From contig JAHLWR010000008.1 of NCBI GenBank assembly GCA_019057815.1, forward strand, positions 94,540-158,539: 64,000 nucleotides of DNA, given 5' to 3'. Each line of letters starts with the position of its first letter. The stretch's first letter is position 1. A program made the position numbers and the translations under genes. Positions 1 through 64,000 of this stretch are shown here, in pieces. The notes under the pieces were generated by a model. The model searched no databases. It worked only from the letters and a program-made list of their open reading frames with translations, and had not been told where the DNA came from. Source of the stretch: Candidatus Heimdallarchaeota archaeon. Lineage in GTDB: Archaea > Asgardarchaeota > Heimdallarchaeia > Heimdallarchaeales > Heimdallarchaeaceae.

Positions 1-1
1 T

Positions 2-610
2 AATAGGAAAGACGTTTTACGAGCTGCAAATGTGCATGCAAGAGCGTTCCATAATGATCCCTTAGTTTGTCTTATGTATCCTAATGATGAAGAAAGAAAA
101 AAACTATCTCCTTATCTTTGGAAATTTCTCATACTCGATGGTCTAAGATATGGTGAAGTTTATGCACCCACTAGCAAATTGGAAGGAGTTGCTAAATGGT
201 TACCGCCTAAAAGAGAACACATTGGAATTTGGCGTGCTATTAGAAGTGGAGCTCTTACCATGGTAATAAAAACGGCTAAACAAAAAGATGAGAGGAGAAT
301 TTCAATAAGAAAAATAGAAGAAATAACAGATTACATTACAGATATCCACAAAAAACTTGTATCTGAACCTCATTGGTATTTAGCATCTATTGGTGTAGAT
401 TCAGATAATCAAGGAAAGGGTTTTGGAAGTAAGCTAATGAAACCAATGTTAGAACGAATTGAGAGAGAGGGATATCTAGTATACCTAGAAACTAACCATG
501 AAGGAAATATTGACCTGTACAAGCACCTTGGCTTTGAAGTAACTGATGAATGTTTAGTACCAGAAACAAATATGAAGAACTGGGCTATGATAAAGTACCC
601 TAAGTCTTAA
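2..610 (+). CDS. GNAT-family N-acetyltransferase (5' end probably outside window)
   Basis: HWYLASIGV..QGKGFGSKL acetyl-CoA motif A and YLET..NIDLYKHLGF motif B; frame is open back to position 2. Confidence 0.85.
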   Translation, partial: NRKDVLRAANVHARAFHNDPLVCLMYPNDEERKKLSPYLWKFLILDGLRYGEVYAPTSKLEGVAKWLPPKREHIGIWRAIRSGALTMVIKTAKQKDERRISIRKIEEITDYITDIHKKLVSEPHWYLASIGVDSDNQGKGFGSKLMKPMLERIEREGYLVYLETNHEGNIDLYKHLGFEVTDECLVPETNMKNWAMIKYPKS

Positions 611-658
611 TATTCTGTTCATTCTATTTTAAACATTTTATCTTCTATTTTATTTTGT

Positions 659-1195
659 TTAACTTGTCTTCTTAAAAATCAAAATTCTCTTCGATTCTTC
701 AACAAACTCAAACTTACCATCTTTTGTAATTTCCTTAATTATTCTACCCTTAGATAGCCTTGATCTCTGTATTGAAATAATTCCTTCATCTTTTAAGATT
801 CTATGCATCTCAGCAACTACTTTGTCAATAAATTTTACTAGTGAATGAATAACACCAAAGAAGAATACTAAATCAATACTATTATCTTCTAAAGCTGATT
901 GGGTAACATCATCTAACAAGACTTTAACATTCTTGACTCCTGCATCTCTAATCTTCTGCTCGACTTTTTTTGCTGCAAAAGAATTAATATCAGTAGCGTA
1001 AACAAATCCTTCTTCCCCTACTATTCTAGCTGCGGGAAGAGTAAAGAAACCTGGACCACAACCTACTTCTAAAACATGCTGTCCTGATTTCAATCCTGCT
1101 GGAATAAGCAGTTTATTTGGTTTCATGAAAATACCATACATTTTATCATGTATGAAGGAGATAAAAGCAAATTCGATTCTATCATGTAAGGACAT
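659..1195 (-). CDS. class I SAM-dependent methyltransferase
   Basis: VLEVGCGPG motif I, YATDIN, SIDLVFF, HRILKDEG. Confidence 0.85.
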   Translation of the reverse strand: MSLHDRIEFAFISFIHDKMYGIFMKPNKLLIPAGLKSGQHVLEVGCGPGFFTLPAARIVGEEGFVYATDINSFAAKKVEQKIRDAGVKNVKVLLDDVTQSALEDNSIDLVFFFGVIHSLVKFIDKVVAEMHRILKDEGIISIQRSRLSKGRIIKEITKDGKFEFVEESKRILIFKKTS

Positions 1196-1546
1196 ATTTT
1201 ATCGAGATATTTTGTACATACATCAATAAAAATGCTCTTATTCGTTTTGAATCAATAAATTACATATACTAATATTAAGATGAGAAATTGTAAATCCTTT
1301 TAGAAATCTGCAATAAACAAAGAAAAAAAGATACAGTTATCACTGATAGTATAGTGTGATAAATACACTAAATAATTTTATAGGATAAATATCTACGTTG
1401 TACTTATGCTCTTTTAGATATAAGGAGAAATAAATTGCAGATAGAAAAAGATTATCTGTATAGTGCATTTACAGAAGATTGGTATATAGAACAGAAATTA
1501 ATTAACTCAAGATATATTTTATAAACTACATACATTTTTCTAAATT

Positions 1547-2440
1547 ATGGATCAAAATACTAATGATATGGAAAAAAAACTCGATAAAAATTTCCTTAAG
1601 TTGACATTGTTTTTTATATTGGCTTTCATTATTTCGTGGTCAATTTGGTTGCCAAATGTTTTATCATCTCGAGGAATAATAGACATACCTGAATGGTATG
1701 GTATAGCAAGTAATTTAGCAGTATTTGGTCCATTTATATCTGCATTTATTATAGTATTAAGTTTCGAAGGGAAAAAGGGTGCAAAGAATTTATTAAAGAA
1801 AGGTTGGAAAGTAGGTTTTAATAAAAAATGGTTTATTCCATTATTATTGCTACCATTTATTATTTCAGGTTTATCCTTTACCTTTGGAGTCTTAGTTACT
1901 GGAGACACTTGGTCAGCAGTTTATCAAGATTCCAGTTTTGCAAATTCTATGTTAACTATCCTAATCATGTTCTTTCTAGGAGGACCTTTAGGTGAAGAAT
2001 TCGGATGGAGAGGATTTGCATTAACAAGGCTTCAGAAGAAATGGAATGCTGTAATTTCAAGCTTAGTGCTCGGTTTAATATGGGGATTATGGCATCTTCC
2101 TTTACATTTTATAACAGGTTCAATTCAGGAATATATTCCAATCTGGGCTGGTATTGCTATGATAAGTGTGAGTTCTTTTATTTATACATGGTTCTACAAT
2201 AATACAGGAGAGAGTGTCCTCATAGCTATGTTATATCATTGGTTAAGTAATGCTGCAGCAATCTTAATACCTTACTGGCAAAAAGGAGATATATGGGGAG
2301 GATTTGACAATCTTCCAAATTATCTAATTCCGACAATTGGTATGCTCGTAGCTTTTGTTTTATCCACAATCATAGTAGCAGTCATTGTAAAAATCTGGGG
2401 ATCAACTAGCTTCCAAAAAAAGGAAATAACTGTATCTTGA
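1547..2440 (+). CDS. CPBP/Abi (type II CAAX protease, Rce1-like) intramembrane metalloprotease
   Basis: EEFGWRG, WGLWH, HWLSN motifs; multiple TM helices. Confidence 0.9.
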   Translation: MDQNTNDMEKKLDKNFLKLTLFFILAFIISWSIWLPNVLSSRGIIDIPEWYGIASNLAVFGPFISAFIIVLSFEGKKGAKNLLKKGWKVGFNKKWFIPLLLLPFIISGLSFTFGVLVTGDTWSAVYQDSSFANSMLTILIMFFLGGPLGEEFGWRGFALTRLQKKWNAVISSLVLGLIWGLWHLPLHFITGSIQEYIPIWAGIAMISVSSFIYTWFYNNTGESVLIAMLYHWLSNAAAILIPYWQKGDIWGGFDNLPNYLIPTIGMLVAFVLSTIIVAVIVKIWGSTSFQKKEITVS

Positions 2441-2574
2441 TTTACTAAAAACAATTATTATATTCGCATCTTTGTGATTACTTGAATCTAGTTGAGAAAA
2501 TTGTAAACATTTTTATAAATCCGCAAAAAATAATGAAAAAATATACAGTAATTGCTGAATAATAGGTTATTCCT

Positions 2575-3669
2575 ATGATTAAACAACCAGAATCAAATTA
2601 TGAAATCGAACAATTTACTTTAAAAAAGGAAAACTTCAGTAATTTATCAAAGTTAATTACTGGGGCATTCCTAAACGATTCAACAGCACTAGTGGAAGGA
2701 GCAAGTGTTGCATTCACTGAAGAGACATTTAATACAATTTTTGGTGCTCCATCAGTTGATAGAAAACTCTTCATTAGAGCAATATTCAAACCAACTAATC
2801 AAATTGTAGGATTTTTAGGTTCAATTCCTCGAGACTTGAAAATAGAAGGAAAAGTATACAAATTTGCGATCCCTGCTTGGTTAAGTGTTCATTCAAAACA
2901 CCAAAGAAAAGGAATAGCTAAATTAATGGGAAAGAAGCTTTTTGAAATCGGTAAAGCAGCTGGTTATGATGGAGGTTTTTCGCTTCATGAACCAGAACAA
3001 CATGGTATAGATATTTCCAAAATTGTTGCACTAGAAGAAGACATACCTTTAGAAAGACTTGTAGCGCTTGATAAATTCATTGTTCGTGTTTTCGATGCTG
3101 AGAAAATAGCTTCTGTTGTGAAGATAAAATGGTACGAAAAACTATTATTCAAATTGCTTCAAAGCGTAAAGGGAGTGAATAATCCTAGAGTAAGAAAATA
3201 CAACTCAGAAGATATTGACCATATGTTAGAAATAATAAAAGAACAGGTTGATAAAAACCAAATAGCTATAGTACCTAACGCAGAAGATTTAGAATGGATT
3301 TTGGGAAACCCTAATGTTAACTGTGTAGTTCACGAAAATGAGGAAGGCAATGTAGATGGATTTATTTTAGTTTGGGAATTTAACTTAGCAGGTTTTGGCA
3401 ATAAAATCCCTTTTGGTTGGTTAGATATGATTCATATACATCGACTATCATTGAAGGAAGCAAGAGATTTATGTAAACTCATCTGTATCACTTCTAAACA
3501 AAAGGGTTGGGCAGGATTACAAACACCATATATTCCATACTTCGATTCCAAACCTTTTAAGAAAGCAAAATTCATTTTCTTCCCCAAAAAAATATCGATT
3601 GATATTTTCAATTTAAAGAACATTCCATTGCCTAAAAATGTTCAAGGTTTCTATTTTGACTGGAGGTAA
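2575..3669 (+). CDS. tandem-GNAT acyltransferase resembling eukaryotic glycylpeptide N-myristoyltransferase (NMT-like)
   Basis: IVGFLGSIP..WLSVHSKHQRKGIAKLM in the N-half, VVHENEEGNVDGFI in the C-half and a C-terminal tail parallel NMT segments (see findings). Confidence 0.65.
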   Translation: MIKQPESNYEIEQFTLKKENFSNLSKLITGAFLNDSTALVEGASVAFTEETFNTIFGAPSVDRKLFIRAIFKPTNQIVGFLGSIPRDLKIEGKVYKFAIPAWLSVHSKHQRKGIAKLMGKKLFEIGKAAGYDGGFSLHEPEQHGIDISKIVALEEDIPLERLVALDKFIVRVFDAEKIASVVKIKWYEKLLFKLLQSVKGVNNPRVRKYNSEDIDHMLEIIKEQVDKNQIAIVPNAEDLEWILGNPNVNCVVHENEEGNVDGFILVWEFNLAGFGNKIPFGWLDMIHIHRLSLKEARDLCKLICITSKQKGWAGLQTPYIPYFDSKPFKKAKFIFFPKKISIDIFNLKNIPLPKNVQGFYFDWR

Positions 3670-3727
3670 GAGAGAAAGCATTTTTAAACAGTCTAGTGTT
3701 TTCTTTAAAATTAACTGAGTATCTTTT

Positions 3728-4606
3728 TTATTTTATTTCTTCCCATTGCTCTAATATGTAATAAACAAAACCTACAGCTAAGTCTAGAACGATTTTGTTT
3801 GATCTAGTAAATCTTGCTTCGACAATGTCAACATATTTCGCTTTTGGTAGGATTAGAGAGAGAATTTCAAGCACGAGTTGAGGTGTTAAGCCAAAAGGTT
3901 CTGATGTTGCTAAAGTAGGAACATAAGAATGATCTAAAACATCTAAATCTATACTAAGATAAATTCTTTCGAATTTGGAGATATACTCTTCTATGAATTT
4001 TAGTCCTTCTTTAGAATTTGTTAGTAGCTGTTGAGCTGACAGAAACATCACTTCTTTTGATTGGATTTTTTCATATTCTCCTAATGTTTGAGTATACGCA
4101 TGTCCTCCGATTAGTAACATTTGTTCACTTTTAAGATTTTTTTTTGCCTTTAAATTTGTAAAAACTGTCCCATGAGACTGAAAAACACCTTCTGGATATT
4201 CATCAGCTAAGTCAGCATGAGCATCTAACCAGATTACAGCTGTTTTATCGTCATAGTCAGCTTTTGAGAGAGTATCAAAGGTAATACTATGATCTCCTCC
4301 CAACACAATTAATTTAGCATCAAGTTCATAGATTTTTTCCCATATTTGGCCTATTTTTTTCTTTTCTTTTATTGGGTGAATATCACCTAGATCGAAATAA
4401 TCAGATTCGCTTATAGATGCACCATAAACAGCAGAAACACCAGAAAACTCTTCAGATTGTCTTCTTATAGCTTTAGGTCCTTTCCTTGAACCGCCCTTTG
4501 TGGTTTTAACCCTTTCAAATGGAATACCATATAAGAAAACGACATTCTTTTTGTTACATTCATCGAGATCGTTTAGAGTAAAGAATCCAGAAAAAGTTGG
4601 TTTCAT
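3728..4606 (-). CDS. speB: agmatinase/arginase-family ureohydrolase
   Basis: GGDHSIT, DAHADL, SHGT, SIDLDVLD metal-binding motifs. Confidence 0.8.
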   Translation of the reverse strand: MKPTFSGFFTLNDLDECNKKNVVFLYGIPFERVKTTKGGSRKGPKAIRRQSEEFSGVSAVYGASISESDYFDLGDIHPIKEKKKIGQIWEKIYELDAKLIVLGGDHSITFDTLSKADYDDKTAVIWLDAHADLADEYPEGVFQSHGTVFTNLKAKKNLKSEQMLLIGGHAYTQTLGEYEKIQSKEVMFLSAQQLLTNSKEGLKFIEEYISKFERIYLSIDLDVLDHSYVPTLATSEPFGLTPQLVLEILSLILPKAKYVDIVEARFTRSNKIVLDLAVGFVYYILEQWEEIK

Positions 4607-4683
4607 TATCAGTTTCTCCTCATTTCTGTCAAAATATGTTCAGTTTCCCAAACAAATCAATAAAATTGTTAAGAAGACAAGAA

Positions 4684-5292
4684 TCACTTCTTTACAATGT
4701 ATTCAATATATCCATCAGTGTAATGTTTAGAACCATTGTTAACTGTAAATGTTCGCTTTTCTTTGAAGATTATCGTAGTATCTTTGAAATAACTATCTGG
4801 TTCGTTATCACTATAAATAGAATGTATGACATCTTCGTCTTCAATTTTCATCCAGAATTCTCCAGGATCTTTTTCTTCTCCCAGATCAGTTCTCCCCTCA
4901 ATATTCAGGATAAAATTGATGTAAAGAAGTCCATCTTTCTTCAGAACTCTCAGCATTTCCTTAATAGCTTCTTCAGTATCTCTCTTAGTTAGGTGAATAC
5001 TGGAATTATAAGTGAAAACGCACCCAAAAGATTCGTTTTGAAAGGGAAGATTTCTCATATCAGCTTTTTTAATGTCAAGTTCCATCTCGTAAACTTCTTC
5101 AAAACCTTTAGCTAACTTAATTTGTTCATCAGAAATATCAATGCCTGTCGCTTTAAAACCGTGCAAATAAAATAATGCTAATGGTGGTCTTTTTCCACCA
5201 GCTCCACAGTCTAATACAGTCTTTTCAACATTTTGTTCTTTAGCAATTTTAAGAAATTTATATAACGATGTGGGATATATTACAAAACTCAT
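4684..5292 (-). CDS. class I SAM-dependent methyltransferase
   Basis: VLDCGAGG, GIDIS, ADMRNLPF, RVLKKDG. Confidence 0.85.
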   Translation of the reverse strand: MSFVIYPTSLYKFLKIAKEQNVEKTVLDCGAGGKRPPLALFYLHGFKATGIDISDEQIKLAKGFEEVYEMELDIKKADMRNLPFQNESFGCVFTYNSSIHLTKRDTEEAIKEMLRVLKKDGLLYINFILNIEGRTDLGEEKDPGEFWMKIEDEDVIHSIYSDNEPDSYFKDTTIIFKEKRTFTVNNGSKHYTDGYIEYIVKK

Positions 5293-5398
5293 CGTGAATG
5301 TGGTTGATATTTATACTAAAAAACATATCGAAATTGTCTTTAAAGAATGAAATTTATCGGAAAAAATCACAAAAAAAAATAGAATAGGTAATGTAATC

Positions 5399-6337
5399 TT
5401 AACTTTTTAGGCATTCATCCAGTTCTTTCTTTAATGAATCAGCTTCCATTATAATATTGAGAGTACGCATTACATCCATTATCATTTGAAAATCTTTGAA
5501 AGAGCTATCTTTTATTAACCTAGAGAGTTCATTATTACTTTCTTTTGCCATTTCTAGGAATTTTTCTCCAGTATCATCTTCAATACGTCTCAGTAGCTTC
5601 CCTAAACATTTTACAGGAAGAGTTTTATTATGTGTTAAAGTAAAAACCTTAGAAATAATTTCTAATTGTTTTTTAGCCTCATCACAAGTCCACCAGCTTT
5701 TGTCCTCAATTTGTAGTAGAAATATTTTTGCTGCTCGACAGAATAGGGTTTCTGTTGCTGTTTTACCAAAAACCACACGTTGTCCAGCTTGAGCTATTAA
5801 ACCTTGTTTAGTTAAATCTTTCAGATAACGGTAAATAGTCTTATCTGAACGCTTGTGCTTTTCAATTAAAAATGATTTAGCTTGTGTTTTTAGTTTAATA
5901 TTATCCTCTTTACTAAAACTCTTCTTCTTCTTAACTTTCTCTTTTAAATCGGAAACAAAACTTTGAAATTTAATCTGTTTTTCAAGAAATTTATACGCTT
6001 CTTCATCACTTTTAGAGATCTTTAATTCTTTCTTTTTTTCCTCAAGTTTAAATAGTTCTTTTGCAGTTAAACTAACTTTCCTTAAGATAGTAAGAATACT
6101 TTCTTCAGATGACTCTTTAAAAATATCTTTATCCAATTTTCTTTCAATTTCAGGTCCAACTATCTTCTCTACTATTAGGTTGGCGTGCTCGGTTATTTCT
6201 TTGACAGTTAAAGGTCCAGATCTTAGAGCACTCAAAACTGAGTTATATCCTTTCTCTCTAAAAAGAGCTATTTTCTCTTTATCTGTTATTACTCGTACAG
6301 CTTCTTGCTCATATTCTACTAAGTCTTGATAACTCAT
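5399..6337 (-). CDS. ArsR-like winged-helix transcription regulator with large internal insertion
   Basis: LRSGPLTVKEI ... SDKTIYRYLKDLTKQGLI..G wHTH elements; ATG at 6337 preferred over the GTG at 6373. Confidence 0.65.
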   Translation of the reverse strand: MSYQDLVEYEQEAVRVITDKEKIALFREKGYNSVLSALRSGPLTVKEITEHANLIVEKIVGPEIERKLDKDIFKESSEESILTILRKVSLTAKELFKLEEKKKELKISKSDEEAYKFLEKQIKFQSFVSDLKEKVKKKKSFSKEDNIKLKTQAKSFLIEKHKRSDKTIYRYLKDLTKQGLIAQAGQRVVFGKTATETLFCRAAKIFLLQIEDKSWWTCDEAKKQLEIISKVFTLTHNKTLPVKCLGKLLRRIEDDTGEKFLEMAKESNNELSRLIKDSSFKDFQMIMDVMRTLNIIMEADSLKKELDECLKS

Positions 6338-6428
6338 CACTATTCCATCTCTACCTAATAATATTATATTCACAGAGCATTATAAATATTTCTATGGGAC
6401 TAAGAGTTCTTTCGCAGTTACAAATATC

Positions 6429-6478
6429 TTTATATATGGATGAGAGAATGTATTCTCAACACATGAGAATGTGTTCAT
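6429..6478 (+). promoter_or_regulatory. TATA box followed by palindromic operator-like sites
   Basis: TTTATATA 6429-6436; GAGAAT-GT-ATTCTC 6444-6457; GAGAATGT repeated at 6465; AACACAT-GAGA-ATGTGTT 6458-6475. Confidence 0.5.
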
Positions 6479-6492
6479 GAAGGTGTTGAAAA

Positions 6493-6606
6493 ATGAAGAA
6501 AACAGTCAGCAAACAAAAAGAAAAAAGGATAAAAAAATATGGGTTGCAGGAATTAAGAACCCGTATAGAGACCAGAATGGCAGAATATCGGCTAATGAAT
6601 TATTAA
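6493..6606 (+). CDS. small basic protein, 37 aa (MKKTVSKQKEKRIKKYGLQELRTRIETRMAEYRLMNY), not in ORF track
   Basis: ATG preceded by GAAGGTG Shine-Dalgarno-like sequence and a TATA box; ends just before the RBS (AAGGAG) of the next ORF. Confidence 0.45.
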   Translation: MKKTVSKQKEKRIKKYGLQELRTRIETRMAEYRLMNY

Positions 6607-6633
6607 CTAATACTAAAAAGGAGTTGGTAAAAT

Positions 6634-6885
6634 ATGTTAAAAATAGAATTAAAAAGTGAATTTATTAAAGCTTTCAAAAACTTACAGCAAATAAAAAATA
6701 TTGAATTTACTGAGGAAGAAAGTATTAACAGATTGTTAACTCAAGTTGCTGAAACACTCGTTCATCAGAGTGTTGATCATGATTCCACCTTTGAATGCAG
6801 AAAGTACAAGAATTATTTACTTAAAACTCAAATCCAAAAAGAGAGAATCAAAGCTCTAGAATTAGCAATCTTACATACAGGTTGA
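6634..6885 (+). CDS. small hypothetical protein, 83 aa
   Basis: AAGGAG RBS upstream, T-rich tract downstream. Confidence 0.55.
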   Translation: MLKIELKSEFIKAFKNLQQIKNIEFTEEESINRLLTQVAETLVHQSVDHDSTFECRKYKNYLLKTQIQKERIKALELAILHTG

Positions 6886-6895
6886 ATCGTTAAAT

Positions 6896-6955
6896 AATTC
6901 TCTTCCTCTCTTTCTTTCTTATCTTAACTTATATTCTCTTTTTAGTTTTTTTTCA
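6896..6955 (+). terminator. pyrimidine/oligo-T archaeal-type terminator
   Basis: long T/C tract ending in a T run right after the 6885 stop. Confidence 0.4.
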
Positions 6956-7037
6956 AATGTTTTAACCCAGAATTGTTCTTGTATCCTTACACTTTAGTAC
7001 AAAATTCTGTTTGTATTTCTAGCAATGTTTTAAAATA

Positions 7038-8249
7038 GTGACAAGGCTTTCCAAATTAATAATGAGCTCCACTACTAGATTTGGGATAGCTTTTGCATAC
7101 CCTAGTGACGAAATATTCTTAGATTCAGCAACATACGGTAAAATGCCTGTTTCATCTATAGAAAAAATGACAGACACTTACACAAAGGGATTAGTTGCCA
7201 CTAAAGCCATGTACCAAGAAGCTAGCAAAGCAAATGCGAAATTGGAGAGTTGTAGAAAAACTCTTTCGACTATTTTCCATACTGAATCTTCGCAGATCTC
7301 ATTTCTACCTTCAAAAGAATCTGCTATTATAAACCTTCTACACTCATTTAATTGGACTGATAAAGGTAAAATTATCACTAGTGTATTAGAAGACCATTCT
7401 CTTTTAGCACCTTTAATAAATATCAACAACCTACATGGTAACGAAATTGACTATCTTAGCTTAAAAGATGAGGAAAATCTGCTGGATGCCCTCAGCGAGA
7501 AATTTACTTCCAATACAGATGTGGTTTTACTTTCTTCTTTGACTCCAACTATTGGAACAAACAGAGAATGGGGAAAGATATCTAAAATCTGTAAAGAAAA
7601 CGATGCAATTTTCATTCTAGATATTAGCAATTCAGTTGGTCATGAACATATTCTGTTGGATAACGATTCCCCCGATATTGCTGTTGCAACGGGAATTTCA
7701 GGAGCGCTTGGTCCGCAAGGCATAGCTTTTCAGATTTTGTCAAAAGAAATCAACGAGCAAGTAGACCCAATTTTGGTAGGCGGAACATCCGTTTTAGCAT
7801 TAGAGGAAACGATGTATCACTTGAGTTCAAATGCACAGAAATACGAAGCAGGAATCATCAATTTAGCGGGTATCATAGGACTTACAAACAGTTTAGAAAT
7901 ACTCTCAGATTTTGGATTTAACAAGATTGAAAAGCATGAAAAGAGACTTCATACTATTATAAGAGAAAAACTCAGAGATTTACCCAATGTTGATTTATAT
8001 GAAATAGAACAAACTGATTTCAAAACAATAACAACTTTTGGAAGTAGGGAGGTAAATGCCCATGATATCGCTCTTGCTATGGAAGATAAAAAAGGAATTA
8101 GAGTTCTAAGTGGAGCACTGTGCGCCCACCTCTTCATATATGATCTGCCTTATAATTCTGTGATACGATTATCAACTCATCTATACAATACAGAAGAAGA
8201 AGTTAAAGTATTTCTGGAAACGTTTGAGGAATTAATGAATCAACTTTAA
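7038..8249 (+). CDS. aminotransferase class V / SufS-like protein lacking the canonical PLP lysine
   Basis: FLDSAT, LEDHS, LGPQG, YEAG..N, SGALCAH, RLSTHLYNT; SGHK position reads TGIS. Confidence 0.75.
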   Translation: MTRLSKLIMSSTTRFGIAFAYPSDEIFLDSATYGKMPVSSIEKMTDTYTKGLVATKAMYQEASKANAKLESCRKTLSTIFHTESSQISFLPSKESAIINLLHSFNWTDKGKIITSVLEDHSLLAPLININNLHGNEIDYLSLKDEENLLDALSEKFTSNTDVVLLSSLTPTIGTNREWGKISKICKENDAIFILDISNSVGHEHILLDNDSPDIAVATGISGALGPQGIAFQILSKEINEQVDPILVGGTSVLALEETMYHLSSNAQKYEAGIINLAGIIGLTNSLEILSDFGFNKIEKHEKRLHTIIREKLRDLPNVDLYEIEQTDFKTITTFGSREVNAHDIALAMEDKKGIRVLSGALCAHLFIYDLPYNSVIRLSTHLYNTEEEVKVFLETFEELMNQL

Positions 8250-8353
8250 TATGTTAATATTCGTCTAAATTCCTTCGATTGGTCAAAAAAGAGAGAATTT
8301 ATAAGTATTAGATATTTTTAATGGAATAGCATAAAATTGAGGTGTTTGTTTAC

Positions 8354-8422
8354 ATGAGAATCAATTCTGTGAAAGAAATTTTTGTTATAGATGAAAGTAA
8401 ACAAGCGCGGAAGAGTGTCTAA
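8354..8422 (+). CDS. putative leader peptide, 22 aa (MRINSVKEIFVIDESKQARKSV)
   Basis: GAGGTG RBS directly upstream; sits in the leader of the large GNAT gene. Confidence 0.4.
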   Translation: MRINSVKEIFVIDESKQARKSV

Positions 8423-8524
8423 TTCTAAGAACTCACTTCATTCTGTTTGTTTTTAACAAAACTTACATTTTCTTTCAATGTCTCTAATAAAACTACCATT
8501 AACAAGAAAAGATGTGAAAACAAA

Positions 8525-11500
8525 ATGAATAACAAAGAACAAAAAATAATTAAAAACAAAAATAAGAAAATCATCTTTCCTAAAGATGAAAAGTTAGCAT
8601 TAATACGAACTATTGAGTACAGTAAACAAGATTGCGCAGCATTAGCAAGATGTTACAACTCATTCAAAGATTCAGACAGTTGGCCAGATGGTTTCGGAGG
8701 TTCATTTGTTTTCACAGGAGAATTCTTTGAAAGTCGACTTGAAAACAAAGATCTATCAGCGTGGTTTATTGCTAATACTCCAGATGATAGCACAAAAATT
8801 ATTGGTGTAAGTCTGTGCAATAGAAGTTGGGACATACCTAACGCTTGGTATGTTGGAATGTTAGGTGTTGATCCTGCATATCAGGGGCAGAAATTCGGGA
8901 AAGCCTTACTGCTCCTTTCAACACAGTTTGCTATGGAGAATAAAGCTAAATTTATCTCTCTAAACACTTGGGGTGGAAATTTAAAAGCGATGCCACTTTA
9001 CAAGAAGCAAGGCTACAAATGGCGACCTGATACTTCTGTTTATATGGAAAATTATATCCCGCAGATTCTTAATTTCTCTATGTTCCAAGAATTTTTTTCA
9101 GAAAATTATTGGTACGATGTTTTCAAACCCAATATAACACAAGAACCTGACTTGGAATTTACGGACAAAATGGCTACCTACGAGTATAGCTTTGAGAAAA
9201 ACGATAAGGAATCAATTAGAATATGGATTGATAGTTCTATAGCTAGAATTAGTGGTTTCCACATCATAACACTGAATGAGGATTTACTAATAAACGCTAA
9301 AACACCAAACTCTGATGCGTTCATAGGAGTTGAGAGTTTTCCAGTTCTTCTTGAAATAGATAATCAAGGAAAAAGCTCAAAGAAACTATCGATACAAATA
9401 AGCTCAAGTGAACAGATAGAGGTTGAAGGTACTACAACTTATGAAATTGAAGTGGAACCATCAGTTAAAAAGGAAATAGGAATCATTGGTATTTTCAAGG
9501 AAGAAACGGAAGAAATAGATACAAAAAGTCATCAACCAATCTACAGCAAACACGAAATTACATTTACTATAAAAATGAATGAACAGGAGTTTCAAGTCAA
9601 GATTGGAAAATATCCACAATATGCTTTAGATATCGATACTTATCCTTCCCACCTAATACTAGCTTCAGGCTGTAAAACAGCTATTCCCCTTGAAATCAAA
9701 AACAATATAAAAGAACAAAAAGCTGTTCGAGTTGAGCTAACTGATGGAAACTTAATCTCATTTGAACAACACAAATACTCCATCAACGTTTCAGCTTACG
9801 ATACACAGCTTAATATCACTGCTAATATTCAGAATACATCTACAAAAGTTGATTATGTAAACATGAAAGTTTACTCTGAAAGTGGAGAAAAAATTCGTGA
9901 TAAAGATGTTCCTATCCCAATTTTCAGCGAAAATACCGCAGTTACATATGAAACTAGCCAAAAGATACTTGTCGAAAACAAAAATGTTAGAGTATATCTA
10001 TACAAAGAACCTAATCCTGGGGCTAATAATGCTTTTATTGTTCATAAAAGAAGAAATGTTGAAATTGAAGGTAATAAATTAGTTCTAGGCTATCCTTTTG
10101 ATGAAAGCGGGTCAGAATTTAATACAAAACAATTAGAGCATTCGACTTTAAAAGATCCAAATGGAATTTGGCTCACAGGTTCTGCTAAATCTGATGAAAA
10201 AGAAGGAGTTAGAATTATTCGTAAGGTTTTTGTTTCAAATGATGAGGATCTAATAGGAGTATGTTTTGAACTTGAGAACTTAACTGATGAGAAAAAAGAC
10301 AATCTTGGTGTTGAACATGTATTTTGGTGGTGGCGTGGAGCTCAAAAATTGAAAAAGCAAATTTTTCCTCTAAAAACAGGAATTGTCCATAGAGCTATCC
10401 ACGAATTAAAGGCTGATCTTGGGAAAGACCCTTCTAGCTTCACAGAAGGATGGAAAGCTCTAGTTTATCCTTCAGTAGTTCTGGGGATATTATTTGATAT
10501 AAATAAAATTGAAAAGATTAGTGTTGACTCGAATTTCCCACATATCGAAGCCAAACTTGAAACTCTTGAACCTGGAAAGGAATACAAGTTCCCAGCAATG
10601 TGGTTCTACTTCACAGACAAGTGGCAGAGCGTTAGAGATAAATGGAGAGAACTATATTCCCAAGATCCTCATAGAACGCTAGAGTACTCATATCAGACAT
10701 CTCCAATAAATAAGATTGGTCTATCTATTCAAGAAGGAAGACAATCCATTGCTAGAAGTCTGATAGTAGATAAGAATCAGATGACAGTAGATGTTGTTAT
10801 CGATACAATAAAAGAATCTACAATGAAAGGAGAAATTGTTGTTGATTTTGATAAAATAAATCATAAAGCAAATTATATCCTTGACAATATTAAAACTTAT
10901 CAATGGAGAAAGGAGATATCACTTCCTCAGATAGATAAAAACATCATTTCAGGTTCGATTGAATTCAACACTTATACTCGAACATATTCACTTCAAACAG
11001 CTGTTGGATACTATGATAAATCACAAAATGTTAAAATTCTGACAAAATCTGAAGATTCCAGAGAATATCTAGAAGTAGATAATGGATTTCTAAAATTTAG
11101 AGGTTCAAAGAATCATCGAGGAAATATATTTTATCTATCAATAGAAAATAGCGAAAATTATCTTATAAGTCACTTTCCAGAAGTCAAACCCTTTTTGTGG
11201 AGCAACAAATATTTTGGTGGTATAGGTAGCTCTATACGTGAAATAAACGCCTGGCAACTTGAAGACTATAATTTGTTAAATTTTGAATCCAATCAGGTAC
11301 AAAAAGGTATATGGAAAGGAATAAGCTTTAAATCTGAGATAATTGAGTATTCACCCAAACTTAAAGGATTACAGAATACTACAACTTATTTAACACTACC
11401 AGACGCACCTTTCTTACTTGTTCAACAGGAAATTACAAATCACTCGGAAACTACAAGAATACTTGACGCTACGCAAATAGGATGCTTTGCTACATCGAAA

Positions 11501-11851
11501 ACAGATAAAGATGAATATTATGTTTCAGTTGATGGAAAATTAACTAGATACAACATCCAAGACCATGAATCTCAAGTGTGGAATCAATCAGATACAGATA
11601 CAAGTTGGATAGCATTCAAGAATCATGATAATAAGTTTGTTATTGGAATGATTAACCAACCAAGTAATAGATTTATAGAGCAAGTGGATCCTTATTCGCC
11701 TAATTTCTCGGTATTTGAGTTCTTTAAAATACTAAAATTTGTCAAAATTAAACCTAAAGAAACAATAAATACCCATGTTCTATACGTCTTTGCTAACAGT
11801 ACCGATGAGATTGAACCATTTACTCAAAGCAATTTAACAGACTTACTCTAA
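8525..11851 (+). CDS. large GNAT-domain protein (N-terminal acetyltransferase plus about 900 aa beta-rich region)
   Basis: LGVDPAYQGQKFGKALL, TWGGNLKAMPLYKKQGY; ATG at 8525 preferred over the TTG at 8447. Confidence 0.8.
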   Translation: MNNKEQKIIKNKNKKIIFPKDEKLALIRTIEYSKQDCAALARCYNSFKDSDSWPDGFGGSFVFTGEFFESRLENKDLSAWFIANTPDDSTKIIGVSLCNRSWDIPNAWYVGMLGVDPAYQGQKFGKALLLLSTQFAMENKAKFISLNTWGGNLKAMPLYKKQGYKWRPDTSVYMENYIPQILNFSMFQEFFSENYWYDVFKPNITQEPDLEFTDKMATYEYSFEKNDKESIRIWIDSSIARISGFHIITLNEDLLINAKTPNSDAFIGVESFPVLLEIDNQGKSSKKLSIQISSSEQIEVEGTTTYEIEVEPSVKKEIGIIGIFKEETEEIDTKSHQPIYSKHEITFTIKMNEQEFQVKIGKYPQYALDIDTYPSHLILASGCKTAIPLEIKNNIKEQKAVRVELTDGNLISFEQHKYSINVSAYDTQLNITANIQNTSTKVDYVNMKVYSESGEKIRDKDVPIPIFSENTAVTYETSQKILVENKNVRVYLYKEPNPGANNAFIVHKRRNVEIEGNKLVLGYPFDESGSEFNTKQLEHSTLKDPNGIWLTGSAKSDEKEGVRIIRKVFVSNDEDLIGVCFELENLTDEKKDNLGVEHVFWWWRGAQKLKKQIFPLKTGIVHRAIHELKADLGKDPSSFTEGWKALVYPSVVLGILFDINKIEKISVDSNFPHIEAKLETLEPGKEYKFPAMWFYFTDKWQSVRDKWRELYSQDPHRTLEYSYQTSPINKIGLSIQEGRQSIARSLIVDKNQMTVDVVIDTIKESTMKGEIVVDFDKINHKANYILDNIKTYQWRKEISLPQIDKNIISGSIEFNTYTRTYSLQTAVGYYDKSQNVKILTKSEDSREYLEVDNGFLKFRGSKNHRGNIFYLSIENSENYLISHFPEVKPFLWSNKYFGGIGSSIREINAWQLEDYNLLNFESNQVQKGIWKGISFKSEIIEYSPKLKGLQNTTTYLTLPDAPFLLVQQEITNHSETTRILDATQIGCFATSKTDKDEYYVSVDGKLTRYNIQDHESQVWNQSDTDTSWIAFKNHDNKFVIGMINQPSNRFIEQVDPYSPNFSVFEFFKILKFVKIKPKETINTHVLYVFANSTDEIEPFTQSNLTDLL

Positions 11852-11893
11852 TTCACTTTTTTTTCTTTTTAACAATAAAACTCCAGTTCCCGC

Positions 11894-12661
11894 TTATATC
11901 ACTTTAAATTTCTTTATCCTTTGAACTACTTGTTCCATGAATACACCCGCTTTCTCGTATATCCTAGTATCAGCTAACTTATCCATTTTTGTAGAATCAA
12001 TGTTAATTATAACTATTTCAGCTCCATTATCATGTGCCATGCGAGGAAAAAAAGCTGCAGGATTAACCGAAAGACTTGATCCTATGACAAGCATCAAATC
12101 GCACTTCAATGAATGTTCTCTTGACAATAACATTTCTTTTTCTGGCATTGAATCATTAAAATTAACAATAGAAGAGATAATCCTACCATTACATTTAGGG
12201 CATTTTGGTTCATTTTCTTGGGAAGGCTCAGTTCGAAAGCCTCTACCATGTTCATCACAATCCCATCCTATTTCTGACTTTTTATATCTTGCATCACAAT
12301 CCAGACATTTCATTATTGAATAATTTCCATGTAATTCAGTTAATAGTTCAGGAAGTATTCCTGATTTTAGATGGAGATTATCAACATTCTGTGAGATTAA
12401 AAACTTTAGAATCCCCAACTCTTGCAGTGTTAATAGAGCCAAGTGAGCAGTATTAGGTTCAGCTTCATCAAAATGTTTTCCTTGTTTAGGGGGTAATCCT
12501 TTATCCTTCCTGGTCCATATTCCATCTTTACCTCTAAAATCTGATATTCCAGATTCAGTACTTATTCCAGCTCCTGTAAAAGCAACAAGATATTTTGACT
12601 TTAGTATCATTTTAGCTACACTTTCAACTGTTCCCTCATTTTCTGATATCTCTTTCACCAC
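11894..12661 (-). CDS. cobB: Sir2-family NAD-dependent protein deacylase
   Basis: GAGISTESGISDFRG, QNVDNLH, ELHG, CxxC/CxxC zinc site, GSSLSV. Confidence 0.92.
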   Translation of the reverse strand: MVKEISENEGTVESVAKMILKSKYLVAFTGAGISTESGISDFRGKDGIWTRKDKGLPPKQGKHFDEAEPNTAHLALLTLQELGILKFLISQNVDNLHLKSGILPELLTELHGNYSIMKCLDCDARYKKSEIGWDCDEHGRGFRTEPSQENEPKCPKCNGRIISSIVNFNDSMPEKEMLLSREHSLKCDLMLVIGSSLSVNPAAFFPRMAHDNGAEIVIINIDSTKMDKLADTRIYEKAGVFMEQVVQRIKKFKVI

Positions 12662-12989
12662 TTTCCTTTGCTTTCTTTGTTCAATATCTATTTCATATCT
12701 TAAAAATGGTTCTAATTAAAAAAATACAACTTCTTTGTCAAATTGGAATATAAATAGCGAAAAATTTTCAGAAAGTTGTATTTAGAAGGCTTTGTTGGAA
12801 AAAAACTAAAATTCTTGACAAAAATGAATAGATAAAGGAAGAAAAGGAACATTGTTTAGATGCAGGATGCAAAAATCTTAGATGGGATGATAAAGATCAC
12901 TAGTTACAACATCCAAGTGGATTTAGTATTCACTTCTAAGAGAAATAGAAATGAAGATTAAAAATAAACTCCATTTTAGATATCACTTA

Positions 12990-14975
12990 CTAAATCTGGA
13001 TTGAGAAAAGTTTCTTAGAAACTTCTTGTTCTCTTGAAACTGTTTTAGTTAAACTAGTTTTCTTAATATCTTTAACCATGTCTTCGAGCTTAACAACTGA
13101 CATTCTATGAGAGAGTGGTGAAGATGTTTGTTCTAAATTCTTTAGGTCTATAGATTGTTCAGTTAAGTCTTCCTGCTGCTTTAGTAGGTCTAGGACTAAT
13201 CTATCTAACCCATTCACTTGTGCTATATTTTGTGCTTTGAGTAGAAGAGTTCTAGCATTTTCTACATCAAATTCTAGAAGTGCCAATTGTGCTTTTAATC
13301 TCAGAGTTTCAACTAATAAAAATTGAGATTTGTTCTTTACAGATAATTCTTGAAGTTTATTAACATGTTTGTATATTTTCTTTAATACCTCAAGATCATT
13401 AGTTTCTTTCATCTCAAGTAGAAGAATATCACATAGATGTAACAAAACTTGAATTAATACGGGATAGAGAATGTCTTCTTCAACTAATTGCTCAAATAGC
13501 AACTCTGCTTTAATTCTATCCCGTAAATTTGAACTTGTTTTAAAAATTAAAGCTTCTGAATATTTATGATATTGACTGACATGTTTATTTTTTATTTCTT
13601 TATTAATCAAGTCTAAAGATTCGAGGTGTCTTTTAGCTTCTTCTATGTCGTTTAATTCTACATTAAACTGAATTAAATATGACAGACTAGCTGCTTCAAA
13701 AACTTTGTTACCTATCTTTTGTCTTATCTCTAAGCTCTCTTGAATGAAGGATAAAGCCTGTTCTTTCATTCCTTTTTGCCAGTAAATCAATCCTTGCTCT
13801 GAGAGTACAGATGAAATACCAAGTCGATTCTGCAGACCTTTATATATTGTCATCAATTGATCTAAGAATTCCAGTGCTCTATCTAATTCTCCTTTTTGTA
13901 TATAAACAGCAGCAAAACCAGAAAGAATGTTATGCCAATTTTGAGGTTGGTTTTCTTTTAAAACAGGATAAGCCTTGTTATAAAATTCTAGTGCTTGATT
14001 AGAATCTCCCTTTAGGAAGTAGGCATAACCACATTTTTCCTGAGTAAGTGCAATATTATTCTCTCTATTTATGTTCTGGTAAATTTCAAGACTACGATTA
14101 TGGTAGTTTAATGCTTCATCATATTCTCCAATTACTAAATAATAGAGACCTATATTGTTGTTAATATAAGCTATCATACCCCTATTTTCTAATTCTTCTG
14201 CAATAGACAGTATCTCTTTGTTTAATTCATAAAACGTCTTATAATCATTTTTCTGATAGTAAACCTCAGCTAGATCATTTAAAGCATGAGCAATAGCTAA
14301 ATTATTCTTAGATTCTTTACATAGATCGACCGTTTTTTTACTTATTTCTAAAGCTGAATCTAGTTCTCCTCGATTTATCAGAATGAATGTTATATTCATA
14401 AGAATAGTCATTTGATAAATCGACAGATTATGTTTCTCACAAAATTTCTCTCCTTCAATTAAAATCTGAAAACCTTTTTCTAGTTCCTCTTCTGTAGCGC
14501 GCGCTCCGGTATAAATTCTTAGTGCTGGGAGTATTCCTTTAAAAATAAAAATTTTAGCCTTTCGTATTAGATAATCCAAATCCTTGCTAGGTTCAAGTTC
14601 ATCAAACATTGGTATAGTTTCAGCATGTAATTTTTGTAATTCTTGCCATTCATTTAAGTAAAAATAACTTAATTCTAAGTTTAGAAGAGAATCAAATTTC
14701 AGATTCTTATCTTTAATATCTCTGCTTTCTTGTATTACTTCCTGAGCTAATTTCATCCCGTAGTCGTAAGAGCTATGTTCATAACCAACAGAGGTAAGAG
14801 CATTGACTACTTGGCTTTTAAGTATTTTAGCTTTTATTCTCTCTTCTATCGTAATTTCTTCTTTTTTCAGCAACTCATCTAGTTCAGCTATTGAATTCAG
14901 GAAATCACCCTTCAAGTAGTCCTGCTGAATTCTTTCTAACTCATCTTGAATGGAGGAGGGCACATAATTCACCAA
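12990..14975 (-). CDS. tetratricopeptide repeat protein
   Basis: repeated NNIG..Y...GEYDEAL..Y..SL-type helical repeats. Confidence 0.85.
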   Translation of the reverse strand: MVNYVPSSIQDELERIQQDYLKGDFLNSIAELDELLKKEEITIEERIKAKILKSQVVNALTSVGYEHSSYDYGMKLAQEVIQESRDIKDKNLKFDSLLNLELSYFYLNEWQELQKLHAETIPMFDELEPSKDLDYLIRKAKIFIFKGILPALRIYTGARATEEELEKGFQILIEGEKFCEKHNLSIYQMTILMNITFILINRGELDSALEISKKTVDLCKESKNNLAIAHALNDLAEVYYQKNDYKTFYELNKEILSIAEELENRGMIAYINNNIGLYYLVIGEYDEALNYHNRSLEIYQNINRENNIALTQEKCGYAYFLKGDSNQALEFYNKAYPVLKENQPQNWHNILSGFAAVYIQKGELDRALEFLDQLMTIYKGLQNRLGISSVLSEQGLIYWQKGMKEQALSFIQESLEIRQKIGNKVFEAASLSYLIQFNVELNDIEEAKRHLESLDLINKEIKNKHVSQYHKYSEALIFKTSSNLRDRIKAELLFEQLVEEDILYPVLIQVLLHLCDILLLEMKETNDLEVLKKIYKHVNKLQELSVKNKSQFLLVETLRLKAQLALLEFDVENARTLLLKAQNIAQVNGLDRLVLDLLKQQEDLTEQSIDLKNLEQTSSPLSHRMSVVKLEDMVKDIKKTSLTKTVSREQEVSKKLFSIQI

Positions 14976-15175
14976 ATTGTTAAAGTTCGATAAAAACCTC
15001 TAACAACAAGTTATTCGAATTCATATTAATAAATCTAATTGAAAAGTAATAAAAGAAGAAAAGGAAAACTTTCTTTATTTTCTCTTGATATAAATACAGT
15101 ACCACTACTAACTGATTGGTATAATGCATTTGATAACCTTTCGACAGAATCAGCAACTTCAATTCATTACACATA

Positions 15176-15961
15176 TTAATCTAAATCTGGTTGATACTGA
15201 CCTTCTTTACGAATGAGGTTCGTAATTTCTGTGTATGCTGATTTTATTTTTTCTTCTTCTCCTTCCATCAAGAAATGTACTGACCCTTCTGCTTTTCCAA
15301 CACCACCAGAACCTATGTGAACAAAGTACAGATCTGGGTAAAGAAGTTCCAGTGCATCAAGTTCAGTGAAGACTTCTCCAAGGATAGGCATAATTCCTAT
15401 TGGTAAACCTTGAACATATTCAGAATCAAAAGTTTGGATTCCCATAATCTGTGCTAGTTCCCATACTCCCAAGTCTATGCTCTTTATTAGACTAACTGGA
15501 GCAATTATTGGGATTCCACGTGCAACAGCTACAGGCATCACAGTTCCTATAGTTCCAGCAGCAGGATGAGCTAAATAAACACCTGCTATCCCATCTGAAC
15601 CCAACACATTTCCACCTTTAATTATGATGTCATTACTTGTAAAACTAGTTATATCATATTCTCCAGGCTTGACAACTTTTTTTTCTCCTTTTTCGAGAAT
15701 AATTTCAGGAAGTCTTTTTTCAGCATTCAATACACCATATCTGAACAGTTTATCCTTATCACCGGTTACTTGACCAGCTATATAATGAGATTTTTCGAAT
15801 GATTCTTCCAATAATTCTTCAAGAAAATAAGCATTTGTTGAACCTCTTGCTACAAAGATTTTACCACTTTTAAGGGCTTCTTGTACGAGTGGGTGTTCAA
15901 CTAAACCTTTTGCAATAATTCTTTTTGATTCTGACTGTGTTAAAATAATTAAGGAGCGCAT
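15176..15961 (-). CDS. conserved hypothetical protein (enzyme-like, Gly-rich motifs)
   Basis: 261-aa ORF with RGSTN, KGGN, AGTIG, GSGGVG..EG motifs; no family recognised with confidence. Confidence 0.6.
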   Translation of the reverse strand: MRSLIILTQSESKRIIAKGLVEHPLVQEALKSGKIFVARGSTNAYFLEELLEESFEKSHYIAGQVTGDKDKLFRYGVLNAEKRLPEIILEKGEKKVVKPGEYDITSFTSNDIIIKGGNVLGSDGIAGVYLAHPAAGTIGTVMPVAVARGIPIIAPVSLIKSIDLGVWELAQIMGIQTFDSEYVQGLPIGIMPILGEVFTELDALELLYPDLYFVHIGSGGVGKAEGSVHFLMEGEEEKIKSAYTEITNLIRKEGQYQPDLD

Positions 15962-16005
15962 GATTTTTACATAGATGTCAATGATAAAAAGATTATGATT
16001 TGGTT

Positions 16006-16800
16006 TTAGAGCACATCATACAACTCTTTTCTTCTGTCATCAAATAGATGATTCCTCTCATTTATCCATTTATTTCTAGCAAGACTGATATCAATATCGA
16101 CGAATCTAATCTCCTCTTGATTTGTTGATGCTTGGGTCAAGATCTCCATTTCTGGTGAAGTTATTTGACTTTGACCTGTGAAAGTTAAGCTAATTCCGCT
16201 ATTCTCTTCTTTACCAATTCTGTTCGCAGTTATTGTGAAAACCTTATTTTCAATCGATCTAGCTAACATAGCTGTTTGACTATATGGAAGTACCAGGTTT
16301 GCAGGATGAGCAATTATCTCTGCGCCCTTTAAAGCTAGTATTCTAGCTGATTCAGGAAATATCCAGTCAAAACAAATCATCATCCCAACTTTTGCTTCTC
16401 TTATTTCGAATACTTCGAAAATATTAGATCCAGGTTCAAAAAACAGCTTCTCTCGGTCAAACAGATGGATTTTCCTATATTTACCAATGTAACCATCAGG
16501 TCCTACAATTACTGAAGAGTTGAAAAAAATTGATTCTTTCTTTTCACAGACACCACTTATAATGTAACCGTTTTTTTGGTTGGCTAATTCAATGAGTTTC
16601 TCTACAAAATATCCTGAAGGTATTTTTTCAGCAACTTTTTCCATTTCGCTTCTCTCAGTAAAAACGTATCCAGAGTTCGCTAGCTCTGGGAGAACAAGCA
16701 AATCAAAACCTTTCTCTTTCTCAACAAAAGAAAGTATCTTGTTTTGATTCTCTTCAACATTACAAAATATTGGTTGAAATTGTAAGAAACCAACTTTCAT
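16006..16800 (-). CDS. nitrilase/carbon-nitrogen hydrolase
   Basis: Glu-Lys-Cys triad: LPEL, YRKIHL, ICFDW. Confidence 0.9.
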   Translation of the reverse strand: MKVGFLQFQPIFCNVEENQNKILSFVEKEKGFDLLVLPELANSGYVFTERSEMEKVAEKIPSGYFVEKLIELANQKNGYIISGVCEKKESIFFNSSVIVGPDGYIGKYRKIHLFDREKLFFEPGSNIFEVFEIREAKVGMMICFDWIFPESARILALKGAEIIAHPANLVLPYSQTAMLARSIENKVFTITANRIGKEENSGISLTFTGQSQITSPEMEILTQASTNQEEIRFVDIDISLARNKWINERNHLFDDRRKELYDVL

Positions 16801-16849
16801 ATTTAAAACAATGGACAGGTATTTTTAAGTTTGTAGTCTTCTTATTACA

Positions 16850-17515
16850 CTACTTTTCTAATCGAATTTGTTCAACAAGTATTTCGATTTCATCAAAACT
16901 CCTAATTTGATAGTCTGGTTTTAGTTCTAGAACTTTTTTTGGTTGAGTAGTCCCATACATAGCCACAATGCTAATAACTTCTGCTTCTTTTGCACTTATT
17001 ATATCAAATTCTGTATCGCCTATCATCACAGTGTTTTCCTTGCTTATAGAAAGTTTTTCAGCAATACGTAAAATAGCTTTTGCTTTACTGTTTTCTAGTG
17101 TTCCTATTATTACATCAAAAAAATCAGCTATTTTGTAATAATCTAACCATTTTTCTAGCCTATTTTGACTTTTTCGAGAAACTATGCCTGTGTAGTATCT
17201 CTGATTAATGCTGAATAATGAAGCTTTAACCTTAGGGAAGAGCTTTCGTAAACTCGAATATTCATCGGTTAAACTAATATAGGTTTGGATAGCTTGACTT
17301 ATTATCTCAGCATCTTCTGTTTTCAAAAACTCTATGAAATCACTTTTTTGATCTGTATTTCCAACTCTTTCTTCAAAAACGTGTTTATCAATTTTTATTC
17401 CACTTACTTTTTCAATTGTATCTTGCATTTGCAGTGCATAAGCTTCTTTGGAATCTACTATTACACCATCAAAATCAAAGATTATCAGAAAATTGTCCTT
17501 TGTTTTAGTCTTCAT
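16850..17515 (-). CDS. HAD-superfamily hydrolase (phosphoglycolate phosphatase-like)
   Basis: FDFDGVIVDS motif I, MIGDTEFD motif IV. Confidence 0.88.
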   Translation of the reverse strand: MKTKTKDNFLIIFDFDGVIVDSKEAYALQMQDTIEKVSGIKIDKHVFEERVGNTDQKSDFIEFLKTEDAEIISQAIQTYISLTDEYSSLRKLFPKVKASLFSINQRYYTGIVSRKSQNRLEKWLDYYKIADFFDVIIGTLENSKAKAILRIAEKLSISKENTVMIGDTEFDIISAKEAEVISIVAMYGTTQPKKVLELKPDYQIRSFDEIEILVEQIRLEK

Positions 17516-17553
17516 TTTATAGTCAACTGCATCAAAAATATGATGAATCGGTC

Positions 17554-18300
17554 TTACTCATCTTTTTGTCTCTTTAGAGGAGCATTGCAACCAGAGCAAA
17601 ACAGTGCATCTTTATGATTATCTTTTGAGCAATTCCAACATAACACTCCTGAAACATGTTTCTTTCTTAAATCTTTTAAATGCTTTTTAACATCAAATCC
17701 TTGAGTGTCTATTGCTTGTTCTTCTCTCTTTTTAGCAATTCGATTAGAAACACTTTCAAAACGAGAATAAAAACTATCAATTTCTTCAGTTCTCGCTTTT
17801 GTTCTTTTATGATCGCGTTCCCTTCTTTTTCTGTCGAATGAATATCTAAAATATTCAATCAGATTATTTTGACCTTTGTCTTTTATATAATTTCTTATGA
17901 GATATGTTATAGATAGTAATTGTAGAACTCCAACAATAATAAAGACAGTAATTGTTATCCATTTACTTTCAGGTTTTAAGACGAGAATAATAATAGAAAC
18001 AGGAAGATAGCCAGCTGCAATAACGCCTATTGGAATACCAAGAAACAGGTACACGAATTCATTTGCAACAGCAGCAACCGCAGAACCTCTATGTGCTATT
18101 AATGCTAGAAGGTAGTGTGCAACAACTATGGTTACAACAAGCCCTACAGCAATGCTTGCAAGTGTTTTAATTATAGAACTAACATTAGGCGCTATGAAAG
18201 CATATAATAAACATGCTACAACTACTGCTCCAATGAAGAGTTGTTGAATAAGTTTTGATCGATTAACAAGACTTTTTTTACTTTTAGGTACTGTTTGCAT
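17554..18300 (-). CDS. membrane protein with C-terminal zinc ribbon
   Basis: about 4 TM helices; CWNC..FCSGC. Confidence 0.7.
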   Translation of the reverse strand: MQTVPKSKKSLVNRSKLIQQLFIGAVVVACLLYAFIAPNVSSIIKTLASIAVGLVVTIVVAHYLLALIAHRGSAVAAVANEFVYLFLGIPIGVIAAGYLPVSIIILVLKPESKWITITVFIIVGVLQLLSITYLIRNYIKDKGQNNLIEYFRYSFDRKRRERDHKRTKARTEEIDSFYSRFESVSNRIAKKREEQAIDTQGFDVKKHLKDLRKKHVSGVLCWNCSKDNHKDALFCSGCNAPLKRQKDE

Positions 18301-18424
18301 TTAACTCATTCCACCAATTATTGATGAATTTATGTACTTTCTCATTCAAGCATACATAAATTCTAAATTTACAAAAGAATGTTACCAATAAAAAATAAAA
18401 AAGAGAGAAAGAAGATCGAAACAA

Positions 18425-21097
18425 CTACTTCTCTTCGTTTTTCTTATTCCTTCTTCTGAATACTACAACAGTTTGTATAAACACTAATAATCCACCTAAC
18501 ATTAACAATGTTGTTCCATCAAAACCGGCTGCTATTGTTGATTGAGATATGTATGAGATTTCATATATTGGGATGGATCTATAAATAGTCCCATTTGTAT
18601 CCATTACAGTAATGTAGTATCTAATTATTGTTCCTGCAATATGAGTACCTAATTCTTCATAAATGTATTTGTAAGAAGTTTCATTGTAATATAAGAGAGC
18701 TGAATAGTTATTAGTACTATCATCGATTGGACTATATAGTTCATAACTTATATTTACCTGTCTTTTTCCTTCAACTACCATGACATCCTCTCTCTCGGTA
18801 ATTGATACTTCTATCCAATATTCTACGTTTTCAAAGAATACAATAGATGATGCGATTACAACCTCATTTTCATCATTGATATATTCGTAATACACACGTG
18901 GTGTGTTGATTATGAAAGGAGTATTTGCTGTTTGACCTACAGTGTAAGTGTAATTTACAGATATTACGCTGAATGATGATTCGGTAAAAGTTGTATAATT
19001 TACTCTTATTCTGTAGATAATTGTATAGTCATAGTCAAAAACAGGTATATATCCATTGTAAGAAAATATCGAACCTATACTACCGAAACTTGTATTTGTG
19101 TAGGAGATATCCTGTGTGATGAATTCATTTACTAGTGATGGAAGATACTCAAGATATACTTGAACTTCTAATCCTTGTGGTTGAAAAATTTGTGTTTCAA
19201 CTGAGACTTCATCTACATCTGTTGGTTTTACTACGCCTTGAGTCACGAATTCTATAGTAGGAGCGGGTTGGTAAGGAATAGTTCTTGTTCCATTATCATA
19301 TATATCATATGATTTTCCTTCATATGTTGCTACTGTGATGAAAACTACGTCATCAAGATTATCTTCATAGTAATTTCCAGATATTGTTCCATTATCCCCA
19401 ATAATATCAAAATCACCTAAACTTTCTTCGATTTGAGCTATATTATTGACATCATTCATGAAATTATTATCATATACTTTGAAATTAACACTGTTTTTAA
19501 CAACTATGGCATCAATAACTATTTGATCAAAAGTGTTTCCAATCACTCCTGCATTGATACATTGGATGATTTGTACACCATAATCAAGAACCTTGAAATC
19601 ACCATCTTTTATAATTAGACCCAAGGAATTTCTTCCAACAACACCAATATCTGAAGTGTTGAGGATGTTACCACTTAATGTTACTAATTCTGAGAACCAA
19701 ATACTAATTCCATAAGTTGATTCAAAAACTCCATTTGAAGCAATTTTAACTTCAGGCGATGACCATATACTTATTCCAAATGTTGCATTTATTGCAGTAT
19801 TAGCTGTAATAATAGAAGATTTACTTTGTTCTATATAAATTCCTGAGACAGTGTCCTCAATAGTATTTCCTAATACTTCAATCTGTCTTCCTCCAATAAT
19901 GGCTATTCCTTCATCCACACCAGTTAAAGAATTCCTTAATACAACATCATACCTTCCTTCCGCTATCGAAATTCCTCTTAAGGCGTCAGTTATTATGTTT
20001 TCATAAACTTCTGTTCTTTGCGATTCCTCAATTTTTATAGCAATGTCACTGACTTGATTGAAAGAATTTTCATATATTTCTATTACATCTGAATCGAAAA
20101 CAAAAATACCTGTTGTAATGTTGTCAAATGTATTAGAGTAAATTACGAATGGAGTATTTGTCAAGAACAGACCTAGGTTTAGATCATTGAATTCATTATC
20201 AAAAACTAGAGTACTACTGGAAGACACACCTTGAATTGCCATATCATGAATATCATTGAAGATATTATCTTCAATTGAAGCTTTTGTAACAGAAATTAAA
20301 TCCATTGCAATAGAGGCATTAGTGATAGTATTTTGATAGATATATGGACTTGTTGAAGTTATTGTCATACCCAGAACAGCATTCTCAATTGTGTTATCTT
20401 GTATTATTGGCAGTTTAACTGTTTTCATACGTATGGCATACTCAGCTATTTCGTTGATGTAATTCGATTTAATTGTAACGTTATCAGATTTCTCTGTATC
20501 AATTGCAAAATTCATGTTGACAAAATCATTATTCTCGAAAATACCTGTCGTAACATTAATAATATCCCATCCATCTTCTAAGTCTATGAATTCACTGTCA
20601 GTTACAGAAATGAAAACAGAAGAGATAGCATCTATCTCGGGGCTATAGTATATTTCAGTTTGATCTATTGTAATATTTGAATATCTTAATTTGAAACTTG
20701 TAAAAGATATTTTGCTTCCTTCAATGTTAATGGAAGTAACATGTTTTGAATTTGCGTCAATTGTAAGGGTATAATTCGCATCTACAACTGATATATTACT
20801 ATTAAAAATTTCTAATTCTCCATCAACTATTATTTTATGTCTTTTGAGTAGAGTTGAATTAAATGTTAAATCACAATTCTGTATTGTTAGTTTTGCTCCA
20901 GGCTCAATTTCAATGGATCCATTCATTATATAAGTTGCATCCTGAAGAACTTCATCAGTTGAAATTATCCAATCTCCATCTGCAGGAGGTTGAAAGAACA
21001 CATTATGTCCACTTATTGTCCACGGAAATCCTGTACTTACTAAACATGTTATAAACATTAATGTTAAGAAAATTTGCGCATTTTTAGAAACTTTCAT
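18425..21097 (-). CDS. cell-surface right-handed parallel beta-helix (NosD/CASH-like) protein
   Basis: signal peptide, many I..N.F..GI repeats, N-glycosylation sequons, C-terminal GF + TM + RRRNKK anchor. Confidence 0.8.
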   Translation of the reverse strand: MKVSKNAQIFLTLMFITCLVSTGFPWTISGHNVFFQPPADGDWIISTDEVLQDATYIMNGSIEIEPGAKLTIQNCDLTFNSTLLKRHKIIVDGELEIFNSNISVVDANYTLTIDANSKHVTSINIEGSKISFTSFKLRYSNITIDQTEIYYSPEIDAISSVFISVTDSEFIDLEDGWDIINVTTGIFENNDFVNMNFAIDTEKSDNVTIKSNYINEIAEYAIRMKTVKLPIIQDNTIENAVLGMTITSTSPYIYQNTITNASIAMDLISVTKASIEDNIFNDIHDMAIQGVSSSSTLVFDNEFNDLNLGLFLTNTPFVIYSNTFDNITTGIFVFDSDVIEIYENSFNQVSDIAIKIEESQRTEVYENIITDALRGISIAEGRYDVVLRNSLTGVDEGIAIIGGRQIEVLGNTIEDTVSGIYIEQSKSSIITANTAINATFGISIWSSPEVKIASNGVFESTYGISIWFSELVTLSGNILNTSDIGVVGRNSLGLIIKDGDFKVLDYGVQIIQCINAGVIGNTFDQIVIDAIVVKNSVNFKVYDNNFMNDVNNIAQIEESLGDFDIIGDNGTISGNYYEDNLDDVVFITVATYEGKSYDIYDNGTRTIPYQPAPTIEFVTQGVVKPTDVDEVSVETQIFQPQGLEVQVYLEYLPSLVNEFITQDISYTNTSFGSIGSIFSYNGYIPVFDYDYTIIYRIRVNYTTFTESSFSVISVNYTYTVGQTANTPFIINTPRVYYEYINDENEVVIASSIVFFENVEYWIEVSITEREDVMVVEGKRQVNISYELYSPIDDSTNNYSALLYYNETSYKYIYEELGTHIAGTIIRYYITVMDTNGTIYRSIPIYEISYISQSTIAAGFDGTTLLMLGGLLVFIQTVVVFRRRNKKNEEK

Positions 21098-21290
21098 CTA
21101 ATTAACCTCTTAAACGTGGCATATACACTACTTTTTCGTGATGTTTGTGCATTTTTAAAGTTTCTGTATTAGTCTTTTAATGAAAAAGTGTCCAAAAACA
21201 TTAAAATCTCACAGAACCAGTATATATGATATGTATGGTAAAAAAAACTTGTTCACAACATTTTTGTAACGAGAACAAAACTATCGCTAA

Positions 21291-22538
21291 ATGACTGAAC
21301 ATCGCGATTCTACTCAAGACACTGATTCGAACTCTAAAAAAGATGAGAAGCGACAGAAAACCTTAGCTAAAGGAATCTCAATTACACAAAGCACAGCATT
21401 ACAACTCTACTTCAATTATGGGACATTACTAGCTATTAGAATTGGTGCTGAACCCATTCACATGTCTTTTATAACAGCTATCCAAAATCTAGGAACAGCT
21501 TTATTACAAGGATTGTTCGGTCAATTATCTGATCGTTTTGGAAGAAAGATTGTACTCTCAATTGGTTTTTTAATTACTACAATCGCAACAATAGGTCTTG
21601 CATCATTGTCAAATGTTATTGTTTTCATGATAATTATAGGTTTGTACTCAATTGGAATGAGTATGATAGTTCCTTCTTGGAATGCTTTAATGGGAGATTT
21701 AAGCACAAAAGAGACCCAAACAAAGCTTATTGGAAAATTGAGTATGATTGGAACTCTCTCATCCTCAGTCATAATGTTAATTTTAGGTTTTACATCTGAT
21801 TATCTTCCACTAGATCAAACAAACAAATTTCGAGTTATGATGTTTCTAGGTGCACTTATTCTTGCTCTTGCCATAATTCTTGTAATTAAGATTAAGGAAA
21901 CTAATGTAGAGAAAAAATCAGCAAGAAAATCATCGCTCTTATTACCTTTTAAAAACAAAAAATTTAGAGTTTTTCTCATTTCCACATCTTTTTGGTGGTT
22001 TACAATGAGTTTTATGTGGCCATTAGGTCCCTTTGTTATAAGTAGAGTAAACCCAAACAACTTTCATGTTGCAATCTTCGCTGCTGCTTTTGCAGTAGGT
22101 ATGTTTGCAGGACAATTTTTAGCAAGTAAAGTAGCTGATAAAATTGGTAGAAGATTCACGCTTGTTCTGAGTTTTCTTGCATTAAGTTTTGTTCCAATTT
22201 CGTACAGCTTCGTTTATGATTGGTATTTCATTATCCCAGCAAATCTTCTTGCAGGTTTAGGGAACGGACTTTTAGGGGTGACTTTAAGTTCTGAACTGCT
22301 ATTTTTAGCTGGTATTAAAGACCGAGGAGCGTTCTCAGGCTCATATAATTTAGTATCAGGAATTATAACATTTATTGGGTCTTTAACTAGTGGGATTATA
22401 TTCCAGCATCTAACAAAGTTTTACGATTTAAACTACATTTTGACAGTCTATCTTGTTATAATGACTTGTGCTAGATTTATTGCACTAATACCAACGCTAC
22501 TTCTTTCATCAAAAGAGAAACCTAGAAAGGAAATCTAG
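21291..22538 (+). CDS. MFS transporter
   Basis: GQLSDRFGRK and ADKIGRR motif A; about 12 TM. Confidence 0.9.
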   Translation: MTEHRDSTQDTDSNSKKDEKRQKTLAKGISITQSTALQLYFNYGTLLAIRIGAEPIHMSFITAIQNLGTALLQGLFGQLSDRFGRKIVLSIGFLITTIATIGLASLSNVIVFMIIIGLYSIGMSMIVPSWNALMGDLSTKETQTKLIGKLSMIGTLSSSVIMLILGFTSDYLPLDQTNKFRVMMFLGALILALAIILVIKIKETNVEKKSARKSSLLLPFKNKKFRVFLISTSFWWFTMSFMWPLGPFVISRVNPNNFHVAIFAAAFAVGMFAGQFLASKVADKIGRRFTLVLSFLALSFVPISYSFVYDWYFIIPANLLAGLGNGLLGVTLSSELLFLAGIKDRGAFSGSYNLVSGIITFIGSLTSGIIFQHLTKFYDLNYILTVYLVIMTCARFIALIPTLLLSSKEKPRKEI

Positions 22539-22571
22539 TATACTGTGCTTTCTTTTCGAAAGAGTTAAAAC

Positions 22572-23078
22572 ATGGATTTTAAATCTTCTTTCATGGAATT
22601 TCTTAATAGGAATCACTATTGTAAAAAGTGTGATAAGAGAGTTTCCTATTTTCGCTTTACAACTAAGAAATTTGTACAAGAAGATCTTCAATGTCCAATT
22701 TGTCAGGAAAAAGTAGTTTCATTTTGGGAAAAGCTAAGATACAAATATATAATACCCTATTTTTTTGCGTTTCCATTCTATGTGATGTCTACAATTTATA
22801 TCTTATGGAAATTCGCGTATAATAGCCCATTAGAAGCAGTGGACAGATTTATAACAATTTTCAATGTTTTCATCTGTGCGTTCATAATAATTATTTCAAC
22901 TCTTAACAACAAGAAAGCTACTCCCCCTGAAACTTCTGATAAATCTCTTGAAAAGTTAAAAGTGTTCAAACAGCAAGTCATTTGGGTTATAATATTAACT
23001 CTACTAGGATTATTAGTAGCAGCACTTACAAACTATATCGAATGGCTTATTTGGAAAGGGATCGAATCCTTATTCTAG
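22572..23078 (+). CDS. membrane protein with N-terminal zinc ribbon
   Basis: CKKC..CPIC followed by 3 TM helices. Confidence 0.6.
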   Translation: MDFKSSFMEFLNRNHYCKKCDKRVSYFRFTTKKFVQEDLQCPICQEKVVSFWEKLRYKYIIPYFFAFPFYVMSTIYILWKFAYNSPLEAVDRFITIFNVFICAFIIIISTLNNKKATPPETSDKSLEKLKVFKQQVIWVIILTLLGLLVAALTNYIEWLIWKGIESLF

Positions 23079-23175
23079 AGATTCTACAATTGTTTTGTCA
23101 ACTTTTTTCAGATTACTGAATGATAAACTACTCCTGATTGGCAGTTAAAAAGGCAGAAGAGAAAAAAGAGAGATT

Positions 23176-24378
23176 CTAATCAAGATAAAGACTTTTCTCT
23201 TTTTGTATTCCTTTTGTTGCAAAACGAACTAGAACAGCCATTAAGCCTAGAATCAATACCAAATACAGAATTATTTCATAGTTCCATACACCAGAGATAA
23301 TCAAAAGGCCGATTCTATAGCACCAGAAGAATGGATTGATCATTAAACCGGTAGATGTTGCCAAAGGATTCATCAGAACAACGAAGTAAAAGAACATTGC
23401 TAAACCTATCGATACGAGGGGGCTAAGTCTTTCAGCTGCTTCCCGGGTCAAATTACAATCAACAGCCATTGTAATCAAAGTTGATATCAGTAAGGCAACT
23501 ACAACAGCTATAAAACCGATTATTATGTCCCAAACAGTAAGCACAGACATATTGAACCCAAAAGCATCTAATAATACACTAGTCCTTGCTGAACCAAGAG
23601 ATGTTCCTACCACGATCCCCAAAACATAGGATAATGTAGAACCCACACTTGCTATTATCGCAGTAATCGTTTTTGATATTATCAAAAAACTATGATTGTG
23701 AGTATAAGAAAGTAATAATTCTAGTGTTCTCATTCTTTTTTCTCTTGCAAAGCCTATCAATGAATTTGATGAAGAATTTAGAGCGATTAATAGAAACAAC
23801 ATGTAACCCAAGGGATAAGCAATAGCGGTAGCTTTAGGTCCATAAATAATCTCTTCTCCAGAAGATTGAGGTTGAAGAGGGATAGGATTAATGTCTGGAA
23901 CAGTTCGATTTGCTAAGAAGGTTATCATAACTTTTTCAGCAATAGTAAGGATTCCTTGAAAAACACTATTTGTCTGCATGGTATTAACAGCATCAACAGT
24001 ATAAAGGATGGGTATAGAAAAATATGCAAATTCACTGAAATTCTCGGGAATGTATAACCCCAAATCTTTTGTTTTAAAGACACTTGATGAGTTATCAACT
24101 AACTCAACTTTGATTGATGAACTATCTAAATAATATTCTGATAAATTGCCTATTATAGCATCACCTATTACGTTTCCACCATATCCTAAATCATCACTAT
24201 AAACTAGTAAATTAAAAGATTGCTCACTTCCAAAAAGAGAGGGTAACCCAATCATAAGGAACATAAGCAAAAATGGACCACCGAAAATAAGTATGGCTAC
24301 ACGCTTTCTAAATAGCAAGGATATATCTTTTTTCAATAAAGCTTTAAGCTGGTAGAAGTAGAGGTTTTTTTCTTTCAA
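23176..24378 (-). CDS. ABC-2 type transporter permease
   Basis: REKRMRTLELLL motif, 6 TM, overlaps the ATPase stop. Confidence 0.85.
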   Translation of the reverse strand: MKEKNLYFYQLKALLKKDISLLFRKRVAILIFGGPFLLMFLMIGLPSLFGSEQSFNLLVYSDDLGYGGNVIGDAIIGNLSEYYLDSSSIKVELVDNSSSVFKTKDLGLYIPENFSEFAYFSIPILYTVDAVNTMQTNSVFQGILTIAEKVMITFLANRTVPDINPIPLQPQSSGEEIIYGPKATAIAYPLGYMLFLLIALNSSSNSLIGFAREKRMRTLELLLSYTHNHSFLIISKTITAIIASVGSTLSYVLGIVVGTSLGSARTSVLLDAFGFNMSVLTVWDIIIGFIAVVVALLISTLITMAVDCNLTREAAERLSPLVSIGLAMFFYFVVLMNPLATSTGLMINPFFWCYRIGLLIISGVWNYEIILYLVLILGLMAVLVRFATKGIQKEKSLYLD

Positions 24379-25190
24379 AATATAACCTCCTGAATAGCAT
24401 TCTTATTTTGTAATGGAGTTTTGAATGCGTTTACGATTGCGTCTTCAAAATCTTTCGTATCTGAAGCATATTGATCTATTATTGCATCTTTAGTACCTTG
24501 GAAAATAAGCTGTCCTTCCTTCAATATTCCACAGTATTCAGCCAACTCTTCTAGATCAGAAACTATGTGGGAAGAAAGAAGAACTGTTTTCCCTTCCTCA
24601 ACTAAATCTTTAATGATTTGACGTATATACTTAGCTTTTGTTATATCTAAGCCACTTGTTGGTTCATCCAAAATTAGAATGTCTTTATCTGTGATGATTG
24701 CCATTATAAAACTAAATGCTCTTTGTTCTCCCCCTGATAATTTTGAAAACTGTTTATGAACTAAATCTTCAGTTATTTCTAATTTTTTGAAGTATTCTGC
24801 AAGTTTAGGTTTTGCTTCTTCAAAACTCTGACCATTTAATTTGAGAATAAACTTAATATTCTGCATTGGAGTAAGATCAACATAAGCTGAAGAATATTGA
24901 GGTAGCAATCCAATCTGTCCTCTAATCATTTTTGGATCAATTGTAATTTCTACTCCATTCACAGTAACAGTTCCCTCTGTAGGTGCTAATATACCTAGAA
25001 TCATCCTAATTGTAGTTGTTTTTCCAGCACCATTGGGGCCTAAAAGAGCGTAAATTGACCCCTTTGGAACTAATAAATTTACACCTCTAACAGCAACTTT
25101 CTCCTTGAAAACTTTAGTTAAACTACTTGTTTCAATCATATAATCGGTCATTGTGTTAGTGAAAACGATTTGTTTCTTAAAACTTCTCAT
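24375..25190 (-). CDS. ABC transporter ATP-binding protein
   Basis: GPNGAGKTT, LSGGE, ILDEPT, SSH. Confidence 0.93.
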   Translation of the reverse strand: MRSFKKQIVFTNTMTDYMIETSSLTKVFKEKVAVRGVNLLVPKGSIYALLGPNGAGKTTTIRMILGILAPTEGTVTVNGVEITIDPKMIRGQIGLLPQYSSAYVDLTPMQNIKFILKLNGQSFEEAKPKLAEYFKKLEITEDLVHKQFSKLSGGEQRAFSFIMAIITDKDILILDEPTSGLDITKAKYIRQIIKDLVEEGKTVLLSSHIVSDLEELAEYCGILKEGQLIFQGTKDAIIDQYASDTKDFEDAIVNAFKTPLQNKNAIQEVIF

Positions 25191-25243
25191 TCACATTTTG
25201 TAAAAGATGACATAGGGAGATATTTTTTTATTCAATAAAGTCA

Positions 25244-26233
25244 TTGATTTTTCTAATGATTGATTACGCTATTTGTGGAACACGAAATTCAAATGTTGGA
25301 TTACCAAAAGGTCGGAAGATTTTAGCTGAAGGTGGAACTGCATTAGACGCAGTAGAAGAAAGTATAAAATTAATAGAAAATAACCCTTATGATATATCAG
25401 TAGGCTTCAACGGTTTTCCCAACTTGCTTGGCATTGTAGAATTAGACGCGTCTATAATGGAAGGAAAGACTCTAAAAGTAGGAGCTGTTGCTGCAGTAAA
25501 AAATTATAGACATCCTATCTCTATTGCAAGAAATGTAATGGAAATCACTCCCCATGTTATGTTAGTAGGTGAAGGTGCAGAGAAATTTGCAAAAGCGATT
25601 GGATTTCAAGAAGAAGAGATTATCGATGAGCTTGGAATTAAAAACTACAAGAATGTGATGGAAGGGAAAAGTCTAGAATTGCCTTTAGAAGCAGAGAATT
25701 TAATCAGAGAGCTTTTTATGAATTTTGATAAACATTTAAAGGAAGTTATGAACAAATATCCCATCAAAGCGTGGTACAAGAAATTGAGTTTTGACAAACA
25801 TGGTACAACCAATGTAATTGCATTAGATAAAGATGGAAATATGGCTGTTGGAGTATCAACTTCAGGAATAGCAATGAAATTTCCAGGAAGAGTCGGTGAT
25901 TCACCCATACCAGGAGCAGGAATTTATTGTAACAATGTTGCTGGTTCTGCATGTACAGGCACAGGAGAAATCGCAATACGTTTATCTCTTGCACGCATGG
26001 TCGTTAATAGAATAGAAAATGATATGACTCCAGAGCATGCTGCCGAGATTGGAATCTTAGATGTAATCAAACTTAATGAAGATGGCGTAATTCATATCTT
26101 AACAATGGATAAACAAGGAAATTCAGCAGGAGTTACCAATAAGGATGGTTTGTTCTATTATCATACTGATTCTACAACAGAGAAATTTATTAAAAGAAGT
26201 AGTACGTACTTATATAGAAAAAAAATAGCGTAA
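25244..26233 (+). CDS. isoaspartyl peptidase / glycosylasparaginase (Ntn hydrolase, asparaginase_2)
   Basis: ELDASIM, HG/T nucleophile site, STSG..GRVGDSPIPGAG, TGTGE. Confidence 0.9.
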   Translation: MIFLMIDYAICGTRNSNVGLPKGRKILAEGGTALDAVEESIKLIENNPYDISVGFNGFPNLLGIVELDASIMEGKTLKVGAVAAVKNYRHPISIARNVMEITPHVMLVGEGAEKFAKAIGFQEEEIIDELGIKNYKNVMEGKSLELPLEAENLIRELFMNFDKHLKEVMNKYPIKAWYKKLSFDKHGTTNVIALDKDGNMAVGVSTSGIAMKFPGRVGDSPIPGAGIYCNNVAGSACTGTGEIAIRLSLARMVVNRIENDMTPEHAAEIGILDVIKLNEDGVIHILTMDKQGNSAGVTNKDGLFYYHTDSTTEKFIKRSSTYLYRKKIA

Positions 26234-26317
26234 TCCAAGTCTCGTGTTTTACTTTCTCTATTAGTTGATGAAATGAAATGAGAATAGAAGAAAAGAAAAA
26301 TAGAAGAAAGATGAGAG

Positions 26318-28075
26318 TTAAGTGAAGAAGTAACTAACTATAACGTCGAATATAAACCACGTAAATGTCCCAATATATGCTAATACAATTAGCACATAAG
26401 TAAGGATTTTAGCGGTCTTATAATCTTGATCTGAGAGATGAGGTACTACGATTGAAAATAGTAATGGTACTATAACAACAAAAGTCACAATAATCACAAA
26501 TAACCATATACTTTCTGATAGTATATATTCAAAACCTAAAATTTTTCCTAGTAGACTTCCAAATACTGCCGCTATTATAATGAATACTTCTATAACTAAA
26601 ATATATATCATGCTTTTTTTATAAAGGTCTAAATTCTTGATGGAACGGTTTTCATCAGTATTTCTTTGAAGCAAAACCATTGATTGAATTATCACAGGTA
26701 GAACTAGTAAAGCTGACATCCACGTGAATGCCTTTAAAACAAAAATATTCGCTTTCGATAGATCTCCAATAGTTAAAATTCCACCAAGTAAAAATTGAAC
26801 TATGATGAAAATAACAGATAATATCATAATTCCTCTATAGGCAGAATCTATTGTTGATGTTGTTCTGATCTCTGTAGGGAAGATTTCTTCATCTTTTTCT
26901 AACTCATAGATAGCATTGAGTTCGTATCTATTGTATTTGAGTTGTGAATACTCATATGAGACAATAAGAGCAGCAAAGATAAGAATCCCATCATGAGCAA
27001 AAAGATTCCAAGGTAAAATAAAAGCAACAGGAATTATTGTTATAAATAGTGTTATCCAGATGCTGTTGATAACTAAAGGATTAGGTTTTTTATCAAGATT
27101 TTTCTCTAAATCTTTAGGGTCTTTTCTGAATTTATACCTGATATTTTCAAAAGATGTTTTTATTCCGAAAATCAGACGTTTTATCCAGTTTTTGTCATAA
27201 ATGAACTTTTCTCTTCTCTTGAATTCAGCTATCCTAGCATCTTGTGATGACAGCTTTTCTCTTTTTGTTTTTTGAGTAGTATAAAGAACTGCTCCCAAGA
27301 GGAAAGCAAAAATTAAAGGATATGTTATACTCCAAGTTATTTGTTGAGTGTTAAATGGAAAATTTGTTTCAATTATTACTGAGAATAGTCCCACTATTAT
27401 CTCTAATGTCCAAATGAACATAGCGGGTACAAAAGTAAGAACTAATATCCTTCCACCCATTCGTGGAGAATAATCAGGTCCTTTACTAGACCAGAATCTG
27501 AAGGTTAATGCCATAGCAAGTAAAATTACACCCAAGATAAGTTCTTGCCCGATAATGTAGCCATAATTATTTCTACTTGAAACTAAGAAAACACCAAATA
27601 AAGATGCCAGAGTTGCCATTATTTGAATAATAGAAAACATAATTTTTTGCATAACTAGCTTCTTTTCATCTTTTGTGTTTGTCTCTGAATCTTTGTATCC
27701 AATCTCCATCAATTTATACTTATGATCATTTTTTGCACCAAAGAGGAATGTAATTATCTTCATTGTCATGAATATTGTCATAGCTACGAGCAACATGCGG
27801 AAACCAAATGTTGCAATTTGATACAGGATAATAATTCCATCTTTATATGGATCAGAAAGTAATGGTAGGGTTGGTATACCAAATATTAAAACAAAGCCAA
27901 ATAAAACTTTTAGCCAACTTTTCATCCCTGTACTTTTGTTAATTATACCTCCAAGGGCTTCAAACTTCTTTCTTTGTCTAAACATCTTTTCAGCTGATAG
28001 TTCTACTGAAGTCATATTGAACAAACTTTGTTTTATTTGGGTGTTTATAGATTTTTCGCATACTAAGTAAAACAA
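26318..28075 (-). CDS. polytopic membrane protein, unknown function
   Basis: 585-aa ORF with more than 10 hydrophobic segments. Confidence 0.65.
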   Translation of the reverse strand: MFYLVCEKSINTQIKQSLFNMTSVELSAEKMFRQRKKFEALGGIINKSTGMKSWLKVLFGFVLIFGIPTLPLLSDPYKDGIIILYQIATFGFRMLLVAMTIFMTMKIITFLFGAKNDHKYKLMEIGYKDSETNTKDEKKLVMQKIMFSIIQIMATLASLFGVFLVSSRNNYGYIIGQELILGVILLAMALTFRFWSSKGPDYSPRMGGRILVLTFVPAMFIWTLEIIVGLFSVIIETNFPFNTQQITWSITYPLIFAFLLGAVLYTTQKTKREKLSSQDARIAEFKRREKFIYDKNWIKRLIFGIKTSFENIRYKFRKDPKDLEKNLDKKPNPLVINSIWITLFITIIPVAFILPWNLFAHDGILIFAALIVSYEYSQLKYNRYELNAIYELEKDEEIFPTEIRTTSTIDSAYRGIMILSVIFIIVQFLLGGILTIGDLSKANIFVLKAFTWMSALLVLPVIIQSMVLLQRNTDENRSIKNLDLYKKSMIYILVIEVFIIIAAVFGSLLGKILGFEYILSESIWLFVIIVTFVVIVPLLFSIVVPHLSDQDYKTAKILTYVLIVLAYIGTFTWFIFDVIVSYFFT

Positions 28076-28312
28076 TAGAATGAAAAATTAAAAGGTTAAA
28101 ATCTTTCTAAATATGTTATGAAAACCTAAGAGTTATTTTTAAGAGATTAAACAGTAGTAGCCATCACTTAATCGAAAATAGAAGTTTAAGCTCTTTGATA
28201 TTTTGATAATTCAATTGCATTTCTTACTAATTTACAATCCAAGGATCAACAAAAAAGTTAGTAATAGAAGAATTTTCAAAAACGTTTTTTATTCCAGAGA
28301 TGAAAGTTTCAT

Positions 28313-28828
28313 ATGAATAAAAAACAAATAGCTGTAATAGGTTCAGGAATGATTCGAAAGGAAGAAATAAGAAATTTAACCGAAAATTTAGGTGAAAAAT
28401 TAATAGATAATGATTTCCGCATCATTTGTGGAGGGAAAGAAGGAGTAATGGAAGCAGTGTGTAAAGGTGCCCGAAGATCTAAAAACTATAAGGAAGGTAT
28501 GATTGTTGGAATCCTACCTTCTCTTGAACGGTTAGATGCCAATCCATATGTTGATATTGTAATTACAACAGGGATGTCATATGCTAGAAATCAAATAATT
28601 ATTTCTTCTGCAGATGTGGTAATAGCAATTCAAGGTGGAGCGGGAACGCTATCTGAAATAGCTTTTGCTTGGCAGTACGATAAACCAATAATTGTTCTCA
28701 AGAACACAGGTGGTTGGGCAGAGAAATTAACTGAAGTTAGATTAAATGAGAGAAAGAGAGAACCAATAATCGGAGCTAATAACGTTGAGGAAATAATAAC
28801 TTATTTAAAAAATACTTTCAAAACTTAA
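28313..28828 (+). CDS. LOG/SLOG-family nucleotide-binding protein (TIGR00725-like)
   Basis: CGGKEGVMEA, ARN, GGAGTLSEI. Confidence 0.85.
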   Translation: MNKKQIAVIGSGMIRKEEIRNLTENLGEKLIDNDFRIICGGKEGVMEAVCKGARRSKNYKEGMIVGILPSLERLDANPYVDIVITTGMSYARNQIIISSADVVIAIQGGAGTLSEIAFAWQYDKPIIVLKNTGGWAEKLTEVRLNERKREPIIGANNVEEIITYLKNTFKT

Positions 28829-28925
28829 TAAAATATCCATCTTAACAAGTAAGAAAAGCATAGAAACTTTTAAATTGAAACAAAAGCCAAGAAAACAGAA
28901 AACAGCTTTAAATGAAGCGATGAAA

Positions 28926-29033
28926 GACCAGGTAGTCAAGCTTGGTATGATACATGCTTGGGGACTTGTTTGATTGTGTATCCTCAAGCTATCGTGCATG
29001 TGACCCGGGGTTCAAATCCCCGCCTGGTCACCA
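28926..29033 (+). tRNA. tRNA-Pro(GGG) with 31-nt intron at 37/38 (28964-28994), encoded CCA
   Basis: acceptor GACCAGG/CCTGGTC-ACCA; anticodon stem CATGC/GCATG; loop TTGGGG|T; T arm CGGGG-TTCAAAT-CCCCG; BHB with CTTG/CAAG intron helix. Confidence 0.93.
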
Positions 29034-29289
29034 AATCACTTTTGAGCTTTAATTTCTATCTTATATCTCGAACTTTTTCTTAAGATTGTAAGTTGGATAA
29101 GAGGCATTTGCACATAGCTATCCATCTACTTCCATCTTTTCTCAATTATTTATTGCTTTTCAATTTTTTAACATTTCAGTTACATTATTGTCTGTAGCTG
29201 TGTAAAAGTAAAATCTTATCCCTTTATGTCGTTTAGATGAACTTTTAAATACATAAATATCTTGCAGTTTACACATTGTTGGTGATAAC

Positions 29290-29523
29290 ATGGTTCAAAC
29301 TGCTTATATACTTATTAATGTTCATCCTGGTATGCTTGACACAGTTAAAAATGGTTTAATTGCGATGGAAAGAGTATCTGAGGTTTATGCCGTTTATGGT
29401 ATCTATGATTTAATTGCTAAAATTGTTTTTGACACTATGGATGAGCTCAAAAACAAAGTTTTGAAAGACAGTGTAATTACTGAAGGTGTCAAGAATTCTA
29501 TGACAATGATTTGTGTCAACTAG
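29290..29523 (+). CDS. stand-alone Lrp/AsnC ligand-binding domain protein
   Basis: AYILINV..G, VYAVYGIYDLIAK. Confidence 0.85.
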   Translation: MVQTAYILINVHPGMLDTVKNGLIAMERVSEVYAVYGIYDLIAKIVFDTMDELKNKVLKDSVITEGVKNSMTMICVN

Positions 29524-30728
29524 TCTAGATTATTTTCTCTAATCTTTTTCTTCAGAATAGTTTCTATACGCTCTAGTAATACAGAAACAGGTATGTCAAG
29601 AATAGTTATTTGAGCTCTTCTTCCTCTTTTTCCTTGTGCTATAGGTCCTACTGATTTCCCTAACATCCCGACCTTGTGGAGCGTTTCTATTGCTGCTCTA
29701 AATGTTGACTTACCTCTTGATTCAATTTCATATTCTTCGCAAGAAAGAAGATAGTCTTCATAGCTTTCATCTATGGTAGTTGAGGTTAATCCTTCCACTT
29801 TTAATTTTCTAGCAACGCCCATAATTGATAAAAGCTCTTGTACTCTTAGCTCCTCAAGTACATCTCTTCGCAATTCAGGATATACATCAGCTTTTGCTGC
29901 TCTAATATATTCGGCACTGATGAAGGATTCTAGTTTTAAATCTGCATTTTTTCCTCCTCTGTATAGAATTTCTAATCCTAGTCTTGCATTCTGAGATGGA
30001 GCTGAAATATCTGCAATTAAATTAAGAGTATCATCAGAATAAGATGTTGGAACAAGAGCTAGATGTGCTCGATATTTCAGAATCTCTAAAATTTGATCAC
30101 GTGTGTATCCTGGAACATCTAACTGATCATGAATATGTCCAGAAAGAGGTACATTCAACAAAGAACGCCACTCAATAGGTCTAGAAATAATTATTGTTGA
30201 AATCAAACTTTTTTCTGAACCAAAATATTCTCCTGCGTGGAATATCGATAGAATATCATCAGAATTGAGCATATTAGCTTCATCTAAGGCAATAATTAAC
30301 CTCATATCGTCTCTAGAGAGTCTTTTAACCAACATATCAAGAATTTCCTCGTCACTAAAACCCCTAGATTGAATTCTGAAGTGCTCTGAGAGGATATTTC
30401 GTAAAATTGCGGTCTTACTCCTAAACGAGTGGCAATTATAATACAGAAACTTAACATTAATATTTCTAGAACTAGCTGCTTCTGCGAAATGTTTCATGGT
30501 ATATTTGCAAAGTGCAGTTTTACCTATACCTGGCTGACCAACAATTGCAACATTGACAGAAAATGACCCTTCCTTTCCCAACAAAGATCTAAAATTCTTT
30601 GCAAGTCTTGTAATCTCTTTTTCTCTTGTAGGAAGTTCAGGAGGGACAAATTCAGGAAATAATGTTGACTCGCTTTTGAAAATAGATTTTCCGAACATAG
30701 AATCAATAACGCGATCATAACCAGACAT
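29520..30728 (-). CDS. cdc6: Cdc6/Orc1 replication initiator
   Basis: FVPPELPTRE, Walker A GQPGIGKT, Walker B IALDE, C-terminal winged helix (GKRGR); ATG at 30728 preferred. Confidence 0.92.
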   Translation of the reverse strand: MSGYDRVIDSMFGKSIFKSESTLFPEFVPPELPTREKEITRLAKNFRSLLGKEGSFSVNVAIVGQPGIGKTALCKYTMKHFAEAASSRNINVKFLYYNCHSFRSKTAILRNILSEHFRIQSRGFSDEEILDMLVKRLSRDDMRLIIALDEANMLNSDDILSIFHAGEYFGSEKSLISTIIISRPIEWRSLLNVPLSGHIHDQLDVPGYTRDQILEILKYRAHLALVPTSYSDDTLNLIADISAPSQNARLGLEILYRGGKNADLKLESFISAEYIRAAKADVYPELRRDVLEELRVQELLSIMGVARKLKVEGLTSTTIDESYEDYLLSCEEYEIESRGKSTFRAAIETLHKVGMLGKSVGPIAQGKRGRRAQITILDIPVSVLLERIETILKKKIRENNLD

Positions 30729-30853
30729 AACAAATAAACACAAAATCTTTTTGATAAAAAGTATTTCTGTTGAAAAATGAATCACACATGAGAAAAAACT
30801 AGTTTGGCAGTATCAAAAATATTTAAAATGATTCGAACATAATTCTAATGTAA

Positions 30854-31306
30854 ATGAACATTGATGGGTCTTCTAACGATGATATTATGGTACATATAAT
30901 TGATTATGATGAAGTACCAGATTCGTTATTTCCTTTTTTTACTTCGTATAGAATTCAATTTGACCCTTATATTCGATGCTATGGTTTTTTCCAAGCAAGT
31001 GAATTAGTAGCAGTTACAGCAGTTATACCTGAAGAAAGTGATTTCCAAGAAGGATTTCAATCTGTAGGTTGCCCCATTATTTATGTTTTTGAAGTCAGGA
31101 CAGACTTACAGTTAAAAGGATTGGGAACAAAATGTGCAGAAATTTTAGTTAACAGTATACTAAACGAAAATACTATTCAGTTATGTTGTATATCTTCCAT
31201 CATTCCTTTTTGGTCTAAATTGGGTTTTGAAGTCAAATCTATTGACCAAACCTTTAATTTCAATAAGATGATTCTAAGAAAAGAAGAAGATAGAGAGAAG
31301 GATTAA
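30854..31306 (+). CDS. GNAT-family acetyltransferase
   Basis: FEVRTDLQLKGLGT, FWSKLGF. Confidence 0.7.
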   Translation: MNIDGSSNDDIMVHIIDYDEVPDSLFPFFTSYRIQFDPYIRCYGFFQASELVAVTAVIPEESDFQEGFQSVGCPIIYVFEVRTDLQLKGLGTKCAEILVNSILNENTIQLCCISSIIPFWSKLGFEVKSIDQTFNFNKMILRKEEDREKD

Positions 31307-32865
31307 GATTCTACTCTTGGACCAGAAGCAATTCTCTTTAAAATCATACCTTCATGGAAAAAAGGTTTTAAGTTATGTGCTAGATTCAAAGCTTCTGTCA
31401 ATCTTCCTTCACTATTTGAGTAGATAGTCATAAATTTATCTCCCTTTTTGCAGAATTCACCTGTTTTCTTATGTAGATAAACTCCTGCTTCTTTATGTCT
31501 TGGTGTTCCAGCAGCATTAGCAATTTTCTTTACTGCAACATTTGAGATTTTAACTATATAACCATCTTTTGGAGCTTCAACATCTACTGTGTATTCTCCA
31601 ACAACAACATCTTCAGGTTTGACATTAGGGTCTCCACCTTGAACTCCTATAATTTCTTCCATTTTTGCTTGTGTCTTTCCTTTCAGAACATAATCTGAAG
31701 CTAGTGCACCACCTTGTCCTGGAGGGGATAAACCAGCCATTTCAAAGAGAATTCCCGTAAGTTCAACGCTTTTTTCAAACACACTCGTTGGACCTTTTCC
31801 TTGTATAACTTCCAAAGCTTCACGAGCTTCAAGAGCAGGACCAATAGCTCGCCCTAAAGGTTGTTCACCAAAGCTTAAAGCAGCTTCAACTTGCAATCCA
31901 AGTCTTCGACCTAGTTCTGTAGATTCTTGAGCATAACTTATAGCATCTTCACGTGTTGGCATTTTTGTACCTTCACCTGTGGGAATATCAAGAACTAGAT
32001 AATCAACACCAGTAGACAATTTCTTACTGAAAATACTAGCAAGCATTTGACTATGAGGATCTATTCCTAAAGGTTGTTCAACTTTGTGAATAACAATTTC
32101 GTCTAATGGTGATAGATCCAGAGTCCCACCCCATACAAGCATTCCACGGGTTTTTGGAGCAATTTCCAGAATTTCATCAGCAGAGAAATTAACATCACAT
32201 AAAACTTCCATTGTATCAGCTGTTCCTGAAGGACTAGTGATAGCTCTTGAACTTGTTTTAGGTATGAGCAAACCTGCAGCTGCTACTGTCGGAACAATAA
32301 TAAGCGAAACTTTATTGCCTGGTACACCACCTATAGAGTGTTTATCATAAACTGGTTCATCAAAATCCAAAGTTGTTCCAGATTCTGCCATATACTTTGT
32401 TAGAGTTGTTATTTCATCCATATTTAACCCCAAGTAATATTGTGCTAGAGTAAACATTGCTATCTCTAGTTCGGTGTAGTTACCTACAGTTATATCATTA
32501 ACAATTGTTCGAATTTGGGAATCATTCCAAACGCTTCCAGTTCTTTTATTTTTTACATATTCTAAAGATGCAGGACGCCTTCTTATGAAAATATTAACCT
32601 TCTGTCCTTCAATAACATGTAATGATTCAATATCTAATCCTTTTAATCCAACACTATTTGGAGGGACAAGATCGCTAGAAGAAACGACTTCACACATTAA
32701 TTCATAAGATTCATTCTTAATTTTAATCCTTGCAGAATGTTTAATCTTAAGTTCATCCAAAGTTTTTGAATTGATAACTGCTAATGGTTTTTCTATTTCT
32801 AAATCTATTTTTTTGACTACCAGATTTGTCATTTTTATCATCTTTACAATTACAAGGGAAGACAA
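31303..32865 (-). CDS. deoA: AMP phosphorylase (thymidine phosphorylase family, archaeal)
   Basis: DKHSIGGVPGNK, KTSSRAITSPSGTAD, GPALEA; true start probably ATG at 32832 or 32841. Confidence 0.92.
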   Translation of the reverse strand: MSSLVIVKMIKMTNLVVKKIDLEIEKPLAVINSKTLDELKIKHSARIKIKNESYELMCEVVSSSDLVPPNSVGLKGLDIESLHVIEGQKVNIFIRRRPASLEYVKNKRTGSVWNDSQIRTIVNDITVGNYTELEIAMFTLAQYYLGLNMDEITTLTKYMAESGTTLDFDEPVYDKHSIGGVPGNKVSLIIVPTVAAAGLLIPKTSSRAITSPSGTADTMEVLCDVNFSADEILEIAPKTRGMLVWGGTLDLSPLDEIVIHKVEQPLGIDPHSQMLASIFSKKLSTGVDYLVLDIPTGEGTKMPTREDAISYAQESTELGRRLGLQVEAALSFGEQPLGRAIGPALEAREALEVIQGKGPTSVFEKSVELTGILFEMAGLSPPGQGGALASDYVLKGKTQAKMEEIIGVQGGDPNVKPEDVVVGEYTVDVEAPKDGYIVKISNVAVKKIANAAGTPRHKEAGVYLHKKTGEFCKKGDKFMTIYSNSEGRLTEALNLAHNLKPFFHEGMILKRIASGPRVES

Positions 32866-32962
32866 AATTGCTCAAAGGTCTTTATATACATTTATATTAA
32901 TCGAATTCTGTTGATTGATAACTTAAGTTAATTGAAAATAAAAAGAAGGAGAACAGATAGGT

Positions 32963-33937
32963 CTACTCTCTTTGTATTAATTTTCTTGCTTCAAAGTACA
33001 ATTTTATTTTCTGGAATAATCTCATTCTCAAGGCTACCACCAAAAACACAAAGAATATTATTATAGGTATCCAAACTACTAGTGTTGAAGTATAATAAAG
33101 TAATCCCCATCCATGAGTTTTTATCAGTGTAAAATTCGCACTGTATGGTACACCATTGATAGAATAGCTAGCACTATAGTACATTTCATTTAGAATGCTC
33201 GTTTCAATATCGTAGATGAGTGTTATGAAAGTAGTATTGTATATTTGAACCCATAATTGTTCTGTTTCATTTAAAGAGCCGTCCACAAAATAAGTTGTAC
33301 TATCTATGGTATATTTTGTAGTGTTAATAGTTGCTATTCCTGCATCTCTGTCAAGATCCCATATAGAAGCATTAACCCAATCAAAGTACCTTATCACAGA
33401 GTAGTTGCTTGGACCGCCTAACGTAATGTTTAATGAGTAGGGCGTGATGAATCTGTATAAAGCTTCTATCTCTTCCCAATCACCATCATATCGAGCTTGA
33501 ACATCATTAATGTAGATGATGCTCCAAGCTTCAGGATGAGTACGATCTTTATGTTGAGCTTCGCCTCGGACTTGTACTATGAGCTTGTCATTAATCTTTA
33601 AGTTTTTATCAGCTTCTTGAACGTGGAAAAAAGGATTACCTTTAGAATCTAACGATTGTTCAATTTCAGTAATTTTCCAATTGAAGTTCTTATCCTTTTT
33701 AACACTTTTATGGTATGAAGCATTCCTGACCATATCTTGATCAATAATATAGGGTGTAAATAGTTTATCTGTAATATCACCTTCGTTAGCATTAAGATTA
33801 TTGCTTACAGTAGTATCTTGAATTAATGCACATGAGAAGGAGTTAACGTAGATTAAGCTTGTGAAAATTATTATTATTATTAAACTTATAAATTTCGACT
33901 TCTTCATAATATCTCGTTTTTCAATCAGATAAAGCAC
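32963..33937 (-). CDS. membrane-anchored secreted protein, unknown function
   Basis: signal peptide, sequons, C-terminal TM. Confidence 0.6.
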   Translation of the reverse strand: MLYLIEKRDIMKKSKFISLIIIIIFTSLIYVNSFSCALIQDTTVSNNLNANEGDITDKLFTPYIIDQDMVRNASYHKSVKKDKNFNWKITEIEQSLDSKGNPFFHVQEADKNLKINDKLIVQVRGEAQHKDRTHPEAWSIIYINDVQARYDGDWEEIEALYRFITPYSLNITLGGPSNYSVIRYFDWVNASIWDLDRDAGIATINTTKYTIDSTTYFVDGSLNETEQLWVQIYNTTFITLIYDIETSILNEMYYSASYSINGVPYSANFTLIKTHGWGLLYYTSTLVVWIPIIIFFVFLVVALRMRLFQKIKLYFEARKLIQRE

Positions 33938-34017
33938 TTTTAATCTTTGTGGTTAATCCTCTAAATTTGAAACAATTACCCATTACAAAGTGGTTTAATA
34001 TTTGGAAGATAAAATCG

Positions 34018-34737
34018 TTAAGGCTCCAGTGTGAAATATAATCGTTTGTTGTTCTTTCCTCTATTTTCAGATTTTAACGGAATAAATGTGCCAATCTCTT
34101 TAGTGCTCCGTACATGAACTCCACCATCAGCTTGACGGTCTACTTCATCAATGTCTACAATTCTTATTATTTTTACGCTTTCAGGTATGAGATTAGCTTT
34201 TGTTCGAATTAAATCTGGGTCTTTAAGAGCTTCGTTTCTTTCCATAAAAGATATAGAAATTAAGTGATTTTCCTCAACAATTTTTTCTAGTTCTTTAGTA
34301 ATTTCTTGCACTCTTTCTTTATGTAGATGATCAATCTCAAAATCAACTCTACTTTTTTTGGGGGTTATATTTCCTCCTGTCACAACAGCTCCATACTTTC
34401 TAAATAGTAAACCAGAAATTGAATGAAGAGCAGTATGCATACGCATCTGACGATATCTACTCTCCCAGTCAATTATACATTTAACGTTTTCACCAATCAG
34501 CTGTTCTGTAGGTTCTGGTGACAGTTTATGGAGAATCTTTCCTCCTTCTGAAATAACTTCTTTAACTATGAATTTTTCACCTTTGGAAGTTTCCATTATT
34601 CCAGTATCACTCTGTAATCCTCCACCTTTATATACAAACGCAGTTCTATCAAAAACTACTCCTTTCTCATTAATTTCTTTTACTTCAGCTTCAAATTCTT
34701 TAATATATGAATCAGTCTGGAACAATAGCTCTGTCAT
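34018..34737 (-). CDS. alaXM: alanyl-tRNA editing protein AlaX-M
   Basis: GGGLQSDTG, MRMHTALH, QADGGVHV. Confidence 0.9.
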   Translation of the reverse strand: MTELLFQTDSYIKEFEAEVKEINEKGVVFDRTAFVYKGGGLQSDTGIMETSKGEKFIVKEVISEGGKILHKLSPEPTEQLIGENVKCIIDWESRYRQMRMHTALHSISGLLFRKYGAVVTGGNITPKKSRVDFEIDHLHKERVQEITKELEKIVEENHLISISFMERNEALKDPDLIRTKANLIPESVKIIRIVDIDEVDRQADGGVHVRSTKEIGTFIPLKSENRGKNNKRLYFTLEP

Positions 34738-34778
34738 ATAAGAACCAAAAAGAAAACTGACTATTATACGTTGCGGAA

Positions 34779-36281
34779 TTAACTACTTTCAGCGATAAAT
34801 AATTTGTTTTCCTTACTACACAATAGTTGTACAACATGTCTTCCTGAATAAATGCTAGATAAAACACCTCCAGTACTCAGTGACCATTGACCTGCCATAA
34901 AGAAATTATCTAATCCTGGAAGAGTTTTCTTAACACTTTTAAAAATAGTTTCTGTGGTGGGATAGAATCCCATATAAGAAGCCTTATTGTTAAGTGTATA
35001 TCTCCAATAAGTATAAGGAGTAGCTACATCAGAAACCTCGACGTTATCTGATATTCCTGGAAATCTTTTTTCTAACCAAACTAATGTTTCAGATGCTAGT
35101 TGTTTTTTTTCTTTTTTGTATTTCACTCTATTTTCACTTAATTCAGACCAATATTCCCAGTTTGTTTCAAACATTACTTGGACAACTGTTTTCCCTTCTG
35201 GTGCGAAAGAAGGACTGTAGTTAAAGCATCGTATTGTAACCAAATTATCATCTTCATCTCCTACTTTTATATTCTCATTTGATTTGTATAGAGTTAACCA
35301 CCTTTCCTTATTAAACTCCATATCAATTCCATAGCTAATAACAATCAAAGGTCGAACTATATCCCATTCCTTGTATCTCTCTTCGATGCTTTCATCAGTA
35401 TATTCTCCATGAAGCATGCTATAAATTGTCATATATCCATCACACGCTGAGATTATGTATTCCGCTTTAGCCTGAGATTCATCTTCTAGTTTAATTCCAA
35501 CTGCTTTGTTTTCTTCAACAATTATCTCTGTAACTTTGGAATCGTATTTTATTTTTCCCCCTAAATCTAAATATCTTTTCTCAAGAGCACTTACAAAATC
35601 GGAGGATCCATTCTTCAGAAGTCCCATTTGTCCTTGAACTACAAAACTAAGAATCATGTACAAGAATGCAATAGGAACATCAGGAAGGAACATATAAAGT
35701 AAAAACTCTTTAAGCATAGGATCATGAATCTGATTTACATACTCTCTCACTGATTTGAGAGATTTTCCAACAAACCACCTTAAAGACTTCCTTACTCGCC
35801 ACAATTCTTTTACCCAATCGGTAAGCTTCATTAATTCTGCAGGTCTTCTAAAACCAAAATCACTAATATCAGATTTGCTCATCCCTTTAATCCCTTTGAT
35901 AAACTGTTTAATCACTTTTTTATCTCTAGGGAAGAGAGAATTGAGATCTCTCTGAAACTTATTTAGATCGGTTGAAACATCAATAGACCTATTGCTTGTT
36001 TCATCAACAAATCTTGCATACACCTCAGTATCGATATATTCCAAATTCTGAACCCCGACTTCTGAAAAAACGTTGTAGAGAGAACACCCAGGTTTGAATC
36101 CAGTAATAAAATGAATACCGCCATCGATAAGAAAGTTCTTTCTTTTCCAACAGGCGGCTAAACCACCAGTGAAGTCATTTTTCTCGAAAATTATCGCATC
36201 ATAGCCATTCATCTGTGCATAAATTCCAGCAGATAATCCACCTATTCCACCACCAATTACAATAATAGATTTTTTCCCCAA
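34779..36281 (-). CDS. phytoene desaturase-like FAD-dependent oxidoreductase
   Basis: GGGIGG, ATPYTY.RYT.N, LDNFFMAGQW. Confidence 0.85.
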   Translation of the reverse strand: MGKKSIIVIGGGIGGLSAGIYAQMNGYDAIIFEKNDFTGGLAACWKRKNFLIDGGIHFITGFKPGCSLYNVFSEVGVQNLEYIDTEVYARFVDETSNRSIDVSTDLNKFQRDLNSLFPRDKKVIKQFIKGIKGMSKSDISDFGFRRPAELMKLTDWVKELWRVRKSLRWFVGKSLKSVREYVNQIHDPMLKEFLLYMFLPDVPIAFLYMILSFVVQGQMGLLKNGSSDFVSALEKRYLDLGGKIKYDSKVTEIIVEENKAVGIKLEDESQAKAEYIISACDGYMTIYSMLHGEYTDESIEERYKEWDIVRPLIVISYGIDMEFNKERWLTLYKSNENIKVGDEDDNLVTIRCFNYSPSFAPEGKTVVQVMFETNWEYWSELSENRVKYKKEKKQLASETLVWLEKRFPGISDNVEVSDVATPYTYWRYTLNNKASYMGFYPTTETIFKSVKKTLPGLDNFFMAGQWSLSTGGVLSSIYSGRHVVQLLCSKENKLFIAESS

Positions 36282-36432
36282 CTTTTTTCCCTAAATAATG
36301 ATAACTAAATAAATAAAAAAGGTTTGGCCATATATTGCACTGGTATTCCTCAATTTTCTTGATAAAATAAAACGAAAACAACAGTTTAGATTAAGTAATG
36401 TTTGGTAAAAAGCAATTTAAATGTTACATGTT

Positions 36433-38196
36433 TTAAGTTATGGGTTCAATTATTCGAAATACATCAACATCAAACAATCCTTTGTCTGTTAACTTTATAT
36501 GAGGGATTACTGGTAAAGCTACAAAAGCTAAAGCCATAAAGGGTTCCGATACTATGGGGTTCAGTTCCATTACAGCTGTTTGCAATTTCTTAAATTTCTC
36601 AACTAATTCTTCTAATGGTAATGTACTCATTATACCTGCAAGCTCTAGTGGAAGAATTGTTGTGCTGGTAGGTGTTATTACTACTTGTCCACCCTTTGAG
36701 ATTTTCAATTCATTAATTGCTTTAATCATTAGCTTATAGTCGGTTCCTGTACAGATTAATTGATGGCTGTCGTGAGCTACTGTGCTTGCAATTGCGCCAT
36801 TCTTGATACCTAGTCCCTTAATGAAAGCTTTTCCAATATTTCTTTCTTTTGTATGACGATTTAACACTACAAGAGGAAGAATATCCTTTTCTATGTTTGG
36901 TTGAACCATTCCATTCTTTACTTCTAGATCCTCTACTAGCTTTTCAGTAATTAGTGATTTTTCTTTTATAACTATAACTCTCGCGTTGACTTTATCTATT
37001 GAGGAGGATTGAATTTTTAGTTCACCCTCTGTAGGAACTTGAAGATTCTTTGTAGTATTCAAGACCTGACTAGGATAGTTGAACTTAAGTTGTTCATATT
37101 TCATCTTTCCATCTCTGAATAGTATTTTACCTTGAGCTATAACTATTGAAACGGAAAGGTTGTCTAGATTATCGAAAACAACTATATCAGCACATTTTCC
37201 TGGCGCTATACCTCCAATTTCATCCTGCAAACCTAGATGAGTAGCAGTATTAAGTGTCATCATTTGTAACGCTTCAACAGGATCAATTCCTTGTTGAATT
37301 AATAACTTCAAACTGTAATCAAGATGTCCCTTTTCAGTGAGATCTAATGGATTTCGATCATCTGAAGCAATGAGAATGTTCCGAGTGTCTATTTTACTTT
37401 TCTTAAAACCTTCAAAGATTTTGACTAAATCTCGAGCGAATGAACCTTCTCTTATTTGTAATTTCATTCCTAACCGCAGTTTTTCCAGCACTTCTTCCGC
37501 GTTTGTTGCTTCATGATCAGAAGATATACCAGAAGCGATATATGCTTGTAATTCCTTATTTTTTAACAAGGGAGCATGTCCTTCTATTATTTTTCCTGCA
37601 GACTTGGAAGCATTAATTTTTGCAATTACATCATCATCAGCTAAAAACACTCCAGGATAATTCATCATCTCAGCAAGAGCAAAAATTTCTTTTCTTTTCA
37701 TAAGTTTCCTTATTTTCTTTGAGTTTATCACTACGCCTGATGTTTCAAAACCAGGAAGAGAAGGTACACAAGAAGGAGCTTCTATTAGAAATCTAATAGG
37801 TGACAATTTTGCATCTTTGAAAAGGATTTTCAACCCTTTAGTGCCTACAACATTAACTAGTTCATGTGGATCTATTACTACAGTAGTAGTACCATGAGGG
37901 ATGACTGCTTTGGCAAATTCAGGAAGTGTAAGCATTGAAGATTCGATATGAATGTGAGATTCTATTAATCCTGGACAAACAATGGAATCTTTGACATCGA
38001 TAATAAGAGTATTTTTACCATCAAATAATTGTGAATCCTTACCAACATTAACTATTTTTCCACCAGCTATTACTACATCAGATTCAATAATTTCTCTTGT
38101 ATAAACATTAGCAACTCTTCCTCCCTTCAATATAATATCTGCTTTTCTCCTTCCCATGGCGTAGTCAATTAAAGCTTTCGTATCAAATTTACTCAT
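36433..38196 (-). CDS. ade: adenine deaminase
   Basis: HIHIESS, DPHE, EMMN, EGHAP, SDHE, TVAHDSH. Confidence 0.93.
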   Translation of the reverse strand: MSKFDTKALIDYAMGRRKADIILKGGRVANVYTREIIESDVVIAGGKIVNVGKDSQLFDGKNTLIIDVKDSIVCPGLIESHIHIESSMLTLPEFAKAVIPHGTTTVVIDPHELVNVVGTKGLKILFKDAKLSPIRFLIEAPSCVPSLPGFETSGVVINSKKIRKLMKRKEIFALAEMMNYPGVFLADDDVIAKINASKSAGKIIEGHAPLLKNKELQAYIASGISSDHEATNAEEVLEKLRLGMKLQIREGSFARDLVKIFEGFKKSKIDTRNILIASDDRNPLDLTEKGHLDYSLKLLIQQGIDPVEALQMMTLNTATHLGLQDEIGGIAPGKCADIVVFDNLDNLSVSIVIAQGKILFRDGKMKYEQLKFNYPSQVLNTTKNLQVPTEGELKIQSSSIDKVNARVIVIKEKSLITEKLVEDLEVKNGMVQPNIEKDILPLVVLNRHTKERNIGKAFIKGLGIKNGAIASTVAHDSHQLICTGTDYKLMIKAINELKISKGGQVVITPTSTTILPLELAGIMSTLPLEELVEKFKKLQTAVMELNPIVSEPFMALAFVALPVIPHIKLTDKGLFDVDVFRIIEPIT

Positions 38197-38370
38197 ATTG
38201 AAGAAGTAATAATTAACAATAAAAAGTTTCAGATAAAATAAGAAAAACTAACGATAAGCGCTAAAGTTACCATATAGAAAATAAAAAAAATATTTTTATT
38301 AGGATTGTTATTGGAAGAATCTATTACACAAAATATATATTCAATAAAGAGTATAATTAAGTGTGATTTA

Positions 38371-40224
38371 ATGAAAAAGAAAACAACAGTAATTCTACTA
38401 ATACTGACATTATCAATCTACGCATTGAATATCAATGTACAAAAAACTGCTGAAGAGAATAATTATAGACCTACTTCGTTAGAGTTGACACCTCATGATC
38501 GAATATCCATTACTTCTGATAGTGATTTTTTGGTTTTTCCAGGCTCAGGAACAGCTGAAAATCCTTATGTTATTGAAGGATACAATATTACAACAGGTGA
38601 TGAAGGTATTTATATTAGAGGTACAACGAAATATTTCATTATTCGTAACTGCTATGTTGACGCAAGAGAGTATGGTATTTATATCGATGATGTAGCTGAT
38701 GGTACAGCAACTGTCATTAACAACACATGCAACAACAATAACTACTATGGCATCAGTCTTAGCTCTACTGTTAGAGCTACGGTTGCTAACAACACTTTTA
38801 CTAATTGTGGTTTAAGAATAGCTGAAGATACCATTGATGCTTACCTTTCATATACTGTCAGTAATAATTGGGTGAATGGGAAAAAACTAGGTCTTTATAT
38901 TAACCTTGACTCTACGATAATTGCTGAACCAGTTTATGGGCAATTAATATTAGTCAATTGTACTAATGCGACAGTACGTGACCAAATATTGAATAGCGCT
39001 TCAACTGGTCTATTTCTCTACTCTTGTACATCTTCAGTTATTATTAACAACACATGCAACAACAATAACTGGAGCGGCATCTGGCTTTGGGATTCTTGTA
39101 ATTCGACTGTTGCAAACAACACTTGTAGCAATAACAACAGGGGATGCATCTATCTTGACTATTCTGGTAGTTCGACTGTTGCAAACAACACTTGTAGCAA
39201 TAACAACAACGATGTTATCTATCTTAGCTATTCTGGTAATTCTACTGTCGCCAACAACACTTGCAACAATAACAACGACTATGGCATCTGTCTTTACGTT
39301 TCTAGTTGTTCGACGGTGGCAAACAACACTTTTACTAATTGTGGTTTAAGAATAGCTGAAGATACCATTGATGCTTACCTTTCATATACTGTCAGTAATA
39401 ATTGGGTGAATGGGAAAAAACTAGGTCTTTATATTAACCTTGACTCTACGATAATTGCTGAACCAGTTTATGGGCAATTAATATTAGTCAATTGTACTAA
39501 TGTGACAGTACGTGACCAAATATTAAATAACGCAACAGTTGGTCTATCTCTCGACCGCTGTACATCTTCAGTTATTATCAACAACACTTGCAGCAATAAC
39601 AATCACGGGGGCATCTTGTTTTGGTTTTCTGGCAGTTCCACTATTGTAAACAACACTTGTAGCAACAACAACTACAGAGGCATCTCTCTTGAGTTTTCCG
39701 GTAGTTCGACTGTTACTAACAACACGTGCAGCAACAACAACGGGGAGGGCATCCGTCTTCTTCATTCTAATTTTTGTGTCCTTTCTTACAATCTTCTGCA
39801 AGAAAATGAAGGATATGGAGTATCCTTAGGACAAATCAGCTGGGGTATCATCGAATATAATTTACTTATTCTACAAGAAAATGATGAATATGGAGTATAC
39901 TTATTATATAATTCTGATAATCTTATTCACCACAATACCTTTGTAGACAATAATCTAGGAGGATTTTCCCAAGCTTTTGATGAAGGATCTAACAACTTAT
40001 GGTATGATACTGAAACTTCTGAAGGCAACTATTGGTCAGATTGGTCAGGTACAGGTTCTTATTCTATTGCTGGTTTTGCTGGTTCAGAAGATCTCTATCC
40101 TCTCGATGAACCTGCTGAATATTCTACAGATGAAAATCCATTAATCTTCATGTTTACTCTTCTAATATTAGTAGTTCCCTTATTACTCACAAGGATAATC
40201 TCAAAGAAGGTAAAGAAAAAATAA
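38371..40224 (+). CDS. cell-surface NosD-like parallel beta-helix protein with tandem 23-aa repeats
   Basis: signal peptide, GSGTAENPYVIE, NNTCSNNN..GI.L repeats, GNYWSD..D.YPL cap, C-terminal TM; ATG at 38371. Confidence 0.85.
   Translation: MKKKTTVILLILTLSIYALNINVQKTAEENNYRPTSLELTPHDRISITSDSDFLVFPGSGTAENPYVIEGYNITTGDEGIYIRGTTKYFIIRNCYVDAREYGIYIDDVADGTATVINNTCNNNNYYGISLSSTVRATVANNTFTNCGLRIAEDTIDAYLSYTVSNNWVNGKKLGLYINLDSTIIAEPVYGQLILVNCTNATVRDQILNSASTGLFLYSCTSSVIINNTCNNNNWSGIWLWDSCNSTVANNTCSNNNRGCIYLDYSGSSTVANNTCSNNNNDVIYLSYSGNSTVANNTCNNNNDYGICLYVSSCSTVANNTFTNCGLRIAEDTIDAYLSYTVSNNWVNGKKLGLYINLDSTIIAEPVYGQLILVNCTNVTVRDQILNNATVGLSLDRCTSSVIINNTCSNNNHGGILFWFSGSSTIVNNTCSNNNYRGISLEFSGSSTVTNNTCSNNNGEGIRLLHSNFCVLSYNLLQENEGYGVSLGQISWGIIEYNLLILQENDEYGVYLLYNSDNLIHHNTFVDNNLGGFSQAFDEGSNNLWYDTETSEGNYWSDWSGTGSYSIAGFAGSEDLYPLDEPAEYSTDENPLIFMFTLLILVVPLLLTRIISKKVKKK
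38719..39786 (+). repeat. eight 69-nt coding repeat units plus a 181-bp perfect direct repeat (38788-38968 = 39322-39502)
   Basis: units begin AACAACAC at 38719, 39046, 39115, 39184, 39253, 39580, 39649, 39718. Confidence 0.9.
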
Positions 40225-40266
40225 ATATTTGGAGTAGAACTTAAAAAGAAAATGATGATTAATGAA

Positions 40267-40929
40267 TTACTCTAGTTTCTTATGACATAACCACCAATCT
40301 AAACATTCATGGTCCTTACTTTCTAATCTTTCCTTAGCTGTTTTTACATCAGTAGCTGGAGGAACAATTACATGGTCACCAAAGAGCTCATTATTTGGCC
40401 AATTCGCAGGAATAGCAACATCATGCTTAGTAGCTACTTGAAAACCTTTCATCATTCTAAGAATCTCTTCCATATTTCGACCAATCTCTGCGGGATAATA
40501 GAGAATTGCACGGATTTTGCCTTTAGGATCAACAATGAAAACTGCTCTAACAGTATTTGTAGCTTTAGCGTGAAGCATACCCAGTTTACGAGCACATTCA
40601 CCATGATCAGCAATAATTGGGAATTTGATTTCATCACCTATATTTTCTTTGATCCAATCGACCCATTTGATGTGGCTAAAAACTTGATCCATACTTAAAC
40701 CTATTAATTCAGTGTTCAAAGCTTGAAAATCGTCATAATGTCGGCTGAATGAGACGAACTCGGTAGTGCATACAGGAGTAAAGTCTGCTGGATGTGAAAA
40801 TAATACAAACCATTTGCCTTGATAATCCATTGGTAATTTCTTCATTCCATGAGAAGTTTGCACGACCATTTTTGGAAATGCTGAACCTATAAGTGGAATT
40901 TTACCTGTTTCTTCATATTCTTTGTCCAT
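40267..40929 (-). CDS. peroxiredoxin (archaeal Prx6/TdxH type)
   Basis: [13 protein letters not shown]-terminal CLDWWLC. Confidence 0.93.
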
Positions 40930-41010
40930 TTTTTTTCACTTTTTTATTGATTTATAACTGAATTGTAAAAACAATATATTTATATAAATTTTTCCGAATT
41001 ACAAATAAGA

Positions 41011-41436
41011 ATGGGACGAAATTCGAACTTAAATTTAATTAAAGAATTAATGAAAGATGGTAGGAAGCCATATTGGAAAATAGCTGAAAAACTAGATGTA
41101 ACTACAGAGTCTGCCGTTAGAAAACGGGTTAAGAAACTAATAAGGGATGGAACCATACGTAAGTTTACAATTGATGTTAACCCAATGAAATTGGGGTTTC
41201 AGGTTCAAGCTTTAATCGGAATTGATGTTGACGGTGAAAATTATGGTTCAATAATTAAAAGACTAAAAGCTTTAGATGAAATTTTATCTCTTTCAATATC
41301 AACTGGCGATCATGCAATTTTTATGGAATGTTGGTTCAAAAATTCTGAAGAGCTTGCTGATTTCGAGAAAAAGTTACTTAGAATAGATGGAATTACAAGA
41401 ATTTGTCCTACAATTATAAATGAGAAAATTAAATAG
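41011..41436 (+). CDS. Lrp/AsnC transcription regulator
   Basis: DGRKPY..IAEKL..ESAVRKRVKKL..G.I HTH and TGDH effector domain; divergent from the peroxiredoxin. Confidence 0.9.
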   Translation: MGRNSNLNLIKELMKDGRKPYWKIAEKLDVTTESAVRKRVKKLIRDGTIRKFTIDVNPMKLGFQVQALIGIDVDGENYGSIIKRLKALDEILSLSISTGDHAIFMECWFKNSEELADFEKKLLRIDGITRICPTIINEKIK

Positions 41437-41492
41437 AGACCTCACACTTATCTTGTTATTGAATCTACAAAAAAATCAAGAAATTTAAATAG

Positions 41493-42077
41493 TTATGGTT
41501 TTCCTATGTTCTTTTTTTCTTTTCTTGTTATAATTATTGATCTAACAAGCCCTACTATAAGATTGAACCGTGGAACAGATATTGAATAAACCTTATGTGG
41601 ATATCCATAAACTTTTTCTTGATAAATATCCTTTTCAAACGAAGATAGAAGGAAAAATACTAGTGCCATAGTCGTTAAGACATTAGAAAGTATTGAATTT
41701 TTCAGCACTATGACAGCGAATCCTAAGAATAACATTGCCAGAGTAATAGGATGCCTAACAATTGCAAAGATCATTAAATTACTGGGGCTATTCAATCTTT
41801 CAGTTCCCCTTCTATTAACCCAACGCCATCGTGTCATAGCTACGCTTATTATAATTAGGATCAATGCACTATATGCTAAAACTGAGGATATATAATTACC
41901 ATATAGTAAAGGAGGATATTCACCTATAGTGAAAACTAAACCTAAAACAAGCATCAAGTAACCAAAAATTTGAAGGATTTGGTATCTCGCAGAATTATAT
42001 ATTGCAAAGAATAACCAAGCACACAAGAATACGGATATGATAATAAGGGAAACCCAAAACCAAGGCTCGTCTAACAC
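41493..42077 (-). CDS. ICMT/PEMT-like membrane protein
   Basis: IFAIVRHP, E...YG..Y...VPRF pattern; TM helices. Confidence 0.55.
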   Translation of the reverse strand: MLDEPWFWVSLIIISVFLCAWLFFAIYNSARYQILQIFGYLMLVLGLVFTIGEYPPLLYGNYISSVLAYSALILIIISVAMTRWRWVNRRGTERLNSPSNLMIFAIVRHPITLAMLFLGFAVIVLKNSILSNVLTTMALVFFLLSSFEKDIYQEKVYGYPHKVYSISVPRFNLIVGLVRSIIITRKEKKNIGKP

Positions 42078-42196
42078 ATAAGTATTTTCACATTATAATT
42101 ATTGAACGTTTCGCTTAAGATTAATTGGTAATATCAAAGTTTTTTCTTTGACTTTGTTAATGAATTAATAACACTTTTAGTATAGAATATATTTTA

Positions 42197-42934
42197 ATGC
42201 TTATGGGAGAAAATGCACAAGTGGGTTTTTTACTAATACATGGGTTTACTGGCACACACTTTGATATGGAGCCACTAGAAAATTTTCTTAAAAACAGAAA
42301 ATACACTATTCTCAACATAGTTTTACCCGGACATGAAACATCAGAAGATGATTTGGAAACGAAAAAATGGTTTGAATGGACAAATTATGCTCAAGAAAAG
42401 TTGGAACAACTAAAGAATATGTGTGATAAAATTTTCGTTATTGGTTTATCAATGGGTGGAGCAATAACACTTTTCTTGGGTTACAGAAACCCGGATATTG
42501 ATGGTCTCATAACTTTAGCTGCCCCTTTTAAACCTCCAGATTGGAAATTGTATGTTTTACGAGTTTTACCATTTATTGTTTATTTATACCCTAGACATCC
42601 TAATATCGATTGTAATTGGGAAGACCTTGATACTAAAGAAGTTCACAAATGCTATGCGAAAATTCCTACACGAAGTGCACTTCAGTTACATAAACTCCTA
42701 ATTAATGTTAAAAGGAATCTATATAAAATAACAACTCCTATTCTAATTTTACAAAGTAAAAATGATGATACTGTAAGTTTGAAACATGCAAAACAGATAT
42801 TTAACAATGTCAAATCAAAGGACAAAAAAATGGTTCAAATAGAAAAAGGAGGACACGTTATTTCAGTAGATTCAGGGAGAGAGCAGGCATTTGCTGTAAT
42901 TGAAGACTGGATAAAGGAAAGAATAGTACAGTAA
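42197..42934 (+). CDS. alpha/beta hydrolase (carboxylesterase)
   Basis: HGFTG, GLSMGG, DDTV, GH. Confidence 0.9.
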   Translation: MLMGENAQVGFLLIHGFTGTHFDMEPLENFLKNRKYTILNIVLPGHETSEDDLETKKWFEWTNYAQEKLEQLKNMCDKIFVIGLSMGGAITLFLGYRNPDIDGLITLAAPFKPPDWKLYVLRVLPFIVYLYPRHPNIDCNWEDLDTKEVHKCYAKIPTRSALQLHKLLINVKRNLYKITTPILILQSKNDDTVSLKHAKQIFNNVKSKDKKMVQIEKGGHVISVDSGREQAFAVIEDWIKERIVQ

Positions 42935-43167
42935 AAGGTTTCTACAAAAAAAATTCATTTCAAGCTACAATCATACAATCTTTGATTCTCGCATTTAGAT
43001 TTGTAACTTCAACAATCCTTTCATTCCTCAACTGTCACGTATTCTAGCCACAATATTTTTATTCATATGACTATCAATATGCTCAATAAGTCATCAACAG
43101 AGAGAGTTCTAGTATAATAGGCTTTAAAACGGGCTTTATGGAGATTTACAGCATTTGGTAATATAAC

Positions 43168-43782
43168 ATGAAATTCGATTTCAAAACACTACCAGTCATT
43201 ATTTTGGCAGCTGGAGACTCTAGACGAATGGGAATGCCTAAAGGACTTCTTAACTATCGAGGGAAAACATTCCTATCATTTCAACTTGAGCTTTTATCAG
43301 AACTAGGTTTTACTGAAATAGTAGTTGTCCTGGGAAAAGATAATAAACTTTATCAAGAAAAGGTTCCTGAACTCAAAGACATAAATCTAGTTGTAAATCC
43401 AGCTCCTAAAAGGGGACAGTTCTCATCAATACAATGTGGATTGCTAGCATTATCAAAATCACACCGATTAGGAGTATTTATCCTTCCTATCGATGTTCCT
43501 TGCCCAGATGAGGATGTTTGGGAACAATTAGCAAAGGTTCTGAGTACATCAGATGCAAATGTATCTATACCTGAATTTAATGGTAAAAAAGGACATCCAG
43601 TTTTTCTATCAGAAGAATTCAAGAAATATCTTATAACCTGTAGTTCTGATACTCGACTTGATCATGAAATTCATAAACAAAGAGATGATCAAAAAACAAA
43701 GATTATATCTGTCAATGACAGAAATATTACACTTAACCTCAATACACATGAGGCATGGAATGCATACAAGGTGGAACAATGA
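43168..43782 (+). CDS. mocA: MocA/YgfJ-like molybdenum cofactor nucleotidyltransferase
   Basis: ILAAGDSRRMG.PK, PID.P, GHPV; ATGA overlap with xdh. Confidence 0.75.
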   Translation: MKFDFKTLPVIILAAGDSRRMGMPKGLLNYRGKTFLSFQLELLSELGFTEIVVVLGKDNKLYQEKVPELKDINLVVNPAPKRGQFSSIQCGLLALSKSHRLGVFILPIDVPCPDEDVWEQLAKVLSTSDANVSIPEFNGKKGHPVFLSEEFKKYLITCSSDTRLDHEIHKQRDDQKTKIISVNDRNITLNLNTHEAWNAYKVEQ

Positions 43783-46415
43783 ATGTTACATTCACTCTCA
43801 ATGGAGAAGAAATAACAGCTGATTACGAAGAAGGCATGAGTGTACTAGATGTACTCAGAGAAGTCTGCAACATAAAAAGTTGCAAAGATGGTTGTTCAGG
43901 TCAAGGTTTTTGTGGAGCTTGTACTGTCCTTATCAATGGTGTAGCTATGATTTCATGCAAACGAAATCCAGCATCAATTGAGGGAAAAGAAATTATCACC
44001 GTTGAAGGTCTTGACAAACGAGAGCAAGAAATTCTTTCAAAGTCATTCGTCAAAGAAGGAGCTGTACAATGTGGTTTCTGCACTCCGGGACTGTTAATAC
44101 GAATCAAGGGATTCCTAGATAAACATCCAGTATCAACAAGAGAAGAAAAAGCGAAGGCTATTTCAGGTAACCTCTGCCGTTGTACTGGTTATCAACGCAT
44201 CCTCGATGCAATGGAAACAGCTGAAGAGAATTGGCAAAGTAAGGAAACAAATATATCTGACCCACCAAGAAGAAAGGATTTTTTTGGCGAGAAATACGGT
44301 TTCGAGAGAGAATACAAACCGAAAAAAAATGGTGTTGGTTATAGTACTCAACGTTATCGTGGTATCGATATGGCTCTTGGCAAAAAACCATATATTGCCG
44401 ATATGGAAGTTGATGGAATGCTTCATGGAGCTTTTTTACTAAGTGAACATCCACGAGTTAAGGTCATCAAGATAGATACATCAAAAGCAAAAGCAACCTG
44501 TGGAGTTGTACAAATATTTACAGCAAAAGATGTACCAGGTCAACGAACAATTGGTCACATCTTCCCTGATTGGCCTATCTTTGTCTCAGAAGGTGAGACA
44601 ACAAAATATGTGGGGGATGTTCTAGCTATGGTAGTAGCTGATTCTATGTATCATGCACGATCTGCTCTTGAAAAAATCAAAGTAAATTATAAAATTCTAG
44701 AAGTAATTGATAGTCCTGAAAAAGCCCTTGCACAAGATGCTGAAAAAATTCACGAAAAGGGCAATCTACTTGGACATACATTTTTTGGTAGAGGTGATGT
44801 TAGTAAAGCATTAAACGATTCTAAGTATGTAATAAAACAGCAATTCAGAACACAACGCGTTGAACACGCTTTTATGGAAGTTGAAAGCTGTCTTGCTATA
44901 CCTACAAAAAAAGGTGTGCATGTATACAGTCAAGGACAAGGAGTTCACGAAGACCAGCGACAGATTGCCGAAGTACTCGGATTAAAGAAAGAAGAAGTCA
45001 TAGTCGAACTTGTTACAAATGGTGGAGCTTTTGGTGGTAAGGAAGACCTCCTATGTCAAGCGCAAACAGCAATGGCTTCATTTCTGCTAAAAAAACCAGT
45101 TAAAACCGTCCTAACTAGAGAACAATCACTTCTTATGCACCCAAAACGTCATCCAATGATTATGGATTATGAAGTTGGTGCAGATGAAAATGGAAAACTT
45201 ACTGCAGTCAAACTCAGACTCATAGCTGACACTGGAGCTTATGCATCGCTTGGTGCTCAAGTTGTCGAACGTGCTGCTGGTCATTCATGTGGCCCCTACT
45301 TCGTTCCAAACGTTGATGTTGACGCAAAATCAGTCTACACAAATAACCCTCCATGCGGTGCCATGCGTGGATTCGGTGTTAATCAGACCTCATTTGCCAT
45401 TGAAACATGTCTGAATTTAATCGTTGAAAAAATGATGGAAGATGGGATCGAAATTGATGATTATGATATAAGAGAACGCAATATTCTCAGAGAAGGGCAA
45501 CTGTTTGCAACAGGACAAAAGATGAAAAAGACTGTCGTTGGATTACAACAATGTCTAGATGCAGTCAGAGACATATATAAAAATTCTAAAGTTCCAACAG
45601 GTATTGCGTGTGGATTGAAAAATACTGGCATTGGTAATGGCCTTGAAGATACTGGTAGAGTACTCATCAAGGTCCTTGAGAATGAACATCTTGAAATTTT
45701 AACAGGTTTCACTGAAATGGGACAAGGATTATTTACAGTTATTACTCAAGTCGTAACAGAAATAACTAATATACCTCCACCACAGATGAAGGTAAAATCT
45801 ATCAGCTATCCCAAAACGAAATGTGGCATGACTACTGCATCAAGAGGTACGGCCCTAGATACCATGGCAGCCAAGTTTGCTGCAGAGAAACTTGCACTAG
45901 CACTTCAATCAAAATCTCTTAAAGATCTGGCAGGTCAGGAGTTTCATGGAGAATACATTTGCGACTTTACTGTCAAACCAGGAACAAAAACTGATAATCC
46001 TATAACACATTTAGCGTTCAGTTATGCAGTACAAGTAGCTTTTCTCGATGAAAAAGGCAAGTTAACAAAAATCATAGCAGCCCACGATGTCGGCAAAGCA
46101 ATCAATCCCATGGCTTGCGCAGGTCAATTCGAAGGTGGTGTTCATATGGGGCTTGGTCATACTCTTTCAGAAAACTTTCCAACAACTAAAGGGATTCCAG
46201 ATTCCTTGTTGATGAGAGATCTTCAAATAGTCAAAGCCAAAGATACACCCGAAGTAGAAGTTATCTTAATAGAAGAACCAGAAGAAGTCGGAGGATTTGG
46301 ATCTAAAGGAGTAGGTGAGATAGGTCTCGTGCCAACAGCTGGTGCAGTTACTGGTGCACTCCATCAATTCGATGGTAAATGGCGTTTCGAACTCCCTGTA
46401 TCACGAAATGATTGA
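43779..46415 (+). CDS. xdh: xanthine dehydrogenase-family molybdoenzyme (2Fe-2S plus Mo-binding fusion; selenium-dependent XDH type)
   Basis: GCSGQGFCGAC, QCGFC, NLCRC, GGAFGGK, AMRGFG, EMGQG, KGVGE. Confidence 0.9.
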   Translation: MNVTFTLNGEEITADYEEGMSVLDVLREVCNIKSCKDGCSGQGFCGACTVLINGVAMISCKRNPASIEGKEIITVEGLDKREQEILSKSFVKEGAVQCGFCTPGLLIRIKGFLDKHPVSTREEKAKAISGNLCRCTGYQRILDAMETAEENWQSKETNISDPPRRKDFFGEKYGFEREYKPKKNGVGYSTQRYRGIDMALGKKPYIADMEVDGMLHGAFLLSEHPRVKVIKIDTSKAKATCGVVQIFTAKDVPGQRTIGHIFPDWPIFVSEGETTKYVGDVLAMVVADSMYHARSALEKIKVNYKILEVIDSPEKALAQDAEKIHEKGNLLGHTFFGRGDVSKALNDSKYVIKQQFRTQRVEHAFMEVESCLAIPTKKGVHVYSQGQGVHEDQRQIAEVLGLKKEEVIVELVTNGGAFGGKEDLLCQAQTAMASFLLKKPVKTVLTREQSLLMHPKRHPMIMDYEVGADENGKLTAVKLRLIADTGAYASLGAQVVERAAGHSCGPYFVPNVDVDAKSVYTNNPPCGAMRGFGVNQTSFAIETCLNLIVEKMMEDGIEIDDYDIRERNILREGQLFATGQKMKKTVVGLQQCLDAVRDIYKNSKVPTGIACGLKNTGIGNGLEDTGRVLIKVLENEHLEILTGFTEMGQGLFTVITQVVTEITNIPPPQMKVKSISYPKTKCGMTTASRGTALDTMAAKFAAEKLALALQSKSLKDLAGQEFHGEYICDFTVKPGTKTDNPITHLAFSYAVQVAFLDEKGKLTKIIAAHDVGKAINPMACAGQFEGGVHMGLGHTLSENFPTTKGIPDSLLMRDLQIVKAKDTPEVEVILIEEPEEVGGFGSKGVGEIGLVPTAGAVTGALHQFDGKWRFELPVSRND

Positions 46416-46419
46416 GAAT
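46007..46419 (+). repeat. copy 1 of about 413-bp direct repeat (xdh 3' end)
   Basis: matches 47969-48382 at about 91% by manual count. Confidence 0.92.
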
Positions 46420-46420
46420 T

Positions 46421-46455
46421 ATATATATCCTGTTTTGTCTCGAGAAGATATATAT
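46421..46455. terminator. inverted repeat between convergent xdh and arcC
   Basis: ATATATATC (46421-46429) / GATATATAT (46447-46455). Confidence 0.35.
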
Positions 46456-46471
46456 TCCCTGCGAAACTGCA

Positions 46472-47428
46472 TTATGGAACGAACCTGGTTCCTGTTTCAC
46501 CCTTTAAAGCCCGACCGATGTTTTCAGGATTGGTTACCAGGGCTTCTTTACCACCCTGCTCTAAAAACCCAACAATGGCTTTGATTTTTGGTTCCATAGA
46601 TCCTTTTGCAAAATGAGTTCCTTCCTTTAGGTACTTTTTTGCCTCAGCAACGGTGAGCTGATCAAGATCAACTTGATCCGGTTTACCAAAATTCAAGGAA
46701 ACTTTTTCAACGGCGGTTGAAATCAAAAGCATATCTGCCTTAATTTCATTGGCTAGGAACGCAGATGCAAAATCTTTGTCAATAACAGCTGCAGTCCCCT
46801 CTACTCCTCGATCGGTTTCAATAACCGGTATTCCTCCACCACCTACAGTAATTGTGATTATACCGGAATCAATCAGAGTTTTTATAGCTTCTAGTTCCAA
46901 AATCTCAACAGGTAACGGGGAAGCAACAACTCGACGCCAACCACGACCAGAATCTTCAACTACATTCCAACCTAATTCTACTTTTCTTTGTTCAGCTTCT
47001 TCTGCTTTCATGAATGTACCAATGGGTTTAGCAGGTGTTTGGAAAGCAAGGTCATTTGGATCTACCCGGACTTGAGTGATCACTGTCGCTACTGGTTTAT
47101 CAATTCCCCTTTTTTTGAGCTCGTTTTGGATATTCTGCTGCAGGTAATAACCGATAGCTCCCTGGCTGTCAGCTCCGCAAACATCCAGGGGAAGTTCATG
47201 CATACCTTCCACCTTATGGGCAATTTCACTTCGTCGTAAAATGAATCCAACCTGAGGTCCATTGCCATGTCCTATTGCAATATCCCAGCCCGATTCAATC
47301 ATGTCTACCAGGTGAATTGAAGTTTCCTGGACAGCTTTGTATTGATCTTGTACAGTTTGGTGATGTTTGGATTTGATGAGTGAGTTGCCACCAATAGCAA
47401 CGACAGCTACTTTTTTCTTTTCTGACAT
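46472..47428 (-). CDS. arcC: carbamate kinase
   Basis: AIGGNS, HGNGPQVG, KPIG, GWRRVVASP, GGGGIPV, AVIDKD, GSMEPK; ATG at 47428. Confidence 0.95.
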   Translation of the reverse strand: MSEKKKVAVVAIGGNSLIKSKHHQTVQDQYKAVQETSIHLVDMIESGWDIAIGHGNGPQVGFILRRSEIAHKVEGMHELPLDVCGADSQGAIGYYLQQNIQNELKKRGIDKPVATVITQVRVDPNDLAFQTPAKPIGTFMKAEEAEQRKVELGWNVVEDSGRGWRRVVASPLPVEILELEAIKTLIDSGIITITVGGGGIPVIETDRGVEGTAAVIDKDFASAFLANEIKADMLLISTAVEKVSLNFGKPDQVDLDQLTVAEAKKYLKEGTHFAKGSMEPKIKAIVGFLEQGGKEALVTNPENIGRALKGETGTRFVP

Positions 47429-47696
47429 CGGTATCACATTTCTTATATTGTGTAGTTTAAACATTTCGTTTTCTGACTTAGTGCATTAGATATAAAATCT
47501 TTAATATAACTTAATTATTTCTTCAAAACTAGATTCTTCCTCTTCTTTCCCCATAGCAGTCAACTTTCCTTTTTCACAATACTTTCTATGGTTATTTCAA
47601 TTATTTCCTTTGATGCAAGTGTAGTTCCCGACACTAGTGCATTAAAACTTAAATATTACTTAAAACATAAAATATATTACTATTGGAGATGATAAG

Positions 47697-48374
47697 ATGG
47701 AAAAGAAAATATCGCTAAAAACTATAATTAGTGTAACCTGGCTTGTTGTACTAATTGCATTATGGGTTACGTTCCAATGGCTCCCTGGAGATATCTTTAT
47801 GTGGATGTGGATAGCTATAGGTTGGTCATTCTCTGGTGGTACTGTAGGAGCTATCTATTTTGCAGCTAAAAGCAAGAGAAATCTCTTAATTGTCAGTTCA
47901 ATATGGATTGCAATATTGATAGTCCTTTGGATAGATTGGTTTTTGAGATTCTTACCTAGAGTAGAAATACATTTAGCGTTCAGTTATGCAGTACAAGTAG
48001 CTTTTCTTGACGAAAAAGGTAAATTAACAAAAATAATAGCAACACACGATGTCGGCAAAGCAATCAACCCTATGGCTTGCGCAGGTCAATTTGAAGGCGG
48101 TGTTCATATAGGTCTTGGTCATACTCTTTCAGATAACTATCCAACAACAAAAGGGATTCCAGATTCCTTGTTGATGAGAGATCTTCAAATAGTTAAGGCT
48201 AAAGATACACCCGAAGTAGAAGTTATTTTAATAGAAGAACCAGAAGAAGTTGGAAGATTTGGATCTAAAGGTGTTGGTGAAATATGCCTCGTACCAACAG
48301 CTGGTGCAGTTACTGGCACACTCCATCAGTTTGATGGTAAATGGCGATTTGAACTCCCCGTTTCACGAAAATGA
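47697..48374 (+). pseudogene. chimeric ORF: 3-TM membrane protein N-terminus fused in frame to a duplicated xdh C-terminal fragment
   Basis: hydrophobic residues 1-90, then HLAFSYAVQ...FELPVSR matching the XDH C-terminus with GGF>GRF and EIG>EIC changes. Confidence 0.7.
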
Positions 48375-48382
48375 TTGAGAAT
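47969..48382 (+). repeat. copy 2 of about 413-bp direct repeat (xdh 3' end)
   Basis: see 46007-46419. Confidence 0.92.
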
Positions 48383-48389
48383 GATACAA

Positions 48390-49592
48390 ATGAAAGAAAA
48401 GATACTTACAAAAGCTGATGAATACAAAGAAAATCTGTTCAAATTTTTACGAGACATGATTCGTATTCCAAGTACTAGCAGTAATGAGGAAGATCTTATT
48501 AAGCGTATTAAGCAAGAAATGGAGAAGCTTGACTATGATGAAATCAAGATTGATAAAATGGGTAATATCTTTGGAAGAATTGGAAACGGTAAACATGTCT
48601 TTGCATTTGATGCACATATTGATACAGTAGATGTAGGAAATCGCAATAACTGGACTCACGATCCTTTCGAAGGTTATGAAGATGATGAGGTAATTTACGG
48701 GCGAGGTGCTAGTGATCAAGAGGGTGGGTTTGCTTCTATGGTCTATGCTGGGAAAATCATTAAAGATTTAGATATAGCAGGTGATACTACAGTATGGATG
48801 GTAGGAACAGTTCAAGAAGAAGATTGTGATGGACTTTGCTGGCAACACATTATTAAAGAAAAAGTCATCGAACCTGATTTTGTTGTTTTAACAGAACCTA
48901 CCTCACTCAATGTATATCGAGGACATAGAGGAAGGATGGAAATAAAAGTAACAACAACTGGTATCAGCTGTCATGGTTCTGCACCTGAACGTGGCGATAA
49001 TGCTATCTATAAGATGGCTCCAATTATCCAAGAATTATCCCAACTCCACGAACAATTAAGGGATGATCCATTCCTAGGAAAAGGTTCTTTAACAGTTTCA
49101 GAGATTTTTTCAAGCTCTCCATCAAGGTGTGCAGTTGCTGATGGATGTTCAATTTCAATTGATAGAAGACTTACTTTTGGAGAGACCAAAGATACAGCTC
49201 TTAAAGAAATACGAGACCTACCTTCTGTCATAGAACATAATGCAAAAGTCGAGATGCACACTTATGATAAACCCTCGTATACAGGTCTTCAAAAAACTGT
49301 TGATTGTTATTTCCCAACCTGGGTCATTCAAGAAGAAAATCCATTATGTGGAATGTTTGTAGATGCAGCTACTGAAATTATGGATAAAGAACCACTTTTA
49401 GATAAGTGGACTTTCTCAACAAATGGTGTATCCATCATGGGCATGCATAATGTGCCATGTATTGGCTTTGGTCCAGGAAGAGAAAACCAAGCTCATGCTC
49501 CTAATGAGATAACATTCAAAAAGGAACTTAAGATTGCAGTTGCAGTATATGCTACTATACCTTTAAAATATACTGAACTTAAGAATAAATAG
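48390..49592 (+). CDS. ygeY: YgeY-family M20 hydrolase
   Basis: [48 protein letters not shown]. Confidence 0.9.
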
Positions 49593-49600
49593 GTGTAAAA

Positions 49601-50566
49601 ATGAGAACAAAACTTCGAGGAAAAGACTTCATAACTTTACGTGATTGGTCTAAGGAAGAAATAGATATTCTACTGGAAGTTTCAGCTGAAATAAAAGAAA
49701 AATTCTTGAAAAAAGAAGTAACACCATATCTTCTGTATCAAACCATGTTTCTCATGTTCTTCGAAGAATCAACAAGAACAAGGAACTCAATGGAAGCAGG
49801 ATTTGCACAACTTGGTGGTCATGCAAACTTTCTAGATACATCAAAAATGCAAATATCCCACGGAGAAGTTGCTAAAGATACAGCTGCTATATTGTCGAGT
49901 TACGGACATGCAATTGCTTGCAGAAATTGCTTCTGGGGAATAGGAAATAAGTATCTAAATGATATGGCAAATCATTCCAAAGTACCTATCATGAATTTAC
50001 AGTGTGACTTGTATCATCCAATGCAAGGTATAGCTGATCTTATGACAATCATTGAGAAGAAGGGAGAAACCAAGAATCTCAAAGTGTCAATAATCTGGGC
50101 CTATGCTACAACTCATAAAAAACCAATTTCAGTCCCGTTAACACAAGCTCTCTTATTTCCACGTTATGGAATTGATGTAACCTTAGCATATCCTGAAGGT
50201 TTCGAGTTACCTGATTGGGTGATTGAAGAAGCTAAAGAGAATGCTAAGAAAAATGGTGGTTCCTTTAGAATAACTCATAATATGAAAGAAGCATTCAAGG
50301 ATGCTGATATCGTGATCCCTAAGAATTGGGGAAGTTGGAGTGGGAAGAAAGGTGATATGGATCTGTCTCAGTTCAAAGACTGGAAATGTACAGAAGAGAT
50401 GATGAAGCTCGCATCACCTGATGTAAAATATATGCATGCACTTCCAGCAGATCGAGGAAATGAAGTAGAAGATTCTGTTCTTGATGGCCCTCAGTCAATC
50501 GTTTATGATGAAGCTGAAAACAGGCTCCATACTTCTAAAGCAGTGATGATTCTAACAATGGGATAA
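49601..50566 (+). CDS. ygeW: YgeW-like carbamoyltransferase
   Basis: STRT, HPMQ, WAY...KP.SVP, MHALPAD, EAENR. Confidence 0.8.
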   Translation: MRTKLRGKDFITLRDWSKEEIDILLEVSAEIKEKFLKKEVTPYLLYQTMFLMFFEESTRTRNSMEAGFAQLGGHANFLDTSKMQISHGEVAKDTAAILSSYGHAIACRNCFWGIGNKYLNDMANHSKVPIMNLQCDLYHPMQGIADLMTIIEKKGETKNLKVSIIWAYATTHKKPISVPLTQALLFPRYGIDVTLAYPEGFELPDWVIEEAKENAKKNGGSFRITHNMKEAFKDADIVIPKNWGSWSGKKGDMDLSQFKDWKCTEEMMKLASPDVKYMHALPADRGNEVEDSVLDGPQSIVYDEAENRLHTSKAVMILTMG

Positions 50567-50627
50567 ATTTAGTTATAAATAATCATGACCTATTATGGAA
50601 AATATTGAACGACTCAAAGAGCTCCTT

Positions 50628-51161
50628 TCAGATTTCGATTACATCACCAACATATCTAAATTGTCCAGGCCAGAAAATGAATGCTTTAGACCGATCATAA
50701 TCTTTAGCTAAATGAGCAGCTACTACTTCACCAACGAACCACGTATGCGTTCCCCCTAAATCAAGAGTATGAACAACCTTACATTCTAGATTAACAGGAC
50801 ATTCTTTTATTAAATATGAACTTATTTTTGAAGCTTTTACCGGTGTAAGACCTGTTGCTTTAAATTTATCTTCAACATCTCTACCTGAAATTTTTCCGAT
50901 ATACTTCACATCATCTATAAATTCAGTTGTGGGGATATTTATTGAATAATCCTTTACTTCTTTTATCAGTTCAAAGGAATATCTTTTGGGAACAATTCCG
51001 ATCATAATTAAAGGAGGATTATCGAATGAAACCATACTAATTGCAGCTAGAGTTATAAGATTTTTACCAATACACCCTATAACAATAGGAAAACCAGGTA
51101 AAGATAAAATACCCTTCTTACCTGAAACAATTTCTTTATCAGAATTATCCATTTCATTCAT
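50628..51161 (-). CDS. flavin reductase family (flavoredoxin-like) protein
   Basis: NPPLIMIGI..RYS, SGRD..DKF, ECPVNLECKV, GTHTWFVGEV. Confidence 0.88.
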   Translation of the reverse strand: MNEMDNSDKEIVSGKKGILSLPGFPIVIGCIGKNLITLAAISMVSFDNPPLIMIGIVPKRYSFELIKEVKDYSINIPTTEFIDDVKYIGKISGRDVEDKFKATGLTPVKASKISSYLIKECPVNLECKVVHTLDLGGTHTWFVGEVVAAHLAKDYDRSKAFIFWPGQFRYVGDVIEI

Positions 51162-51412
51162 TATGAAGCCTTTTCTTTTGTGTTAATAAGTATATTCTCA
51201 AAAAAATTTGATTTATTTCTTTTCAAAAAAGACAATATTAATATGAAAGTATGATAGTATTAGTTCGTGAAAAAGGATTTTAGATATAGCATGAGCCTGG
51301 TAAATGGTTCTGTATACCGTCGTCCACTGAGTGTAAAAAAGTTGACTAACCTTGCCAGAGAGAGTGAAAAGGGAGAAGAAAGACTTTTGACGGGGAGAGA
51401 AGAAGAAAAAGT

Positions 51413-51979
51413 ATGTTAGTAAGGATAGGAATAGCAGCGGAATGATGGGGAGTGTCAGCTAGTACAGTACGACGATGGGAGGAGGAAAAGAAAGTGAGAC
51501 CAGACTGTAGGACGAGAGGAGGACATAGGAGATACAATTTAGCCAGAATTTTAGGTAAAAAAGACAAGAAAAGGAAGAGAGCAGTTTTGGGTTATGTTCG
51601 CGTGAGTGCGACAAAACAGAAAAAAGAACTTGTTAGTCAACGACAAAAGATTGAGAGTTACACAGAAGAGCAGGGGTGGCAGTTGAGGAAGATTTTTACT
51701 GATATTGCTTCGGGAATGAACGATCAGAGAAAAGGGTTAAAGAGATTATTAGATGCGATAGCGACTCAGCAACCTTATGCTGTTATATGTGCATATGAAG
51801 ATAGAGTAGCACGTTTTGGGACAAGAGTGATTAAGCATTATTGTCAGACTTTCAACACTAAAATTGTAGCTATACACCAACCATTGAACCAATCAACTGA
51901 AGGGAAACTAGTGGAAGATATGATAGCTTTAGTTACTTCGTTTGCTGGGAGACTCCACCGATAACGGAGAGGAAAATAA
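51413..51979 (+). pseudogene. tnpA: IS607 TnpA (MerR-like HTH + serine recombinase) with in-frame TGA at 51443 and probable premature TAA at 51962
   Basis: MLVRIGIAAE*WGVSASTVRRWE, RTRGGHRRY, GYVRVS, DIASG, EDRVARFG, LVTSFAGRLHR*RRGK*. Confidence 0.8.
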
Positions 51980-52053
51980 CAAAAAAAAAGAAAACAAACT
52001 GTTTTTTATATAGTTTAAATACCAATTAAAAGATGTTAATACTGAGTGAATAA

Positions 52054-54012
52054 ATGATGTCTACTCAAGTACAGTCAACAACAAAAATACACCCCTCTCT
52101 CCCTCGTACGAAGGTGATGAGAAGCTACCAGTTGGCGTTTGAGCACTTGAGTAAAACAGAGAGAATAGAGATCAACCAAAGGATAGAGAAGCTGGAAAAA
52201 GAGCAAAAAGCGCTCCTAACACCAACAATAGTTACAAAAGCCTTGGAACTCTATCGTTCTAATCCTAAAGAGATATTCTTTACAAGGAAATTGTGTAAAG
52301 AGGTGGGTAAAAGTCCGAATATAGCTGAAAGCGCTTTCCACTGGTTATATATAGCTATTCAAGGAAAAGTGGATAAAGAGAAGAAAATACAAGGAATATT
52401 CAACTTCTGGCAGAAAAATCCTCAGCAGTTACTAGAATGGGTGATATTTGGACGCTCCCCTTATACTGAGCACAGTTTCCAGAAGTATTGGAAAGTGGGA
52501 AGAAGGTTCATCATTAACCTTCTGACTAGCACGAGACTACAGACAGACTCTTACTGGAATAGGAAATTAACACGAAGGTGTGTAACTTCAAATGTGAAAT
52601 TTAATCACGTATTACCAACTGTGACACATAACGAAGTTATTTTAGCTATAGAAGATGCTTATAAATACAAAATGCACGAGTTTTCGTCAATTCCCAAACT
52701 TTCCCCTAACCAACAATCCTTTCTAAATAAATTGAAATTGTTAGTACATGAGAAACAGCAAGTAGCGTCTTTTGTTACTTCGTGGATCAACACCCCCCAA
52801 AAATCTCGTTGGAAAAGTCTCAAAGCTCTCACTCAACAGATAACCGAATTTGTAGGAAAGAAAAACCGAAAACTCTTCTCAGCTGTAAGGTTGATAGTAG
52901 TTTTCGCACTCTTTGACCATCTAATGGAGAGTGTCCCTCAGTTAGTCCTTTCTACCCTACCAGAAGAGGTTGTCCCTCGACCATTTAAAAGAAAGAAAAA
53001 AGGCAAATTACCAATAAAATTGTTAATGAAAAAAGAGTGTGTTATTACCCGTGAAGGTAATGCTAGAGTATTGACTGCAAAAGTGAAAAAGCAAGGATGG
53101 ACAGAGTTAGGTTTCCCCCAACGAGGAAAAAAGAAAACTAAAGCCCGTGTTCTCTTCCCCGCCAAAGTCTTGGAATATCTACGTAATGGAGCGAGTATCA
53201 AAATCTTGCAGGTTAGCAGTGGTGAAGCACCCAGTTACAAACCTCGCATAGATGTGGTTTTAGAAGGAGCACACGAATGTTTCCGCTCAACTACACTCTT
53301 ACAGCACTATATGACTATTATTCCCTCAGGTAACGCTCCCACTTTGGGTGTGGATATTAACCGCTTGGGAAAGTTCATGGTGACATTTAACACTCCTGTT
53401 AAGCTCCCCCCAGATTTGTTGAAACTGGTAAAAGGTTACACCTGCCTAACCGATAAAGTTCTCAAAGAACTCAATAGAGGATTAGCTAAAAAACGTAAAT
53501 TACGCGATTCTCATGGCTGTTGTAAACTCATTGGGGAATTAAATAGAGTCTATACTCGCAGAAGTAGGATTTTGCGTGAAATTCTTCGACGGTTACCCTT
53601 CTTTATAGCAACAGTGATAGCTAAACACCATAGTCGTGTCTTGAAGATTGAGGAATTAAACGTCGATCCCACAGGTACGAAAGGTGCATTAGCTAAAGCT
53701 ATTTACACCATGCCTGATAACTCTTTCATCTATGAAAAAGCTGTCTGGTTAGCTTCTTCAGAACTAGGTTATGATGTTAACCTAGAGCAAGTTAACCCCT
53801 TCAATACCAGCCGACTCCATAACGTTTGTGGAGGAGTTCTTGATCGTAACTCTGGTCATTACGACTATGCTTATTGCAATAACTGTGGACTGAAAGTCAA
53901 TACTCACTTCAATGCAGCTATCAACATCTCTTCAAAGCATGGTAGGCCTTTATCTTCACGTTCCTTCCCTCCCCTCAACGCATGTGAGGGGAACACTTTA
54001 AACGACGGTTAG
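52054..54012 (+). CDS. tnpB: large TnpB-like RuvC protein, 652 aa
   Basis: RuvC-I LGVDIN, RuvC-II KIEEL, VNPFNTS-HxxC..CxxC zinc finger, RuvC-III-like NTHFNAAINI. Confidence 0.82.
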   Translation: MMSTQVQSTTKIHPSLPRTKVMRSYQLAFEHLSKTERIEINQRIEKLEKEQKALLTPTIVTKALELYRSNPKEIFFTRKLCKEVGKSPNIAESAFHWLYIAIQGKVDKEKKIQGIFNFWQKNPQQLLEWVIFGRSPYTEHSFQKYWKVGRRFIINLLTSTRLQTDSYWNRKLTRRCVTSNVKFNHVLPTVTHNEVILAIEDAYKYKMHEFSSIPKLSPNQQSFLNKLKLLVHEKQQVASFVTSWINTPQKSRWKSLKALTQQITEFVGKKNRKLFSAVRLIVVFALFDHLMESVPQLVLSTLPEEVVPRPFKRKKKGKLPIKLLMKKECVITREGNARVLTAKVKKQGWTELGFPQRGKKKTKARVLFPAKVLEYLRNGASIKILQVSSGEAPSYKPRIDVVLEGAHECFRSTTLLQHYMTIIPSGNAPTLGVDINRLGKFMVTFNTPVKLPPDLLKLVKGYTCLTDKVLKELNRGLAKKRKLRDSHGCCKLIGELNRVYTRRSRILREILRRLPFFIATVIAKHHSRVLKIEELNVDPTGTKGALAKAIYTMPDNSFIYEKAVWLASSELGYDVNLEQVNPFNTSRLHNVCGGVLDRNSGHYDYAYCNNCGLKVNTHFNAAINISSKHGRPLSSRSFPPLNACEGNTLNDG

Positions 54013-54070
54013 AAAGCCTCTGGCAATTTTAACCAAGTTTCATAACGTGCGTAATGGGAATTTTTATCTC
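53940..54070 (+). ncRNA. candidate omega/reRNA scaffold plus flank-derived guide
   Basis: hairpins CCCCTCA/TGAGGGG (53971-53991) and GGTTAGAA-GCC/GGC-TTTTAACC (54007-54034); CACGTT (53957-53962) pairs with terminal AACGTG (54044-54049); 5' end uncertain. Confidence 0.55.
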
Positions 54071-54405
54071 GAAGACATCTATATGTCTGATCAAAAAATT
54101 ACAAATATTGTTCCTTCTGGAAAAATCCTACCATGCAAAAAAATAGTAGACTGTTCAAATAAACTAATTTTACCTGGTTTTATTGATCTCCATGTACATA
54201 TCAATCTTGACTTGGGTGAATTCGCTAAGTACAAATGTTAGTTTTTTAATTTATTTTCTTATTTGGTATTAATCTTTAATTTTATTAAAATAGTTTATAT
54301 TTGTTATACATAATTCATAAGTGTGAAAAGAATATCAAAGAGATTAAATGAACTGCTAATGTAAAAAGTTATTAAGTTTAAAGAGTTTGAGAGATGTGAT
54401 TAAGA

Positions 54406-57090
54406 GTGTCGGCTATGCAAATTCCAGCCCAAATTATAAAAATACATAGTTTAAATGAACGCGAACTTCATCAATCTGGTAAACAGGGTAATGAAGAAAA
54501 CGTCAAAATTTTCATTGTTAAACCTCTTTTAGATGCTCTTGGATATAATAAACCTAGCAGAATCAATTACGAACATAAAATTGATTTAAAGCGCGTAGAT
54601 ATTGCTTTATTAGTTAATAAAAAGCCTGTGGTGTTAGTTGAAGTTAAACAATCAAATGCTAAATTAAAAAATCATCTAGAACAAGCTATCAATTATTCCA
54701 ATAGCTGTCAATGTCCTTATACTCTTCTTACAAATGGCGAAGAATTTCAATTATATCGTACTTTCATCCCAAATGTAATTTATCCTAAAGATCGACTAAT
54801 TCATACATTCAAACGAACTGACCTTCTTGATGAGTGGTACAAACTCTTCGAACTTATTTCTTACGAAAATCTGGCACAAGGTGCTTTGAAAACGTATGCT
54901 GATAAAAAAGCTATCGAAATCCGAGATACGGTGTTACCTGTTACTTTATCTGACCATTTGCGGAATGCAAAACTGCTGTTAGTTCCTGCATACGAAGCTA
55001 ATATAAAAGAAAGAATTGCCAAAAGTAGGAGTTTTTTACTTAAATACAACAAATGGAAAAAAGATAATAATCTCCTTAAAATGAAAGAAGACAAAATATT
55101 AAACAAATTGGCAAGAATGGCAGCCTATAATCTTGTTACTAAAATATATTTCTGTCGTATCCTGGAAGATAAGAAGAAGATTAAGAAACGATTGGGAAAA
55201 ATAGCAAGTCAAAAAAGCATACAACAAGGAGAAATCAGAGACATTCTTCGCGCTTCATTTGCTGCAGTATTGGAAATTGATTATCGAGCAATTTTTGAAA
55301 TTGAAATTTTTGATTCAATATTTCCAAATGATGAGAAGTTAGTTATTAATACAATTATCAATCTTAAAGAATATAGATTCGATGAAGTTGATCAAGATGT
55401 ATTAGGACGTATATATGAACAGCATATCGATAAAGATGAAAAAAGAGATTTAGGGCAATATTATACTCCTGCATGGATAATAAAATACATCTTTGATCAT
55501 ATCCCTTTGGATACCAGACACATAATTTTGGATCCAGCTTGTGGTTCTGGTGGTTTTTTGATTGAAGCTTATAACCGTCTCTTCCAAAAATACAAAGCTG
55601 AAACGTATTCTGATGCAGAAGCACATGCAAATATACTTGATCACAACTTATTTGGTTTTGACATTAACTCTTTTGCTGTTATGCTATCTGCAGCTAATCT
55701 AGCTTTACGCAATATTGACATACCAACAGATGATATTAACACTTTTGAGCTTGATTCCCTGAAATATGATGTTAGTCATTATCTTCTTGGGATGAAAAAA
55801 CAGAATACTGATGAATCTTTTATATCAGAAAAAATTCACCTTGAAATCCCAAAAGCTTTTGATTTAATAGTTGGTAATCCTCCTTACTTTGTAGTTAAAA
55901 ACGAAGTAGTACGAAAAGAATACATAAGTACATTTGGTCCTTATAAAAAGGTGATAGAAACCAAAACTAATATTGTATCACTATTTATTGCAAAATATCT
56001 TTTATCACTTAAAACTGGTGGATGTCTTGCTTTTGTTGTACCGAAAGCATTGCTGTCCTTAAAAAATTGGACCAATTCGCGAAAGTTCATTTTGAAACAT
56101 TCACAAATAATGAGGATTTTTGATATTCGGGAAGCCTTTGAAGATGTTAAGCTTGAAATGATTGTACTCATACTGAAGAGAACAAATAGTAAATGGTCGC
56201 CTGATGATAAATCTGTAAAGGTTGATTACCTGAAAAAAGGTTCTTCTCGTAAATACAACTTAGAAAAAATTTATTCTAATGAAATTCCCTATGCTGAATT
56301 TACTGAAGATATCTTCCCAATTTACAAGGATGAAATCAATAAAAGTATATTCGATAAAATGAATACTGACTCAAAGAAACTAGGTGATATAAGTTTCTCG
56401 CGAAGAGGTGCACCTATTCAACCTCATAAAAACTTATGGTTAAAGAAAAAACAAAAAAGTAGTAGCATTTCTATCCTCAGAGGAAAGGACGTACAAAATT
56501 ATTATTTCACTCCTATATATTGGATTGATCAGAATTATCCCGTTTTTGACAAATATAAATCTTATTTTGAGCATCGGAAGATGCCAAAAATTATGGTTCA
56601 GCGATTAATATCTCAAACACAAGATCATATAAAAATCATAGCTAACTATGATCCTGGCGCATATTTGCCTATAGATACGGTTGTTTATTTTCTAATTCAA
56701 GATGTAGCCTTTAATCCACTGTACATACTAGCGTTACTTAACTCTCGTTTGTGTGCCTATTATATCTACAATTTTATTTTTAATCGAGCAACAAGAGGAA
56801 TGAATTTTTCTTATGCCAAAGACTTACCTATAAAAATAATACCTAAAGAACTTCAAGAAGAAATAGCTAATAAAGCACAGTTACTCATTAATCATCTTAA
56901 AACAATAAATAAGCTTGAACAGGAATATAACGACATCACAGATTTAGACGCTTCAAAGATAGAAGCAAAAAAACACATACGTGATTTAAGGAAAGAGATG
57001 TCTATAGCTCAAAAAGAGATTGATAAAGCAGTTTTTGACATCTATGGATTAAATGAGGATGAAATTAGAAAAGTTAAGACACAAAAATAA
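54406..57090 (+). CDS. type IIG-like fused restriction endonuclease / N6-adenine methyltransferase
   Basis: HsdR_N-like RVDIAL..VEVK and LTNG, GQYYTP, DPACGSGGFL, GNPPY, C-terminal TaqI-like TRD (YILALLNS, LPI). Confidence 0.88.
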   Translation: MSAMQIPAQIIKIHSLNERELHQSGKQGNEENVKIFIVKPLLDALGYNKPSRINYEHKIDLKRVDIALLVNKKPVVLVEVKQSNAKLKNHLEQAINYSNSCQCPYTLLTNGEEFQLYRTFIPNVIYPKDRLIHTFKRTDLLDEWYKLFELISYENLAQGALKTYADKKAIEIRDTVLPVTLSDHLRNAKLLLVPAYEANIKERIAKSRSFLLKYNKWKKDNNLLKMKEDKILNKLARMAAYNLVTKIYFCRILEDKKKIKKRLGKIASQKSIQQGEIRDILRASFAAVLEIDYRAIFEIEIFDSIFPNDEKLVINTIINLKEYRFDEVDQDVLGRIYEQHIDKDEKRDLGQYYTPAWIIKYIFDHIPLDTRHIILDPACGSGGFLIEAYNRLFQKYKAETYSDAEAHANILDHNLFGFDINSFAVMLSAANLALRNIDIPTDDINTFELDSLKYDVSHYLLGMKKQNTDESFISEKIHLEIPKAFDLIVGNPPYFVVKNEVVRKEYISTFGPYKKVIETKTNIVSLFIAKYLLSLKTGGCLAFVVPKALLSLKNWTNSRKFILKHSQIMRIFDIREAFEDVKLEMIVLILKRTNSKWSPDDKSVKVDYLKKGSSRKYNLEKIYSNEIPYAEFTEDIFPIYKDEINKSIFDKMNTDSKKLGDISFSRRGAPIQPHKNLWLKKKQKSSSISILRGKDVQNYYFTPIYWIDQNYPVFDKYKSYFEHRKMPKIMVQRLISQTQDHIKIIANYDPGAYLPIDTVVYFLIQDVAFNPLYILALLNSRLCAYYIYNFIFNRATRGMNFSYAKDLPIKIIPKELQEEIANKAQLLINHLKTINKLEQEYNDITDLDASKIEAKKHIRDLRKEMSIAQKEIDKAVFDIYGLNEDEIRKVKTQK

Positions 57091-57446
57091 TTTTATTGAG
57101 ATATTAAACACTATTGAAGAATAACTGGAAAGAAATGAGTATAAAACGAGATTAATATTTTTCTCTTAAAAATTGTAACATAGTTCACATAGAGTGACTG
57201 GGAAACCACTACGAAGGTAGAAGTTTAATGAGATCACTCTCAACACTAATTGTTGAGCATATTCCCAACACTAATAAAAAGCTAAGAATGGTCTCAAGTA
57301 AAGTTTATACTCTCTTTTTTATTTCCGAATTCAAATATTAAACAAAGAATCTTTTTTAGTTTCTTCTAATTAAATTGTACAATTAGCAAGATTGGATAAC
57401 TTTTATTTATTCAGTAGTTTATGGTTAAATCAGGAAAGACAGTTTC

Positions 57447-58763
57447 ATGTATAATCTAGGTCTCATAAATGGGAAAGTATATCGTAATGGGCAATTTACT
57501 CATCTAGATGTATATGTCCAAGATCAGATTATTGCAAAAATTGTTCCTTCTGGAAAAATCCTACCTTGCAAAAAAATTGTAGACTGTACAAATAAGCTAA
57601 TTTTACCTGGATTTATTGATCCCCATGTACATATCAATCTTGACTTGGGTGAATTCAAATCAAGCGATGATTATGAAAGCGCTTCAAAAGCTGCAGCTTT
57701 TGGTGGCATTACAACGTTTATAGATTTTCTTGAACCAATCAGTTATGTCCATGAATTTGATGCGATGCTAAAGAAGAAACAAAAAGAAGCAAAAGCATCC
57801 TATATTGATTATGCTTTTCATACAGCAGTTGGCAATTTTAATGATGATGTGGACAAGCTCATCAAGATTTCACGCGAAAGTGGAATCCCTTCTGTTAAAA
57901 TGTTTACCACATATTCTGAATCTAATCGCAAAATTACTTATACCAAATTTCAGGAGTTCCTGAAGAATTCTTGTAAGACAAATACACTGATTTTGGTTCA
58001 TGCTGAGAATGATGAAGAGATACTCAGTGCAAATGTTGAAGATACAGTAGAGAGTTATGAAAGTTCTAGACCAGCAGTCTCAGAAATAGAAGAGATAGAG
58101 AAAATAGCGAGGATTGTAGCAGAACTAAAAGGAACACTCTATATTGTGCATGTCACCTGTGGTTCATCAATTGAGCTTCTGAATGATAAATACAAAGAAC
58201 TTCTAGGAAAGAACATTTTCATAGAAAGCTGTCCACAATATTTCCATTTTACAAAAGATGTTTATGATAATGAAAATGGCAACTTATTCCTTCTTGCTCC
58301 ACCACTACGTTCAATAAAAGAACAGGAAAAACTCAAAGAGAATATTTCAGTTATAGATACCATTGGAACTGATCATTGTCCGTTTACTAAAGAAGAAAAA
58401 ATGCGTTATAAAGAAGCAAGTAAAATACCAAAAGGACTGGGGAGCTTGGAATTCAGTTTTTCTCTCATGTATCACATTTTTGGCAACGAAATCATAGATA
58501 AATTCACTCTAAATCCAGCAAAGATTCATAATCTCTTTCCAAAGAAAGGTATAATACAAATCGGATCTGATGCAGATTTTGTCATTTTTGATCCTAAAAA
58601 GGTGCTATTTATCAATTCAGGTCATTCTCAATCAGATTATAATCCATATGAAAGTATGCTAACTACTGGAATGGTTGAATCTACCATTCTCAGAGGAGAA
58701 ATCCTAGTTAAAAACAGAAAATTAGTTGGTTCTATGAGAGGGCAATTTATTAAAAGACACTAA
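57447..58763 (+). CDS. hydA: dihydropyrimidinase/hydantoinase (cyclic amidohydrolase, HyuA/YgeZ-like)
   Basis: PGFIDPHVH, AAAFGGITT, SVKMFTTY, VHAEN, ESCPQY, GTDHCPF, GSDADFVI. Confidence 0.88.
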   Translation: MYNLGLINGKVYRNGQFTHLDVYVQDQIIAKIVPSGKILPCKKIVDCTNKLILPGFIDPHVHINLDLGEFKSSDDYESASKAAAFGGITTFIDFLEPISYVHEFDAMLKKKQKEAKASYIDYAFHTAVGNFNDDVDKLIKISRESGIPSVKMFTTYSESNRKITYTKFQEFLKNSCKTNTLILVHAENDEEILSANVEDTVESYESSRPAVSEIEEIEKIARIVAELKGTLYIVHVTCGSSIELLNDKYKELLGKNIFIESCPQYFHFTKDVYDNENGNLFLLAPPLRSIKEQEKLKENISVIDTIGTDHCPFTKEEKMRYKEASKIPKGLGSLEFSFSLMYHIFGNEIIDKFTLNPAKIHNLFPKKGIIQIGSDADFVIFDPKKVLFINSGHSQSDYNPYESMLTTGMVESTILRGEILVKNRKLVGSMRGQFIKRH

Positions 58764-58923
58764 TTTTGTTATCTCTAAATGCATTTTTAGTTCATCTCCT
58801 AATTGAAAAATAGAACCTCGTTTTTACTTTTTAACGTTTAGAATATAGTTACATTTATAAATACTCATGTTTCTCAATACTCAGAAATATGACTATTAAG
58901 AAATTTAACCTGGAGCTATCAAT

Positions 58924-60243
58924 ATGAAGATAGGAAAAGTAACAATGTTTGCGTTCAAAAACGCATTTAGAAGAAAGATAGTCGCAGTTTTAGCCATTGC
59001 AGGTATAAGTGTGGCAATTACTATGCAGGTAACGATTAACGCTTTTACAACTGGAATGGATGAAACATTTAACGATATTTTTGGAGAATTAGTTGGAACA
59101 TTTCAGCTTCAAGAGAAGGATTCACCATTCTCTTATGCTTCCCAACTTCCAGCTAATATTACTGAAACAATTATGAATTTTGAGAATATATCTAAAATAG
59201 ATGTCATAGCAACGGAACAGAACTTACCATCAACGGTAAACAACTATACGACAATTATGGGCCTGAGTGATTTTGGATTCCCCATGACGATAAATATACG
59301 AGGGATAGAAAATTTGGAGGCATTTAGTGGGATATACTCTGAATTGGAGGAATTGACAGAAGAGTCCAGAGAATTCGAGTTCAACCATGACGAATGTATC
59401 ATACCTTATTCTCTCTATGAGAACAAATCTGAAATTTTTGACATAGGAAAAACTTTCTCCATAATGATTAACTCTAGCTATACCTATGATTTAGAAATTG
59501 TTGGAATAACTGCAGCAGGCGTTGGAGGATTACAACAATCAATAATGGTAACAGGATATGATGTTTATGTTCCTATTAATGTAACCAACAATGTTCTTTA
59601 TGAGCTTCTGAGATTTGATACAACTAACCATCTAATGCACTACGAAAGCAGAGGATTAGATAGTACTCAATTTGGCGTTGATAGTCCAAATGTAGTAGCA
59701 ATTAGAACATCACTAGATAATTCAGAAGATGTAAATAAGTATATAGATGACCTGATCGCGTATTTAGAATTTCAGTATCCAGAGAAGAAGTTTTCAGCTC
59801 TATCTTTAGCATCTGCTCTTGAAGCTATGGATGACTTAATGCAGACACAAAGTCTTGTGATTGGGATAGTAACTGTGGTGGTTGTTATTGCTGGTAGCAT
59901 GGGAATAATTATTGCCCAACTAGTTGGTGTAGAGGGTAGATCGAAGGAATTTGCAATCTTGAAGGCTACAGGCTGGAAGGAAGGACACATTATATATTCT
60001 GTAATCGTTGAAAGTGTTACACTAGGAATAACTGGGTCTATAGTAGGTATCATATTATCCGTTCTATCAATAAAAGGGTTAGAAGCTTTGATGACTATGG
60101 GCATGCCATTTGCACCAGTAATAACACCAGTAATAATTTTTACTGCAGTTGGAATAGCAATGGGAATAGGGATTTTAGGAGGGCTTTATCCTGGAATAAA
60201 AGCAAGTTCTGTAAGACCAATGGAGGTCTTGCAAGGAAGTTAG
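58924..60243 (+). CDS. FtsX/MacB-type ABC permease
   Basis: N-terminal TM, large extracellular loop, R.KEFAILKATGW, YPG.KAS..P. Confidence 0.88.
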   Translation: MKIGKVTMFAFKNAFRRKIVAVLAIAGISVAITMQVTINAFTTGMDETFNDIFGELVGTFQLQEKDSPFSYASQLPANITETIMNFENISKIDVIATEQNLPSTVNNYTTIMGLSDFGFPMTINIRGIENLEAFSGIYSELEELTEESREFEFNHDECIIPYSLYENKSEIFDIGKTFSIMINSSYTYDLEIVGITAAGVGGLQQSIMVTGYDVYVPINVTNNVLYELLRFDTTNHLMHYESRGLDSTQFGVDSPNVVAIRTSLDNSEDVNKYIDDLIAYLEFQYPEKKFSALSLASALEAMDDLMQTQSLVIGIVTVVVVIAGSMGIIIAQLVGVEGRSKEFAILKATGWKEGHIIYSVIVESVTLGITGSIVGIILSVLSIKGLEALMTMGMPFAPVITPVIIFTAVGIAMGIGILGGLYPGIKASSVRPMEVLQGS

Positions 60244-61026
60244 GTGGTTATGATGGCAAGTATAAAAGACACACAAACACAACTTGAAGTTGCAAGCGAA
60301 GTTATTTCAGAATCAGATGAACTAATTATTGAAATCAAAGATCTTTGGAGAAAATTCTTTGAAAATACTCCTGCAGAAGTTCAGGCACTACGTGGAGTTA
60401 ATTTCAGAGTTGAAAGAGGTGAATTTATTACAATAATGGGACCAAGTGGTAGTGGTAAAAGCACTTTATTAACAATACTTGGGTGTATGGCTCCAGTAAC
60501 AAGTGGTCAAGTTTTTATTGATGGTACTGAAATAACTAAAATGAATCAACGTAAATTGAGTAATATCAGAAAAGAGAAAATAGGATTCGTTTTTCAGGAT
60601 ATATTCCTGATTGACACTATTTCTGCACTTGAGAACGTTCTCTTACCCCTTTTACCTTATGGGATAAAGAAAGAAGACGAACAACGAGCAAAAGAACTTA
60701 TGAGAATTGCAGGTCTTGAGGATCGTATGAAACACAAACCCACAGAATTGTCAGGAGGTCAAAAACAACGTGTAGCAATATGTCGAGCTTTGATCAATGA
60801 TCCTCCAATAGTTTTGGCAGATGAACCGACAGGCAATTTAGATTCTCAAACAGGTGGAGAAATTCTAGAACTTCTTAGAAAGATTAATTATGAGAAAAAC
60901 GTCACAATTATAGCTGTTTCTCACGATCCTAAACTTGCTGAATTTTCTTCCAGAGATGTTATGATCACTGATGGAGAGATAACAAGGGATAGGATTAATC
61001 CTTTCAGAAATCACAATGTGAGTTAA
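60244..61026 (+). CDS. LolD/MacB-type ABC ATPase
   Basis: GPSGSGKST, LSGGQKQRVAI, ADEPTGNLD. Confidence 0.93.
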   Translation: MVMMASIKDTQTQLEVASEVISESDELIIEIKDLWRKFFENTPAEVQALRGVNFRVERGEFITIMGPSGSGKSTLLTILGCMAPVTSGQVFIDGTEITKMNQRKLSNIRKEKIGFVFQDIFLIDTISALENVLLPLLPYGIKKEDEQRAKELMRIAGLEDRMKHKPTELSGGQKQRVAICRALINDPPIVLADEPTGNLDSQTGGEILELLRKINYEKNVTIIAVSHDPKLAEFSSRDVMITDGEITRDRINPFRNHNVS

Positions 61027-61033
61027 AAGTAAA

Positions 61034-61999
61034 ATGGAGACAGATACACAAACTTCTATCAGAAAATATGAAGAACGATTTATCAGAAAATTAGGAGAGA
61101 TAGCTATTTTAATTCATCTAGCTAAATCTCCCGAAGGATCCCATGCTTATGAGTTGAGATTTAAAGCTTCTGAAATAATCTTTGAAAGAAGAAAAGTAGG
61201 TGCTGAATTCCTTCAACAGATCCTTGATATTCTTTTAGAACTCAAGAAAATTCATTCAAAAAAGAATACTGAGATTCCTGTTGACATAAACAAGAATAAA
61301 GAAATTATTGGGATTTTAGACCAATTTCCTTTGCTCAAATATAATATTAGGATTCAGAAATTTATCTCGGGAAAAAACCAGATAACACCTGCTGATATCG
61401 ATTACCTTAATGAGATGATTGAAGTTTTGAAAGATATGATGAAACAAGTACAAGACTCAACAGAGATTTGGAGTAACAGTACTAGCATCTATCCAGCAAT
61501 AGAATCCTTAGAGAAAAATGGATTAATTGAACTGGATAGAGAAGATCCCGAAGGTGGTCGTTTAAAGAAAATCTACAAAATAACAAAACTGGGTAAAGAA
61601 TCACTGGAGAAAGTAATGTTCTTATTGATAGATATTTTGTCTTTTGTGATTGAGACAGAAGGAAGAAATTTTCTTTTTGGAGGAAAAAGTATCTTTTCGT
61701 CTAAAATCGTTCCATTTAGGAAGTTGTTTGAAAAACTAATGGCAGATTTAAGTCCAGATATCAGGAAGGAACTGCTTTCTCTCAAAGGTAAAAGACAAAA
61801 TAGCTCTTTTATTAATATGATATTTGCACAAGCAGTTGCTACACCTATGTTGAATACGTTTATACGCGATCCTGAAATAATAAAGGAACAACTCGAAACC
61901 ATTGAAACAGAGGACGAGAAAAATATGGTACGATCATTTATTAAAATCAAGCTTATCGAACAGAGAGATATGATTGATAATATGTTGAAAAAACTATAG
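61034..61999 (+). CDS. PadR-family regulator with large helical insertion
   Basis: ILIHL..SHAYEL ... SIYPAIESLEKNGLI..GRLKKIYKITKLG. Confidence 0.75.
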   Translation: METDTQTSIRKYEERFIRKLGEIAILIHLAKSPEGSHAYELRFKASEIIFERRKVGAEFLQQILDILLELKKIHSKKNTEIPVDINKNKEIIGILDQFPLLKYNIRIQKFISGKNQITPADIDYLNEMIEVLKDMMKQVQDSTEIWSNSTSIYPAIESLEKNGLIELDREDPEGGRLKKIYKITKLGKESLEKVMFLLIDILSFVIETEGRNFLFGGKSIFSSKIVPFRKLFEKLMADLSPDIRKELLSLKGKRQNSSFINMIFAQAVATPMLNTFIRDPEIIKEQLETIETEDEKNMVRSFIKIKLIEQRDMIDNMLKKL

Positions 62000-62000
62000 T

Positions 62001-62501
62001 TTATAGCTTTTCTTTTAGCATCTCACCGAATGCTTTAGCTTGCGCTAATTCCTCTTCTGTGGGGTGTCCTATAGGCTCTTTTGGCTCTCCATGTTTCAAA
62101 ACTCTTATAGCTCCTTTACAATAGAAGCGTTCTGGGAGGATAGTTATTTGATTCTTCTTGTTAACTATTCTTTCCATCTTCTCAAACATTACTTCTTTAA
62201 TTTTTTTCGGAACTTTATTTTCTGTCATTGGATGGATATCATCAGGAGCACCACTCGTGAAGAACAAGACAACTTTCTTACCATCTATTTTCTTTTTTCG
62301 TAGCTTTCTTAAATATCTAGCACCTGCAAAACTAACCATCCCCATAATCATCCACGAACCAAGAACTAACAAATCATAATTTTCTAAGTCTGGAATATTT
62401 TTATGGTTTTTGTGTTCTGCTTCCAAACCTTCAGCAATTTTCATTGCAACTTCCTTTGTATTTCCACCACGGGAATTATAGATAACTATCGCCTTCAACA
62501 T
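62001..62501 (-). CDS. flavodoxin-like protein
   Basis: YNSRGGNTKEVA, YDLLVLGS, FFTSG, GHPTEEEL..AK.F. Confidence 0.85.
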   Translation of the reverse strand: MLKAIVIYNSRGGNTKEVAMKIAEGLEAEHKNHKNIPDLENYDLLVLGSWMIMGMVSFAGARYLRKLRKKKIDGKKVVLFFTSGAPDDIHPMTENKVPKKIKEVMFEKMERIVNKKNQITILPERFYCKGAIRVLKHGEPKEPIGHPTEEELAQAKAFGEMLKEKL

Positions 62502-62643
62502 TATTGTTCTTATTTGAAAGACATTCCTGCATATTAAATATTACTATAATTATCTCGCTAGAAATGACAGAATCAAATCATGAGTTACTTTTTTCCGTAT
62601 TTGTTTGTGAGCTTTTATATACTTTAAATGGATGTTCATCCTA

Positions 62644-64000
62644 ATGGAAAATGATATCATAGTAATTGGTGCAGGTCTTGGAGGACTCGTTTCAGGAGCC
62701 AAACTTGCTAAAGAGGGAAAAAAAGTTCTTTTAATTGAGCAGCATACTATTCCTGGAGGGTGTGCAACAGTATTCAAGCGGAAGGGATACACACTTGAAG
62801 TTGGTCTACATGAAATGGATGGATTCGATAAAGATGGTTTCAAAGAAGGTATTTTTAAAGATTTAAACGTTTTTGAAAATGTTGAGTTTGTAGAAATTCC
62901 TGAATTCTATCGTTTCACGAATGAACGAGTAGATATTGTTATTCCTCATAATGTTGACCAAGCTATTGAAAGTCTTGTGAATGTTTTTCCAGATGAAGAG
63001 TCTGGAATAAGAAAATATTTCGATGTAATTATCAATCTTCCAAAAGATATGTTTAACTTTCCTAAAAAGAAATGGAAACAACTACTCATAACTCCTTTTG
63101 TACCAATTTTATACCCAAACCTTGTAAAGTACCCAAAAATGACAGTAGGTAAGTTCTTAGATACAATCATCAAAAATGACGATTTGAAACTTGTCCTTTT
63201 AGCTAATCTAGGTTATTACCATGATGATCCTTACTCTATGTCTATGATTTACTATTGCATAGCTCAAAGTAGCTACTATAAAGGTGGAGCATATTATATA
63301 AAAGGAGGTTCACAGAAACTCTCTGACTATCTTTCTCAAGTAATACGAGATAACGGTGGTGAAGTACTTCTTGGTTATCGAGTTGAGAAGATTATAGTCG
63401 AAAATAATAGAGCTATAGGGGTTGAATATAGAAAAACAAGTGGTGAAAATACTGAGATAAAGAAAAGCTTTGCTGAAAAAATTATTGCAAATGCAGCTAT
63501 TCCTAATGTTGTGAATGATTTATTATCTTCAGATGAAGCAGCTGTTTTAAAAACAAAAACAATGAATTTAGAAATCGCTTGCTCAGTCTTTTCGATATAT
63601 ATCGGTTTCAAGAAACCAATAAAAGAAATAGGGAACAAATACTATTCAACATTTATCGTAGAAAGTGAAGTGAAAAACCAAACTGATTTGGCTAATTGTA
63701 TGAAAGGGGATTTATCATCGAAAAATTTCACTTTCGTTGATTATAGTCAAATTGACTCTCAGTTAGCACCAAAAGGAAAAGGTGTAGGTTCTATATGTGC
63801 AACGGATCACACATCAGTTTGGGAAAATTTAACAAAAGAAGAATATAATAAAAAGAAAGAAGAAGTTGCACAGAGATTATTTGACAGATTAGAAAGAGTA
63901 GTTCCAGGAATCAAAAAAGAAATAGAATGTTATGAAGTAGCAACAGCAAAAACTGTTGAACGCTATACATTGAATCCACAAGGCTCAATTTATGGTTATG
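62644..64000 (+). CDS. phytoene desaturase-like FAD oxidoreductase (runs off window end; not in ORF track)
   Basis: MENDIIVIGAGLGGL..EQHTIPGGC, KGGSQ.LS, AT..T..RYTLNP.GSIYG. Confidence 0.88.
   Translation, partial: MENDIIVIGAGLGGLVSGAKLAKEGKKVLLIEQHTIPGGCATVFKRKGYTLEVGLHEMDGFDKDGFKEGIFKDLNVFENVEFVEIPEFYRFTNERVDIVIPHNVDQAIESLVNVFPDEESGIRKYFDVIINLPKDMFNFPKKKWKQLLITPFVPILYPNLVKYPKMTVGKFLDTIIKNDDLKLVLLANLGYYHDDPYSMSMIYYCIAQSSYYKGGAYYIKGGSQKLSDYLSQVIRDNGGEVLLGYRVEKIIVENNRAIGVEYRKTSGENTEIKKSFAEKIIANAAIPNVVNDLLSSDEAAVLKTKTMNLEIACSVFSIYIGFKKPIKEIGNKYYSTFIVESEVKNQTDLANCMKGDLSSKNFTFVDYSQIDSQLAPKGKGVGSICATDHTSVWENLTKEEYNKKKEEVAQRLFDRLERVVPGIKKEIECYEVATAKTVERYTLNPQGSIYGY

Follow-up and report, generated by a model that had tools for sequence, protein, structure and literature searches.

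An N-myristoyltransferase-type double-GNAT protein of an Asgard archaeon, predicted to belong to a prokaryote-wide acyltransferase family

N-Myristoyltransferase (NMT) is generally regarded as an innovation of eukaryotes, connected with the membrane targeting of Arf GTPases and of other proteins. The question raised by the locus described here is whether an Asgard archaeon encodes a true relative of this enzyme and, if it does, what that relative would acylate. The window, i.e., the whole 64,000-nucleotide stretch of DNA that was analyzed, carries at 2575–3669 on the forward strand a 364-codon open reading frame with an ATG start and a TAA stop (the stop codon is included in these coordinates), and the gene is present in a single copy in this 3.7-Mb genome of the Heimdall group of Asgard archaea. 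On the evidence of the ORF list and translation, the homologues, the AF2 model and its structural matches, the product (P0001) was annotated as a probable NMT-type double-GNAT acyltransferase. An earlier note had paired peptide blocks of this protein, end to end, with segments of human NMT1.

All of the quoted blocks are present in the translation, and the pairings, which go far beyond chance, were reproduced by profile–profile alignment: hhalign of the Asgard profile against an alignment of eukaryotic NMTs gave a probability of 99.7% (E = 1.3e-25) over 310 collinear columns, pairing residues 18–349 with 135–452 of a 465-residue NMT and leaving tails of 15 and 13 residues unaligned. The protein has 142 homologues of about 360–365 residues. 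When a profile of 42 homologues was compared with solved structures, the top 36 matches were all NMTs (best E = 3.2e-12), matched in two collinear stretches (residues 18–127 and 200–263/312), and the next GNATs followed at E-values of at least 0.02. Against Pfam, the NMT N-terminal domain (PF01233) matched residues 9–120 with 27.6 bits, a small margin over the cut-off of 25 (E = 3.1e-6); as a control, the same model matched 0 of 14 prokaryote genomes. Acetyltransf_9 matched over residues 72–130. The C-terminal model NMT_C (PF02799) gave no match even at E-values up to 10, and a search of NCBIfam with the window protein gave none, so that of the two Pfam models for NMT the N-terminal one was matched and the C-terminal one was not. 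The C-terminal lobe nonetheless aligned with NMT, through residue 349 in hhalign and over residues 200–312 in the comparison with solved structures. These results bear on the strictest possible interpretation, in which the protein is a functional NMT orthologue, i.e., a glycylpeptide N-tetradecanoyltransferase acting on proteins with glycine at position 2 (Gly2) such as Arf, inherited vertically from a Heimdall-type ancestor. The N-terminal Pfam match and the identity of the host as a Heimdall-group archaeon speak for such an orthologue, but the lack of an NMT_C match speaks against it.

To the sequence evidence can be added a predicted structure of high confidence (AF2 model; pLDDT 94, pTM 0.91). 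The top 50 Foldseek matches to this model were all NMTs (TM 0.72–0.78), and the VIA comparison superposed it on NMT with an rmsd of 2.5–2.8 Å over about 331–335 residues. NMT was the best match, at Z-scores of 31–33 versus 20–23 for other tandem GNATs (22.9 for MAB_4324 and 20.5 for Eis). A tandem GNAT of the Eis, MshD or MAB_4324 kind was therefore rejected as the nearest family (Z 15–23 versus 31–33 for NMT; profile E of at least 0.26 for Eis). A Fem-like, aminoacyl-tRNA-dependent transferase was likewise rejected: no FemABX protein was among the top 50 structural matches by Z-score, where the sole aminoacyl-tRNA-dependent enzyme was the peptide synthase Sbb17 (9wqx; Z 13.8, rank 50), and the CoA loop is canonical. 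The protein divides into an N-terminal GNAT lobe (residues 6–172; 2590–3090, forward strand), delimited by Pfam, by the profile match to NMT structures and by the secondary structure of the model and predicted to bind acyl-CoA and to house catalysis, and a C-terminal GNAT lobe (residues 206–346; 3190–3612, forward strand), delimited by conservation, by the profile hit on the first part of the NMT C-lobe and by hhalign and predicted to bind the acceptor. Conserved residues of the C-terminal lobe are R207, D213, G262, W267, G273, G275, G281, W282, D284, H287, G311, W312, Q316, Y322, F333, and K338. Together, the sequence profiles and the AF2 model indicate true homology to NMT along the whole length of the window protein, with the same predicted fold.

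The earlier note had also held that the chain ends where the catalytic C-terminus of NMT lies, and the model agrees. The tail Y360-F-D-W-R364 (3652–3666, forward strand) was assigned to this element by conservation and by structural alignment: model residue 364 aligned with the last residue of the NMTs from human (496, Gln496), yeast (455, Leu455), C. albicans (451), A. fumigatus (492), C. parvum (466), L. major (421) and P. vivax (410), an equivalence of position that was read from where the structural alignments end. Among the 42 homologues the tail ...FYFDWR is of fixed length, R364 is invariant, and W363 is found in at least 90%; most prokaryotic sister groups end in Y-x-D/E-h-R. The chain end of the model is thus structurally equivalent to the C-terminal residue of NMT, with a predicted position at the active site. 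This fold and chain end are what a strict NMT orthologue would have.

Two further elements of the predicted active site could be placed. The segment Q110-R-K-G-I-A115 (2902–2919, forward strand), at the start of helix 114–128, was identified from conservation and from the NMT alignment as a GNAT pyrophosphate-binding motif, for which Q/R-x-x-G-x-G/A is the established definition. H109, G113 and A115 are invariant or near-invariant in the 42 homologues, and the loop from Q110 to A115 aligns with KLRxKR(V/I)AP of NMT. In the NMT alignments, W102-L103 (2878–2883, forward strand), at a strand bulge, falls opposite Phe247-Leu248 and may play the same role as that pair, which in NMT lines the oxyanion hole with its backbone amides (PMC7048800).

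The pocket for the N-terminal glycine is another matter. In NMT the strictly conserved residues of the Gly pocket and its water network are Tyr180, Tyr192, Asn246, and Thr282, with Glu244 as an alternative base (PMC7048800). In hhalign, the pocket-1 residues are replaced: Asn246 by Ala101, Thr282 by Leu137, and Glu244 by Ile99. The NMT motifs EINFLCVHK, YTAG and (R)YWHR read IPAWLSVHS, FSL plus an insert, and FIVR, so that the Arg alone is kept from YWHR; the observation in the earlier note that EINF and YTAG are not conserved was correct, the former being IPAW here and the latter FSL followed by a 17-residue HEPEQHG insert. This family-specific insert, H138-E-P-E-Q-H-G144 (2986–3006, forward strand), identified from conservation and alignment, takes the place of YTAG, the Thr282 platform. 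Its residues E139, H143 and G144 are invariant or near-invariant, E/D139 is kept in nearly all prokaryotic groups, and the insert may hold the general base, for which E139 is a candidate. E/D139, D284, K/R338 and the terminal R364 are common to distant archaeal and bacterial groups and are not found in eukaryotic NMT. The FWxTQPV segment at the N-terminus of NMT is absent, the model starting opposite human residue 153. The replaced EINF, YTAG and YWHR signatures and pocket-1 residues count against a strict NMT orthologue.

A different possibility is that the protein is a short-chain (acetyl or propionyl) protein acetyltransferase, either N-terminal or a lysine acetyltransferase regulating, e.g., acyl-CoA synthetases, and that the NMT architecture is merely shared. 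A canonical GNAT Q/RxxGxA loop is typical of acetyl-CoA users, and the missing N-terminal segment helps NMT to hold myristoyl-CoA. Genomic context adds that an ADP-forming acetyl-CoA synthetase gene adjoins a relative in divergent orientation on Smithella-type contigs, and that an AMP-forming acetyl-CoA synthetase gene lies convergent beside the relative P0221, adjacencies that recall acs-acuA gene arrangements. However, such synthetase neighbours occur in just 2 of about 14 contexts, none of them Asgard, and structures of single-domain NATs matched the model far less well than NMT (Z about 15), with one lobe covered. We regard a short-chain acetyltransferase as quite unlikely.

The surroundings of the gene give few clues to its function. 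A gap of 134 bp separates it from the upstream gene and contains a TATA-like box, TTTTTATAAAT (2510–2520, forward strand), about 55 nt upstream of the ATG, which was recognized by reading the sequence and is a putative promoter of the gene's own. The neighbours in the window are an Rce1-like CPBP protease gene upstream and a convergent arginase-family (agmatinase-like) gene; both were rejected as partners, being not conserved. No neighbour was common to the window and four Asgard loci, and an operon partner was conserved in none of them. Sporadic neighbours hint at amine or lipid metabolism, i.e., the agmatinase-like gene in the window, an arginine decarboxylase gene in group B6, an LPG_synthase_C gene in Planctomycetes and a CDP-alcohol phosphatidyltransferase gene in Lokiarchaeum ossiferum, and these do not recur between loci. 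The lack of a conserved operon partner is no less compatible with an enzyme that modifies proteins in general than with one of metabolism. Longer, fused forms of the protein were looked for and none was found, which is weak evidence. The dN/dS ratio was 0.30 relative to a same-genus orthologue and 0.10–0.24 relative to more distant orthologues, for which dS is saturated; the gene is under purifying selection. As judged from its sequence, the product is intact, expressed-looking, and stand-alone.

Proteins of about 350 residues (345–365) that belong to the family were found also in Thermoplasmata, in DPANN archaea (Woesearchaeota), in Planctomycetes or Planctomycete-like bacteria and in other bacterial phyla, the taxonomy of several tier-2 groups resting on few names, on gene contexts and on the taxa of ESM-Atlas clusters. 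All groups aligned with the Asgard profile (E = 8e-21 to 8e-45), and the Y-x-D/E-h-R end, together with E/D139, D284 and K/R338, is conserved across groups ASG, E, D, B1, B3, B5, and others. The non-Asgard group B1, for which a word-based search with the B1 alignment retrieved 3 proteins, matched NMT at E = 8.5e-28, whereas the Asgard clade did so at 1.3e-25. With the family present in other archaea and in many bacterial phyla, and with B1 scoring as high as the Asgard clade, the link to eukaryotes is not specific to Asgard archaea.

Within Asgard archaea the gene was found in 43 of 301 genomes and in 0 of the 11 genomes searched of the sister family of the same order, and it is disrupted in two closed genomes of a sister genus. 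Where present it is well conserved, with 46–65% identity across Asgard classes; the cultured archaeon L. ossiferum carries an orthologue, and bacterial contigs hold a copy with 53% identity. The gene is thus accessory in character, patchy in Asgard archaea and dispensable in the sister genus. In the tree, the eukaryotic NMT clade (support 100) joins an unresolved prokaryotic radiation and is neither nested in nor sister to the Asgard clade. AU tests (IQ-TREE, LG+G4, fast search, 59 sequences) gave p-values of 0.19 for eukaryotes with Asgard, 0.25 for eukaryotes with Asgard and group E, 0.24 with B1, 0.14 with F, and 0.03 with D; neither the trees nor these tests can establish the Asgard clade as sister to the eukaryotic NMTs. 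For a strict NMT orthologue this placement outside the Asgard clade, the higher-scoring B1 group and the failure to find the gene in most Asgard genomes searched, including all 11 in the sister family, are all adverse. We consider a strict orthologue very unlikely, and this interpretation is already disfavoured on the evidence above. These results point to a prokaryote-wide family that is homologous to eukaryotic NMT, and not to an orthologue with NMT specificity.

If proteins with Gly2 were the substrates, they should be visible in the genome. The three best Arf-like GTPases start MSAISSF, MLGSFSS and MSLLGIR and have no Gly2, which weighs against a strict orthologue acting on Arf, and published Asgard Arfs likewise have none (PMC11914678; bioRxiv 2024.02.28.582541). 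In a census of crude ORF calls over the whole genome, whose starts are uncertain, Gly2 was depleted (102 of 2839 ORFs, 3.6%, versus a background of 5.7–6.5%), and the eukaryotic myristoylation motif fitted 8 ORFs, some of them obvious internal starts. The census of glycine-start proteins thus gave no support for a myristoylome. Both Snf7-family (ESCRT-III) genes can be read as starting MG, and ESCRT-III as a Vps20-like Gly2 substrate was rejected once 10 other Asgard genomes had been compared. The MG of one paralogue falls within a conserved helix, F-x-N/D-F-M-G-W-L-L-G, with a start upstream, and two genomes have MR or MK in its place; the Gly2 of the other paralogue lacks conservation and is seen also in a genome without the NMT-type gene. 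The small GTPase encoded next to the L. ossiferum copy was rejected as a substrate as well, since it starts MTASKS. Nothing shows that the window protein lipidates glycine-start proteins.

In a wider version of the reading in the earlier note, the protein may be a protein N-terminal acyltransferase, transferring a fatty or other acyl group from acyl-CoA to the alpha-amine of N-termini that begin with Gly or with another residue. Its reaction would then be the counterpart in prokaryotes, or the forerunner, of eukaryotic N-myristoylation. NMT is by far its nearest characterized relative in both sequence and fold, and the C-terminal residue sits where the catalytic carboxylate of NMT does. A stand-alone gene with a promoter-like box and no conserved operon, the high conservation across Asgard classes, and a clade of eukaryotes and Asgard that the AU test did not reject (p 0.19–0.25) are in keeping with an N-terminal acyltransferase; acyl-CoAs are plausible metabolites here, because the genome has an acyl-CoA dehydrogenase gene. 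However, the residues of the NMT Gly pocket (PMC7048800) are replaced and the FWxTQPV segment is absent, Arf-like GTPases lack Gly2 both here and in the published Asgard sets, Gly2 is depleted with 8 crude ORFs fitting the motif, the MG of ESCRT-III is internal or unconserved and does not track the NMT-type gene, and the family is patchy in Asgard archaea, dispensable in a sister genus and widespread in bacteria. On balance we hold an N-terminal acyltransferase to be possible though doubtful. A still wider inference, that proteins of some Asgard archaea (Heimdall- and Loki-type, including L. ossiferum) are N-terminally modified by this enzyme with fatty or other acyl chains under a rule differing from Gly2, so that N-terminal lipidation predates eukaryotes and eukaryotic NMT is a re-specialized offshoot of the prokaryotic family, is unlikely.

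We instead favour a reading in which the window protein is an NMT-type acyl-CoA N-acyltransferase of a prokaryote-wide family, which is very probable, and in which its acceptor is a small or fixed amine, which is an even bet; for the whole statement, including the lean to a fixed polar amine in place of Gly2 N-termini, we put the probability at about 0.5. Evidence against NMT-like Gly specificity and in favour of a fixed polar ligand comes from the replaced pocket-1 residues, the charged residues common to the prokaryotic groups, the Arf-like GTPases without Gly2 and the genome-wide depletion of Gly2 among the crude ORFs; the accessory character of the gene likewise favours our reading. As acceptor we consider small metabolites, compounds resembling polyamines or amino acids, and the head groups of lipids. 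NMT, the only characterized close homologue, acts on protein N-termini, which counts against the amine lean. In the mechanism we propose, the pyrophosphate loop QRKGIA would let the N-terminal lobe bind acyl-CoA, the W102-L103 bulge would provide the oxyanion hole, and the C-terminal lobe with a buried tail, ...Y-F-D-W-R-COO-, would form the acceptor site between the lobes. The acceptor amine would lose its proton either to the carboxylate at the chain end, as happens in NMT, or to Glu139, which is conserved in the HEPEQHG insert, and would then attack the thioester. The data show the homology, the fold, where the C-terminus lies and how well it is conserved, the CoA motif, purifying selection and the breadth of the family; from them we infer catalysis, the identity of the base, and what kind of acceptor and acyl chain are used.

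A prokaryotic family with the NMT fold and chain end is a concrete starting point for the origin of N-terminal lipidation, and its member in a cultured Asgard archaeon, L. ossiferum, opens the question to experiment. Its weight is tempered by a family that is not Asgard-specific, by the different glycine pocket, by obvious substrates without Gly2 and by a prior mention in print. For the proposal of a candidate precursor of lipidation, the NMT homology, fold and chain end stood up, and the Asgard-specific link, the glycine pocket and the Gly2 substrates did not. The open literature yielded no paper linking NMT with Asgard archaea. What is left is a well-defined and uncharacterized enzyme family, and not a demonstrated precursor of protein lipidation.

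Among known systems the closest is the NMT of eukaryotes and giant viruses (EC 2.3.1.97; PF01233 plus PF02799; human NMT1, yeast Nmt1p), likewise one chain of two GNAT lobes. The likeness extends to W102-L103 opposite Phe247-Leu248, to the chain end at the equivalent of the catalytic carboxylate, to Arg171 aligned with the conserved Arg of YWHR, and to the conserved F333. In contrast, identity is 13–17%, the NMT catalytic core is missing its first ~45 residues, FWxTQPV among them, the terminal residue is an invariant Arg after Trp whereas that of NMT is a variable hydrophobic residue or Gln, the CoA loop is canonical whereas it is degenerate in NMT, and no Gly2 substrate set is visible among the crude ORFs of this genome. 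The tandem GNATs MAB_4324c (7q3a), Eis (3sxn), the mycothiol synthase MshD (1ozp), CBG of the clavulanate pathway (2wpw) and PH0ddd (3ddd) also have two GNAT lobes. In these enzymes, most of which use small amines as substrates, the N-lobe binds acyl-CoA and the acceptor lies between the lobes. Their distance from the window protein is clearly greater (Z 15–23 versus 31–33; sequence E of at least 0.26), and with MAB_4324 (7q3a), which among them matches best, the alignment reaches only model residue 347 and so does not include the tail.

The view of NMT as a eukaryotic enzyme, from which the earlier note started, is outdated: the HisAT/NAT16 study, by a structure search of the AlphaFold database, reported NMT-type double GNATs in archaea and bacteria (PMC12219266, Nat Commun 2025), and its table lists Thorarchaeota and Euryarchaeota entries among the archaeal double GNATs, the euryarchaeal one annotated as a glycylpeptide N-tetradecanoyltransferase. 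The study goes no further than noting their existence; the Asgard subfamily with its invariant FYFDWR end is not described there, nor is its distribution or any function. The NMT type was recognized in that study by a chain whose C-terminus reaches the active site, as that of NMT1 does, and the end-to-end structural alignment of our model with NMT places the window protein in that type. HisAT/NAT16 itself, of the HisAT type, is also a double GNAT with its acceptor bound between the lobes, but it matches the model at a Z-score of 14.9 (9emd) and has a β-hairpin, not the chain end, at the corresponding position. The substrate-binding Trp of HisAT overlaps the position of the C-terminal Gln496 of NMT (PMC12219266), and in the window protein the near-invariant Trp363 directly precedes the terminal Arg.

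The NMT-type gene (window 2575-3669, + strand) is an open reading frame running from ATG to TAA, encodes 364 residues, and is preceded by a 134-bp AT-rich gap with a TATA-like box about 55 nt before the start. It is present in one copy in the host genome (3.74 Mb in 48 contigs, 32.8% GC, 95% completeness), the window lying on contig C27. Judged by the names attached to the gene's nearest homologues, the host is a Heimdall-group Asgard archaeon. The earlier note had proposed that the product is a full-length relative of eukaryotic N-myristoyltransferase (NMT). Queried alone, the protein scored 27.6 bits against the Pfam NMT N-terminal domain, just above the curated cut-off of 25, and the NMT_C model gave no match. 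Generic GNAT models also match the query, and its sole matches in the PDB were NMTs, at weak scores. The database held 142 homologues (about 360-365 aa, 46-91% identity) named as Heimdall-, Loki-, Thor-, Gerd- and Sigynarchaeota, with the cultured Lokiarchaeum ossiferum among them. When a profile of 42 homologues was searched against solved structures, the top 36 matches were NMTs (best E 3.2e-12) and the next GNAT family followed at E 0.02; the NMT match comprised two collinear stretches, one per lobe. Comparison by hhalign with a eukaryotic NMT alignment of 14 sequences gave 99.7% probability and E 1.3e-25 over 310 columns, pairing query residues 18-349 with 135-452 of a 465-residue NMT and leaving unaligned tails of 15 and 13 residues. 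This alignment reproduced all of the block pairings that the earlier note had put forward.

The 50 best Foldseek matches to an AF2 model of the query (pLDDT 94, pTM 0.91) were all NMTs (E about 1e-22, TM 0.72-0.78). In an exhaustive structural search of 48,161 representative chains, yeast NMT (Z 31.4) and Cryptosporidium NMT (29.7) were followed by MAB_4324 (22.9) and Eis (20.5); re-alignment of the Foldseek list gave Z 31-33 and rmsd 2.5-2.8 Å over about 331-335 residues, which shows the NMT fold. Residue 364 of the model is the last aligned residue in every NMT row, facing the last residue of NMT itself (human 496, yeast 455, A. fumigatus 492, L. major 421, P. vivax 410, C. albicans 451), and the chain therefore ends at the NMT-equivalent position, as the earlier note had seen. 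In NMT, the C-terminal carboxylate is the catalytic base (PMC7048800). Among the 42 homologues the chain end is of constant length, with R364 invariant and W363 conserved in at least 90%; that the tail is buried, and how large the acyl pocket would be, are inferences. Profiles, hhalign and structural searches show that a full-length NMT-like protein in an archaeon is real and robust, and we regard it as an NMT-type double GNAT that would act as an acyl-CoA N-acyltransferase. No link between NMT and Asgard archaea was found in the open literature. An AlphaFold DB search in a 2025 paper on HisAT/NAT16 reported NMT-type double GNATs in archaea and bacteria, the table of double GNATs including a second structure from Thorarchaeota and one from Euryarchaeota that bears the annotation glycylpeptide N-tetradecanoyltransferase, and gave no function for any of those listed (PMC12219266). 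This kind of protein is already noted in print, uncharacterised, and the query is a further member.

Searched exhaustively with a profile, 1.84 billion representatives yielded 261 proteins, made up of the Asgard core, about ten more groups (330-410 aa) and the eukaryotic NMTs. A Pfam scan of 90 full-length matches (≥308 aa) ranking below the Asgard core found NMT_C in 24 and the NMT N-terminal domain in 45. The Y-x-D/E-h-R chain end also occurs in many prokaryotic groups; named non-core members are from Sigynarchaeota, Thermoplasmata and Woesearchaeota, and group B3 has Planctomycete-type gene contexts. All groups aligned with eukaryotic NMT in hhalign (E 1e-13 to 8.5e-28), group B1 (8.5e-28) being no weaker a match than the Asgard core (1.3e-25). 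By language-model features and structure, the nearest ESM-Atlas clusters were bacterial (TM 0.81-0.87; Aminicenantota, Pseudomonadota, Acidobacteriota, Myxococcota and others), ranking above eukaryotic NMT clusters (TM 0.80-0.81) and giant-virus NMTs. One core-family copy (P0075, loci L035 and L036), 53% identical to the query, ending in FYFDWR and seen in 70 collection blocks, lies on contigs labelled Smithella that carry SurA, Mfd/TRCF, UvrA and MoeA; its neighbours are a divergently oriented ADP-forming acetyl-CoA synthetase on one side and a 2-oxoacid-dehydrogenase-like acyltransferase of the same orientation on the other. The location of this copy on bacterial contigs therefore indicates inter-domain transfer, probably from Asgard to bacterium or the reverse. 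Two B3 loci from two genomes (L038 and L063) share the order 3-keto-disaccharide hydrolase, sulfatase, NMT-type GNAT and stand-alone LPG_synthase_C, the last being the catalytic domain of aminoacyl-lipid synthase; this synteny is a possible hint that the subgroup acts on aminoacylated lipids.

In a PMSF tree of 96 sequences, the eukaryotic NMTs form a single long-stemmed clade attached to an unresolved prokaryotic radiation; the Asgard core joins group E (support 96), whose single named member is a Sigynarchaeota protein, and the eukaryotes do not group with the core. AU tests on 59 sequences rejected only eukaryotes with group D (p 0.03), and not eukaryotes with Asgard (p 0.19), with Asgard plus group E (0.25), with B1 (0.24) or with F (0.14). 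Descent of eukaryotic NMT from the Asgard clade therefore gains neither support nor rejection. An evolutionary question of real weight is at stake, and the orthologue in a cultured organism makes the family biochemically accessible.

The gene was matched in 43 of 301 genomes of the Asgard phylum: 23 of 28 in f1, the family of the window, all 11 in f6, all seven in f27 and one of 76 in f11. It was not found in the remaining families searched, including f2 of the same order (0/11). Comparison with the orthologue from the same genus gave a dN/dS of 0.30; more distant orthologues, for which dS is saturated, gave 0.10-0.24. In the sister genus, both closed genomes have a broken copy, differently in each. 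In one (L071, G068:C1:1138000-1141500), a 1.8-kb element interrupts the gene near residue 150; the element (about 745-2551 in the locus) has a 500-aa TnpB/Cas12f-like ORF and 20-nt inverted repeats with arms at 725-744 and 2552-2571. In the other (L070, G015:C1:1011300-1013000), an inversion affects a segment of about 200 bp that encodes the CoA-binding part (residues 76-143), and could be the scar of an element of the first type or an invertible switch. The gene is thus under selection where present, yet dispensable.

Its neighbourhood is not conserved between the window and four other Asgard loci. Immediately 5' lies an Rce1-like CPBP membrane protease (type II CAAX prenyl endopeptidase family, 297 aa; window 1547-2440, +), which places two 'eukaryotic lipidation-associated' families side by side; the pairing was absent at the four other loci, and the adjacency is probably coincidence. 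A convergent arginase/agmatinase-family gene (window 3728-4606, -) lies 59 bp away, and the B6 member P0181 has a pyruvoyl arginine decarboxylase on its own strand, 24 bp upstream; these two polyamine-pathway neighbours are unrelated and too few to build on. Scattered genes next to relatives are suggestive of amine, lipid or acyl-CoA metabolism, and none recurs. The 386-aa orthologue of L. ossiferum (L001, CP163304.1 5556226-5569386) has, on its own strand, a Ras/Arf-like small GTPase beginning MTASKS 200 bp upstream and a CDP-alcohol phosphatidyltransferase 36 bp downstream. Elsewhere in the window, the 1134-aa product of 8447-11851 (+) combines a GNAT domain (residues ~94-191) with ~940 residues after it that match no Pfam model.

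Arf-type GTPases, named in the earlier note as targets of NMT, gave no backing for such a role here: the three strong Arf-family genes of this genome begin MSAISSF, MLGSFSS and MSLLGIR, none with Gly2, and published Asgard Arfs likewise do not have it (PMC11914678; bioRxiv 2024.02.28.582541). A census of Gly2 proteins pointed the same way: in a crude genome-wide ORF call Gly occupies position 2 in 3.6% of ORFs vs a background of 5.7-6.5%, and eight ORFs fit the eukaryotic NMT motif. Protein N-termini are a tentative candidate for the acceptor, and short-chain protein acetylation is improbable, other possibilities taking what is left. Two adjacent ESCRT-III (Snf7-family) genes outside the window (G000:C38:224931-226251, -) were considered as Gly2 substrates and rejected: an MG start can be read, but it is not a conserved N-terminus across ten other genomes and does not track the presence of the NMT-type gene in them. 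Their N-termini carry conserved motifs of amphipathic type (F-x-N-F-M-G-W-L-L-G and K-N-W-L-F-G), and in this genome both apparently start at codons other than ATG (TTG, GTG), where simple ATG-based calls would yield a false MG N-terminus. Also outside the window, six Arf-family matches lie within ~8 kb on both strands (G000:C36:111000-119000), of which five have about 300-325 aa and a long C-terminal extension each, and the sixth has 190 aa.

The evidence stops short of making the query a myristoyltransferase, a glycine-specific enzyme or the ancestor of eukaryotic NMT. We favour, with a probability of about 0.5, a fixed polar amine as the acceptor, either a metabolite or a lipid head group. 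Compared with NMT, the query keeps the strand bulge, where W102-L103 faces the oxyanion-hole Phe247-Leu248, an Arg counterpart to the Arg of the YWHR motif, and D213 and F333. The query's loop for the CoA pyrophosphate follows the canonical GNAT pattern Q/R-x-x-G-x-A (QRKGIA), whereas that of NMT is degenerate. The N-terminal segment with FWxTQPV is missing, because the model begins opposite human residue 153. Three residues of NMT's glycine pocket and water network, which are strictly conserved there (PMC7048800), are replaced in the query: Asn246 by Ala101, Thr282 by Leu137 and Glu244 by Ile99. In place of YTAG, the query has FSL plus a 17-residue insert (HEPEQHG...), of which E139, H143 and G144 are invariant or nearly so. 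E/D139, D284, K/R338 and the terminal Arg occur in distant prokaryotic groups as well as in the query, and eukaryotic NMT does not share them.

Follow-up and report, generated by a model that had tools for sequence, protein, structure and literature searches.

A large TnpB-family protein with histidine at the RuvC-III aspartate position belongs to an IS607-type element of a Heimdallarchaeon

TnpB branches in which the RuvC-III Asp is replaced by His have already been published (Altae-Tran et al. 2023, PMC10691335); some occur almost solely in archaea, and some are associated with serine recombinases. Among TnpBs with a rearranged RuvC-III, the branches Ser-6/RIIIr-6/MazE are archaea-restricted (PNAS 2023, PMC10691335), and RIIIr-4, the largest published branch, has no zinc finger and neighbors an RHH/MazE gene (PMC10691335). 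The locus described here, from a Candidatus Heimdallarchaeota archaeon, lies in a 64,000-nt stretch of DNA that was analyzed as a whole (the window), and all features given below are on its forward (+) strand. Compared by description with the named branches, the Heimdall family is a further case of the published His-type TnpB; the preliminary description overrated its novelty, such branches having been reported before. Like the RIIIr branches, the family has a clade-conserved His in place of the RuvC-III Asp, keeps the RuvC-I Asp and the RuvC-II Glu, resides in an archaeal host and is associated with a serine recombinase. A weak MazE-like match in distant giant relatives echoes the MazE/RHH link of RIIIr-4. 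Unlike RIIIr-4, however, the family keeps an HCCC zinc ribbon and its upstream neighbor is tnpA rather than an RHH/MazE gene; because the zinc ligands are conserved and the upstream gene is tnpA, the family is not RIIIr-4 itself.

The tnpB-like gene (52054..54012), assigned by Pfam, NCBIfam and phmmer matches and by an AlphaFold2 model, is an open frame of 652 codons, with stops abundant on the opposite strand. Its length and motifs are as the preliminary description had read them: the RuvC-I Asp is D434 in GVDIN (codon 53353..53355, within G-V-D-I-N-R), the RuvC-II Glu is E533 in IEEL (codon 53650..53652), and the zinc finger is an HCCC ribbon of the form H589-x2-C592 ... C608-x2-C611. The RuvC-III motif does carry the His noted there and reads N-T-H618-F-N-A-A-I-N-I, with codon CAC at 53905..53907; in phmmer comparisons with PDB chains, H618 stands opposite the RuvC-III Asp of CnCas12f1 (8hr5, VNADYNAARNI) and of Cas12f 9nzq. 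The canonical D-E-D triad is therefore absent: clade-wide, D434 and E533 are joined by H618 in the third position. A role for H618 as a zinc ligand was considered and dropped, because H589, C592, C608 and C611, all conserved, already fill the ribbon. The protein passes the cut-off of PF07282 (Cas12f1-like TNB; 33.2 bits against 26.3), while the NCBIfam TnpB, IS607_TnpB and Cas12f2 models give weak matches over residues 449–630, the best of them to Cas12f2. Scores for guided_TnpB (NF040570, 24.3 bits against a cut-off of 100) and IS607_TnpB (NF038280, 20.7 against 350) both fall below threshold because the family is too divergent for those models. A first WED strand (aa 20–29) is followed by a helical REC lobe (30–316), the WED barrel (317–410), the RuvC domain from aa 430, with the TNB zinc ribbon at 585–616, and a disordered tail (638–652).

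The AlphaFold2 model of the 652-aa protein (pLDDT 89.3, pTM 0.83) has the TnpB-type WED-REC-WED-RuvC order, with a split RuvC and an inserted TNB zinc ribbon. The helical N-terminal region of about 300 aa that had been left unassigned is seen in the model as helices over residues 34–306, and in this confident model the REC lobe, which is helical, is enlarged by the additional ~270 aa. A structural comparison with TnpB, Cas12f and Fanzor, proposed in the preliminary description, matches the core to TnpB and Cas12f at Z ~14–15 and to Fanzor2 at a lower Z of 11.9. With VIA-align, the score is Z 15.3 to Cas12f 8dzj and Z 14.5 to ISDra2 TnpB 8h1j (340 aa, rmsd 4.5); the whole-model matches to Cas12f, ISDra2 TnpB and ISFba1 TnpB cover ~350 residues within aa 20–630. 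When the REC lobe was modeled alone (aa 30–316, pLDDT 93.2) and compared with 48,161 PDB representatives, the REC lobes of Cas12, TnpB and Fanzor were absent among the matches listed, and the best match, to 85 residues of mitochondrial RNA polymerase, had a Z of 7.8, below the noise level for helical domains. The modeled lobe is thus without a clear structural relative in that search, which does not imply a novel fold.

These comparisons place the protein among known RNA-guided families while setting it apart from each. With canonical TnpB (ISDra2, 8h1j/8exa; ISFba1, 8iaz) it shares the WED-REC-WED-RuvC-TNB order and fold at Z about 12.6–14.5, but canonical TnpBs have ~400 aa and a D-E-D triad, whereas this protein has 652 aa, a D-E-H triad and a REC lobe ~270 aa larger. 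It also differs from them in its RuvC-I motif (G-x-D-x-N-R), in the His that serves as first zinc ligand and in falling below the NCBIfam cut-offs. In structure (Z 15.3) and sequence (profile E 3e-8) alike, it matches Cas12f proteins (8dzj, 7wju, 9nzq, 8hr5) best; unlike them, the Heimdall gene is borne by a transposon, has a larger REC lobe and His for the RuvC-III Asp, and comes without a CRISPR array within 40000–64000 or a cas gene in the neighborhood scanned. Fanzor2 (ApmFz2, 9b0l) shares IS607-TnpB-type ancestry and the overall fold, although its Z of 11.9 compares with 14–15 for TnpB and Cas12f, and phmmer and profile searches of PDB chains found no sequence-level match to it. Fanzor2 retains Asp in RuvC-III. 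Nothing in this analysis supports placing the Heimdall clade on the line to Fanzor.

The preliminary description held that Asp in close homologs would mark the His as a private change. Instead, the His is clade-wide: it occupies position 618 in 100 of 103 close relatives and in all 52 diverse relatives of alignment A4, at identities down to 19%, and it is present in all four paralogs of the host genome, even one at 42% identity, as well as in relatives of 789–1784 aa from other Asgard lineages where the C-terminus extends to RuvC-III. A private inactivating mutation is therefore ruled out by the paralogs, the close relatives and A4 alike. The other active-site positions are equally constant, with D434 in 52/52 sequences of A4 and 103/103 close relatives, E533 in 51/52 (one D) and 103/103, respectively, and N436 in 52/52; H589, C592, C608 and C611, the zinc ligands, each recur in 50–52 of the 52.

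A single-protein search for related loci yielded 5 close loci, and a genome search by profile was used instead. It recovered the family in 28 of 30 genomes of the host's family and in 65 of 400 of the phylum; all 25 genomes of genus g5 carry it, and across Heimdallarchaeaceae it is multi-copy and mostly intact. The family falls into 131 clusters at 90% identity, the named ones being Candidatus Heimdallarchaeota/Heimdallarchaeaceae, which agrees with the distinct archaeal clade proposed earlier. The host genome holds four intact paralogs, each with the 652-codon frame undisturbed, and the frame is intact in nearly all of the ~60 full-length genomic matches. The 652-aa protein is under purifying selection, with dN/dS of 0.13–0.19 overall and 0.10–0.16 in REC among four close copies (three from the host genome and one from the congeneric genome G011). 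A deep Asgard superclade of His-type TnpBs (D-E-H, G-x-D-x-N), in which a ~600-aa IS607-borne form grew stepwise to 1200–1800 aa in Odinarchaeota/Hodarchaeales by a Cas12-like expansion of REC without CRISPR, is conceivable but doubtful.

The gene lies within a complete IS607-type insertion sequence of 2732 bp without target duplication (51321..54052), as delimited by comparison of empty and occupied sites. Similarity between copies drops sharply at both ends of the element, the pairing of left and right ends within the host genome gives 2732 bp, and metagenome contigs continue into unrelated sequence at 51315/6 and 54052/4. CGT occurs at both the left junction and the right end, which leaves the placement of the borders free by as much as 3 nt. 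The left end (51321..51357, CGTCCACTGAG...) is kept in four mini-elements (86–95% identity over ~42 nt) and in full copies of other genomes. At the orthologous site of G011 (contig C6), the empty sequence reads ...GTATACCGT directly followed by AATGGAAATTT..., that is, ...ACCGT/AATGG... against ...ACCGT(CGTCC...GTGCGT)AATGG... in the occupied site, with no base gained or lost. As in IS607 elements, there is neither a target-site duplication nor a terminal inverted repeat, and short identical core nucleotides stand at the crossover. Four DNA runs yielded contig fragments, with no joint across the element among them. The element entered an amidohydrolase gene at codon 10/11, directly 3' of ACCGT: the first 10 codons lie at 51291..51320, identified from the empty site and a paralogous gene, and the remainder, from codon 11 to the stop, at 54053..54241 (Pfam Amidohydro), where a 174-nt direct repeat shares 84% identity with 57483–57656. 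The intact paralogous gene at 57447 reads GTA TAT CGT AAT GGG across the corresponding position.

Upstream of tnpB, and unmentioned in the preliminary description, lies tnpA (51413..51964), which encodes the MerR-type HTH and serine recombinase of IS607 type (Pfam Resolvase, E 6e-20; MerR, E 9e-6). A nonsense codon, TGA at 51443–51445, interrupts it where relatives have TGG (MLVRIGIAAE*WGVS here, AAEWWGVS in relatives), and the frame also ends 5 codons early; contigs from runs X3/X4 have G at 51445. This copy of tnpA is disabled by the private TGG-to-TGA change, and this particular element is thus probably no longer autonomous. A nonsense codon likewise breaks the gene in copy L006/L031 of G011, and paralogs L002 and L003 have it deleted, whereas a full tnpA precedes tnpB at 12 of ~38 family loci and 3' remnants do so at ~11 more. 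Rather than standing alone as a system, the tnpB-like gene is a normal part of a mobile IS607-type element.

We identified a putative 3' module of an omega-RNA scaffold at 53971..54052, overlapping the last 14 tnpB codons. It comprises a hairpin (53971–76 with 53986–91), a pseudoknot (53979–85 with 54045–51) and nested stems (54000–03/54037–40, 54007–14/54027–34 and 54016–18/54022–24). The interval is conserved above the level of coding sequence and past the stop codon, conservation ending abruptly at 54052, and dS is depressed in the tnpB tail codons that lie over the module. In the alignment, 92.2% of cells are paired as predicted, compared with 25–42% when partners are slid, and changes on both sides occur in 16 of 28 pairs overall and in 6 of the 7 pseudoknot pairs. 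These compensatory changes, in a conserved structured RNA that stops at the transposon right end, support the RNA-guided nature surmised in the preliminary description; as expected of an omega-RNA, the predicted module extends over the gene's 3' end, finishes at the right end and is followed by a flank that differs in every copy. Single-sequence folding of 53860–54052 gave a z-score of -1.28, which alone is not significant, and Rfam returned no match at E <= 1 in 51000–54400. An alternative pairing in the single-sequence fold, of 53957–62 with the 3' end, was rejected, as it is not conserved in relatives of ~60% identity. The module resembles that of canonical TnpB/OMEGA systems of IS200/IS605 and IS607 in its position over the gene 3' end, its guide-adjacent pseudoknot and its stop at the right end, and the locus further shares with them a transposase partner and protein-less elements that retain the RNA.

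Directly beyond the module, the flank at 54053..54072 (AATGGGAATTTTTATCTCGA) would, by analogy, serve as the guide, and it corresponds to the target of the empty site: the G011 site matches it at 19 of 20 positions, directly after ACCGT. The 11 right ends in the host genome have 11 different flanks. ACCGT (51316–51320) is host DNA, the last five bases before the left end, and is a candidate target-adjacent motif (TAM); A[C/T]CGT precedes 5 of 5 left ends in the host genome, and ACCGT or ACTGT precedes left ends elsewhere. Four protein-less mini-elements of 368–369 bp in the host genome retain of the full element only its ends and the 3' RNA module. For one of these, on contig C8, the orthologous empty site has GCTGAC where ACCGT would be expected, so that A-Y-Y-G-T may not be required; the A-Y-Y-G-T pattern may reflect target choice by the recombinase instead of a TAM. 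For mini-elements L046 and L047, a flank search of G011 found no usable empty site, and the L045 site in that genome is occupied by 1096 nt of other DNA.

We propose that the locus is a mobile OMEGA system whose remodeled D-E-H site is probably still catalytic, a reading to which we assign a probability of about 0.65. By analogy with known TnpB systems, the structured RNA would act as omega-RNA, its 3' extension into the flank (AATGGGAATTT...) supplying the guide. The protein–RNA complex would recognize the empty donor site left by excision, through A-Y-Y-G-T followed by a guide match, and would cut it, after which repair from the sister copy would restore the element; the guide–target duplex may sit in the enlarged helical REC lobe of ~270 aa. 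Canonical TnpB and Cas12 no longer cleave once the RuvC-III Asp is removed, and no His-type TnpB is known to cut. In other RNase-H-fold nucleases, His functions as a metal ligand or a general base, examples being the DEDH tetrad of Argonaute, some RuvC resolvases and H983 of Cas9. The active site appears remodeled rather than dead, D434, E533, H618 and the clade-specific N436 being invariant down to 19% identity, and from this conservation we infer catalytic activity. Conserved Asp-to-His branches have likewise been argued to stay active (Altae-Tran et al. 2023, PMC10691335). Under the doubtful superclade reading, the D-E-H chemistry might also differ from that of D-E-D enzymes, e.g., in metal preference, nicking or substrate, and cleavage of that kind could have left its scar in GCTGAC, the empty-site sequence of one mini-element.

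On the other hand, the substitution may have abolished cleavage and left an RNA-guided protein that binds only, recruiting or regulating the serine recombinase or repressing transcription in the manner of TldR or Cas12m/Cas12k. We consider this somewhat unlikely, though it deserves serious weight: a residue of the catalytic triad is replaced, and the enlargement of the REC lobe resembles that in several Cas12 relatives that only bind, which is a weak argument. TldR-type proteins, which like the present one derive from TnpB and have an altered RuvC site, have lost RuvC residues or are truncated, are immobile and lie next to the genes they regulate. The Heimdall proteins, by contrast, have invariant D and E residues and a complete C-terminus, belong to a mobile element and have neighbors that vary. 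Nuclease-dead TnpB derivatives do exist (PMC10691335), but dead lineages lose their remaining catalytic residues (PMC10691335), whereas D434, E533 and H618 are invariant to 19% identity here; moreover, the putative guides are plain right-end flanks that differ at every copy, a conserved host neighbor is absent, and the elements move and differ in presence between species.

The loss of tnpA, by nonsense mutation here and in L006/L031 of G011 and by deletion in L002 and L003, beside an intact tnpB under purifying selection, would also fit an immobilized TnpB derivative that was domesticated to serve the cell, its transposase remnants being relics. Such domestication is very unlikely, given that the insertion is absent at the orthologous site of a congeneric genome, that copies occur in unrelated contexts, that many family members have an intact tnpA and that both ends are kept in mini-elements; a surplus of tnpB-only over tnpA-bearing copies is normal for TnpB elements (PMC10691335). 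Decay to a pseudogene, with His as one of several inactivating changes, could be suspected from the broken tnpA next to it, yet it is hardly compatible with frames intact in four paralogs and nearly all of ~60 full-length matches, a dN/dS of 0.13–0.19 and a His invariant in the clade. Scarcely credible is a type V CRISPR effector (Cas12) with its array at some other locus: Cas12f is among the best structural matches and Cas12f2 is the best weak NCBIfam match, but the gene sits inside a delimited insertion sequence with tnpA. As the preliminary description had supposed, there is no array with it, in that no tandem repeat array was found within 40000–64000; the neighbors scanned, which comprise metabolic genes, tnpA and a restriction-modification gene, included no cas gene, so that the array and adaptation genes of a Cas12 locus are not present among them.

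Whether a RuvC site with His for its third carboxylate cuts DNA is a question that spans the whole published class of such TnpBs, and this locus offers a test set for it: an intact protein, an omega-RNA 3' module with an exact end, a natural guide and, from a true empty site, a natural target with ACCGT. If active, the family would enlarge the editing toolbox by divergent archaeal RNA-guided nucleases of large size whose active-site layout is new, and would show how TnpB can undergo large REC lobe growth outside CRISPR. If inactive, it would provide the first case of a mobile TnpB that only binds, and would challenge the view that TnpB helps transposons by cutting empty sites.

A resemblance between the mini-element interior and the tnpB promoter region (51991–52034) was rejected, its score of 32 lying below the shuffled maximum of 34. 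Read from the sequence, TTTATATA at 52005..52012 is a possible archaeal TATA box for tnpB, and the region around it is conserved among three close copies.

The tnpB-like gene at 52054–54012 (+) is an open frame of 652 aa, with the opposite strand closed by many stops. All motifs listed in the preliminary description were found, namely G-V-D434-I-N, I-E533-E-L, H589-x2-C592 ... C608-x2-C611 and N-T-H618-F-N-A-A-I-N-I, and in alignments by phmmer and by a family profile H618 falls on the RuvC-III Asp of Cas12f and TnpB chains of known structure. The sole Pfam match of the 652-aa protein is a Cas12f1-like TNB domain, which scores over the cut-off; residues 449–630 give weak matches to the NCBIfam models of Cas12f2, guided TnpB and IS607 TnpB.

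The host genome (3.7 Mb, 48 contigs) holds four intact tnpB paralogs (100, 92, 84 and 42% identity), all of which keep D434, E533, H618 and the four zinc ligands. A word-indexed search returned 131 clusters of relatives, mostly 620–650 aa long, the named ones being Candidatus Heimdallarchaeota/Heimdallarchaeaceae; all 103 full-length members have D434 and E533, and 100 of them have H618. An alignment of 52 rows, built from this search and an exhaustive HMMER search and reaching down to 19% identity, retains D434, N436 and H618 in every row and E533 in 51. These counts bear out the suggestion that His is conserved across the clade and contradict the alternative of Asp in close homologs. Within the host's taxonomic family, 28/30 genomes carry this protein family, and across the phylum 65/400 do, mostly in multiple copies with open frames. 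The same G-x-D-x-N and N-T/S-H signatures recur in relatives of 789–1784 aa, some named Odinarchaeota and Hodarchaeales. The giants among them (P0192, 1784 aa, Odinarchaeota, L073:2301–7655; P0185, 1669 aa, Hodarchaeales; P0271/P0164, 1344/1327 aa; P0155, 1227 aa) carry the C-terminal His-type RuvC signatures (G-I-D-L-N ... V-N-T-H-x-S/N-A) behind 1000+ N-terminal aa, and P0185 and P0192 show a weak MazE/AbrB-like match near aa 650–700.

AlphaFold2 modeling on the 52-row alignment (pLDDT 89.3, pTM 0.83) predicts one WED strand (aa 20–29), an all-helical block (aa 34–306), the WED barrel (aa 321–406), RuvC (from aa 430) and a zinc ribbon (aa 585–616). Over ~350 residues spread across aa 20–630, the model superposes on Cas12f (8dzj, Z 15.3) and ISDra2 TnpB (8h1j, Z 14.5), with Z 14.5 for ISFba1 TnpB (8iaz) and a weaker Z 11.9 for Fanzor2 (9b0l). 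This superposition identifies the helical N-terminal region, left unassigned in the preliminary description, as the REC lobe of the predicted structure, ~270 aa larger than that of ISDra2 TnpB. When the lobe is folded alone (pLDDT 93.2), none of its PDB matches rises above noise. Comparison of four close copies gives dN/dS of 0.13–0.19 overall and 0.10–0.16 in REC, which argues that the whole protein is maintained, extension included.

Upstream of tnpB lies tnpA (ATG at 51413, to 51964), encoding a MerR-HTH and a serine recombinase. Its codon 11 is TGA in the window copy and TGG in relatives (AAEWWGVS); base 51445 is G in contigs from related populations, and the frame of the window copy is five codons shorter at its end. 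In two own-genome paralogs, L002 and L003, all that is left of tnpA is its last ~100 nt; among ~38 loci of relatives, tnpB is preceded by a complete tnpA in 12 and by a leftover of its 3' end in ~11. Within the host genus, the transposase decays faster than tnpB. Similarity between copies starts at 51316 and breaks off abruptly at 54052 (...CATAACGTGCGT). In the congeneric genome G011 the orthologous site is empty, ...GTATACCGT being followed directly by AATGGAAATTT...; these limits and the empty site therefore define the element proper, an IS607-type element of 2732 bp at 51321–54052. It is inserted after ACCGT, within codon 10/11 of an amidohydrolase gene, with neither duplication nor loss; the left junction and right end have CGT in common, which fits the crossover core expected of a serine recombinase. 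An intact paralogous amidohydrolase gene at 57447 encodes an identical V-Y-R-N-G over the insertion site. The full-length copy in G011 (L006/L031, contig C137) has an in-frame tnpA stop (KGL*RLL) beside an intact tnpB.

The 3'-terminal ~80 nt of the element (53971–54052), covering the final 14 tnpB codons and 40 nt past the stop, form a putative RNA module that is conserved above coding sequence among proteins 60% identical, its similarity ending at one nucleotide. RNAalifold pairs the loop of an invariant CCCCTC/GAGGGG hairpin with the last seven scaffold nucleotides, giving a pseudoknot with changes on both sides in 6/7 pairs and 94.9% of cells paired. With the hairpin and three further nested stems included, 92.2% of cells are paired versus 25–42% with slid partners, a comparison that favors the unslid register because the nested stems derive from the MFE fold of the window itself, the pseudoknot coming from the alignment. 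Compensatory changes occur in 16/28 pairs, and the observed values were reached in 0/500 shuffles. Rfam has no family matching the module; it resembles known omega-RNAs in its pseudoknot beside the putative guide, its scaffold over the tnpB 3' end and the reading of that guide from the flank. The protein tail (aa 638–652) is disordered in the AlphaFold2 model and its codons have a depressed synonymous rate, as expected if RNA, not protein, is the constraint.

The host genome has 11 right ends with 11 different flanks, and A[C/T]CGT directly precedes each of five left ends. Four of its end pairs delimit mini-elements of 368–369 bp without any ORF, whose interior is unlike the 3' part of the tnpB coding sequence that lies upstream of 53971. 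At the site orthologous to one of these (contig C8, L044:1501–1874), G011 reads GCTGAC where ACCGT is expected (contig C145, L053 ~1801–1808), with both flanks adjacent at 91–96% identity; in this single case, the change may be a repair scar or a TAM-destroying escape. Beside one mini-element lies another short repeat (L045:1134–1224, ~40–90 nt) with >15 matching places in G011, probably another MITE family. Several divergent copies directly adjoin tRNA genes, which in L032, L033 and L035 lie downstream of the right end; tRNA-like sequence occurs within ~60–100 nt of that end, and in L003 ~70 nt past it.

The window carries a mobile IS607-type element with a conserved TnpB-fold protein and a conserved structured right-end RNA, and the 3' extensions are flank-specific at its copies. 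The natural empty site matches the putative guide at 19/20 positions, directly after ACCGT. By analogy with characterised TnpB systems, a protein–RNA complex would recognise the empty site left by excision through motif and guide match and break it, recombinational repair would restore the element, and mini-elements would use the protein in trans. We infer, at a probability of about 0.65, a mobile OMEGA system whose D-E-H site is still catalytic; a variant that binds instead of cutting seems unlikely. Activity is favored by the mobile life style and by the strict conservation of D, E, H and the clade-specific N436 across deep divergence. RNase-H-fold nucleases containing His are chemically competent, which also speaks for a catalytic site. 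Altae-Tran et al. 2023 (PMC10691335) likewise hold conserved rearranged RuvC-III sites to be active.

That study described six large TnpB branches with altered RuvC-III, the largest of which, RIIIr-4, has His in place of Asp, no zinc finger and a link to MazE/RHH; archaea-restricted rearranged branches, including the serine-recombinase-linked Ser-6, are also named (PMC10691335). TnpBs with His in RuvC-III are thus already known. Unlike RIIIr-4, the window family keeps its zinc ribbon and neighbors tnpA, and is therefore not RIIIr-4 as described there, an exclusion that covers this branch only. What the window contributes is an element with both boundaries defined, together with its exact empty site, a candidate TAM, a putative guide and an omega-RNA model, which makes D-E-H chemistry directly testable.

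The element sits at the edge of a cluster (46472–51161) of carbamate kinase, a molybdopterin-binding fragment, M20 peptidase, ygeW-like carbamoyltransferase and flavin reductase, and the interrupted gene is a hydantoinase-like amidohydrolase paralog of that cluster. The duplicated 5' part of the amidohydrolase gene forms a 174-nt direct repeat (54050–54223 and 57483–57656, 84% identity) bracketing a type IIG-like restriction-modification gene at 54406–57090 (894 aa, GC 0.28–0.32; HSDR_N, N6_Mtase/Eco57I and TaqI_C domains), which looks like a separate insertion beside the element.
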